In this document: piece by piece, positions 1-26,724 of the stretch
How positions within the stretch are numbered: position 1 is the first letter of the stretch
How the letters are laid out: each line of letters starts with the position of its first letter
DNA from: Clostridiales bacterium
GTDB lineage: Bacteria; Bacillota; Sulfobacillia; DYIH01; JBBITQ01
Length of the DNA stretch: 26,724 nucleotides
Assembly: GCA_037440685.1 (NCBI GenBank)
Contig: JBBITQ010000279.1
Span: forward strand, 1-26,724
Direction: 5' to 3'
The notes under the pieces: generated by a model
What the model was told of the DNA's origin: nothing
The model's input: only the letters and a program-made list of their open reading frames with translations
Databases searched by the model: none
Program-made: the position numbers and the translations under genes

Positions 1-52
1 TCACGACTTGTTAAAAGGTTCCGTACAATACGGGCGAATTATGCAGAGGTTC

Positions 53-1933
53 CTATAGTTCCATTTGTTGTGGGGGGTGTAGAGAAGAGAGGAACGGAGC
101 AGGTTCGCCGAACTTGTAGGCCACTGCCTTCCCGATCCCATACCGTCTTGCCCGATGCGTGACTCCACCACCTTTCTTCCGAGGGTGGTCGTACTCAACT
201 GCGACGTACAACCATTCCATCTGCCGCAAACAACGAAAAAACGCAGTCTGTTTGTCGTGATTCCGCAGTTTCAGGCCGTAATCTCCAAGTATTGAGGGAA
301 TCGCTGATTCAGGAATCTCACGCTCACATCCTTTGACGTACCGCAGGAAGAAAGCCATCGCTCGGAACAACGACTCCTGCTTTTCTGGTTTCTTTGCCTG
401 CTTCTCCCCAAACACGATGGGTGCAAGCCTTTCTCTCAACAACTGCTTCTCCTCGTCAGTGAACATGATCTCGATTTCAGATGGCACCACAGGCGGTGGC
501 GCTTCACGCCGAGCATCCCACGTTGCCTTGTCACCCAACTGAAACCCGATCTTCTCCCACTCGAACGCCACGACCTGCCAAGTGTAGGTCGGTGCGCTCT
601 GCCAGATTCCCTGAGCAATCCGGCGAATGTCTGCGTCCACCATCTCTCGTTTGTCCGGCAGTCGGGAACAGATCGAGACATCTGGCAACTCATCCACGAA
701 ACGCATCACGATCTCGACGGCATCGTCTTCCGTGAAGCCCTGAGCGTGGAGACCTTTGAGCGTGACCATCACGCCCGCATTGAAATGCTTAAACAGGCCC
801 AGTTCTGCGTTGGTCCACAGCTTGACCAACTCACCACGAGTTTTGCCCCGCAGCTTCCCTGTCTTGCGACGATCCTCCTTGGCACCGACATTCTTCGCCA
901 GATCACCAATTTTCGGGACGGTCGCACTGCCACAATGCTCGGCGGCGCAACCAAGATCGAGACGTTCCAGCACGAATGACAGGACCGCATCCTTGTCCAT
1001 GTACTGCCGGTTCCGATTAAGCAGCCAGTTCGCATAGCCTTCGACATCCTGTCTCAGCTTCCCCTTTCGCCAGACAAGATGCAGTGGCTTGTCCAGCAGG
1101 ACGATCCGTCCTCTTGCCAGCGGAAGTCGATGAGCGTACTGGCGGGCTGGAAACACTTCGACGGGCCGAATGGTCTTTCGCTCGTCTTCCGGCAGCGCCT
1201 CTATGCTGTCAGCCGTGAGGAAGATGTCTGGGTGCCTTCGTTCCAACTTTTGGAATTGCCTCTTCAACCAGCGGCGACGAGTCTTCAGAGGTGACTTCGT
1301 GCCGAAACATAGGATGATGTGAACGCCACGGGCGTCTCCTTCGGCCACTTGAACGTGGCAACGGTGCTTCCCGTAAAAGTGGCCGAGCAAGACTTCGAGG
1401 CGTTTGAGGAACAGCGGGTACAATACGTTGTGCAGGTCGAGATCGATCAGCAGATGACACGACGAATTCCCACCAAAGATGCCGAACTCTTCTCTGCCAG
1501 ACAGATGGCTCTCGGCACGCTGGAGCGTCAGAGACTCGTTGAACGACCGCCAGCCTTCCTCGTCAATCGTGGTGTCCCAATACCTCTCGCCTGTCGAGTC
1601 AGTGACATACGCCCCCTTGCAGCGCTTGATGAGTCGTTTTCGGTTGGCTGGCTTCACGAACGCCCGATAGAAGAGATGCTTGGCACGCTCCAACGGCGTG
1701 AGATTGATTGGCGTCGTCTGGTCTTCGTGGTAGAGATGGATGGTCTTCACGATCTTCGCCGTGGAGTCGATGACGGTCAGCTTCCGTTCTTCGATCTGCT
1801 CGAACATCGCTGCCGGTTCTGTCTTTGCTCTGACCTTTCTGCCTCGCATTCGCCACATGCTCCGTGTCGCCAGCGTGCGTGGCACATCTTTCCAACGACT
1901 GTAGACCTGTGGTTTACGCTTTCGACGAGCCAT
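53..1933 (-). CDS. Archaeo-eukaryotic primase (AEP)-superfamily primase/replication protein, 626 aa, no helicase domain
   Basis: HLSGREEFGIF...LIDLD (D164/D166, motif I), RGVH (H205, motif II), EVFP...RLPL; helical region and basic C-terminus follow; no Walker A; SD GGAGG upstream; overlaps the upstream HTH gene by 20 nt. Confidence 0.7.
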   Translation of the reverse strand: MARRKRKPQVYSRWKDVPRTLATRSMWRMRGRKVRAKTEPAAMFEQIEERKLTVIDSTAKIVKTIHLYHEDQTTPINLTPLERAKHLFYRAFVKPANRKRLIKRCKGAYVTDSTGERYWDTTIDEEGWRSFNESLTLQRAESHLSGREEFGIFGGNSSCHLLIDLDLHNVLYPLFLKRLEVLLGHFYGKHRCHVQVAEGDARGVHIILCFGTKSPLKTRRRWLKRQFQKLERRHPDIFLTADSIEALPEDERKTIRPVEVFPARQYAHRLPLARGRIVLLDKPLHLVWRKGKLRQDVEGYANWLLNRNRQYMDKDAVLSFVLERLDLGCAAEHCGSATVPKIGDLAKNVGAKEDRRKTGKLRGKTRGELVKLWTNAELGLFKHFNAGVMVTLKGLHAQGFTEDDAVEIVMRFVDELPDVSICSRLPDKREMVDADIRRIAQGIWQSAPTYTWQVVAFEWEKIGFQLGDKATWDARREAPPPVVPSEIEIMFTDEEKQLLRERLAPIVFGEKQAKKPEKQESLFRAMAFFLRYVKGCEREIPESAIPSILGDYGLKLRNHDKQTAFFRCLRQMEWLYVAVEYDHPRKKGGGVTHRARRYGIGKAVAYKFGEPAPFLSSLHPPQQMEL

Positions 1934-2231
1934 TCGTGTTGTCCTCCCTGACTGTGGCTGCGGAATTGTTTAGCTGCGCCTGCTGCTTTTCAAGGGCCTC
2001 CGCTTGCGCTGCGGTGTAGTAGGCACGCCGTGCCAGCTTGATCTTGGGCTTGGGCATGTCACCTTTGGCGATCCGCCACCGGAACACCTCGTAGCTGAGA
2101 CCCAGCCGAGCAGCCATCTGTTTTTGGTCACAAAGTCCGAGTGCGTTGCAAATCTCGGCCTGTGAGATGCGGCACAGAACTTTCAAGCCGAAAATGCGAA
2201 CCGCCGATGTAAGAAGTTGTTTGTCTGCCAT
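1914..2231 (-). CDS. AlpA/excisionase-like winged-HTH DNA-binding protein, 105 aa
   Basis: MAARLGLSYEVFRWRIAKGDMPKPKIKLARRAYY fits the AlpA/Xis pattern; start moved to ATG 2231 because of SD GGAGG. Confidence 0.7.
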   Translation of the reverse strand: MADKQLLTSAVRIFGLKVLCRISQAEICNALGLCDQKQMAARLGLSYEVFRWRIAKGDMPKPKIKLARRAYYTAAQAEALEKQQAQLNNSAATVREDNTNGSSKA

Positions 2232-2265
2232 GTGATCCTCCACACCTATCAGAGTGTGGTGGCCA

Positions 2266-2284
2266 CATTTTCTGACAGAAAATG
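2266..2284. promoter_or_regulatory. Perfect palindrome CATTTTCTG-A-CAGAAAATG, candidate operator
   Basis: 9-bp arms, in the divergent intergenic region about 35 nt upstream of the alpA-like start. Confidence 0.5.
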
Positions 2285-2439
2285 GGGCGAGCATCTCCGA
2301 CGAGCGGCGATTTGACGCATTCTTCGCTTTGACGTAGAAGGGGCTTACTTGCTGAAACAATTCAAGGCGATATGCGACCGACTGCATGATTGGCCTGAAG
2401 GCGGATCAGCGAGAGCCTCATCGGAAGGGAATCCGACCA

Positions 2440-2757
2440 ATGACTGCGCAGTCACACGAAGCACCAAATGCCATCGTAGAATGGCTCGTCTCGCATGGAG
2501 ATGCCTACAACGAAAAGACTCTGTTCCACATCGAACACGGCGATTGGGAGATCGAGGCGTCGAAGACGATGTTCGGCTCATACGCCTTGAATATCGTGAG
2601 GCTGGACCGATCTCAATGGCTCTCGTGGGAGACCTATGAAGGCGGGTGCCACTACCAAGAGGGTCGCCCAAATGCTCCAGTCAGAAGCGCCGCCGAAGTG
2701 ATCGCAGAGAGAATCCTCGCCGAGCTTCAAGCAAAACCCCACGTCGCATGTGCGTGA
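2440..2757 (+). CDS. Hypothetical protein, 105 aa
   Basis: ORF with purine-rich SD-like GAAGGGA before ATG 2440; divergent from the alpA-like gene; no recognisable motif. Confidence 0.6.
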   Translation: MTAQSHEAPNAIVEWLVSHGDAYNEKTLFHIEHGDWEIEASKTMFGSYALNIVRLDRSQWLSWETYEGGCHYQEGRPNAPVRSAAEVIAERILAELQAKPHVACA

Positions 2758-2769
2758 CATGGAGTTTTA

Positions 2770-2800
2770 GATGCCCCCTGTTTCAACCACAGGGGGCATC
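2770..2800 (+). terminator. GC-rich hairpin GATGCCCCCTG-N9-CAGGGGGCATC
   Basis: Perfect 11-bp stem just after the 2757 stop; only a weak U-tract. Confidence 0.45.
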
Positions 2801-2886
2801 GTCTTCCGTTACAAACTTTGGAACACAAACTCGGTTAGGCTCGGCAAATGACATTCGACCGAGTAGAGAATCAGGGATCATGGACG

Positions 2887-3501
2887 ATGAAAAGAATCAA
2901 AAGACAAGCACGAACGCCGTCACTTCCGTCGAGGAGGAGGCAACAGGATGATGAAGTCACCCGCATTTCTTCAGTACGAACGATCTATTGGAATGATGGA
3001 CAACAGAGAGAGCGATACGAATGCGGACAATGTGGGCAGAGTTATGACTCACCAGATGCTTGGTGCGACAATGGCTGCCACTTTCACCGATTCGTGGGCC
3101 AAGCGAGCATCTACTTCGACTCCGTTGTGAGTGACGCGGTTTCATGTTACGAAGTCAGCGACGTGAAGTTCGGACATCAGCGGTACGCCCAATACGAACA
3201 TTGCCCATTTCTGTACTTCAAGGAGAGAGGCAAACGGAGAGTGTCGATCTGGCACGGCTCTTCAATCGATTGGGTGGTGGTGTTACGGGGATGGAGGCCC
3301 GGACTGGACTTCGATCAGGTGAATGCGCTTGCTGAAACTGATGAGTGCATCTTCGAGGATCGCTCCGAAGCAGCTTTCCAGTGGCGAGAAGAGCGTCAAA
3401 GGGAAGAGCAAGAACGCCTTCACCTTCATGCACTCAAGCTCAACAAGGTGGGCGATCTGGTCGAAGCGGAGTCCGGCGACTCAGCAGCGTTCACCGTCTG
3501 A
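2887..3501 (+). CDS. Hypothetical protein, about 204 aa, with a Cys/His cluster (possible Zn-binding)
   Basis: CGQC-x9-C-x3-C-H-F-H cluster; start could also be 2848. Confidence 0.6.
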   Translation: MKRIKRQARTPSLPSRRRQQDDEVTRISSVRTIYWNDGQQRERYECGQCGQSYDSPDAWCDNGCHFHRFVGQASIYFDSVVSDAVSCYEVSDVKFGHQRYAQYEHCPFLYFKERGKRRVSIWHGSSIDWVVVLRGWRPGLDFDQVNALAETDECIFEDRSEAAFQWREERQREEQERLHLHALKLNKVGDLVEAESGDSAAFTV

Positions 3502-3594
3502 GTCACTGCGTCATTTAAGAGGCGAGGCATCTGCTGCCCTCGGGCACGGGTGTCTCTTCTTCATTACAACTTTTGCAACACAATCCACCGATCT

Positions 3595-4191
3595 TCATGG
3601 TTGCGAAGTCGGTGGAAGCTCCAAGTCACCGCAATCAAGACAGACGGTTCGATCCGGCTTGGGATCGCAGTCCATCAGGTTTCCCTGCCGGTCGAACTCG
3701 AACACGCAGCACTGATCGAGAACATCCCGTAGCATCGCTCGCCCCCGCTGGACACGGGACTTCGCACCTGACACCGACAGCCTCAGCCGGTCAGCCACTT
3801 CGTGCTGAGGCAAGCCCTCGATCTCCGACAGTCTGACGGCCTCTTGGTATGTCGGCGGAAGTTGGCCGATCAGTTCTTCGAGCCAAAGGCCAGCACTGGC
3901 CTTGAGTTGGTCCTTCCCATCGTTCTCTTCAGCCACATCGTTGTCCGCCAACGACACGTTGCCCTTCTTCGCTCGGTAGTGGTCGTTGACTACATTCCGA
4001 GCTATCTGGTAGACCCACGCCGCCAAGCGGTCGGAATCTTCGAGCTTGTCCACGTTGCGGTGAATCCGCAGGAACGTCTCTTGGAGCAGATCGTCAGCCA
4101 CATGCTCATCGGCGACCCGACGACGGATGAACCGTCGCAGGTCGTCGCTGAGTTGTGACCAGATCGTTTCAGTGGCAGGGTTCGCAGTCAT
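3595..4191 (-). CDS. sigZ: ECF RNA polymerase sigma factor, SigZ-like, with Cys-rich C-terminal extension (copy 1)
   Basis: Region 2 (ADDLLQETFLRIH, LAAWVYQIARN), region 4 (SVSGAKSRVQRGR), tail CC-x12-C-x8-CxxC; alternative start 4212 overlaps the upstream stop (ATGA). Confidence 0.85.
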   Translation of the reverse strand: MTANPATETIWSQLSDDLRRFIRRRVADEHVADDLLQETFLRIHRNVDKLEDSDRLAAWVYQIARNVVNDHYRAKKGNVSLADNDVAEENDGKDQLKASAGLWLEELIGQLPPTYQEAVRLSEIEGLPQHEVADRLRLSVSGAKSRVQRGRAMLRDVLDQCCVFEFDRQGNLMDCDPKPDRTVCLDCGDLELPPTSQP

Positions 4192-4208
4192 CGCATTCCT
4201 CTGACCCT

Positions 4209-4769
4209 TCATTCTCCCGCTTCGCTCAGGCAGGAGCAAGCTGTCATGCCACCAGCCGCATGAAAGGCTTCCTGCGCCGCCACGAAGTCCCCTCGCTCCA
4301 CGGCCTGCATGACGGATGGAATCCCCGAGCAGCACGAGGACTGGTTGGATGCGTGCTGCTGGGCTTCGTTGTCGAGGACGACGTACACCTCCCAGTTGTT
4401 TCCATCGGGATCGGAGACCCACACCTTGTCCTGCACGGCGTAGCAGCAGGTCACGTTTTCCTCAATTCTCGTCTCCAGCCCGGCCTGCTGGAGCCGGTCG
4501 GCGATCTGTTTGACGGCTTTGCTCGTCTTCACCTGAACGCCGAAGTGGGCGACCGGATTGTTCTGGCCGGTCTCGCCGCCGACTTCGTTCAGCGACAGGT
4601 TCACGGGCGGCTCGGCCACCTCGAACTTTGCGTACCGTGGCCGAGTCTTGGTCGGGGGCTGGCCGAAAAGGGACGTGTAGAAGGCGATGGACTTCTCCAA
4701 ACTCTTGACCGCCAAGCCCATGTGGATTCGACTCTCGGTCTCGAATTGAACTGCGGAATGCCTGTTCAT
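4209..4769 (-). CDS. arsI: ArsI/CadI-family VOC metalloenzyme (putative C-As lyase) with Cys-rich tail (copy 1), 186 aa
   Basis: RIHMGL, VAHFG, VTCCYAVQDKVWVSDPDGNNWEVY motifs; SD AGGAG; tail carries SSCC and CSC. Confidence 0.85.
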   Translation of the reverse strand: MNRHSAVQFETESRIHMGLAVKSLEKSIAFYTSLFGQPPTKTRPRYAKFEVAEPPVNLSLNEVGGETGQNNPVAHFGVQVKTSKAVKQIADRLQQAGLETRIEENVTCCYAVQDKVWVSDPDGNNWEVYVVLDNEAQQHASNQSSCCSGIPSVMQAVERGDFVAAQEAFHAAGGMTACSCLSEAGE

Positions 4770-4825
4770 GATCTTCTCCTCGTTCGTACTTCGACGGCTG
4801 CCGATCAGCCGCCTCTGGAAGAATA

Positions 4826-4851
4826 GACGGAGGTTTGCCGAAAAGGACGCA
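4826..4851 (-). promoter_or_regulatory. Candidate ECF-sigma promoter TGCGTC-N16-CGTC for arsI-sigZ (copy 1)
   Basis: Both boxes are conserved in the two repeat copies while the spacer varies; CGTC -10 with 16-bp spacing is typical of ECF promoters. Confidence 0.65.
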
Positions 4852-4912
4852 AGAATCCCGAGAGCAGCGGCGTGCGGCTGACTGACCATCGCAAACGCTC
4901 GGGTCGAGAGAG

Positions 4913-6421
4913 TCATTCCTTGGGAGAAACATCTGCATGGAATCCCGCACTGCTTATGGCAGACAGAACTTCTGGAGTCGGGAATCTACAGCACGCAGGG
5001 CTTTGGATTGTGGCACGGCCCGACTTGTGGTCCACATGGGCAGAGGAGATACTGGGAACACGGCGAAGCGCCTCGACAACCGCCGTCGCACACCCTTCGC
5101 AGGTCGAGCCGTCGATGTTCACCACGGTCTCTCGAACGTTTTCACTCTGGTCGCCACGGATGCGTGCAGCACCTTCGAGTGTGTTCGCAGGCATTACCGT
5201 CGTGTCGTTTGCTTTGGAGATTTCCTCTGCATTCAGAAGCTTTCCGGTGTATCCGGCTCTCTTCAAGGCCGCCAGAATCTCCTCTTTGGGGATCGGATTG
5301 CTGGGTTTCACGCCGACGACCGCCTGCCCTTTCTCATAGCTGACTTCGACGGCCATGACGCCGGGAACCTGACGGATCGCCTGAGCAACGGTCGTGGCGC
5401 AGCCTTCACAGGTCATGCCTTCGATCTGGAATACCGCCCGATTCACGTCCTCAGCGACGACGGCATGATCGCCCGTGCCGAACAGCAGACCGACGTAGCT
5501 GGGAAAGAAGAGGAAGGCGACCGCCAGCACTGTCACAACCCACAGCATCACCTTGTTCAAGGCCATCATGTTGAAGCGCTTGCTGCTGGGGGTGCAGCAG
5601 GCTTCCTCTCCTTCGGCTGGCTCCATAGCGCAGCAGCCATGTCCCGCTGCGGCAGCAGCTTTCCTTGGACGGTAGGTGAAGTAGAACGCCGCTCCGAGAA
5701 AGCCGAAGGTGACGACGATGAACAGTGGGCGATACGTTTCCGGTGTGGCAGCGATTCCGGCACCTGAGACACCCACGGCGAGCAGCACCAGCGGTAGCCA
5801 GCAGCAGGCCGAGGCCATGATCGCTGAGACGACCGTACCGACTTTGGCGATCTTTTCGCCACGACCCGTCGATGGCTTTTCCGCCGTCGCAGCGGTCAGG
5901 TTCGATTCAATCATTCCCAATTCCTCCTGAGCGATTTGGATGCCCTTGGTCACGCTCCCCAGACAGCAAGACCCGCTCGGATTGGAAGTCTCGCAATGGC
6001 AACCGGGGTCTTTCATCTTGGCCCGGATGTCTTCCAGAGCGTCGGAGCGGCCATTCGTGCGAAGCTCCTCTTTGATGCTGGCGACCGAATGCCCGAAGCA
6101 GTAGCACAAGGGCCGCTCACCACTGGTTTCCTTCACGCCGACCGTAACTTTGAGTTGCGACTTCGTGAATCTGGTGTCGCCTTCCTCCGAGAAGTACACC
6201 ACGTCACAGTCAGGTGAATCGCAGAATCGCCAGCCCGTATCGCCGGTGATCGGCGTGCATCCCTCACCGTCTGGACCGCAGCACGATTGATCGCCTTTGC
6301 CGATCTCGGTAGCGAACTGATCCTTGAGCAGCGCTCGTAAAGTCACCGGCGAGACCCGCTTCGCCTTCTTGTCGCAGGAGGGGCAAGCCACTCGCTTGGC
6401 CGTAGTTGTTTCTGCGGTCAT
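4913..6421 (-). CDS. Fusion protein: CopZ-N-type Zn/[2Fe-2S] domain + MerT-like membrane domain + two HMA domains, 502 aa
   Basis: CPSC, FCDSPDCDVVYF, CYC, C..NPSGSCC (Archaeoglobus CopZ N-domain pattern); MASACCWLPL..YRP (MerT pattern); GMTCEGC and GSTCEGC (HMA). Confidence 0.85.
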   Translation of the reverse strand: MTAETTTAKRVACPSCDKKAKRVSPVTLRALLKDQFATEIGKGDQSCCGPDGEGCTPITGDTGWRFCDSPDCDVVYFSEEGDTRFTKSQLKVTVGVKETSGERPLCYCFGHSVASIKEELRTNGRSDALEDIRAKMKDPGCHCETSNPSGSCCLGSVTKGIQIAQEELGMIESNLTAATAEKPSTGRGEKIAKVGTVVSAIMASACCWLPLVLLAVGVSGAGIAATPETYRPLFIVVTFGFLGAAFYFTYRPRKAAAAAGHGCCAMEPAEGEEACCTPSSKRFNMMALNKVMLWVVTVLAVAFLFFPSYVGLLFGTGDHAVVAEDVNRAVFQIEGMTCEGCATTVAQAIRQVPGVMAVEVSYEKGQAVVGVKPSNPIPKEEILAALKRAGYTGKLLNAEEISKANDTTVMPANTLEGAARIRGDQSENVRETVVNIDGSTCEGCATAVVEALRRVPSISSAHVDHKSGRATIQSPACCRFPTPEVLSAISSAGFHADVSPKE

Positions 6422-6484
6422 CGAACCACCTTTCCACCGGGATGACGAGAATAAGAACTCTTGTCGAAACCTCGTTCCACGTCT

Positions 6485-6516
6485 ATTATCGACATTGCAC
6501 CTAAGTACAAGGTCAA
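6485..6516 (-). promoter_or_regulatory. MerR-type promoter/operator for the fusion gene
   Basis: Minus strand TTGACC-N20-GATAAT with dyad ACCTTGTAC-TTAG-GTGCAATGT; long spacer is typical of MerR-family targets; divergent merR-like gene adjacent. Confidence 0.8.
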
Positions 6517-6592
6517 GGCGGTTTGGAGATTTTTTTCGAGCTTCGCCGTCTGGCACGCAAGCACTTGTAAACACACTGCTTACGGAGCGGCA

Positions 6593-7009
6593 ATGCAAAG
6601 GCAATTCACGATCAGCCAAGTGGCACAAGCCGCCGAGCTTCCCACGACGACCGTGCGTTACTACGAGCGGGTCGGACTGGTCGAGCCGGAAGACCGCAGT
6701 GCGGGCAACTACCGCCTCTACAGTGAGGAGTCGCTCCGCAAGCTGAAGTTCATCCGGGCGGCACAGGCCATCGGCTTCACGCTGGACGACGTGAAGGCCC
6801 TCCTCTTGACCCCGAATAACACCGCCGCATCCTGTCGAGAAGTGCAGACGCTCATCGAAGATCGACTGGCCGAAGTCGATCAACGGCTGAAGGACTTGCG
6901 GCACGTTCAACGAGTGCTGAAGTCATCGCTGGAGAAGTGCAAAGAAACCGAGCGGGCCGACTGCTGCCACGTCATCGAGACGCTGCGAGAATCGTCAGGG
7001 ACGAAATGA
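6593..7009 (+). CDS. MerR-family metal-responsive regulator, 138 aa
   Basis: TISQVAQAA..TVRYYERVGL HTH; C81, C116, C124/C125 match the C82/C117/C126 spacing of Hg(II)-sensing MerR. Confidence 0.9.
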   Translation: MQRQFTISQVAQAAELPTTTVRYYERVGLVEPEDRSAGNYRLYSEESLRKLKFIRAAQAIGFTLDDVKALLLTPNNTAASCREVQTLIEDRLAEVDQRLKDLRHVQRVLKSSLEKCKETERADCCHVIETLRESSGTK

Positions 7010-7965
7010 CGGCTCTCGAACGACACCAAGTCCCGATCTACTTCGCCGCCGTGTTTGTCGGAGCGTCTGCCGGGTTGCTGTTACCTGATGCGGCAGCGGC
7101 TCTGGAAGTAGCGATCTGGCCCGTCGTGGGCATCCTGTTATACTTCACGTTTCTGCAAGTGCCGCTGCTTCAGTTCCAGCAGGCCATTTCTGACGTGCGG
7201 TTTCTCGCCGCCATGCTGACCGCCAACTTCGTGTTCGTGCCGTTTGTCGTCTGGAGCTTGTTGTGGCTGCTTCCACCGTCGCCGCCGATCCATCTCGGCG
7301 TGGCGTTGGTCCTTTTGACGCCTTGCACCGACTGGATGAACACCTTCACGCTGCTGGGAAAAGGTGACGCTCACCGGACGCTGGCGGCGACCCCGCTACT
7401 GCTGATAACGCAGATTGTCTTGCTCCCCGTGTTTCTGTGGCTGCTGCTGGAGAGCGACACGAGCCGGATGGTGGCGACCGGCCCATTCGTGCAGGCATTC
7501 GCTGGCTTGGTCATGCTGCCGCTCTTGCTGGCGTGGCTGACCGAATGGTGGGGCAAACGAAACGAACGGGTCGCCCACTGGATCGGCATGTCCACTCCGC
7601 TGCCCGTTGTCCTGCTGTCATTGGTCGTGCTGGTGATCGCCGCCTCGCAGATTCAGCAGGTGTTGGACCATGTTCGCCAACTGACGCAGGTGACGTTGAT
7701 CTTCGTGCTGTTTGTGGCATTGGCGGCGGTTATTGGTCGGCTGACGGTCTGGCTTTATTCCCTGCCGCCGCAAGCAGGCCGGGGCGTGATCTTCAGTACC
7801 AGCACCCGCAATTCGTTCGTGGTGCTGCCGCTGGCCTTGGCATTGCCCTCAGAGTGGCAACTGGCCGTGCCAGTGATCGTCATTCAGGCGTTTGTCGAGA
7901 TGCTGGGGATGCTCGTCTTCATCCGCATCGTGCCGGGCTGGTTGCTGCGAGGTACGTCCGCCTGA
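7006..7965 (+). CDS. Acr3/BART-superfamily membrane transporter (putative arsenite efflux), 319 aa
   Basis: About 10 hydrophobic segments, LTPCTDW (cf. Acr3 PC motif), TSTRNS; ATGA overlap with the merR-like stop. Confidence 0.75.
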   Translation: MTALERHQVPIYFAAVFVGASAGLLLPDAAAALEVAIWPVVGILLYFTFLQVPLLQFQQAISDVRFLAAMLTANFVFVPFVVWSLLWLLPPSPPIHLGVALVLLTPCTDWMNTFTLLGKGDAHRTLAATPLLLITQIVLLPVFLWLLLESDTSRMVATGPFVQAFAGLVMLPLLLAWLTEWWGKRNERVAHWIGMSTPLPVVLLSLVVLVIAASQIQQVLDHVRQLTQVTLIFVLFVALAAVIGRLTVWLYSLPPQAGRGVIFSTSTRNSFVVLPLALALPSEWQLAVPVIVIQAFVEMLGMLVFIRIVPGWLLRGTSA

Positions 7966-8094
7966 CGGATGCCTCCTGCTTCTGGGGTGCTGCGCTGAAA
8001 TGCCGCCGAGACCCTCGCCGCTTTCTCTTTTGGTCGGGCGATGGAACGAACGGATGTCGCTCTTGCTCTTGACGAATCCCTCCAGTCATGCAAT

Positions 8095-8111
8095 TATTGC
8101 CATATTGCCAT
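8095..8111 (+). promoter_or_regulatory. Candidate ArsR operator (TATTGCCA x2) at the arsR start
   Basis: Tandem octamer overlapping the ATG, TTGACG at 8069-8074; related inverted motif at 8447-8470. Confidence 0.45.
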
Positions 8112-8430
8112 GAAAGAGAAAACCCGCAAACAATACGAAGCCCGAGCGAAGATCGCCAAAGCGATGGCGCATCCCAGCCGCTTGTTGATGCTCGATCTTC
8201 TGCAAAAGCAGGAGATGTGCGTCAGCGAACTGACCGAGGAAGTCGAGGCCGACCAATCCACGGTCTCGAAACACCTCGCCATCCTGAAGGATGTAGGACT
8301 CGTCGATGTTCGCAAGGAGGGGGCGCTGAGTTACTACCGAGTTGCCTGCGGCTGTCTCAGCGGGTTCTTCTCCTGCATCGAATCAGTCCTCCAGTCGGAC
8401 GTGAAGGATCGTCAGGCCACCTTGAAGTAG
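8110..8430 (+). CDS. arsR: ArsR/SmtB-family repressor, 106 aa
   Basis: KAMAHPSRL, EMCVSEL, QSTVSKHLAILK, VRKEG; C-terminal CGC-x6-C. Confidence 0.9.
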   Translation: MKEKTRKQYEARAKIAKAMAHPSRLLMLDLLQKQEMCVSELTEEVEADQSTVSKHLAILKDVGLVDVRKEGALSYYRVACGCLSGFFSCIESVLQSDVKDRQATLK

Positions 8431-8446
8431 TTTTTTTGAGCAAGAC

Positions 8447-8470
8447 ATGGCGAAATGGCCAATCCGCCAT
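8447..8470. promoter_or_regulatory. Second candidate ArsR-type site between arsR and arsC
   Basis: ATGGCGAAATGGCCAATCCGCCAT: ATGGCG/CGCCAT inverted repeat, similar to the reverse complement of the 8095 motif. Confidence 0.4.
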
Positions 8471-8488
8471 GCTTAGCAAGGATCAATC

Positions 8489-8959
8489 GTGTCGAAGCCC
8501 GTCGTCCTCTTCCTCTGCACCGGCAACTCGGCTCGCAGCCAGATGGCCGAAGCGTTCCTTCGCAAGCACGGCGAGGATCGGTTCGAGGTTCACAGTGCCG
8601 GTCTGAATCCAGTGGGGATCAACCCGTTGACGATTCAGGTGATGAACGAAGTGGGGATCGACATGGACGGGCATCGCTCGAAGTCGGTCAGCGAGTACCT
8701 CGGCAAGCTCGCAGCCAACTACGTCATATTCGTGTGCGAACAGGCCGAGAAGTCATGTCCCCGAATCTGGCCGTTCGCTCTGCGGTCCTTTTGCTGGCCG
8801 TTCGACGATCCGGCAGCTTGCGAGGGTGACGAAGAAACGAGAATCCAAAAGTTTCGTGACGTGCGGGATCAGATCGAACATCAAATCAAGGAATGGTTGG
8901 CGACCGAACTGGATTCCCTCGGAGCGGCAGCCTGTGAGGAAAAGCGAACGGAGCCGTGA
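8489..8959 (+). CDS. arsC: Thioredoxin-type (LMW-PTP fold) arsenate reductase
   Basis: [13 protein letters not shown]-loop, C-x6-C redox pair (CEQAEKSC), WPFDDP. Confidence 0.9.
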
Positions 8960-9059
8960 TGAAGAAGTACATTGCCGAAGCCATCCGCTACGTTTGCACT
9001 CGTGTTGCTCGGTGCGACTCGCCCACTCAACTGATTGTGAAACCAAGAACGTCGCATGA
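8959..9059 (+). pseudogene. Collapsed MIP/aquaglyceroporin gene relic
   Basis: MKKYIAEAI, then after a +1 shift ATFALVLLG, resembling a MIP N-terminus (xxYxAExxGTFxLV); ATG overlaps the arsC stop and a TGA at 9057-9059 overlaps the next ATG; 101 nt, out of frame. Confidence 0.6.
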
Positions 9060-9499
9060 GGACAAATGACATGAAGCGTGTGTTGATCCTGTGTACCGGC
9101 AATTCCTGTCGCTCCCAGATGGCCGAGACCCTCTGGGAAACGCTGGGACATGGCCAGTGGGAATCGGAGTCGGCTGGCTCGAAGCCTTCCGGCTATGTGC
9201 ATCCTCTGGCGATCCGGGCCATGCAGGAGTTGGGGATCGACATCTCGAAGAACACCAGCAAGTCGCTGGATCAGTTTCGAGAGCAATCCTTCGATCTCGT
9301 CGTCACGGTCTGCGACAACGCCAAGAAGTCGTGTCCCGTGTTCCCCGGTGCGAAGAACACGCTGCACTGGCCGTTCGACGACCCCGCCGATGCCACCGGA
9401 ACGGACGATGAGAAGATGGTCGTCTTCCGACGAGTCCGTGACGAGATCAAGGAAACCATTCAGAACTACCTGACCACAGGGAAGGGACCACACCAATGA
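9056..9499 (+). CDS. arsC: Thioredoxin-type arsenate reductase (second paralog)
   Basis: CTGNSCRSQMAE, VCDNAKKSCP, HWPFDDP; start may be 9071. Confidence 0.9.
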   Translation: MRTNDMKRVLILCTGNSCRSQMAETLWETLGHGQWESESAGSKPSGYVHPLAIRAMQELGIDISKNTSKSLDQFREQSFDLVVTVCDNAKKSCPVFPGAKNTLHWPFDDPADATGTDDEKMVVFRRVRDEIKETIQNYLTTGKGPHQ

Positions 9500-9516
9500 A
9501 CAGAGTGGAGGAAAAC

Positions 9517-9906
9517 ATGACCACGTTACAAGTCTTTGACAAACCGATGTGTTGTTCCAGCGGAGTGTGCGGGCCGGACGTTGACCCTGCACTCGTGGCG
9601 TTTTCAGCCGATCTTCAATGGCTGGAGCGGCATGGCGTACAAGTTCAACGAGTCAACCCGGCGCATCAACCGGCCCTGTTTGCTGGCAGCGAGCTTGTTC
9701 GTCAGGAGTTGCAAAAGCACGGTGGCGACTGCTTGCCGGTCGTTATTGTGAACGACGCCGTAGTCAGCCGAGGTGTCTTCCCGAATCGCCAACAGTTGGC
9801 GGAATGGGCGGGCGTCAAGCTCGATGAACTTCCAGTGGTCCGAAGCGGCTGCTGTGGTGGCGACAATCCAAGTAGTTCTCCATCCGGCTGTTGCGAACAG
9901 GCTTAG
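9517..9906 (+). CDS. arsD: Arsenite metallochaperone ArsD, 129 aa
   Basis: FDKPMCCSSGVCGPDVD motif, C-terminal CC pairs, SD GGAGG before ATG 9517. Confidence 0.93.
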   Translation: MTTLQVFDKPMCCSSGVCGPDVDPALVAFSADLQWLERHGVQVQRVNPAHQPALFAGSELVRQELQKHGGDCLPVVIVNDAVVSRGVFPNRQQLAEWAGVKLDELPVVRSGCCGGDNPSSSPSGCCEQA

Positions 9907-9921
9907 ATCGAAAGTGATGCC

Positions 9922-11703
9922 ATGCGATTTCTGAAACAGCCGACACGACTTCTGTTCTTCACGGGCAAAGGTGGCGTCGGCAAAACCTCCTTGGCCTGTG
10001 CCACCGCAGTCACCTTGGCCGATGAGGGCCGAAAAGTCTTGTTGGTCAGCACCGACCCAGCTTCCAATCTCGGGCAAGTCTTCGGCGTGACGATTGCAGA
10101 GCATGAACCCACGCCAATCCCCGGCGTGACTGGACTGTTTGCCCTGAACATCAACCCCGAAGCGGCGGCACAGGCGTATCGAGATCGGATTGTCGGTCCC
10201 GTGCGTGACGTGTTGCCTGCGGAGACGGTCAAAGGCATGGAAGAGCAGTTGTCTGGGGCTTGTACCACGGAGATTGCGGCCTTTGACGAGTTTACTGGAC
10301 TTCTGACCGATGGCGTGGCAACCGGGAAATACGATCACGTCATCTTCGACACAGCCCCAACCGGCCACACACTCAGGCTGCTTCAACTGCCTACGGCGTG
10401 GAGCAATTTCCTTGACTCCAATGAATCCGGCGCTTCCTGCTTGGGTCCACTGTCAGGCTTGGAGAAACAGCGGCAACAGTACGCTCATGCCGTGGCGGAA
10501 TTGGCCAACGGCGACACCACGACTGTTGTTCTCGTCTCACGCCCGCAGAAGGCGTCATTGGCCGAAGCGGATCGAACCAGTCATGAACTGGCGACCTTGG
10601 GCATCGTGAACCAGCAACTCGTCATCAACGGTGTGATGCCTGACAACGGCAGCGGCGATCCTTTGGCGACGGCGCTGCGTGAGCGGGAAGGAGCGGCCAT
10701 GTGCGAACTCCCTGAGTCGCTGGCCGTGTTGCCCACGGTTCAGGTTCCACTACGGCCACGAAACATGGTGGGGATCGCCGCCTTGCGAGCTTTGCTCGCC
10801 GACAATTCAGATGCTCCATCCGTACCAAAACGTGAGAACTCAACCGACCCACTGTCGCTGCCGTCGTTGGCCGAGTTGATTGACGCCATTGAACAGGACG
10901 GACATGGACTGGTGATGGTGCTGGGCAAAGGCGGGGTCGGAAAAACAACGGTCGCCGCAGCCGTTGCCGTCGCACTTGCCGCCCGTGGTCATGCCGTCCA
11001 TCTGACAACGACCGATCCAGCCGCCCATCTGTCGATGACAGTGGAATCGACCCTTCCCAATCTGATGGTGAGTCGCATCGACCCACAGGTGGAGCGAGAT
11101 CGCTACCGGCAGCATGTGATCGAGACGAAAGGCAAGAATCTCGATGAGGCGGGCCTCAAGCTGCTGGAAGAGGATTTGCGTTCGCCTTGCACCGAGGAGA
11201 TTGCGGTCTTTCAGGCTTTCTCACGGGTCATGCGGGAGTCCACAGAGAAGTTCGTGGTCGTGGACACCGCTCCCACAGGCCACACCCTTCTTCTGCTCGA
11301 CGCCACAGGTTCTTATCACCGGGATGTTGTCCGTCACCTGCGGCCCGGAACCCAAGTCGTCACTCCGATGATGCGTCTGCAAGACCCCACGCAGACCAAA
11401 ATGCTCATCGTGACATTGCCGGAAACGACTCCCGTGTTGGAGGCGGAATCGCTTCAGGCCGATCTGCGGCGAGCCGGGATCGAACCGTGGGCATGGGTCG
11501 TCAACTCATCCTTGGCTGCGGCCTCTCCGAGTGATCCGCTGTTGGTGGCACGAGCCGCCGAAGAACGACAACACATCGAGCGAGTCCAACAATCTGTCGC
11601 ACGAGTGGCAATCATTCCTTGGCTCGCACAAGAGCCGGTTGGAAGCGAGCGACTACTGGGACTTACACGACTCCATACCGACACCTGCCCCTCGAAACAT
11701 TGA
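9922..11703 (+). CDS. arsA: Arsenical pump-driving ATPase ArsA, 593 aa
   Basis: Two GKGGVGKT P-loops, two DTAPTGH, metalloid-site cysteines in SGACTTE, ASCLGP and SPCTEE. Confidence 0.96.
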   Translation: MRFLKQPTRLLFFTGKGGVGKTSLACATAVTLADEGRKVLLVSTDPASNLGQVFGVTIAEHEPTPIPGVTGLFALNINPEAAAQAYRDRIVGPVRDVLPAETVKGMEEQLSGACTTEIAAFDEFTGLLTDGVATGKYDHVIFDTAPTGHTLRLLQLPTAWSNFLDSNESGASCLGPLSGLEKQRQQYAHAVAELANGDTTTVVLVSRPQKASLAEADRTSHELATLGIVNQQLVINGVMPDNGSGDPLATALREREGAAMCELPESLAVLPTVQVPLRPRNMVGIAALRALLADNSDAPSVPKRENSTDPLSLPSLAELIDAIEQDGHGLVMVLGKGGVGKTTVAAAVAVALAARGHAVHLTTTDPAAHLSMTVESTLPNLMVSRIDPQVERDRYRQHVIETKGKNLDEAGLKLLEEDLRSPCTEEIAVFQAFSRVMRESTEKFVVVDTAPTGHTLLLLDATGSYHRDVVRHLRPGTQVVTPMMRLQDPTQTKMLIVTLPETTPVLEAESLQADLRRAGIEPWAWVVNSSLAAASPSDPLLVARAAEERQHIERVQQSVARVAIIPWLAQEPVGSERLLGLTRLHTDTCPSKH

Positions 11704-11915
11704 AACTAGAGACGAAGAACCGGTCTGCGTCTCTCAAATGAGATCGACTCAGTCGAGTACCCCAAGCTCCTCAACCACCACCGACCGCACCAATCAGTGT
11801 CAGTGGGTGGACTACTTGGCAGTTTCGGCAGATGCTCGTTGACAAGCCATAGCGAGGCACCCGGCGAGTCGCTTTCATCATACCAACTGTGCTGAAATCT
11901 CCCGTCGATTTGGAC

Positions 11916-12896
11916 TCACAACCACATCACACAGACAATGGCCAGAGCAATCCGATAATAGCCGAACGGTGCAAGACCGTAACTGCTCAGCAGTCGAATC
12001 ATGAAACGAATGCTGACGACGGCGGACACAAAAGCGACCATCAACGCAACAAGCGGTGAAATAACACCGTAGTGAGTGACGATTTCTGAACCATGTTTCA
12101 GACCCTCGAAGGTGGTGGCAGCGGAGAGCGTGACAAGCCCCAGCAGAAAACTGAACTCGACTGCCGCCGTCAATCGAAGTCCAGCCCACATACTGCCGAG
12201 AATGGTGGCGAGACTGCGGCTGAAACCGGGCCAGAACGCAAGGCATTGCATTAGACCTATGAGCGCTGCGTCCCGCAGAGTGATTTGCTGCAATTCCTTG
12301 CCGCTATCGTGACTGCGGTTCGAGATGCCCTTGGCGGTCATTAGAATCAGCAACCCTCCGACGAAGAGTGCCCCAGCGACCGGACGAACTCCGAAGAGAT
12401 GCTGCTTGATCCAGTCGTGGAACAGCAATCCCAGAACCGCCGCTGGGAGGAAGGCAACCAGCAAGTTGCGCAACAAGCGAAGACCATCTGAATCCCGACC
12501 GAATAGCCCCCGCAGTATCTGTTGGAATCTCCCAAAATAAAGCACCAGAACGGCAAGGATGGCTCCGCTTTGGATACAAATGGCCAGCGCATCCGCAGCT
12601 TCCTTTTCTTCTGCTTCGCTCCCCAGACCGAGGGCACGCTGCACGATGACCAAGTGCCCCGTCGAACTCACGGGCAGGTATTCCGTTGCCCCCTCGACGA
12701 CCCCGAGAATGACCGCATTCAGCAAGGAAAGCGATGCTCCCGGCGATTGTGCGGCCACGTTGTCTGACGCCCACAGCAGCCGAGGCACGACAAGCACTCC
12801 GGCGATCAGCAGCAACCACCCAAGGTGACTTCTCTGATCCCCACCGATGTAGCCCCCTTTGGGATTCGGTATTGATTCCTTCACGACAGCAACCAC
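11916..12896 (-). CDS. uppP: Undecaprenyl-diphosphate phosphatase (BacA/UppP family) with N-terminal extension
   Basis: GVVEGATEYLPVSSTGH and PGFSRSLAT motifs; start uncertain (GTG 12896 overlaps the mgtE end by 16 nt). Confidence 0.88.
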   Translation of the reverse strand: MVAVVKESIPNPKGGYIGGDQRSHLGWLLLIAGVLVVPRLLWASDNVAAQSPGASLSLLNAVILGVVEGATEYLPVSSTGHLVIVQRALGLGSEAEEKEAADALAICIQSGAILAVLVLYFGRFQQILRGLFGRDSDGLRLLRNLLVAFLPAAVLGLLFHDWIKQHLFGVRPVAGALFVGGLLILMTAKGISNRSHDSGKELQQITLRDAALIGLMQCLAFWPGFSRSLATILGSMWAGLRLTAAVEFSFLLGLVTLSAATTFEGLKHGSEIVTHYGVISPLVALMVAFVSAVVSIRFMIRLLSSYGLAPFGYYRIALAIVCVMWL

Positions 12897-14248
12897 ACTT
12901 TCGCAATCGAAAAGTAAATCACGATTCCCGTGACATCGACAAAGGTGGCCACAAAGGGACTGGACGCATAGCCGGGATCGAAGCCGAGCTTCCTGAACAC
13001 AAGGGGCAGCATCGAGCCGACCAGCGTTCCCCAGAGGCAGATGCCTGCCACCGATTGACCGATGACAACCGCCAGCATCCAGCGATCAGCGTTCCCCAGA
13101 ACTGACTCCGGTGTCATTGAAGCTCGAATAAAGCCAATGACTCCCAAAGTCAGTCCGAGCGCCAGACCCATGAAGAGTTCGTGGCGCAACACCTTCCACC
13201 ACTGGCCCAGAGTAATCTGCCCCAAGGCCATCGCCCTCGTGATCAGAGTCGCCGCCTGTGAACCGGAGTTGCCCCCCGTCGAAATGCACAAAGGCACAAA
13301 GAGGCTCAAGGCAATCACGGAGGCGATTGCTTCCTCGTACTGCGCCAACGCCGTGAACGTGAAGAGTTCGGCGACGAAGAGACAGGAGAGCCACATTGCT
13401 CTTTTCCGCCAGACGGTCGTAAACGGGGCTTCGAGATAACTCTCTTCGATGTTCCCCACCGCCGCCATGTGCAGGGCGTCTTCGGTGGCCTCCTCCTCCA
13501 GCACGTCCAACACGTCGTCGTGCGTGATGATCCCGAGAATCCGGTTCTGCTCGTCCACGACTGGCATGGCGAGAAAGTCGAACTTGGCTAACTGCCGGGC
13601 CGCATCCTCTTGGTCTTGATCGGCTCGCACCGTCACGACATCCTCCCGCATGATGTCTCGGATCACGGCGGTTGGCTTGGCAAGGATTAAGTCACGCAGC
13701 GACACAAATCCAATCAGATGCCGTTCGTCATCGACAACGTAGACGTAGTAGATGGTTTCCTTGTCGGGGGCTTGCTGTCGTAGATGATTGAGAGCTTCTT
13801 GAACCGTGATGTTGGGGGGCAGCGTGGCGTAGTCGGTCGTCATGACCGAACCGGCTTGGTGTTCTGGAAACGTCAGCAGGCGGCGGATGTCTTCCCGGTC
13901 GGCTTTGGCGATCAACGGCAGGAGTCCCTCGACCGTGCCCGTGTCACACCGCTTCAGAAGGTCCACCCGGTCGTCATGCGACATGGCCTCCAGCAGCTTC
14001 GACATTCGCTCCCTCCCGATCCCCTCGATGAGTTCTTCTTCTTTTTCCGGGCTGAAGAAGGGAAACACCTCGGCCTGCCGATGGATGCTGCCGTGCGAAA
14101 GCAGCGCCCAAACTTCTTCCGTGGACAAGCCTTCGGAGAACTCGGCGATGCTGGCGGGGTGAAGTTCGGTCATGATCTCAGTGAGACCTTGATCGTCCTT
14201 TTCACCAATCATCTGACGGATTTCAGGAAGCAAGAGGGGATTCGCCAT
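12881..14248 (-). CDS. mgtE: Magnesium transporter MgtE, 455 aa
   Basis: N-domain, tandem CBS (AGSVMTTDY, LGIITHDDVLD), TM region with GGNSGSQ and P..ATFVDVTG. Confidence 0.95.
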   Translation of the reverse strand: MANPLLLPEIRQMIGEKDDQGLTEIMTELHPASIAEFSEGLSTEEVWALLSHGSIHRQAEVFPFFSPEKEEELIEGIGRERMSKLLEAMSHDDRVDLLKRCDTGTVEGLLPLIAKADREDIRRLLTFPEHQAGSVMTTDYATLPPNITVQEALNHLRQQAPDKETIYYVYVVDDERHLIGFVSLRDLILAKPTAVIRDIMREDVVTVRADQDQEDAARQLAKFDFLAMPVVDEQNRILGIITHDDVLDVLEEEATEDALHMAAVGNIEESYLEAPFTTVWRKRAMWLSCLFVAELFTFTALAQYEEAIASVIALSLFVPLCISTGGNSGSQAATLITRAMALGQITLGQWWKVLRHELFMGLALGLTLGVIGFIRASMTPESVLGNADRWMLAVVIGQSVAGICLWGTLVGSMLPLVFRKLGFDPGYASSPFVATFVDVTGIVIYFSIAKVWLLS

Positions 14249-14353
14249 GTCTTCGCCATCTCCAAACCGTTCTCCAAGGTGTCGAAATCCAGTATTCTAC
14301 CAAAGCGACGACGTTTCGTAACTGCAACGAAGATGTAGGCTTCGGACAATTTG

Positions 14354-16099
14354 ATGGCCCTCCTCGGTGAACCCACTCCCCATGTCGAAGATGCCTTAAC
14401 CCGCCGCCACAACTTCTGGGCGGATGGGATCGTACTGCTTTTGGCCGGGAGTGTGTTGGGAGCGCTGCTGCTCATCGGCCAGCGTTTCGTCGCCCCACAT
14501 TACGAAGTGGTCGAGATCGACCTGTCGCTGTGGTCGTTGCCGAAGTACACCCTCCTGAGCATGACCCGTGGGTTCGCCGCCTACTTCCTGTCGCTGGCGT
14601 TTACGCTGACCTACGGCACCATCGCCGCCCACAACCGCAGAGCAGAGCGGCTGATGATCCCGGCTCTCGATGTGCTGCAAGCCATCCCCGTGTTAGGTTT
14701 TCTGCCGGGGCTGGTGCTGGCGATGATTGCCCTCTTCCCCACCCGAGAACTCGGTCTGGAACTCGCCTGCATCGTGATGATCTTCACCGGGCAGGTGTGG
14801 AACATGACCTTCAGTTTCCACGGCAGCTTGCGATCCATTCCGCAGGGTTTGCGGGAAGCAGCCGCCGTGCAGGGCTGGACGGGATGGCAGACGTTCCGGT
14901 TGCTCGAATTACCCAGTGCGATGATCGGCCTCGTCTGGAATTCCATGATGTCGATGGCGGGAGGATGGTTCTTCCTGACCGTGAACGAAGCCTTCACGCT
15001 TGGCAATCGGGACTACCGCCTGCCGGGAATCGGTTCGTACATGAACGAAGCCATCCATCAAGGCAACGGCTTGGCGATGATTGCCGGGATTACGGCGATG
15101 ACGCTCATGATCGTGTTTGTCGATCAAGTCTTTTGGCGACCCATCGTCGTCTGGAGCCAGCGGTTCAAGATGGAAGACACGGCTGAGAGTGAACTACCTC
15201 GATCTTGGGTGCTGGAGGCGATCCAGCAGTCCCGTCTTTACCGTGCGTTTGTGGCATGGCAGGAACGTGGGGCGATGAAGGTGTCCAGAAAACGACATGC
15301 CATTCCCACGGATCGACACCTCTGGCTTGCGGGCGTGAGACGGATTGTTGGTTGGGCAATCGTGATCTCCCTAGCGCTCTTTGCGCTGTTGGGACTCATC
15401 TCTCTCGTTCGTCTGCTTTCCGCTTTGCCGTTGCAACATTCCTCGACGGAAGATTGGTTGACGGTCTTTTACGCACTCGCCGCATCGTTCCTGCGAACCA
15501 CATCCGCCGTGTTGATTGGAGCCGCATGGACCCTGCCGGTGGGCATTCTCATCGGTCTTTCGCCCCGTTGGTCGCAACGGCTTCAACCTGTCATTCAGGT
15601 CGTCGCCAGCTTCCCCGCCCCCATGTTATTTCCGATGGTGGCCATTCTGCTGAAGGTGTTTCATGTGCCGTTTACCATCGGCTGCGTGGCATTGATGTTG
15701 CTTGGTTCTCAGTGGTACATCCTGTTCAACGTAATGGCCGGGGCGATGGCAATTCCGGCTGATCTCAAGGAAGTGGCCCGAGTTTACCATTGGGGACGTT
15801 GGAGACGCTGGACTTCACTGTACCTGCCCAGCGTCTTTCCCTTCCTTGTGACCGGATTGATTACAGCGGCGGGCGGTGCATGGAACGCCACGATTGTTTC
15901 GGAGTACGTCGTGCTGCGAGGTGAAACCCTTTCCGCCTTTGGACTGGGATCGACGATCAGCCATGCCACGGCGGAAGCCAACTATCCGCTATTGGCTGCC
16001 AGCGTCTTGGCGATGGCTCTGTTCGTGGTCTTCCTCAACCGAATCCTTTGGAAGCGACTGTACCGATTGGCCGAATCCCGTTACAGACTCGACGTGTGA
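14354..16099 (+). CDS. ABC transporter permease with duplicated TM domains (NitT/TauT-like)
   Basis: Two permease modules (DVLQAIPVLGF..WNMTFSF; QVVASFPAP..WYILFNV), each with an EAA-like loop. Confidence 0.88.
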   Translation: MALLGEPTPHVEDALTRRHNFWADGIVLLLAGSVLGALLLIGQRFVAPHYEVVEIDLSLWSLPKYTLLSMTRGFAAYFLSLAFTLTYGTIAAHNRRAERLMIPALDVLQAIPVLGFLPGLVLAMIALFPTRELGLELACIVMIFTGQVWNMTFSFHGSLRSIPQGLREAAAVQGWTGWQTFRLLELPSAMIGLVWNSMMSMAGGWFFLTVNEAFTLGNRDYRLPGIGSYMNEAIHQGNGLAMIAGITAMTLMIVFVDQVFWRPIVVWSQRFKMEDTAESELPRSWVLEAIQQSRLYRAFVAWQERGAMKVSRKRHAIPTDRHLWLAGVRRIVGWAIVISLALFALLGLISLVRLLSALPLQHSSTEDWLTVFYALAASFLRTTSAVLIGAAWTLPVGILIGLSPRWSQRLQPVIQVVASFPAPMLFPMVAILLKVFHVPFTIGCVALMLLGSQWYILFNVMAGAMAIPADLKEVARVYHWGRWRRWTSLYLPSVFPFLVTGLITAAGGAWNATIVSEYVVLRGETLSAFGLGSTISHATAEANYPLLAASVLAMALFVVFLNRILWKRLYRLAESRYRLDV

Positions 16100-16107
16100 G
16101 GGTATGA

Positions 16108-17424
16108 ATGACAGAACACAACAACCCCATTTGTGAAGTTCGAGACGTGACGGTTCGTTTCGGAGAGGCGACATCACCGCCAGTGGTTGAAGACATCTCA
16201 CTTTCCATTCTGCCGAATGAAATTGTGGCCGTACTCGGCCCCAGCGGATGCGGGAAAAGCACGTTGATGCGGGTGATGGTTGGATTGCTCAGGCCCACAA
16301 GTGGTGAGGTTCTCGCCCACAGCCAACCGCTCTTGGGGCTTCATCCCGGTGTAGCCATTGTCTTCCAAAGTTTCGCTCTGTTTCCGTGGCTGACAGTCAA
16401 GCAAAACGTAGAAGCCGCCCTCAGTAATCTGGGCCTCGATACCGACGAGGCCAATCAACGGGTCGTGCGCTGCATCGACATGGTGGGCTTGGATGGCCAC
16501 GAGAACGCCTATCCCAAAGAACTCTCGGGCGGAATGAAACAGCGTGTTGGGCTTGCGAGAGCGTTGGCAAGGGAACCCGAACTGCTCTGCATGGACGAGC
16601 CATTCAGTGCCCTCGACGTGTTTACTGCTGAAACGCTGCGCAGCGAACTCTATGACCTGTGGACAGGTGGAAAACCGGGCGGCACAAAACGTCATCGTCC
16701 GCCCAGCCTCAAAAGCATCCTGATGATTACCCATCTGATCGAGGATGCCGTCATGCTGGCGGATCGCATCGTCGTCATGGGAACCCATCCGGGCCGAATC
16801 CGCACGATTCTCACGAACTCGGTGCCGCATCCTCGGCAGTACGACTCGCCCGAGTTTTTGCACATGACGAAACGAATACATCACGAAATTGTCTCGGAGC
16901 ATCTGCCCGAAGCAGCCGAGGAAGAAGAGACGGCGGGAAGGATGGAGCCATTGCCCTTTGTGCATGTTGGCGAAATTGTCGGACTGATGGAGATGGTTCA
17001 TGACCGAGGCGGATCGGCAAACGTCTTCGATCTGGACGAACTGACCGCTTACGATTTTGGCCGCACGCTGGCGGTCATCATGGGCGGGGAGATGCTCGAA
17101 TTCTTGGACACGCCGAAGGACACAGTGAATCTCACTGAACTCGGTTTTCAGTTTCTCCATGAAGACCTGAACGGTCGGAAAAATCTATTCCGGCACCAAC
17201 TGCTACGGTTGAGCCTGTTCCGCACGCTCGTCGGTCGAGTGCAAGCAGCGGAGAATCGACAACTTTCGGGGAGTGAAATGTTGGCGCAGTTTAGAGAATG
17301 GTTTCCTCACCAAAATGCCAAAAGGCTTCTCGACACGATCATCGAGTGGGGACGATTTGCCGAAGTCTGCGAGTATTCCGAACAGACCGAGATTTTCACC
17401 CTGACGGCAACGCCAGAACATTAG
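16108..17424 (+). CDS. ABC transporter ATP-binding protein with C-terminal extension
   Basis: GPSGCGKS, LSGGMKQR, LCMDE, ITH; about 150-aa extra C-terminal domain. Confidence 0.92.
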   Translation: MTEHNNPICEVRDVTVRFGEATSPPVVEDISLSILPNEIVAVLGPSGCGKSTLMRVMVGLLRPTSGEVLAHSQPLLGLHPGVAIVFQSFALFPWLTVKQNVEAALSNLGLDTDEANQRVVRCIDMVGLDGHENAYPKELSGGMKQRVGLARALAREPELLCMDEPFSALDVFTAETLRSELYDLWTGGKPGGTKRHRPPSLKSILMITHLIEDAVMLADRIVVMGTHPGRIRTILTNSVPHPRQYDSPEFLHMTKRIHHEIVSEHLPEAAEEEETAGRMEPLPFVHVGEIVGLMEMVHDRGGSANVFDLDELTAYDFGRTLAVIMGGEMLEFLDTPKDTVNLTELGFQFLHEDLNGRKNLFRHQLLRLSLFRTLVGRVQAAENRQLSGSEMLAQFREWFPHQNAKRLLDTIIEWGRFAEVCEYSEQTEIFTLTATPEH

Positions 17425-17457
17425 CCGCTCAGCTTGCATTCCAAAAGTTGGAATGGA

Positions 17458-18057
17458 CTACGAGTCGCCCCCGATGGATGGAATCTCCAAGTCGCCACAA
17501 TCACGGCAGACGGTGCGATCTGGCTTGGGATCGCAGTCCATCAGGTTGCCCTGCCGGTCGAACTCGAACACGCAGCATTGATCGAGTGCGCCTCGAAGCA
17601 AGACTCGCCCTCGCTGGACACGGGACTTCGCACCCGACACCGACAGGCCCAGTCGGTCAGCGACTTCGTGTTGGGGCAAGCCCTCGATCTCCGATAGTCT
17701 GACCGCCTCTTGGTAGGTCGGCGGAAGTTGACCAATCAGTTCGTCGAGCCAGATGCCCGCACTGGCCTTGAGTTGGTTCTCTCCATCGCTCTCTTCGGCC
17801 ACATCGTTGTCCGCCAGCGACACGTTGCCGTTCTTCGCCCGGTAGTGGTCGTGCATCACGTTGCGAGCGATCTGGTAGACCCACGCCGCCAAGCGGTCGG
17901 TCTCTTCGAGCTTGTCCACATTGCGATGAATCCGCAGGAAGGTCTCTTGGAGCAGATCGTCAGCCACATGCTCATCGGCGACCCGGCGACGGATGAACCG
18001 TCGCAGGTCGTCGCTGAGTTGAGACCAGATCGTTTCGGTGGCGGGGTTCGCAGTCAT
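17458..18057 (-). CDS. sigZ: SigZ-like ECF sigma factor with Cys-rich tail (copy 2)
   Basis: Paralog of 3595-4191, intact, same CC-x12-C-x8-CxxC tail; alternative start 18078. Confidence 0.85.
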   Translation of the reverse strand: MTANPATETIWSQLSDDLRRFIRRRVADEHVADDLLQETFLRIHRNVDKLEETDRLAAWVYQIARNVMHDHYRAKNGNVSLADNDVAEESDGENQLKASAGIWLDELIGQLPPTYQEAVRLSEIEGLPQHEVADRLGLSVSGAKSRVQRGRVLLRGALDQCCVFEFDRQGNLMDCDPKPDRTVCRDCGDLEIPSIGGDS

Positions 18058-18074
18058 CGCATTCCTCTGACCGT

Positions 18075-18635
18075 TCATGTTCCGGCTTCGCCCAAACAAG
18101 AGCAAGCTGTCATCCCACCTGCCGCATGAAAGGCTGCCTGAGCCGCCACGAAGTCGCCTCGCTCGACGGCCTGCATGACGGATGGAATCCCCGAGCAGCA
18201 CGAGGACTGGCTGGATGCGTGCTGCTGGGCTTCGTTGTCGAGGACGACGTACACCTCCCAGTTGTTTCCATCTGGATCGGCGACCCATACCTTGTCCTGC
18301 ACGGCGTAACAACAGGTCACGTTCTCTTCGATCCTCGTTTCGAGTCCGGCTTGTTGAAGCCGGTCGGCGATCTGTTTGACGGCTTCGCTCCTCTTCACCT
18401 GAATGCCGAAGTGGGCGACTGGGTTGTTCTGGCCGGTCTCGCCGCCGACTTCGTTCAGCGAGAGGTTCACGGGCGGCTCGGCAACCTCGAACTTGGCGTA
18501 CCGTGGCCGAGTCTTGGTCGGGGGCTGCCCGAGTAGAGACGTGTAGAAGGCGATGGACTTCTCCAGATTCTTCACGGCCAAGCCCATGTGGATTCGACTC
18601 TCGGTCTCGAATTGAACTGCGGATTTGGTGTTCAT
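18075..18635 (-). CDS. arsI: ArsI/CadI-family VOC metalloenzyme (copy 2), 186 aa
   Basis: Same length and motifs as copy 1 (TCCYA, H/H/E ligands, SSCC, CSC). Confidence 0.85.
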   Translation of the reverse strand: MNTKSAVQFETESRIHMGLAVKNLEKSIAFYTSLLGQPPTKTRPRYAKFEVAEPPVNLSLNEVGGETGQNNPVAHFGIQVKRSEAVKQIADRLQQAGLETRIEENVTCCYAVQDKVWVADPDGNNWEVYVVLDNEAQQHASSQSSCCSGIPSVMQAVERGDFVAAQAAFHAAGGMTACSCLGEAGT

Positions 18636-18691
18636 GATTTGCTCCTCCTTCGTGCTTCGACGGCTGCCAATCAGCCGTCTCTGAAAGTACA

Positions 18692-18717
18692 GACGGGGGT
18701 TCACCGAAAAGGACGCA
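18692..18717 (-). promoter_or_regulatory. Candidate ECF promoter TGCGTC-N16-CGTC (copy 2)
   Basis: Boxes identical to 4826-4851; homology between the repeats stops 4 nt beyond the -35 box. Confidence 0.65.
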
Positions 18718-18738
18718 AGAAATCGCCGAGCCGCCGAC

Positions 18739-19632
18739 TCAGGGCTTCCGTGCGATGACCGATTCGTCCCCGAGAGTGGCAGCAAGGCGAGTCACGGCCC
18801 AGCGGTGACTTTCATGCGTGAGGTGTGCCATTGCCTCGTCCTCTGCCAACCAGATGAGTTGGTGGTCAGCCTCGACGTGCGACCCCTTTGCCAAAACGAC
18901 GGCAGAGTAGAATGAACATCGCTTGCAGAAGTGCCGACCTTCATCCTCTGCGAAGACGAACTCGTCCGCCACGCCGATGGGCCTACCCGCTTCAACTGCC
19001 AGTCCGCACTCTTCCAGCACCTCACGCTTCAATGTGTCGATGGCCGACTCCCCCGTATCCTGCCCTCCTCCCGGCAGGTAGTTTCCCGTTGGTGTGGTGA
19101 CGACGGCGATTCGCCCGGCCTCGTCCGCAATCAGGGCATACGCACCGGGGCGCAGCGTGTAGCTGATGTCTTCGACTCGTTTCCCGAACTCTGGGAAGGC
19201 CAGCCCGATCTTGTCCAGAGGGGCAAGGTCCGGCTCGACGAAACCAGATTTGGCAGCCGGTTCCATGATCCGGTCTCTCGTGAAATAGCAGAGCAGGACT
19301 CGACGATCCAAAAGCTCGGGGTTTCGCTCGCAGAACTCGTGCGAGTCCTGAATCGGCCCATGCTCTCGCAGGGCTTGGTGGATCAGGCACATGAACGCTT
19401 GGGTCGTCGTTTCGTGGTAGCCCGTCAGAGGACCGTCTTCGACACCGTGAACGGCGTTGTACGCCTTGATGCCGGATCGCATCCGGTCGATGGCTTCGTC
19501 CAGCCCAAGGTGAGACAGGTACAGGAAGGCGATCCGAACTTGCGCCCGGTGGTTCCAGTGCGTGAACGGCAGCGAGCAGTCCAAGAACGCTCTCAAGAAG
19601 TCATCGTCGTTCACGGAATCTGCCCCAGTCAC
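18739..19632 (-). CDS. Uncharacterised N-terminal domain fused to a Nudix hydrolase, 297 aa
   Basis: Complete Nudix box GGQDTGESAIDTLKREVLEECGL; N-terminal half has WNHRAQ..YHETTT..EPDL. Confidence 0.8.
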   Translation of the reverse strand: MTGADSVNDDDFLRAFLDCSLPFTHWNHRAQVRIAFLYLSHLGLDEAIDRMRSGIKAYNAVHGVEDGPLTGYHETTTQAFMCLIHQALREHGPIQDSHEFCERNPELLDRRVLLCYFTRDRIMEPAAKSGFVEPDLAPLDKIGLAFPEFGKRVEDISYTLRPGAYALIADEAGRIAVVTTPTGNYLPGGGQDTGESAIDTLKREVLEECGLAVEAGRPIGVADEFVFAEDEGRHFCKRCSFYSAVVLAKGSHVEADHQLIWLAEDEAMAHLTHESHRWAVTRLAATLGDESVIARKP

Positions 19633-20582
19633 GCTCTACCTTCCTCGTTCAGACGCTTTCCCATGCTGATGCGGTCCTCGACCGAGTAGCCAAGGCTTTC
19701 GTAGAACGCCACGACGCCTGTATTCGTTGATCGCACTTGAAGATTGACCTTCGTGCAGCCGATCTCACGCAGCCGCCGCTCCGCTTCGAGCATCATCGCT
19801 CCTCCGATCCCCTCACGTTGCCTTTCGGGATGAACAGCCACCAAGTGCAGCCAACCTCGGTGCCCGTCGAAACCCGCCATCGTGGTTCCCACCACCCGCC
19901 CGTCGATCACGCCTACAAGAAACAGTTCCCGCTGCACTGATAGCTTACGGCGGATGTCCTCAGCCGGGGCGTTCCACGACGGCGGGTTCGGAAAAACCCT
20001 TCCCCACAGCCCGACAACATCGGCGTCGTCCTCTTCCCGATAGGGGCGCACGAGCAGCCCCGTCGTATGGGCGTCCTGCAAGGCAGGGTTCGTCTTCGAG
20101 TAGCAGACGACTTCGACCCCTTCGTGCTGAAAGCCCCGCTCAAACTCCATCCCGAGCTTCTCCATGATGCGGAGGGACGCTTTGTTCTCGGGCTGGGCCA
20201 CGGAGATCAAGCGGGGAAAGCCCCAGCGCTGAAACCCGTACTCCATGACCGCCGTGGCTGCTTCGGTGGCGAGTCCCTGTCCCCAGTAGTCCGGTCGCAG
20301 CCGCCAGCCGATCTCCACATCAGGAGCGAAGCCGTCCCAGAACCCGCAGAATCCGATCAGTTCGGCGTCTTCCCGATGGATGACTGGCCAGAGAATCCAG
20401 CCCCTCTGCCGACCGACTTCGATCCAATTGGCGATGCGGTTCTTGATTTGCTCGTCGGTCCACGGCTTCCCGTGGCCGATGTACCGCAGCACCCGAGGAT
20501 CGGTCGCCAAAGGCCGGAAGCGCTTCCAGTCATCGGGAACCCACTCTCGCAGGTACAGCCGCTCGGTCTCGCAAATCACCAT
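19629..20582 (-). CDS. Tandem GNAT acetyltransferase (RimJ/RimL-like + YpeA-like), 317 aa
   Basis: ETERLYLR..EIGWRLRPDYWGQGLATEA..NKASLRIMEKLG, then MAGFDGHRGW..VAVHPERQREGIG; SD GGAGG before ATG 20582. Confidence 0.88.
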   Translation of the reverse strand: MVICETERLYLREWVPDDWKRFRPLATDPRVLRYIGHGKPWTDEQIKNRIANWIEVGRQRGWILWPVIHREDAELIGFCGFWDGFAPDVEIGWRLRPDYWGQGLATEAATAVMEYGFQRWGFPRLISVAQPENKASLRIMEKLGMEFERGFQHEGVEVVCYSKTNPALQDAHTTGLLVRPYREEDDADVVGLWGRVFPNPPSWNAPAEDIRRKLSVQRELFLVGVIDGRVVGTTMAGFDGHRGWLHLVAVHPERQREGIGGAMMLEAERRLREIGCTKVNLQVRSTNTGVVAFYESLGYSVEDRISMGKRLNEEGRA

Positions 20583-20728
20583 TTCGCCTCCGGTCTTTAT
20601 CCTCGTCGCTGTGGTGTGGCGCTGAACTCCCGTCGCCAAACGCTGTAGGGGGCTGGTTCATCATCAGGACGTTCGACAGCAGGCAAAAGTTTCACCACTT
20701 CTGATGCCGTCCGGCTGACGCAGGCCAC

Positions 20729-20825
20729 TCATTCTAATTCATCTGCTGCCATCGACCGAACGAACGAGTCCTTGTCATCGACCCACTCCCCAAGGAGTTC
20801 GAGGGCGATCAGGTGGACGTACTCG
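20729..20825 (-). pseudogene. Internally deleted relic of a HEAT-repeat gene related to 21322-21915
   Basis: Reads EYVHLIALELLGEW-VDDKDSFVRSMAADELE*, matching EYVRVMALEVLFYW and the C-terminal SDRDEFVRSVVEEELG of the neighbour; no start codon. Confidence 0.45.
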
Positions 20826-20947
20826 TAAAGTGTCCGCTGCCGTTGGCACTTAAACGCATCTTCGGCGTGATATTCTGCGGCGGTCTTCGCCTTCGTGACC
20901 AGAGAACCTATGGCACCTTGAAGCTTCTGCGTCGTCGCCGAGGTAAG

Positions 20948-21265
20948 ATGAACGAGTTCGGCGCATGGAGATCGTCTGTGGAAGACCCAACGAAATCTCG
21001 GCTGCCCATTGCAAGCCTCGTCGTGGCAGGAGCCTCATCGCTGCTGTGCCTTGCGATCAACACCTTTCCGTTCGACATCAAACGAGCGGTCCTCTTCGTC
21101 ATCTGCGTCAGCGCCTTCGCCAGCCTTGTCCTTGGCGTTGCTGGACTGGTCGCAACTCGTGGTGCAACTTTCGACCGCCGTGTCCCGGCTGGAATCGGAA
21201 TTGTGCTGGGCGGCATTGTGTTCCTCTGGTCGGGATTGGCCTTTTGGCTCTCGACACCTTTTTGA
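20948..21265 (+). CDS. Small membrane protein, about 3 TM helices, 105 aa
   Basis: Three hydrophobic segments; SD GAGGT before ATG 20948. Confidence 0.65.
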   Translation: MNEFGAWRSSVEDPTKSRLPIASLVVAGASSLLCLAINTFPFDIKRAVLFVICVSAFASLVLGVAGLVATRGATFDRRVPAGIGIVLGGIVFLWSGLAFWLSTPF

Positions 21266-21321
21266 CGTGCCCCCTTCGATGATGTCAGGCCGGAAAGCTG
21301 ACAAGCAGGACAGCCTTCTGC

Positions 21322-21915
21322 TCACACCACCGAACCAAGCTCTTCCTCCACGACCGACCGCACGAACTCGTCTCTGTCGCTCAGCATTTGCTGCAAGAGC
21401 GAAAGGGCATCGGACGTTTCGTCTCGAAGTCCCGACAGCAGCCATGCGGTCAAGCTACGGATCGCCGAGTCGCCACTCTCGATGCCCTCGGCCAAGACCG
21501 ACATCATCTCATCGTCCTTGCTGGGATCGATCTTCAAGATCAAAGCTGCGGCAGTCAGCCTGCTGTGCTGGTCGTCGGTGTTGAGCCACTTCAACAAGAT
21601 CGGCACGGCATCGCTCGCCGTCTCAACACGCTGGGAGACGACCGAGGCCGCACAGATACGGACGATGCGGTCAGGGTCATCGAGCGCACGCATCACGGCT
21701 GGCAGCGCCGCCGTGGTGTCGCCGTCCCAGTAGAACAGGACTTCCAGTGCCATGACCCGAACGTATTCGTCTGGGTCGCTCGAAGCGTCGGCCAGAGCAA
21801 GGACCGCCTCATCGCCGAACGGTTGCAGGGCTTCGACGGCATCCTCGACTCGCTCCACGTCGGTGCGATGGGCGTGTGTGCGGAGCGTGTCGATAATCTG
21901 CTGGCTTGGTGACAT
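21322..21915 (-). CDS. HEAT-repeat protein, 197 aa
   Basis: Repeating L..L.D.D..VR..A units. Confidence 0.85.
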   Translation of the reverse strand: MSPSQQIIDTLRTHAHRTDVERVEDAVEALQPFGDEAVLALADASSDPDEYVRVMALEVLFYWDGDTTAALPAVMRALDDPDRIVRICAASVVSQRVETASDAVPILLKWLNTDDQHSRLTAAALILKIDPSKDDEMMSVLAEGIESGDSAIRSLTAWLLSGLRDETSDALSLLQQMLSDRDEFVRSVVEEELGSVV

Positions 21916-22068
21916 GTCGATGGCCTCCTGCCGTAGTTATGCTGACCAGTACAAAAGTTGCAACGAATCCAAACCACTGCCACCATTCACGGATGTCATT
22001 GTCGCATCAGAACTGAGCGTGCAGAATGAAGGCAACGCCATATCCCGACTCCCCAATGCAGATGAAAG

Positions 22069-23013
22069 TTGCCTTTGACGACCAATGCTCCTCGATCCTC
22101 GCCATACCGAGAAGTCACTCAAGCAGCAATGCTTGGGTTGGCGGTCAATCTCGTGCTGGGCGTGGTCAAACTCGTGGGCGGGATCATCGGCAGTTCCTTT
22201 GCACTGATCTCGGATGCCGTCAATTCGCTCGGCGATGTGTTCATGTCGCTGGTCGTGCTGTTTGCCTTGCGGATCGCCCAACGACCGCCCGATGCAGAGC
22301 ATCCCTACGGTCACACTCGGGCCGAGGCGATTGCCGGTTCCAACGTGGCGTTGCTCGTCATCGTTTCGGCTTTGCTGGTCGGGTGGGAGGCCGTTCAACG
22401 AATCAACGTCCAGCACGACTTGCCTCCCGTCTGGACGCTTTGGATCGCCACCGGCAACGTGCTGATTAAAGAGGCCCTGTATCGATACAACCTGCGGATC
22501 GGCAAGCGCACCAAGTCGAGCGTCGTGATCGCCGCAGCGTGGGATCACCGCAGCGATGCGTTTTGCTCGCTGGCTGTCTTGATCGGTCTGGCAGTCGTGC
22601 GCTGGGCTGGACCGAAATGGATTGGGGCGGACGAAGTAGCGGCGCTTGTGGTTGTCGCCGTCATCATCTGGTCGGGTGCCGGGGTGTTCCGCAGGAGCGC
22701 CAGCGAGTTGATGGACGTGCAAGCGGACGATGAGTTCGTTCGGCAAGTACAAGCGGCGGCAGAATCAGTTCCCGACGTAAAGGCGGTGGAGACGCTGTGG
22801 GTACGGAAGTCGGGACTGGAGTATTTCGCCGACATCCACATCGAAGTCGATCAGAACCTCACGGTCGCCGAGGGGCACCTCATCGGCCATCGAGTCAAGG
22901 ATCATCTGTTAGGAGCCTTCCCAACGTTGCGAGACGTGCTGGTGCATCTGGAGCCGTACCCGCATTACCATGAGCCGCCCGAGAACCGAGAGGAATCTGG
23001 CGATGACGAGTAG
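22069..23013 (+). CDS. Cation diffusion facilitator (CDF) transporter, 314 aa
   Basis: SDAVNSLGD (TM2), HPYGH..E, WDHRSD (TM5), C-terminal dimerisation domain ending VLVHLEP. Confidence 0.93.
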   Translation: MPLTTNAPRSSPYREVTQAAMLGLAVNLVLGVVKLVGGIIGSSFALISDAVNSLGDVFMSLVVLFALRIAQRPPDAEHPYGHTRAEAIAGSNVALLVIVSALLVGWEAVQRINVQHDLPPVWTLWIATGNVLIKEALYRYNLRIGKRTKSSVVIAAAWDHRSDAFCSLAVLIGLAVVRWAGPKWIGADEVAALVVVAVIIWSGAGVFRRSASELMDVQADDEFVRQVQAAAESVPDVKAVETLWVRKSGLEYFADIHIEVDQNLTVAEGHLIGHRVKDHLLGAFPTLRDVLVHLEPYPHYHEPPENREESGDDE

Positions 23014-23467
23014 GCCGATCACGTTCTCATGCCAAGCCACGCTTCCCCAGAAGCCCGAAGAGATCGCCAGCCAGATTCTCGATCTGAGCAAGTGGCCCGA
23101 GTTCAATGGCTACGGGCCACTGCCGGGGATCAAGCAGGCTGAGTTTGAGACGAAGACCGATGAGATCATCGGCACAAAAATCCGGGTCACGAACCGGGAT
23201 GGCTCAACGCATGTCGAAGAGATCGTGGAGTGGGAACCAACACGACGCCTGCGCTTGCACATGCAGGACTTCTCGCCGCCCGTGTCCCTACTGGCGACGA
23301 CATTCGATGAAACGTGGGACTTCGAGCGAGACGGCGATCTGACGAAGGTGATCCGATTCTTCGAGATGCACCCGAAGTCCGCCCTGACGAGACCGCTGCT
23401 GTGGCTGATCTCGTTCCTGTTGAAGCGAGCCATCGCTCGGCATCTTGAACAAATCGGAGAGAAATGA
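23003..23467 (+). CDS. SRPBCC/START-like (polyketide cyclase-like) protein, 154 aa
   Basis: LSKWPEF..HVEEIVEWEP..TWDFE pattern with C-terminal helix; overlaps the CDF end by 11 nt. Confidence 0.75.
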   Translation: MTSRPITFSCQATLPQKPEEIASQILDLSKWPEFNGYGPLPGIKQAEFETKTDEIIGTKIRVTNRDGSTHVEEIVEWEPTRRLRLHMQDFSPPVSLLATTFDETWDFERDGDLTKVIRFFEMHPKSALTRPLLWLISFLLKRAIARHLEQIGEK

Positions 23468-23481
23468 ACGATGGTCTCGCA

Positions 23482-23517
23482 GCCGGTCGATCTATGTCTC
23501 AACATGGATCGACCGGC
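23482..23517. terminator. Long hairpin between convergent genes
   Basis: GCCGGTCGATC..GATCGACCGGC perfect 11-bp outer stem plus inner ATGT/ACAT. Confidence 0.6.
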
Positions 23518-23549
23518 AGAATGGAGTGAAGTTCTCTCATGAAACCAAC

Positions 23550-24563
23550 CTATTCTGGCGTCACTTCGATCTCTTGCTTCTTGCCAAAACGCAGAACACT
23601 CAGCTTGACCGGCGATCCGATCTCGCACGCTGCCAACAGATTCAAGGCTGCTGTGGAATCGGCGACCGCCTTTGTATCCACAGCAAGCAGGATGTCGCCT
23701 TTCTTGAGACCAGCATCCTCAGCAGCGCCACCGTCTAAAACCTGCGTTACCATGACTCGGCTTCCACGTTGCTCGACTCCCATGCCGAAGGAAGCCGGAA
23801 TACTTGCCGTCACTCGAATCCTGCGGATGGCGAGCGGCAACTCACCCATGTAGCCAATCGAAAGCATCGTGTTCAGTTGGATGGCTTCGCCGTTGACACG
23901 AAACTTGTATTCCCGCTGTTCCGAACTCCCATGTGTGATCTTGAGCAAGTTCTTGAATTGTCCCTTGGGGCCGGGTCTCTCAAAGACAACGACGGTGCTT
24001 GCTTCCACATCTTTCTCGGGCGTGTTTTCCCCGTTCAGCGACACCCCGATCAGGTGATTCCCCGGTGCTGCGGTCAGTTGGAGCAAACCATCGGAGTGCC
24101 CGATCAGTTCCACCTGCATCTCGAATGGCGGTCGGATCATCCGTGGAAAGGGAAGTTGAATCCGCTTCGTCTCGTCGGGGAGCAGTACAAGGACTCCCTC
24201 GTCCCCGTCGATGCTGAGTTGCTTTTCCAAAGCTGTCCGAGCCGGTGGTGCAACAAATGACGGGATCACATCGGCGATCTCTGTGACCTTCGAGAAATCG
24301 TAGGTGACATCGAGCCGACCGTCCTTGAGCTTCGAGACGGTCGCCTTGCCGAAGATTCTCAGATCGGCGGGTTCGGAAGACGATGGCTCACGTTCCTTGG
24401 CCTCCTCCGCAGGACGGCTATCAACTGTCAGCACGCCTGATCCATTTTCATCAACGGATAGGCGAACGGAGGTGAAGGTGATGGCATCGTCTCCAAGGAC
24501 GTTCTGTGCCGAGAAGACGAGAGAGATAAGAGCGAGGGACAAGAGCAGAGATGGTTGCTTCAT
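23550..24563 (-). CDS. Secreted protein with C-terminal PDZ domain, 337 aa
   Basis: Signal-peptide-like N-terminus; FGMGVE..VTQVLDGGAAEDAGLKKGDILLAVD PDZ signature. Confidence 0.82.
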   Translation of the reverse strand: MKQPSLLLSLALISLVFSAQNVLGDDAITFTSVRLSVDENGSGVLTVDSRPAEEAKEREPSSSEPADLRIFGKATVSKLKDGRLDVTYDFSKVTEIADVIPSFVAPPARTALEKQLSIDGDEGVLVLLPDETKRIQLPFPRMIRPPFEMQVELIGHSDGLLQLTAAPGNHLIGVSLNGENTPEKDVEASTVVVFERPGPKGQFKNLLKITHGSSEQREYKFRVNGEAIQLNTMLSIGYMGELPLAIRRIRVTASIPASFGMGVEQRGSRVMVTQVLDGGAAEDAGLKKGDILLAVDTKAVADSTAALNLLAACEIGSPVKLSVLRFGKKQEIEVTPE

Positions 24564-24612
24564 TCGGAAGACTCCTGCGTCTGAGGTTCGGGGATCGTGG
24601 TCTGGTCGTCCG

Positions 24613-24624
24613 TAGCAGGTGCCT
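24613..24624 (-). repeat. 12-nt motif AGGCACCTGCTA, copy 1 of 3
   Basis: 49 nt upstream of the PDZ-gene ATG; identical at 25708-25719 and 26228-26239. Confidence 0.8.
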
Positions 24625-24710
24625 TATGGCATCCAGCAGACTGAGCGAGACCTGAGCCGGAAACGGCTCAAAAAATCCGACGCAGGAGGAGTCAGGGTCG
24701 CAGCAGGCGC

Positions 24711-24747
24711 AAAAAGAAAGAGGAGCGCCGAACCACGACCGCTCCTC
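24711..24747 (-). terminator. Intrinsic terminator GAGGAGCG-N12-CGCTCCTC-TTTCTTTTT
   Basis: 8-bp GC stem followed by a U-rich tract on the minus strand. Confidence 0.7.
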
Positions 24748-24820
24748 ACACCCCCGCCAAGGGGCAGACCAGAACAGCGCATGGCCGACGCCCCCCAAAC
24801 GGGAGCGTCAGTCCAAGCAC
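24746..24820 (-). CDS. Putative 24-aa peptide MLGLTLPFGGRRPCAVLVCPLAGV (leader peptide or small toxin)
   Basis: GTG start after purine-rich GAGATCAGAAGCA; stop overlaps the terminator stem; below the ORF-track length cut-off. Confidence 0.3.
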   Translation of the reverse strand: MLGLTLPFGGRRPCAVLVCPLAGV

Positions 24821-24825
24821 TGCTT

Positions 24826-24865
24826 CTGATCTCAAGAGCCTTGCGGCTCAGGTTGGCGGTTTGTG
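24826..24865 (-). ncRNA. Candidate structured RNA element with GCAA tetraloop hairpin
   Basis: CACAAACCGCCAACCTGAGCC-GCAA-GGCTC in a hairpin-rich non-coding region. Confidence 0.3.
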
Positions 24866-25025
24866 AGGAAGCAGAACCGACTTTCGCAACGTCAATAATG
24901 TGTCATAGGTGGCCAACCTCGGCCACGAAATCTTCGTCTCCTGAAAACAAAAAGGGCGTAGCACCAACATGATGCCACGCCAGCAGTTTACCAGCGAATA
25001 CCCATTGCGGAAAACGGATGGGCGG

Positions 25026-25424
25026 TCAAATGCTTCTGGTTTTCTCCACGTCGGCGATGATGACGCCCACTGTTCCATTTGGGCCAAGGCCGTGCTTCGG
25101 TGTGTCCACCACCATCCGCATGGCCCGTTCGAGCCACTGCCTGAGATCAGCCAGTTTCGGCTTGTCGCCGTAGAGTTCGATGTAGATTGGGGCGACGAAC
25201 CGATGGATCGGGCGGTTGCTGACGGCGAGCATCAGAACGTCGTGGCAGACCCAAGAGGCGTCGTTGGCGTTCGCAAAAACCATCGCCTCGGTTTCCTCTG
25301 CGCTCCAGTCCGAGCCAGTCCAATAGAGCGGATTCCTGAACTCGTCGCCTTTCGCCACGATGACCCGAGGAAACGTGGCCGATCCCTTCTTGATGATCGA
25401 CAGCATGGGAATGTTGTCACTCAT
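25026..25424 (-). CDS. Hypothetical protein, 132 aa
   Basis: SD GAGGAGG 6 nt before ATG 25424; overlaps the upstream gene by 8 nt. Confidence 0.7.
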   Translation of the reverse strand: MSDNIPMLSIIKKGSATFPRVIVAKGDEFRNPLYWTGSDWSAEETEAMVFANANDASWVCHDVLMLAVSNRPIHRFVAPIYIELYGDKPKLADLRQWLERAMRMVVDTPKHGLGPNGTVGVIIADVEKTRSI

Positions 25425-25665
25425 GGCCATCCTCCTCGTGTTCGGGCACAAACGTTCCGTCGCCACTTAGCACTCTGGACTGTGCCATCACAACGGGCAG
25501 GTCTTTGGCAAGCCGGTGAGGATTTCGGATCGCCAGATTGAGCGGCGGCTGACCGATCATTCGGATGGTCATGAACAGGACAGCCACTTTCTCGGCGGTA
25601 ATCGGGCAGTCGATGACGCCGGTGTCGAGCGACAAGATTTCAACGTCGGTCACGTCGAGTTTCAT
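25417..25665 (-). CDS. Hypothetical protein, 82 aa
   Basis: SD GAGGAG before ATG 25665; coupled to the downstream gene. Confidence 0.6.
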   Translation of the reverse strand: MKLDVTDVEILSLDTGVIDCPITAEKVAVLFMTIRMIGQPPLNLAIRNPHRLAKDLPVVMAQSRVLSGDGTFVPEHEEDGHE

Positions 25666-25707
25666 GGAGAATCTCCTCTGGGGTTGAAAGCACGAGCCAT
25701 CAGTGAC

Positions 25708-25719
25708 TAGCAGGTGCCT
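25708..25719 (-). repeat. 12-nt motif AGGCACCTGCTA, copy 2 of 3
   Basis: 42 nt upstream of ATG 25665; shares 15 nt with the 26227-26241 copy. Confidence 0.8.
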
Positions 25720-25721
25720 CG

Positions 25722-26189
25722 TCACCCCAGAGGGTTATTTCCGCAGCGAGGGCAGACTGCGAATTCGTCCTTGACCGGAGCAGCACACCGAGGACACTCA
25801 TATTGCTCGAAGCCGCAAGATGGACAAGGCATCTCCGGGTCGAATGCCTCGGCCCCGCAATGGTTGCAGAAGAAGCGAATCTCTGGCTCGTCGTCGGTCA
25901 GGAGAATCTGCTCGGACTCAGATCGAAATGGCCACGGGCACGACACGTCAAACCATGCGTCGAGTCCATTGGCTCGAAGTTCCTCGTAGTCCCGAGTGCC
26001 GCCGAAGAGAACACGGTGGCCAAGCCATTGAAGCCCGTTGAAGAAGACAGCAGCAAGAAGAGCGACAAAAGCCAAAAATGGGAGCGTCAGGACGCCTGCG
26101 AAGATGGCTGGCAGTCCAAAGGGGATCAAGGCAGCGGCGAAACAGATGACCCAGAAGCGAACGATGACGGGAACGGCGTTACGAGGCAT
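25722..26189 (-). CDS. Membrane protein with C-terminal double zinc ribbon, 155 aa
   Basis: Two N-terminal hydrophobic helices; CNHC, CPSC, CPRC, CPRC. Confidence 0.8.
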   Translation of the reverse strand: MPRNAVPVIVRFWVICFAAALIPFGLPAIFAGVLTLPFLAFVALLAAVFFNGLQWLGHRVLFGGTRDYEELRANGLDAWFDVSCPWPFRSESEQILLTDDEPEIRFFCNHCGAEAFDPEMPCPSCGFEQYECPRCAAPVKDEFAVCPRCGNNPLG

Positions 26190-26227
26190 GATTGACTCCC
26201 AGTTTTGTGGTCGAAAACTGGGATGCC

Positions 26228-26239
26228 TAGCAGGTGCCT
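26228..26239 (-). repeat. 12-nt motif AGGCACCTGCTA, copy 3 of 3
   Basis: 38 nt upstream of ATG 26189. Confidence 0.8.
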
Positions 26240-26266
26240 CGACAGGGCAGAAAAATCTCAGAAAGT

Positions 26267-26366
26267 GTGGCCAGTTAGATCAACACAAGGTGGCCAAATC
26301 TGTGGCAAATTAGAAAATGGCCATTTCCGTAACCCTTTGATACCAAAGGGTTGCGGTGGCCAAATT
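26267..26366. repeat. Candidate integrase arm-type repeats and hairpin next to the att core
   Basis: GTGGCCAGTT (26267), GTGGCCAAAT (26290), GTGGCAAATT (26302), AAATGGCCATTT (26315), GTGGCCAAATT (26356); CGTAACCCTTTG-N4-CAAAGGGTTGCG (26328-26355). Confidence 0.6.
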
Positions 26367-26371
26367 GCCAG

Positions 26372-26385
26372 CCCGCCGCCTCCAC
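26372..26385 (+). other. attR core: duplicated 3' end of tmRNA (ssrA)
   Basis: CCCGCCGCCTCCAC matches the T-arm/acceptor end of tmRNA; the upstream TTCG T-loop is missing, so this is a fragment and not a gene. Confidence 0.7.
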
Positions 26386-26397
26386 TGGGTTCATCTT

Positions 26398-26423
26398 AAG
26401 GGCAGGCCAATGTGCCTGCCCTT
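26398..26423 (+). terminator. Terminator hairpin, likely the displaced native ssrA terminator
   Basis: AAGGGCAGGC-CAATGT-GCCTGCCCTT perfect 10-bp stem, 12 nt after the att core. Confidence 0.7.
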
Positions 26424-26724
26424 CGTTGTTACAAGACTCTCGTTTTCCGGCTAAGCTGTGGACTCGCGGCTAGGCAGCGTAATTCCCTTCTGCACACGCA
26501 AGTCGTCTGAGGCTAAGCCCTCCGAGCTAAGAGCAGCGATTGTCGGGCAAAAGAAGTGCGATAGGGCGGACCACCGCTCTTAAGTTGCCCAAGGTGTTGT
26601 GCATTTCGACACGCGCTTGGCAGTAGCTGATGGTGTGTCGCAAGAAGGGCAATCGTGCCGCCGAGCCGGGTAAGCGTTCACCAGAACCATTCTTGACGGC
26701 CGGGATAAATTGAGGGCGTCGTGA

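Follow-up and report, generated by a model that had tools for sequence, protein, structure and literature searches.

Layout of the locus

The window, by which we mean the whole stretch of 26,724 nucleotides that was analysed, carries on its minus strand two copies of a compact unit in which an arsI/cadI-type gene is followed by the gene of a SigZ-type ECF sigma factor. In copy 1, the arsI/cadI-type gene (4209-4769) encodes a 186-aa protein that scores 163.5 bits against the model NF041414 (cut-off 116) and ends in a Cys-containing C-terminal tail. After a gap of 17 nt, and with a GAGGAA ribosome-binding site in front of it, comes the sigma gene (3595-4191), whose 198-aa product consists of sigma2 and sigma4 domains and then a Cys tail. 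Copy 2 is built alike, with a 186-aa ArsI/CadI-type protein (18075-18635; 160.8 bits to NF041414; 93.6% amino-acid identity to copy 1) and a 199-aa sigma factor (17458-18057; ~91% amino-acid identity to copy 1) in which the five Cys are identical. The arsI-like then sigZ-like order described in the original prediction, which was made from the letters of the sequence, is thus borne out, as are a TGCGTC-N16-CGTC promoter belonging to the unit (4851-4826, and again 18717-18692) and a 5′ UTR hairpin present in both copies (4793-4813 and 18659-18679). No anti-sigma gene is found in cis, also as predicted, and the next gene past each sigma copy is convergent. The further claim that no ArsR is attached is true of the cassette as such, although an arsR gene (8041-8430) is found at a distance of 3.2 kb, within the neighbouring ars operon.

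The two copies form a single ungapped alignment of 1243 nt (4855..3613 against 18721..17479) with 90.3% identity; the retention of the promoter boxes, the hairpin and the five Cys stands as first described, whereas the divergence is ~10% and not 11%. The duplicated block begins 4 nt ahead of the −35 box and stops six codons short of the sigma stop, and these edges define the duplicated unit as exactly the promoter, the leader, arsI and sigZ. Synonymous changes between the copies outnumber amino-acid changes (34 to 12 in arsI, 36 to 18 in the sigma gene), which argues that both copies are maintained under purifying selection. Since the closest partner of copy 1 in the sigma tree is a relative from a different metagenome (L004; 93% identity), with copy 2 just outside this pair, the duplication is not a very recent one. 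We are highly confident that the arsI-sigZ cassette is a real, conserved and self-contained unit, driven by the sigma factor's own promoter.

Copy 1 is flanked on one side by an acr3-arsR-arsC-arsC-arsD-arsA operon and, directly upstream on the other, by a MerT/HMA fusion gene paired with a divergent merR. No minus-strand terminator was found in 3300-5100, and hence none between copy 1 and the upstream merTP gene, so that read-through into copy 1 in response to another signal is possible; the same interval yielded no sigma-70-type promoter, and Rfam matched nothing in either the window or the leader. Dual control is likewise possible, given the arsR gene 3.2 kb away and, in one related locus (L006), an arsR divergent from arsI. 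In GC content (57.7% vs 69.3% ± 2.4) and tetranucleotide usage, this contig deviates from its bin more than any other; it has probably been binned wrongly or represents a mobile island, and negative results from its own bin therefore say little. Only DNA runs of a subsurface metagenome contain the stretch; the RNA runs listed have small shares, and the sequence is absent from every RNA run with raw reads.

The ArsI enzyme

The ArsI/CadI family owes part of its name to cadmium induction, and its two kinds of member are not separated by NF041414 (NCBIfam). The copy 1 protein matches the structure of TcArsI from Thermomonospora curvata (5c4p) with an E value of 1.7e-32 over 120 residues. Its H16, H75 and E127 align to Gln8, His65 and Glu117, which bind Fe(II) in TcArsI, and its C108-C109, within a conserved CCYAVQDK motif, align to Cys98-Cys99, which bind the organoarsenical substrate (PMC6138428). 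Cleavage of the C-As bond is the activity predicted for both window copies. A comparison of C-terminal tails between the ArsI proteins linked to a sigma gene and the remaining ones showed CC motifs in both and no clear difference.

Promoter and regulon

The promoter of copy 1 (TGCGTCCTTTT-N11-CGTC; 4826..4851, minus strand) has its −35 element, TGCGTC(CTTTT), at 4851-4841 and its −10 element, CGTC(T), at 4829-4825, with a spacer of 16 nt, and transcription is predicted to start near 4820-4817. The corresponding promoter of copy 2 occupies 18692..18717 on the same strand. When up to one mismatch is allowed, TGCGTC-N16-CGTC has these two matches only in the window, where 0.16 are expected by chance.

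Conservation of the motif was followed in 80 loci that encode relatives of the sigma factor, drawn from one-genome-per-species contigs. In the arsI-linked set of 15, made up of 12 arsI-linked loci, one with an arsI remnant and the two window copies, and spanning Planctomycetota, Acidobacteriota and Nitrospirota, the boxes are invariant in 15 of 15 (TG(C)GTC and CGTCT being invariant or nearly so), and the spacer sequence is variable. A strict form of the motif, TGCGTCYT[TC]-N12-14-CGTC, has 83 occurrences on the sigma strand, spread over 65 of the 80 loci, against one on the opposite strand and 0.2 in shuffled sequence; the extended consensus reads tTGCGTCYTTTt-N11-CGTCTnTA, and 67 of the 83 cases have a 16-nt spacer. 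The original prediction had called for a survey of sigZ homolog neighbourhoods for this motif and for arsI, and the outcome favours it: 65 of the 80 loci carry the TGCGTC-CGTC motif, and ArsI is present in 12.

At the scale of whole genomes, the motif matches that rise above the level of a control pattern in five genomes of relatives sit at SigZ loci. The complete 3.8-Mb genome of a member of the Nitrospirales has four matches to the motif and none to the control pattern, all four at the genome's three SigZ loci, with arsI in each. The strict motif occurs in the window's own bin at the two window sites only, although this bin is weakly informative because the contig is a compositional outlier in it. 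Together these searches support the TGCGTC and CGTC boxes as the cognate promoter of this sigma family, invariant across phyla and found only beside such sigma factors, and the regulon appears to be essentially the cassette itself, small and private. As the sigma gene lies behind its own cognate promoter, it would be transcribed from that promoter, and the self-activation put forward in the original prediction, with the sigma factor driving its own operon, is borne out at the level of sequence; positive autoregulation very probably operates in vivo.

Linkage to arsenic genes

The genes that follow the motif are those of arsenic metabolism and of the sigma factor itself, the first gene after it encoding the sigma factor in 22 cases, ArsM in 22, ArsI in 12 and an ArsP_1-family permease in 8, with DUF6428, DUF2703 and small Cys-pair peptides as single cases. 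The ArsM proteins encoded after the motif score 289-376 bits against NF008823 (cut-off 263). An ars-type gene lies within 4 kb in 62 of the 80 loci (ArsM in 31, ArsI in 12, ArsP_1 in 12). The arsI-linked sigmas all belong to one clade of the sigma tree, with support 99/91, that draws on Planctomycetota, Nitrospirota and Acidobacteriota. A profile search of 1.84 billion representatives returned 1,617 clusters at E ≤ 1e-30, among them a 511-aa sigma-methyltransferase fusion (P0133) and a GNAT-sigma fusion.

The reverse survey started from arsI. An even sample of 301 Planctomycetota genomes contained 38 with an ArsI/CadI protein above cut-off, and among the best 30 loci, which were inspected, arsR lay within 1.5 kb of arsI in 13, a SigZ-type sigma gene directly after arsI in 3, and both in none. 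In none of these loci does arsI thus have both arsR and the sigma gene beside it, which fits replacement of ArsR by the sigma factor, and among the sampled Planctomycetota the pairing with the sigma gene is the less common alternative to ArsR. A strong link of the sigma family to arsenic genes in many phyla is supported by these neighbourhoods, and the joint presence of sigma factor and promoter beside such genes suggests an arsenic switch other than the usual ArsR repressor.

The sigma factor and its cysteine tail

The copy 1 sigma factor has the domain content of an ECF (group 4) factor, with PF04542 at residues 13-76, PF08281 at 103-154 and neither sigma3 nor sigma1. Both copies pass the SigZ model TIGR02959 (196.8 and 197.4 bits for copies 1 and 2; cut-off 168.65), and the copy 1 match runs from residue 11 to 178 over model positions 1-168 of 170 and so takes in most of the tail; both fall just below the cut-off of 212 for NF007215, at 208.1 and 207.4 bits. 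The tail reads CC-x12-C-x8-CxxC in both copies and holds the protein's only five Cys, between residues 161 and 187. A five-Cys tail had been predicted and is indeed present in each copy, but only four of its Cys (CC161-162, C184 and C187) are conserved in relatives: among 79 of these, the CC pair is kept in 76-78, C184 in 73 and C187 in 66, whereas C175 is confined to a planctomycete subset. In the 150 best library representatives, the CC pair is found in 134 of 139, 120 of which have at least two further Cys. This conservation is partly ascertained, because tail peptides served in part to gather the 80 loci and the tail is part of the library profile; the NCBIfam SigZ model, which is independent of the locus gathering, also spans it.

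An AlphaFold2 model of the sigma factor (pLDDT 82) places the last sigma4 helix at residues 140-161 and a beta-hairpin at 162-166 / 172-177, with the CC pair at the junction of helix and hairpin and the CxxC in a short low-confidence turn (pLDDT about 50). The beta-hairpin of the tail carries the conserved motif FEFDRxGN..D. The best Foldseek matches in the PDB are the ECF sigmas SigE, SigH and SigW, which match over the ECF core only, and the same search turned up nothing comparable to the tail. The window sigma lacks a CxC in the linker between sigma2 and sigma4, as do all but 1 of 139 library representatives. With regard to possible partners, the 12 arsI-linked loci share no conserved gene downstream of the sigma gene, and a search of the bin found no match to zf-HC2 (anti-sigma), which is weak evidence given that the contig is a bin outlier.

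Proposed mechanism and alternative explanations

The whole reading that we favour, and consider somewhat likelier to be right than wrong, is that of an autoregulated SigZ cassette gated by trivalent arsenicals through the C-terminal module of its sigma factor. The sigma factor would recognise TGCGTCYTTT-N(11-12)-CGTCT and transcribe arsI together with its own gene. It would have no partner anti-sigma, its activity being most likely gated by a C-terminal module made up of the vicinal Cys pair that closes the last sigma4 helix, the beta-hairpin and the terminal CxxC. A trivalent arsenical is the most likely ligand, whether As(III), MAs(III) or both, and nothing points to organoarsenicals rather than arsenite; binding of the ligand would yield an active sigma factor, as Cd/Zn does for CorE2 and Cu for CorE. 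The ArsI so produced would split the C-As bond in trivalent organoarsenicals, and the arsenite released may be handled by the neighbouring acr3-arsR-arsC-arsC-arsD-arsA operon. By analogy with known metal and arsenic sensors, gating of the cassette by trivalent arsenicals through the Cys tail is probable. The chances seem even for the wider proposal, that SigZ sigmas with CC, beta-hairpin and terminal Cys are direct trivalent-arsenical sensors, widespread (~1,600 clusters at 50% identity, in many phyla), that control arsM, arsI and ArsP_1 genes by ligand-activated positive autoregulation in place of ArsR-type derepression.

The same design could instead answer to another thiophilic signal, such as Cd(II), Zn(II) or Hg(II), in which case the enzyme would be a CadI-type cadmium-induced protein and not a C-As lyase. 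Cd and Zn activate the ECF238 member CorE2 by way of the Cys-rich domain (PMC4937300), the four conserved Cys could make a tetrathiolate site, ArsI and CadI are not told apart by NCBIfam, and copy 1 comes directly after the MerR-paired MerT/HMA fusion gene with no terminator between them. Neighbourhoods across the family argue the other way. A MerTP/HMA query matched in only 1 of the 80 loci, against 62 with ars-type genes; the family motif drives genes for ArsM, ArsI and ArsP_1-family permeases; and the linker CxC of CorE and CorE2 is missing here and nearly so throughout the library representatives. We regard a signal of this kind as unlikely.

Sensing may also lie elsewhere, with the Cys tail acting as a thiol-redox switch or binding zinc in a structural role and the output being set by read-through and positive feedback, or by an unlinked anti-sigma. 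The CC pair, beta-hairpin and CxxC do resemble a zinc-ribbon-like knuckle pair, thiol stress is caused by arsenicals and soft metals as well, Bacillaceae SigZ keeps only the CC and has no arsenic link, and the anti-sigmas of the host are out of view given the deviant composition of the contig within its bin. A sigma factor left unregulated on its own promoter would, however, run away, and a general redox role leaves the tight and specific linkage to arsenic genes unexplained; the lack of a conserved cis partner gene in the 12 arsI-linked loci and, weakly, of a zf-HC2 match in the bin also count against a separate anti-sigma. This explanation, too, has a small probability.

The last alternative concerns the leader. 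In copy 1, the stem-loop (GGCGGCTG-ATCGG-CAGCCGTC; 4793..4813, minus strand) has 8 bp, including one G.U pair, with arms at 4806-4813 and 4793-4800, and it starts ~5-8 nt into the predicted transcript; in copy 2 (GACGGCTG-ATTGG-CAGCCGTC; 18659..18679, minus strand), the 8 bp are perfect, with arms at 18672-18679 and 18659-18666. A hairpin occupies the equivalent position, 11-13 nt past CGTCT, in 13 of the 15 arsI-linked loci. That this inverted repeat is instead bound as DNA by a repressor, perhaps the product of the arsR gene at 3.2 kb, and so works as an operator, with ArsR sensing arsenic and the sigma factor only amplifying, is the least probable explanation: GGCTG/CAGCC arms are conserved in sequence in 9 of the 13 hairpin-bearing loci and arsR lies in the same island (and divergent from arsI in L006), but the G.U pairs of copy 1 and L006 and the different stems at one position in L018, L012, L025 and L006, very different in the first three, suit an RNA structure, an ArsR is missing from the 4 kb around most arsI-sigZ loci, and the hairpin is missing from L007 and L028 although their cassettes are intact. 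The stem-loop probably serves as a 5′ mRNA stabiliser.

To our knowledge, bacterial arsenic gene regulation has been treated as the domain of ArsR repressors, and we know of no function for the SigZ branch of ECF238. If the arsenical-gated reading is true, a sigma factor that senses arsenicals would constitute a second and mechanistically different arsenic switch beside ArsR, would provide the SigZ branch of ECF238 with a function, and would add a metalloid to the ligands sensed directly by sigma factors, so far the metals of CorE and CorE2. Consisting of one promoter and one protein, with a motif nearly absent elsewhere in the genomes searched, the system would be an attractive orthogonal part for arsenic biosensors. 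Whether a lineage places arsM or arsI under this control bears on microbial arsenic methylation versus demethylation in soils and sediments.

Comparison with known systems

The closest functional parallels are CorE (CorE-like, former ECF44) and CorE2 (ECF238s15) of Myxococcus xanthus, which have in common with the window sigma the absence of an anti-sigma and a Cys-rich C-terminal extension. CorE (Cu) and CorE2 (Cd/Zn) are activated via their C-terminal Cys-rich domain without an anti-sigma, and a CxC in the linker is essential; the extension is required for metal-dependent activation, the regulon is small and local, and CorE is autoregulated, while in CorE2 a single Cys change shifts specificity to copper (PMC4937300). 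The CorE type combines the linker CxC with six Cys in a domain of 28-38 aa, whereas the window sigma has no linker Cys, and thus no CxC of the kind that places a factor in the CorE-like group (between sigma2 and sigma4.2), and has a CC, beta-hairpin and CxxC arrangement instead. The targets differ as well, those of CorE and CorE2 being metal efflux or oxidase genes and not ars genes, with Cu and Cd/Zn as ligands.

The group ECF238 holds Bacillus subtilis SigZ along with M. xanthus CorE2, and its members have a Cys-rich extension of ~20 aa and no anti-sigma, for which a sensing role has been proposed (PMC7826278). The window sigma shows the traits described for ECF238, a Cys-containing C-terminal extension and no anti-sigma, and is assigned to it by these traits; with B. 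subtilis SigZ and ECF238 it has in common that it passes TIGR02959, has a short Cys-bearing C-terminal extension and lacks an anti-sigma. The SigZ of a Bacillaceae plasmid (Priestia) has the CC only, with no terminal Cys and no TGCGTC motif, and its gene has an aldo/keto reductase gene as neighbour and not ars genes, which sets the arsenic-linked clade apart from SigZ in the strict sense. A literature search found no published link of SigZ with arsenite, of arsM with an ECF sigma or of an ECF factor with an ars operon, and the main text of Rhodius 2013 mentions none of ECF24, ECF44 and SigZ. The original prediction had taken the ECF-based arsenic switch as undescribed, which needs qualifying: anti-sigma-free sensing through a Cys tail is already published for ECF238, and the papers on ECF238 and CorE make the self-sensing design known, whereas no published account of the arsenic regulon or the promoter was found.

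The enzyme shares its Fe(II) ligands and the Cys pair for substrate binding with the ArsI C-As lyases of Bacillus sp. MD1 and T. curvata, from which it differs in a longer C-terminal tail that carries CC and CxC. Its gene is predicted to be co-transcribed with a sigma gene, while theirs stand in ArsR-controlled operons.

The likeness to ArsR/SmtB regulators is one of predicted ligand chemistry, a vicinal Cys pair with further Cys near the end of a helix, and of targets of the arsI and arsM type. As(III) is bound by Cys95-96-102 in AfArsR and by Cys15-16-55 in CgArsR, in each case a vicinal CC with a third Cys, and the two-Cys site of SpArsR senses MAs(III) only (PMC11868830). The folds, in contrast, are unrelated, and the logic is reversed: ArsR is a repressor released by its ligand, whereas the sigma factor described here is proposed to be activated by its ligand and to feed its own synthesis.

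Duplication and Genomic Context of the arsI-sigZ Cassette

The two copies of the cassette, each composed of a SigZ-type promoter, a 5' stem-loop, arsI and sigZ, lie in the same orientation on the minus strand (3613-4855 and 17479-18721) and form direct repeats. They flank 12.6 kb of cargo encoding a merTP fusion, merR, an acr3-arsR-arsC-arsC-arsD-arsA cluster, bacA/uppP, mgtE and an ABC permease/ATPase pair. If the repeats recombined with each other, this segment could be lost or amplified. Carriage of the cassette in multiple copies is recurrent: the complete Nitrospirales chromosome G005 contains three SigZ loci (L090/L085, L093, and L095), each with arsI and the same promoter boxes. Cross-activation could occur among the paralogous sigmas.

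Directly upstream of copy 2 are genes for a NUDIX-domain protein and a double-GNAT acetyltransferase (18739-20639), the former with its stop codon ∼20 nt before the -35 box of the cassette. Arsinothricin is a substrate of ArsN-type GNAT enzymes. Within the cargo, reading by eye suggests a MerR-type promoter for the minus-strand merTP-fusion gene at ∼6478-6520, between this gene and the divergent merR, with TTGACC and GATAAT separated by a 20-nt spacer that contains the dyad TTGTAC-TTAG-GTGCAA.

The GC content of the contig, C279, is 57.7%, whereas its bin averages 69.3% (sd 2.4), and no other contig of the bin deviates as much in tetranucleotide composition. The nearest relative, L004 (93% sigma identity), belongs to a bin assigned to Bacteroidales, and the other close relatives are all from Planctomycetota. 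C279 is probably either mis-binned or a mobile island.

Related Sigma Loci and Comparison With a Bacillaceae SigZ

In planctomycete relatives without arsI, the sigma gene is separated from its SigZ promoter by an ORF of 64-69 aa with many Cys-Cys doublets, for instance in repeats of CCVP (L013:3782-3988, L047:3782-3976, and L054:3771-3962); the product of this ORF may be a thiol-rich binder under sigma control. Two representatives from the profile search of the protein library appear to be natural fusions, one joining a SigZ-type sigma to a C-terminal ArsM-like methyltransferase (P0133, 511 aa) and the other placing a GNAT acetyltransferase N-terminal to the sigma (P0077, 318 aa); these could be true fusions or read-through in gene calling.

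The annotated sigZ of a Priestia megaterium plasmid (L096; NZ_CP071475.1, 54801-55331) is divergent from an aldo/keto reductase gene, and the TGCGTC-N16-CGTC motif is absent from its vicinity. The Priestia protein has no terminal Cys and retains only the CC pair of the C-terminal tail.

Follow-up and report, generated by a model that had tools for sequence, protein, structure and literature searches.

A MerT fusion protein carrying a CopZ-N-type domain and its divergent MerR-family regulator form a mobile two-gene cassette found mostly without MerA

In the merR-merT-merP systems of Tn21 and Tn501, a divergently encoded MerR acts on a long-spacer promoter that contains a dyad, MerT has three helices with a cysteine pair in TM1 and cysteines in its cytoplasmic loop, and a periplasmic HMA protein carries the motif GMTCxxC. 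Textbook mercury resistance requires MerA, and Hg(II) uptake without the reductase sensitises cells. In MerTP proteins (NF033556), a single chain carries MerT followed by an HMA domain at the C-terminus. On the cytoplasmic side, the N-terminal HMA domain of MerA (NmerA), which bears cysteines, accepts Hg(II) from MerT and hands it to the MerA core. The A. fulgidus protein CopZ (AF0346), a soluble cytoplasmic copper chaperone for CopA, joins an N-terminal domain with zinc-ribbon and [2Fe-2S]-site cysteines to an HMA domain. Free-standing proteins of about 150 aa that resemble this N-terminal domain are collected in NF047645 as “putative iron-sulfur cluster-binding metallochaperone”, and some occur in mer operons. 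The existence of NF045683, “MerT/CopZ fusion-like heavy metal transport selenoprotein” (235 aa), shows that MerT-CopZ-type fusions have already been noted by curators. A literature search on the architecture described below, on PF18423/CopZ-NT and on planctomycete mer systems returned nothing specific.

The locus described here combines elements of all of these systems. It shares with Tn21/Tn501 the divergent regulator with its dyad-bearing long-spacer promoter, the three-helix MerT with a cysteine pair in TM1 and cysteines in the predicted cytoplasmic loop, and an HMA domain with the GMTCxxC motif, here predicted to be periplasmic. In contrast to them, MerT and MerP form a single chain in which HMA is present twice, and a domain of the Zn/Fe-S type, 170 aa long and predicted to be cytoplasmic, precedes MerT. 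The TM2–TM3 loop is also longer and has two vicinal cysteine pairs, merA is usually missing, and the proteins stay below the cut-offs of the equivalog models for MerT and MerR in NCBIfam. MerTP is the best NCBIfam match (residues 197–392), yet the fusion reaches only 134.2 against a cut-off of 180, and MerTP has one HMA domain and lacks the N-terminal domain. The latter is also absent from NF045683, on which the fusion scores 67 (cut-off 375). Compared with A. fulgidus CopZ, the N-domain fold and its zinc-ribbon and cluster-site cysteines are kept, whereas MerT is inserted between this domain and the HMA domains, which are thereby predicted to sit on the opposite side of the membrane, and the genetic context is mer rather than cop. 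We read the protein, with a probability of roughly 0.6, as a Hg(II)-induced thiol-relay importer that has MerP-like capture domains of its own, carries its cytoplasmic acceptor on a tether, and feeds MerA where MerA is encoded. On this reading, a MerR-controlled uptake cassette is spread through a phylum mostly without the reductase. Feature coordinates within the 26.7-kb window, meaning the whole stretch of DNA that was analysed, are collected in Table 1.

Table 1 Features of the merR–fusion cassette in the window.
Feature	Position	Strand	Basis
Fusion gene, 502 aa + stop: CopZ-NT, MerT, HMA1, HMA2	4913..6421	-	domain profiles
CopZ-N-type domain, predicted cytoplasmic, residues ~10–170	5912..6394	-	PF18423, NF047645, 2HU9
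Flexible Cys-rich insert SCC...C in zinc ribbon, residues ~42–60	6242..6298	-	pLDDT ~62
MerT membrane domain, residues ~183–315: TM1 (C206/C207), TM2, loop, TM3	5477..5875	-	PF02411, PRK13751, AF2
TM2–TM3 loop, predicted cytoplasmic, residues ~251–284, two vicinal Cys pairs	5570..5671	-	sequence
HMA1, residues ~327–395, GMTCEGC, predicted periplasmic, MerP-like	5237..5443	-	PF00403
HMA2, residues ~429–498, GSTCEGC and SPACC motif, predicted periplasmic	4928..5137	-	second HMA stretch
MerR-type promoter/operator of the fusion gene	6485..6516	-	locus comparison
merR-family regulator, 138 aa, Cys81, Cys116, Cys124/125	6593..7009	+	Pfam MerR_1, MerR-DNA-bind

The fusion gene is one intact open reading frame whose translation contains no internal stops. 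Its start, the ATG at 6421, is preceded by GGAAAGGTGG, both are kept in two related loci (L015 and L009, the latter a Gimesia locus encoding a 475-aa core MerA), and homologues begin at the same residue in the alignment of relatives. Pfam profiles match the protein at 56 bits for zf_CopZ (cut-off 28.4), 42.1 for MerT (gathering score 32.9) and 79.3 for HMA over two stretches (cut-off 24.8). Domain profiles and structure prediction recovered all four domains and three AF2 transmembrane helices, so the four-domain architecture that a preliminary description had read from the letters holds up, although the packing of the domains against one another is uncertain in the model (pTM 0.44). A false fusion through a misread stop codon, which that description had raised, is ruled out by hundreds of independent homologues with the same architecture: all three Pfam domains recur together in more than 100 database proteins, which come from independent assemblies, and 233 clusters (50% identity) match the fusion at E<1e-30. 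Relatives occur in 257 species genomes, nearly all of them Planctomycetota, and RefSeq names these proteins “mercuric transporter MerT family protein”.

The membrane portion of the protein is MerT-like throughout. AF2 places its helices at residues 187–215, 220–250 and 285–313, and the NCBIfam MerT model PRK13751 aligns over residues 184–312 with a score of 46.5, under its equivalog cut-off of 150. The segment first taken for a CC-rich linker between domains is in fact MerT's own TM2–TM3 loop, as it lies inside this alignment and TM3 follows it. The loop reads GHGCC...EACC and contains six K/R residues; C274 is at least 90% conserved, and the two CC pairs are found in 161 of 248 relatives. The MerT motif CCW.P, the TM1 pair C206/C207 and both CxxC motifs, including C338/C341 of HMA1, are invariant in 70 relatives. 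The HMA fold matches the MerP structures 1osd and 1afi and CopZ proteins as well, and HMA2, which is modeled at pLDDT 94–97, has a counterpart in 63 of the 248 relatives. The domain order is MerTP-like and basic residues lie on the N-side and in the TM2–TM3 loop, whose six K/R would put it in the cytoplasm. With an odd number of helices (three) and the positive-inside rule, the HMA domains are then probably periplasmic.

The N-terminal domain belongs with A. fulgidus CopZ-NT (2HU9) in both sequence (E=9e-15, 32% identity) and fold (TM 0.83, rmsd 2.8 Å; pLDDT 92–97), and scores 104.2 bits on NCBIfam CopZ_Nterm_CC (NF047645), above the cut-off of 100. Four zinc-ribbon cysteines (C13, C16, C67 and C72) align with C4, C7, C38 and C43 of 2HU9, and a second set of the cluster type (C106, C108, C143 and C152/C153) aligns with C75, C77, C109 and C118/C119; in 2HU9 the first set reportedly binds Zn and the second [2Fe-2S], as described in 2007. 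Every residue of both sets is either invariant or conserved in at least 90% of members, fused and free-standing alike, which suggests that the [2Fe-2S] cluster has been kept. Such strictness across all the cluster ligands hints at a role beyond that of a thiol acceptor and so counts against the relay reading. The protein here would hold both Zn and a [2Fe-2S] cluster. The extra SCC..C insert that had been pointed out in the preliminary description is indeed present, but it is confined to a closer subfamily (111 of 248 fused relatives) and is missing from 2HU9 and from distant relatives. A flexible CC arm on the cytoplasmic side was also considered as a universal feature and was rejected; among the 248 fused members only 165 have it, and among the 54 free-standing ones only 41, a tendency rather than a rule.

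Comparison of related loci reveals the promoter through which MerR would control the gene. The fusion promoter consists of a -35 box TTGACC (6511–6516), a 20-nt spacer and a -10 box GATAAT (6485–6490), and a 9-4-9 operator dyad lies inside the spacer region (6492–6513). Seven of the nine pairs are matched here, and the dyad is a perfect palindrome in one locus (L027). An inverted-repeat search of the intergenic region found none, and the imperfect dyad emerged only from the locus comparison, in which the -35 box, the 20-nt spacer with its dyad and the -10 box are kept in 24 of 24 inspected loci, MerA-linked and MerA-less. The divergent merR gene lies outside the coordinates given in the preliminary description, which span the fusion gene alone, and it is the sole conserved neighbour within 6 kb of the fusion. 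When MerA-linked and MerA-less loci are compared, the only stretch they have in common is a 2.1-kb segment with merR and the fusion gene, at 90–94% nucleotide identity. The conserved unit is a self-standing, horizontally mobile two-gene cassette. On the + strand, a promoter-like site at 6461–6489 overlaps the fusion promoter and points toward merR.

From these features we infer the following course of events. In the absence of metal, MerR would keep the long-spacer promoter closed; binding of Hg(II) to three MerR cysteines would realign the -35 and -10 boxes and turn the fusion gene on. The protein would span the inner membrane, the N-terminus facing the cytoplasm and the C-terminus the periplasm, where the two HMA domains would stand in for MerP and catch Hg(II). 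The ion would then move from the HMA domains to the TM1 cysteine pair and on to the cysteine pairs of the cytoplasmic loop. The last acceptor would be the tethered CopZ-N-type domain, which offers an invariant CC by the cluster site and, in this subfamily, the flexible CC-bearing insert. Where MerA is encoded downstream, this domain would hand Hg(II) to the reductase and so give the transporter the function that NmerA has in the enzyme. Such a role is suggested by the downstream MerA itself, which in the loci examined is usually a 475-aa core without NmerA, even though the two acceptors differ in fold (zinc ribbon plus cluster domain rather than a ferredoxin-like HMA) and in being tethered to transporter or enzyme. 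Where MerA is lacking, as in the majority of cases and probably in this element, the transporter would clear periplasmic Hg(II), which may be parked on the domain or given to cytoplasmic thiols. Reductase-free uptake sensitises cells, so that a MerA-less cassette in 64 of 76 genomes has no evident benefit and counts against this reading. An exposed Fe-S cluster beside the Hg(II) exit would also be vulnerable, which speaks against this reading.

Profile searches find no merA in the window, in agreement with the preliminary description, and absence of MerA is the rule in the family: 64 of 76 fusion-bearing genomes have no MerA above the TIGR02053 cut-off. These include the complete chromosomes of Stieleria magnilauensis TBK1r (with two fusion copies), Novipirellula SH528 and Bythopirellula OZ244170. 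In about 12 of the 76, MerA follows the cassette. It lies directly downstream in relatives at 57–80% identity, where it scores 500 bits on TIGR02053 (cut-off 454), has a CxxxxC active site and a C-terminal SCC tail, is about 476 aa long and has no NmerA. In a tree, MerA-linked and MerA-less fusions are interleaved: 11 changes are counted over 12 rows, as many as with shuffled labels. Matches to TIGR02053 at 385–413 bits were considered as divergent MerA and rejected, as they stop before the C-terminal Cys pair; the four that were inspected end without CC, and one scores 786 bits on NF004991, “FAD-containing oxidoreductase”.

It is possible that the cassette is an ordinary mer uptake arm that feeds a merA located outside the window in the true host of a mobile element. 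The family does serve as the transporter of real mer operons in the dozen genomes just described, and the negative result for the window's own bin says little on this point. No match in that bin exceeds the TIGR02053 cut-off (weak flavoprotein matches reach 202 bits at best), but completeness of the bin is 83%, and within it the window contig is a strong compositional outlier, with the lowest GC of any contig (57.7% against 69.4%) and the most extreme tetranucleotide composition (PC1 z=-5). The window looks like island cargo; a scan for tRNA and tmRNA genes in it found none. Against an ordinary uptake arm stand the MerA-less majority, complete chromosomes included, and L015, the closest relative in which the sigZ-arsI-fusion-merR-ars layout recurs, whose genome is also without MerA. 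An earlier survey likewise reported MerA in just one Planctomycetes genome (PMC8261052). We consider this explanation unlikely overall.

A second alternative is that the MerT/HMA chassis serves a thiophilic metal other than mercury (Cd, Pb, Zn, Cu, Ag or Au) that is sensed by the regulator, and the regulator itself leaves some room for this. It scores 111.3 on the mercury model TIGR02051 (cut-off 150.85) and about the same, 110.4, on the ZntR-type model PRK09514, below all cut-offs. Its best solved relative is the Bacillus Hg-MerR 4UA1, to which it aligns without gaps and with Cys81, 116 and 125 in register with the ligands C79, C114 and C123. The next-best structures, PbrR-type (5GPE) and CadR, have cysteines at the same positions, so the pattern is not exclusive to mercury. 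The assignment as a Hg-type MerR made in the preliminary description is therefore backed by the ligand cysteines and left short by the profile score. CueR-type copper sensors of the MerR family lack the first of these cysteines, a point against this alternative. The neighbourhoods of the fusion gene are mixed metal islands in which RND genes (14 of 83 loci), P-type ATPase genes (12 of 83) and CDF genes occur, and the sole studied relative of the N-domain is part of a copper chaperone (2HU9). However, the Hg(II)-specific MerA follows the same cassette, with the same operator, in a dozen genomes, and MerB-type domains or genes join the same chassis or operon. In one protein (P0175) MerB, MerT and HMA are fused, which indicates that other cytoplasmic Hg-handling domains take the same N-terminal position. 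These MerA and MerB links weaken the proposal of a scaffold repurposed for another metal, which we regard as improbable, and make Hg(II) the likely substrate.

The N-domain also occurs as a gene of its own in mer operons of other lineages, which suggests that mercury handling involves an accessory component that has yet to be named. Gene order in one such operon (L139) is merT, copZ-NT, merB-like, merA (531 bits, 474 aa) and then merR, and in another (L096) it is merR, merT, merP and copZ-NT; in a third (L095) copZ-NT and merA overlap by 4 nt. A MerT or MerA-like gene adjoins the N-domain in 21 of 35 metagenome loci in which at least 1.5 kb is present on either side. The adjacent MerA has an NmerA of its own in L095 and probably in L112, and replacement of NmerA by the N-domain is thus only a tendency. 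Whether the domain is an NmerA-like hand-off module or something more matters for counts of mer genes in environmental surveys, as merT matches are often taken to mean that Hg(II) can be reduced. We give a rather slim chance to the broader idea that the CopZ-N-type domain is an unrecognised mer component that allows MerA-independent handling of Hg(II), by cluster-driven reduction or by cytoplasmic sequestration. If this were true, the two-gene cassette would be a complete resistance determinant in Planctomycetota, mostly without MerA.

A third alternative is a self-contained reductase, in which the [2Fe-2S] cluster of the N-domain would reduce imported Hg(II) to Hg(0), or Cu(II) to Cu(I), and MerA would not be needed. 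The near-invariance of the cysteines matching the Zn ligands and the cluster ligands in 2HU9 would fit such a role, as would the lack of MerA in most cassette genomes, and Sazinsky et al. (2007) reportedly observed in vitro reduction of Cu(II) by the domain from A. fulgidus. On the other hand, a [2Fe-2S] cluster supplies one electron and Hg(II) needs two, exposed Fe-S clusters are destroyed by Hg(II), and we find no flavin or NAD(P)H domain in the fusion and no conserved electron-donor gene within 6 kb. At least 14 loci, moreover, hold the N-domain, fused or free-standing, together with MerA, which would leave a second reductase without a purpose there. Near-identical cassettes with and without downstream MerA, together with the mer operons that contain the free-standing domain, fit a hand-off domain better, and the bind-transport-reduce device first proposed for this gene now seems very unlikely.

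Least probable of all is an outward relay, in which the cytoplasmic domain would collect metal and pass it through MerT and the periplasmic HMA domains to RND pumps: thiol relays have no built-in direction and RND and other efflux genes often adjoin the fusion, but the protein has no energy-coupling element, every studied MerT/MerP system imports, and a cytoplasmic MerA downstream makes sense only with import.

The fusion protein can best be viewed as a variant of the MerT/MerP uptake module that has a CopZ-N-type cytoplasmic domain tethered to it and is encoded in an autonomous cassette together with its own MerR. Translation gives a single open frame of 502 codons, and the four domains named in the preliminary description lie within this one intact frame: zf_CopZ, MerT and two HMA stretches each score above the Pfam gathering score, the N-terminal part matches the NCBIfam model NF047645 ('putative iron-sulfur cluster-binding metallochaperone') at 104.2 against a cut-off of 100, and residues 197–392 have MerTP_fusion as their top NCBIfam match, under its cut-off. 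The N-terminal domain (N-domain) also resembles that of A. fulgidus CopZ (2HU9), both in sequence (E = 9e-15) and in predicted fold (TM 0.83, rmsd 2.8 Å). A longer upstream extension of the frame is formally possible; translation probably begins at the ATG at 6421, as it is preceded by GGAAAGGTGG, both elements are kept in the nearest relatives, and homologues begin at the same residue. What had been taken for a separate CC-rich linker is instead the TM2–TM3 loop of the MerT domain, since it is followed by a third helix (residues 285–313), and the alignment to the NCBIfam MerT model extends to residue 312. The SCC..C insert is present at residues ~42–60, as a low-confidence loop that only the closer half of the family has.

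The protein belongs to a large family that is visible in databases but unstudied. A search of 5.8 billion proteins returned 755 matches, and more than 100 of the best 120 contain all three Pfam domains, which rules out the fusion as an artefact. An exhaustive profile search gave 233 clusters at 50% identity (E<1e-30), and a scan of one genome per species gave 257 relatives, with one-HMA forms commoner than two-HMA forms (177 vs 63). Homologues of the fusion are almost all from Planctomycetota (Gimesia, Roseimaritima, Rhodopirellula, Stieleria, Novipirellula and others). RefSeq labels them 'mercuric transporter MerT family protein', while other sources call them CopZ or even P-type ATPase; literature searches found no paper on the architecture itself.

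An alignment of 70 diverse relatives shows the following cysteines to be invariant or at least 90% conserved: the zinc-ribbon residues C13, C16, C67 and C72, the CYC motif (C106/C108), C143 and the CC pair C152/C153 of the N-domain, the TM1 pair C206/C207 inside CCW.P, loop residue C274, and the CxxC of HMA1. The N-domain positions align with C4, C7, C38, C43, C75, C77, C109 and C118/119 of 2HU9, which in that protein reportedly ligate zinc and a [2Fe-2S] cluster. The predicted model of the fusion has three membrane helices, with four Lys/Arg before TM1, six in the TM2–TM3 loop, one in the TM1–TM2 turn and one after TM3. Helix number and charge placement together point to the classical MerT orientation, with the N-terminus and TM2–TM3 loop cytoplasmic and the C-terminus outside, which would put the N-domain in the cytoplasm and both HMA domains in the periplasm, as MerP is. 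Towards the end of the fold, second HMA domains, here and in relatives, have an additional conserved vicinal pair (SPACC.FP), and a comparable CC stands at the corresponding position of some first HMA domains.

The divergent gene encodes a MerR-family protein that falls under every NCBIfam equivalog cut-off. Its top match among solved structures is the Bacillus Hg(II) sensor 4UA1 (83 bits, gapless), with Cys81, Cys116 and Cys125 falling on the Hg ligands C79, C114 and C123. Judged by the regulator alone, it is possible that the fusion handles another metal, as the preliminary description had offered, because the MerR and ZntR models score alike and the next structure matches are a PbrR-type protein and CadR; the links to MerA and MerB described below favour mercury. 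The fusion-gene promoter is strongly conserved, consisting of TTGACC, a 20-nt spacer with a 9-4-9 dyad, and GATAAT. The dyad, ACCTTGCAC-N4-GTGCAAGGT, is perfect in one related locus (L027) and retains 7/9 pairs in the window. An overlong spacer enclosing the operator is a hallmark of MerR-type activation, and the motif is identical with or without merA downstream.

When every ORF lying up to 6 kb from the fusion was clustered at 83 loci, merR was the sole consistent neighbour (68/83); others were a MerA-type flavoprotein cluster (15), RND pumps (14), P-type ATPases (12), ArsR (10) and YnfA (9). On a Gimesia chromosome (L009; fusion 71% identical), merR, the fusion, a secreted two-HMA protein and a 475-aa protein scoring 500 bits on the MerA model TIGR02053 (cut-off 454) follow in order. 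A MerA of this type (66–80% identity) comes after the fusion at L016, L023, L025, L029, L038, L066, L068, L069 and L071, and a more distant one (40% identity) flanks L018 and L088. All have the CxxxxC active site and a C-terminal SCC tail, and their length of ~476 aa implies that the N-terminal HMA domain of MerA (NmerA) is missing. At some MerA-linked loci, L009 and L068 included, fusion and merA are separated by the gene for an additional free MerP-like component, a 185-aa protein that has HMA repeats and an N-terminus resembling a signal peptide.

It is surprising that the cassette is independent of MerA across a phylum. Whole-genome searches found MerA over the cut-off in only 11 of 76 fusion-carrying genomes, plus one truncated copy, and none over it in the complete chromosomes of Stieleria magnilauensis (two fusion copies), Novipirellula SH528 and a Bythopirellula; this scarcity is in line with a published survey, in which a single Planctomycetes genome had MerA (PMC8261052). 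MerA linkage is distributed over the fusion-protein tree no differently from shuffled labels (the 12 linked rows require 11 changes, vs a shuffled mean of 11.5), and the nearest neighbours of the window copy include one with MerA and one without. In near-identical pairs (L017 vs L023 and L016; L027 vs L068) homology is limited to merR and the fusion, ~2.1 kb at 90–94% nucleotide identity, which by sequence comparison marks the two-gene cassette as a conserved, mobile unit and MerA as its optional neighbour.

A second surprise is that the N-domain turns up repeatedly as a mer component, also where it is not fused. Some of the shorter homologues are true free-standing N-domain proteins, ~150–170 aa long and with every conserved Cys; those of L139, L095 and L096, CopZ_Nterm_CC proteins above the NF047645 cut-off, belong to mer operons of other lineages. 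Among 35 metagenomic loci in which the N-domain gene is flanked on each side by 1.5 kb or more, 17 have MerT nearby (fused in 5, a separate gene in 12), 10 have a MerA-like flavoprotein, and 21 have one or the other. In addition, the database protein P0175 (664 aa) is a MerB (alkylmercury lyase)-MerT-HMA fusion in which the N-terminal position on the same chassis is occupied not by the N-domain but by MerB, another cytoplasmic domain that handles Hg. Together, these neighbourhoods and fusions suggest that the N-domain partners MerT in the cytoplasmic part of mercury handling.

Locations of features in the window and at related loci.
Feature	Location	Strand	Content or basis
ArsI/CadI-like and SigZ module	window 3595-4769	-	
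Fusion gene	window 4913-6421	-	
HMA2	window 4928-5137		
Fusion-gene promoter	window 6485-6516		comparison of 24 loci
Divergent merR	window 6593-7009		
SBF/ACR3-like permease ORF	window 6937-7965	+	
Recurrence of the module	window 17458-18785	-	
Free-standing N-domain	L096:3758-5471		merR, merT, merP-like, N-domain gene as four separate genes
Free-standing N-domain	L095:4648-7147		arsR, N-domain gene sharing 4 nt with the start of the gene for a 546-aa MerA (523 bits)
Free-standing N-domain	L139:4405-8534		merT, N-domain, MerB-like lyase, 474-aa MerA (531 bits), MerR further on
185-aa HMA-repeat protein	L009:11604-12161		
Recurrent flavoprotein operon	L134:5017-7844		ArsR, 200-aa MerT-HMA fusion, free CopZ-NT, flavoprotein
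NF004991-type oxidoreductase near cassette	L022:7068-8483; L025:15673-17220; L092:10039-11553; L055:1-876; near L043, L066		

The observations fit a thiol relay, in which metal would pass from the periplasmic HMA domains to the TM1 Cys pair, on to the loop Cys pairs and then to the N-domain tethered to them. At loci that also encode a core MerA, this domain would be well placed for the role that NmerA has in other lineages. NmerA is absent from 13 of 15 MerAs adjoining fused or free-standing N-domains, a tally that is suggestive only because the cases are not independent. The earlier idea of a self-contained bind-transport-reduce device draws little support from a cassette with no flavin/nicotinamide domain or conserved donor gene, from a [2Fe-2S] centre that carries one electron, and from an N-domain that coexists with MerA at many loci; it is improbable but possible, as a pure hand-off role does not explain the strict conservation of all cluster ligands or the prevalence of MerA-less genomes.

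The window copy of this uptake cassette appears to travel as cargo on a mobile metal/arsenic island, and a planctomycete is the probable, though uncertain, host. Its contig comes from a subsurface metagenome. Among the 280 contigs of the bin it ranks lowest in GC (57.7% vs a mean of 69.4%) and deviates most in tetranucleotide composition (PC1 z=-5); it was probably either binned wrongly or acquired recently as an island. The closest relative, L015, from a bin labelled Bacteroidales, shares sigZ-arsI-fusion-merR and ars genes at 84–93% nucleotide identity. No merA was found in the window's bin, which is uninformative given the contig's composition and uncertain host. Immediately downstream, the fusion is followed by a separate module of an ArsI/CadI-type VOC enzyme and a SigZ-type ECF sigma factor, each with a Cys-rich tail, that recurs 13,866 bp away (start to start) with protein identities of 94% and 91%. 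The SBF/ACR3-like permease ORF, as called, overlaps the merR 3' end by ~70 nt; L015, collinear in other respects, lacks it between merR and arsR, and in L084 it adjoins merR (67% protein identity).

Two further flavoproteins occur near these genes. The recurrent operon of L134, seen also in L140, L142, L171 and L124, has a free-standing CopZ-NT with an N-terminal CC and a glutathione-reductase-like flavoprotein, without the C-terminal Cys pair and under all NCBIfam cut-offs, that is possibly a non-MerA partner reductase. An NF004991-type 'FAD-containing oxidoreductase' (GGDCLNVGCVPS, without a C-terminal CC) lies less than 10 kb from the cassette in ~6 of 76 genomes, commoner than chance for genomes of 5–10 Mb.

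Follow-up and report, generated by a model that had tools for sequence, protein, structure and literature searches.

A previously uncatalogued structured RNA family with a putative promoter and two mutually exclusive predicted folds upstream of a PDZ-domain protein gene

The region upstream of a gene encoding a secreted PDZ-domain protein in the window (i.e., the whole 26,724-nt stretch of DNA that was analysed) contains a member of a previously uncatalogued RNA family of ~265 nt, with a putative promoter of its own and a terminator that an alternative fold could switch off. Comparison with homologous sequences identifies minus-strand positions 24894-24711 as the 183-nt core of this conserved structured family, for which two mutually exclusive predicted folds are both supported by compensatory changes across 50 sequences. 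The stretch 24978-24711 (minus strand) is best explained as the leader of a transcription unit, in which it would act in cis as a riboswitch-like conditional terminator, a reading whose probability is put at roughly 0.58. Two competing folds with clear support are the signature of an RNA switch, and, to our knowledge, almost no regulatory RNAs have been described so far in the Planctomycetota. The RNA may mark the regulon of a global signal, or may represent a generic ‘expression gate’ that mobile elements put before their cargo.

Extent and distribution of the RNA family

The PDZ gene (23550-24563, minus strand) encodes a protein of 337 aa with a Pfam PDZ_2 match (7e-16), and a 462-nt minus-strand gap between this gene and an ORF of 146 aa (25466-25026) holds the RNA. 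A structured element at this location had been proposed in an earlier, sequence-only reading of the window, which placed it at 24640-24900. These coordinates are too narrow for the RNA, since the core comprises 24894-24711 and the transcript probably starts near 24978, as judged from the position of the promoter.

Homologues of the PDZ protein, with 68-88% identity, occur in many Planctomycetota contigs, and it was via such homologues that two metagenomic contigs, L017 (a Pirellula MAG) and L018, were picked. Both contain copies of the RNA (90% and 86% identical to that of the window, respectively) adjoining the same genes, and in both the intergenic RNA is more conserved than the flanking genes, for which identities of 82-84% were found. 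A blastn search of 401 genomes of the phylum to which the L017 MAG belongs identified the central part of the RNA (approximately 24900-24706 of the window) in 13 further genomes with 71-82% identity. In metagenomic DNA contigs (sludge, bioreactor, plant and wastewater), the core was found to be shared more widely than its flanks. Homology among the copies ends a few bases past the U-run of the terminator, except in L017 and L018.

A covariance model of the family was built from 18 sequences. It returned a single copy in the genome that holds the window, and no further copies were found in this MAG, its own relatives or its phylum sample. The phylum-wide sample gave matches in 11 of 151 genomes, including much more divergent members, and the order of the Pirellula MAG gave matches in 54 of 151 genomes, with up to seven copies per genome. 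By these matches, roughly one in three of the sampled planctomycete genomes of the Pirellulales type carries the family. Copies are sometimes arranged in tandem, as was seen at two loci. With ~105 copies in the 151 genomes of this one order and 50 distinct sequences aligned, the family is large and well supported; several complete genomes carry the RNA in 1-3 copies, and a covariance model now exists for annotating it.

The homologue search that the sequence-only reading had suggested thus revealed a structure conserved in multicopy homologues. The Rfam covariance search that it had likewise suggested gave no match for the family: Rfam 15 returned nothing at gathering score across the whole window, and at E values up to 10 on 24400-25150 it returned only chance matches of 14-18 bits to eukaryotic snoRNA, lncRNA and miRNA models. 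An Rfam scan of 17 homologous loci yielded one tRNA and nothing else, a tRNA/tmRNA search of the window found none, and no earlier description of this RNA was found in open-access full text.

The same reading had named the Rhodopirellula-1 RNA as a model worth comparing. This motif, known from Planctomycetes, where it precedes short hypothetical genes, is a single bulged hairpin whose conserved base has the form AAC...GAU..GAAC / GUUAUC...GUU, the former also given as AACMA..GAU..GAAC (Weinberg et al. 2010, PMC2864571). The motif has no Rfam model and was set apart from the window RNA by means of its published description and alignment. Although both RNAs are planctomycete, the architecture differs, with a single hairpin in Rhodopirellula-1 versus six helices in the window RNA, and the conserved words of the motif (GATGAAC, GAT..GAAC and GTTATC) are absent from both strands of 24564-25030, and Rhodopirellula-1 was rejected as an identification.

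Helices of the core and their competing arrangements

All features of the core lie on the minus strand, and pairing was counted in an alignment of 50 distinct sequences (alignment A6). The core is preceded by a conserved A/U-rich box (24895-24906; ACAAUUUGA(A/U) in the family and ATGACACATTAT in the window), recognized from the alignment and column counts, which lies directly before the first helix and is neither a -10 box nor similar to an rrn boxA; it did not match the rrn leaders of five carrier genomes (GTTCTTTGACAA / GATCTTTGGCAA). The first helix, P0 (24879-24893), has the family form GACGC, a GNRA-like loop and GCGUC, and is imperfect in the window; 98.7% of its cells are paired and all three counted pairs show compensatory changes.

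The next helices, P1 and P1b, close a three-way junction. The 5' strand of P1, the so-called ‘switch strand’ CTGC-T-TCCTCACA (24862-24874), pairs in RNAalifold with 24750-24739, i.e., with the P1 3' strand TGTGAGGAGCGG (24739-24750), which overlaps the 5' arm of the terminator. The 5' strand of P1b, CCGCCAA (24853-24859), pairs with 24760-24754. The P1 helices are 93-98% paired, with up to 26 double changes in the inner pairs, and P1b shows pairing in 99.7% of cells, compensation in six of seven pairs and at least 14 distinct compensated variants. Two hairpins are carried on the junction. P2 (24836-24849), GAGCC-GCAA-GGCTC, is 98.3% paired and compensated at 5/5 pairs, and its loops are of GNRA or UNCG types. 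P3 (24766-24832) is long and irregular and has an internal loop that is conserved (..GCAG.GC UUGG../..CGGCCAUG.GCUG..); its helices 8-10 are 86-97% paired with many double changes, and it includes a GACGCTCCC/GGGGGCGTC stem.

On the 3' side, an alternative hairpin termed P4 (24750-24765; GCCCC-TTGGCG-GGGGT) is 98.4% paired, with four of its five pairs compensated and at least eight distinct compensated variants. P4 had been left out of the search model, and the alignment was therefore not fitted to it. The intrinsic terminator T (24711-24747) has the sequence GAGGAGCG(G)TCG, a TGGTT loop and CGG-CGCTCCTC, the 3' side being also CGGCGCTCCTC. Its hairpin (24747-24720) has 11 bp and one bulge, on account of which a simple terminator scan misses it, and is followed by the U-run TTTCTTTTT at 24719-24711, so that the predicted T has the form of an intrinsic terminator, i.e., a G+C-rich hairpin directly before a U-run. 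The T stem is paired in 88% of cells with double changes in six of nine pairs, the loop UGGUUCG is conserved, and the U-run is retained across homologues.

These helices make up two arrangements. Fold A consists of P0 and the P1/P1b-closed three-way junction bearing P2 and P3, in which P1 is formed by CUGC-U-UCCUCACA with UGUGAGGAGCGG and P1b by CCGCCAA with UUGGCGG. Fold B retains P0, P2 and P3, while P1b and P1 give way to P4 (GCCCC/GGGGU, with the P1b 3' strand as its loop) and T (GGAGCGG.../...CGCUCC, then the U-run). Fold A shows pairing in 94.2% of cells, with changes on both sides at 40 of its 47 pairs; the corresponding values for fold B are 93.1% and 35 of 42 compensated pairs. Slid controls gave 40-53% paired cells, those for fold A 40-50%. 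None of 500 shuffles attained the values observed for fold A or fold B. Furthermore, folding of 24540-24950 gave a z of -7.07, with none of 100 shuffles equally stable. Together with the covariation in 50 homologues, these values bear out the structured RNA element that the sequence-only reading had placed upstream of the PDZ gene. The parts that it had picked out, i.e., the GAGCC-GCAA-GGCTC hairpin (P2; 24849-24836), a GTG-initiated 24-codon ORF (24820-24746) with the GACGCTCCC/GGGGGCGTC stem that is now part of P3, and the sequence of an intrinsic terminator overlapping the TGA stop of this ORF (24747-24711), are likewise all present.

The 3' strand of P1b is the loop of P4, and the two helices therefore exclude each other; P1b and P4 have bases in common, and P1 and T share the GGAGCGG arm. 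Known pseudoknot geometry suggests that simultaneous formation of P1b and P4 would be sterically implausible, since P4 would close over a fully paired loop. In constrained folding, the energies of fold A, a hybrid (P1b with T) and fold B differ in most members by no more than ~3-5 kcal/mol, and the window RNA at equilibrium strongly prefers fold A, with a probability of 0.95 for P1 and 0.05 for T. Across the family, paired positions contain 293 G-U cells versus 50 A-C cells, which indicates that pairing has been selected in the RNA made from the minus strand of the window.

Upstream signals, downstream genes and genomic context

A putative sigma-70-type promoter (24985-25014, minus strand) precedes the RNA, with a -35 box TTTTCC at 25014-25009, an 18-nt spacer and a TG-extended -10 box TAAACT at 24990-24985. 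The window copy is weak (7/12, below the scan threshold), and its position is homologous to that of promoters in relatives. For example, TTGAGA-17-TATGAT is found in several members, among them L054 and L053, where it scores 10/12 and is the sole promoter-like site in 500 nt, and L065 has TTGCAA-16-TAAAAT at the same position. Over 51 loci, the best promoter score was 8.1/12 on the sense strand versus 6.7 on the antisense strand and 6.15 in shuffled sequence, and scores of at least 9 were reached at 16 of the 51 loci versus 2.8% of shuffles. The -10 box of the family ends ~92 nt (about 90) before the core. The start expected from this position falls within the 5' arm of a hairpin, H1 (24945-24981; GGCGTGGCATCA/TGGTGCTACGCC, then CTTTTTGTTT), which is terminator-like in the scan and which looks like both the terminator of the upstream operon, acting on transcripts from orf146, and the first hairpin of the leader. 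Relatives possess a hairpin of unrelated sequence at this position, mostly without a U-run.

The 5' part of the leader further contains a conserved purine element, GGAG(A) (24938-24941): GGAG or GAGG was found 34-62 nt upstream of the core at 43 of 51 loci, versus 5/51 in a control stretch. It is followed by a second hairpin, H2 (24909-24926; GTGGCCG-AGGT-TGGCCAC), which is conserved in position and variable in sequence, a hairpin being found here in most of 24 relatives (mean z -1.5). H2 of the window bears the word TTGGCCAC, which is repeated again at 26280-26370. A role of the upstream domain as an anti-antiterminator was considered and rejected: AGGUUGGC, within H2 of the window, can pair with GCCAACCU, yet the family provides no such signal, the duplex energies between upstream region and switch strand in 24 members being no better than those of shuffles (mean z 0.08).

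The coupling of the RNA to a downstream ORF on the same strand is tight. At 47 of 52 loci, an ORF of at least 90 aa starts no more than 260 nt past the U-run, the gap being 35 nt in the median and at most 60 nt in 33 cases; the remaining five loci have shorter ORFs with good SD/ribosome-binding sites, so that a same-strand ORF is present at 52/52. The same test succeeds at 62% of random positions and related loci are not independent, and against this background the raw count is of only moderate value. Where the gap is 4-60 nt, however, a separate promoter would not fit, and the genes concerned must be transcribed through the terminator.

The downstream genes themselves are diverse. Forty-five downstream proteins match 38 Pfam families, none of which is found in more than two members; they include PDZ, DUF1080, GYF_2, PrsW, RCC1, FG-GAP, kinase and dynamin-like proteins, methylases and an AlpA-type HTH protein, and many begin with signal peptides or lipoprotein boxes. 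A leader specific to the PDZ gene, as the sequence-only reading had it, does not agree with these data: in L017 and L018 another gene of 0.95-1.4 kb separates the RNA from the PDZ gene, and unrelated genes lie downstream at 50 other loci. In the window, the PDZ gene and the genes around it would represent cassettes behind a shared leader and not a simple operon. Nor does the region appear to be just the 3' UTR of the 25026-25665 operon, since the family has a putative promoter of its own and occurs without those upstream genes, which are common to the window, L017 and L018 only; elsewhere the neighbours differ.

Neighbours of the RNA often include hallmarks of phages and integrative elements, such as terminase, large serine recombinases with DUF2924 and the IS110 transposase, and furthermore RepA, ArdC, DNA methylases and a recurrent block of PD-(D/E)XK exonuclease, AAA ATPase and clamp-like protein; in L104, an AlpA-like HTH protein is encoded directly downstream of the RNA. 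Some copies are located among ordinary chromosomal genes. No conserved partner protein was found near the RNA, the maximum being two of 125 neighbours per family. The contig of the window is a strong compositional outlier in its MAG (57.7% versus 69.2% G+C; rank 1 of 47 by tetranucleotide distance).

The gap from the U-run to the PDZ start is 150 nt in the window, and the stretch in between (24564-24710) is lineage-specific, being conserved in L017 and L018 only. It contains a perfect 10-nt complement, CTCCTGCGTC (24688-24679), of the PDZ SD region GACGCAGGAG (24581-24572), and a hairpin or palindrome TGAGCCG-TTTC-CGGCTCA (24670-24653) in which G-U pairs preserve the pairing on the minus strand; both had been reported in the sequence-only reading. 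Pairing of anti-SD and SD is perfect in the window and L017, and retains ~6 of 10 pairs in L018. The 12-nt word AGGCACCTGCTA (24624-24613) occurs three times in the genome, always within the window and each time 38-49 nt before a start codon, and may serve as promoter, operator or RNA site. In the first of these cases, the PDZ gene would be expressed by a second route that bypasses the leader, and as a possible separate promoter in the 150-nt gap this word counts against the leader reading.

Proposed function, rival explanations and relation to known systems

In the proposed leader, the order of elements from 5' to 3' would be the promoter, two variable hairpins flanking GGAG, the A/U box and P0, the P2/P3 junction closed by P1b/P1, and T. 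In fold A, the 5' strand CUGCUUCCUCACA..CCGCCAA would pair with UUGGCGG..UGUGAGGAGCGG (P1b and P1) and thereby bury the 5' arm of the terminator, so that RNA polymerase would continue into the next gene, here the PDZ gene. In fold B, the P1b 3' strand would become the loop of P4, GGAGCGG and CGCUCC would form T, and transcription would stop at the U-run. A signal that biases fold A versus fold B would set downstream expression; candidates are a small ligand, a protein and a physical cue, any of which would act on the junction and on the conserved internal loop of P3. We infer from these features the start site, the direction of the switch and the conditional nature of termination in vivo. The equilibrium preference for fold A speaks against the leader reading, in that termination would need an effector favouring P4/T or a kinetic effect; otherwise the default would be ‘on’.

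Several features of riboswitches are found in the family, i.e., a conserved sensor domain supported by covariation, exclusive P1/P1b and P4/T pairings that are both under selection, and a position in the 5' leader; no common function that would hint at a ligand was found among the downstream proteins. It is conceivable, though held only tentatively, that the RNA represents a new class of ON riboswitch for a global signal (a nucleotide second messenger, ion or alarmone), in which a three-way junction would be the sensor and two hairpins would make up the OFF state. In that case, one signal would govern dozens of genes of the Pirellulales that are otherwise unrelated, be they accessory genes, genes for secreted proteins or genes of mobile elements. 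In a more exotic variant, the exposed P4 loop of the terminated RNA may act in trans by pairing with the switch strand of other copies during their synthesis, which would provide feedback of a dosage or immunity type, with specificity derived from the covarying P1b ‘address’. Two observations on the family as a whole go against the leader reading: the lack of a shared function among downstream genes is unusual for a metabolite riboswitch, and tandem copies, as seen at two loci, are also common for sRNA genes.

A stand-alone trans-acting sRNA is a distinctly less probable reading, although not a far-fetched one. The terminated ~265-nt RNA would here be the product, refolding to fold A after release, and the downstream gene would be incidental; the RNA would act by binding a protein or via conserved single-stranded parts such as the GGAG element, the A/U box and the UGGUUCGGCGCUCC tail. 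A putative promoter of its own, an intrinsic terminator that is conserved together with its loop sequence, the presence of multiple and tandem copies per genome amid heterogeneous flanking genes, and a location in mobile elements, where regulatory RNAs are common, are all consistent with an sRNA. It would however leave unexplained why a same-strand ORF lies directly downstream at 52/52 loci, usually at 4-60 nt and without room for a promoter, and a plain sRNA would not need a selected anti-terminator helix that buries the terminator arm. Of the earlier suggestions, an attenuator and a stand-alone sRNA were the right kinds of idea, while the leader peptide, small protein and type I toxin that accompanied them found no support, the ORF being unconserved.

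It appears unlikely that the RNA is a protein-dependent antitermination leader of a mobile element, in which a protein of the element or the host would override T by acting on RNA polymerase or on the leader as it is being made, and in which expression of cargo genes would depend on the state of the element. Many copies lie beside genes of phages and elements (terminase, serine integrases, IS110, the PD-(D/E)XK block, RepA, ArdC and methylases, and the AlpA-like HTH in L104), and an A/U box followed by P0 with its GNRA-type loop resembles a boxA-boxB layout; against this stand the absence of a recurrent protein family (at most 2/125 neighbours), the dissimilarity of the A/U box to the rrn boxA of carrier genomes (GTTCTTTGACAA), and the copies among ordinary chromosomal genes. 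A new catalytic or autonomous RNA, e.g., a self-cleaving ribozyme of mobile elements to which terminator and promoter would be secondary, is very improbable. The conserved, exclusive P4/T fold indicates regulation, no Rfam ribozyme model matched even at E values up to 10, and the hammerhead core was rejected, the junction strands being of the wrong length and sequence; the three-way junction with conserved junction bases and the multi-copy, mobile-element-associated occurrence amid unrelated neighbours would be as usual for such ribozymes. Pairing of a T-box-like kind, between a tRNA 3' end and the UGGCGG loop, was also rejected, since the loop sequence varies freely with its partner.

A DNA-level element (an attachment site, single-strand origin, oriT or mobile-element repeat) would fit the dense inverted repeats and the presence in mobile elements, sometimes near integrases, and yet it is scarcely credible given the excess of G-U over A-C cells (293 versus 50), by which pairing is selected as RNA on one strand, the flanking promoter and U-run, and helix sequences that vary freely while pairing persists. 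The least credible explanation is a leader-peptide attenuator, small-protein gene or type I toxin-antitoxin locus based on the 24-codon ORF (24746-24820, minus strand), which on comparison with homologues is not regarded as a gene. The ORF is present, with a stop codon that overlaps the terminator, but codon-level conservation, for which the sequence-only reading had suggested a check, was not found: the length is changed by non-multiples of three in 11 of 17 homologues, i.e., in the 90%-identical copy and ten others, nine of 17 have no start codon, and 118 of 158 indels are of 1 nt. No SD precedes the ORF, and no conserved mini-ORF follows GGAG, a start codon at 4-12 nt being present at 17 of 43 loci and opening frames of 1-19 codons. 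A leader-peptide attenuator was accordingly rejected in the absence of any conserved short ORF, whether the 24-codon ORF or one after GGAG, as was a type I toxin-antitoxin system, for which the ORF is unconserved, pairing is selected on one strand only and the antisense promoter signal is not above background.

The conditional terminator leader shares features with several known systems. The pbuE/ydhL adenine riboswitch, a transcriptional ON switch, likewise has two hairpins on a junction closed by a P1 whose 3' strand is the 5' arm of the terminator, as well as conserved junction or internal-loop bases, covarying stems and a gene directly after it. In contrast to the pbuE type, with which it has no sequence or model similarity, the window RNA is much larger, has an extra competing hairpin, P4, that undoes P1b, and carries a long 5' extension with conserved elements of its own, while its downstream genes have no common pathway. 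Second-messenger riboswitches (c-di-GMP-I/II and 2'3'/3'3'-cGAMP) also occur, as does the family, in many copies per genome, ahead of heterogeneous genes, many of which encode secreted or surface proteins, and are also known from phages and mobile elements; the architecture differs and there is no model match, and the likeness is one of distribution only. Among phage systems, the lambda PR'-tR' leader (‘6S’) with Q, the nut/put sites and the P4 CI / P1 c4 immunity RNAs resemble the proposed leader in being short, promoter-proximal structured transcripts with a strong terminator, on a mobile element, where read-through determines whether the sequence that follows is expressed. They do not, however, show conservation of a three-way junction that covaries and contains its own anti-terminator, and the family has no recurrent Q/N-like gene or boxA match. 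In the trp and his leader-peptide attenuators, alternative pairings (2:3 versus 3:4) decide on the terminator as they would in the window RNA, which differs in having no conserved leader ORF and an upstream domain that is unpaired with the switch strand. By analogy, the mechanism of the window RNA would be closest to that of three-way-junction ON riboswitches of the pbuE type, its distribution to that of second-messenger riboswitches, and its setting to that of phage late and immunity leaders.

Origin of the contig and copy number of the leader RNA

Contig JBBITQ010000279.1 (C279 of assembly G000), which contains the window (positions 1-26724), exhibits a G+C content of 57.7%, compared to 69.2% for the MAG as a whole (standard deviation of 2.5% across its contigs that are 8 kb or longer), and it is the top outlier of the 47 contigs in tetranucleotide composition. 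Close relatives of the window genes and of the leader RNA were all located in Planctomycetota, and none was found in the sample of the MAG's own phylum. Either the contig is an element that was acquired recently, or it belongs to a planctomycete and was mis-binned. Diverged copies of the leader RNA reach up to seven in a single genome. Two genomes were shown to possess tandem copies, i.e., G949 (C728: 679-871 and 1001-1167, 130 nt apart) and G901 (C1: 210563-210750 and 211263-211442, 510 nt apart).

Genes and repeated words associated with the leader

Compared to the window, its two closest relatives, L017 (from a Pirellula MAG) and L018, each carry one additional gene that separates the leader from the PDZ gene. 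In L017 this gene (3016-3967) encodes a DUF1080/3-keto-disaccharide-hydrolase-like protein, while that of L018 (2574-4003) encodes a PD40 beta-propeller protein. The initial codons, ATG AAG C.., are conserved together with the leader, and it seems that the leader is constant while the cargo genes behind it are exchanged.

Only three exact copies of the 12-nt word AGGCACCTGCTA are present in the genome; all of them lie inside the window on the minus strand (24613-24624, 25708-25719 and 26228-26239), each 38-49 nt ahead of a start codon. In L017 the SD-proximal module is present twice, i.e., ahead of the inserted gene and ahead of the PDZ gene. Together, these repeats and this duplication suggest that the genes are arranged as cassettes, with one short 5' module common to all of them.

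Hairpins and the sequence past the U-run

The inferred start of the leader RNA falls within a hairpin followed by a U-run at 24945-24981, which would terminate the orf146 operon. Part of the 5' arm of this hairpin would be missing from transcripts initiated at the promoter of the leader itself, and this one sequence might stop incoming transcription but not the leader itself. The H2 hairpin (24909-24926) is formed by the word TTGGCCAC / GTGGCCA, several further repeats of which are present at 26280-26370, near the proposed element junction; this word could be a protein-binding site common to both regions.

Immediately 3' of the terminator U-run, at positions that correspond to 24710-24706 of the window, the motif (A)UGCGCY is retained in approximately ten family members. 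The GCGCC past the U-run is complementary to GGCGC in the terminator 3' arm, and in read-through transcripts their possible pairing would further favour fold A, the closed-junction conformation that is proposed to allow read-through.

A boxA-like sequence in planctomycete rrn leaders

The rrn leaders of five planctomycete genomes (L071-L078) contain a clear boxA-like sequence, 200-330 nt upstream of the 16S gene, in the variants GTTCTTTGACAAAATGGTTGGTG, GTTCTTTGGCAACTTGGTTGGTG or GATCTTTGGCAATATGGTTGGTG, followed by TGGTTGGTG, which is likewise conserved.
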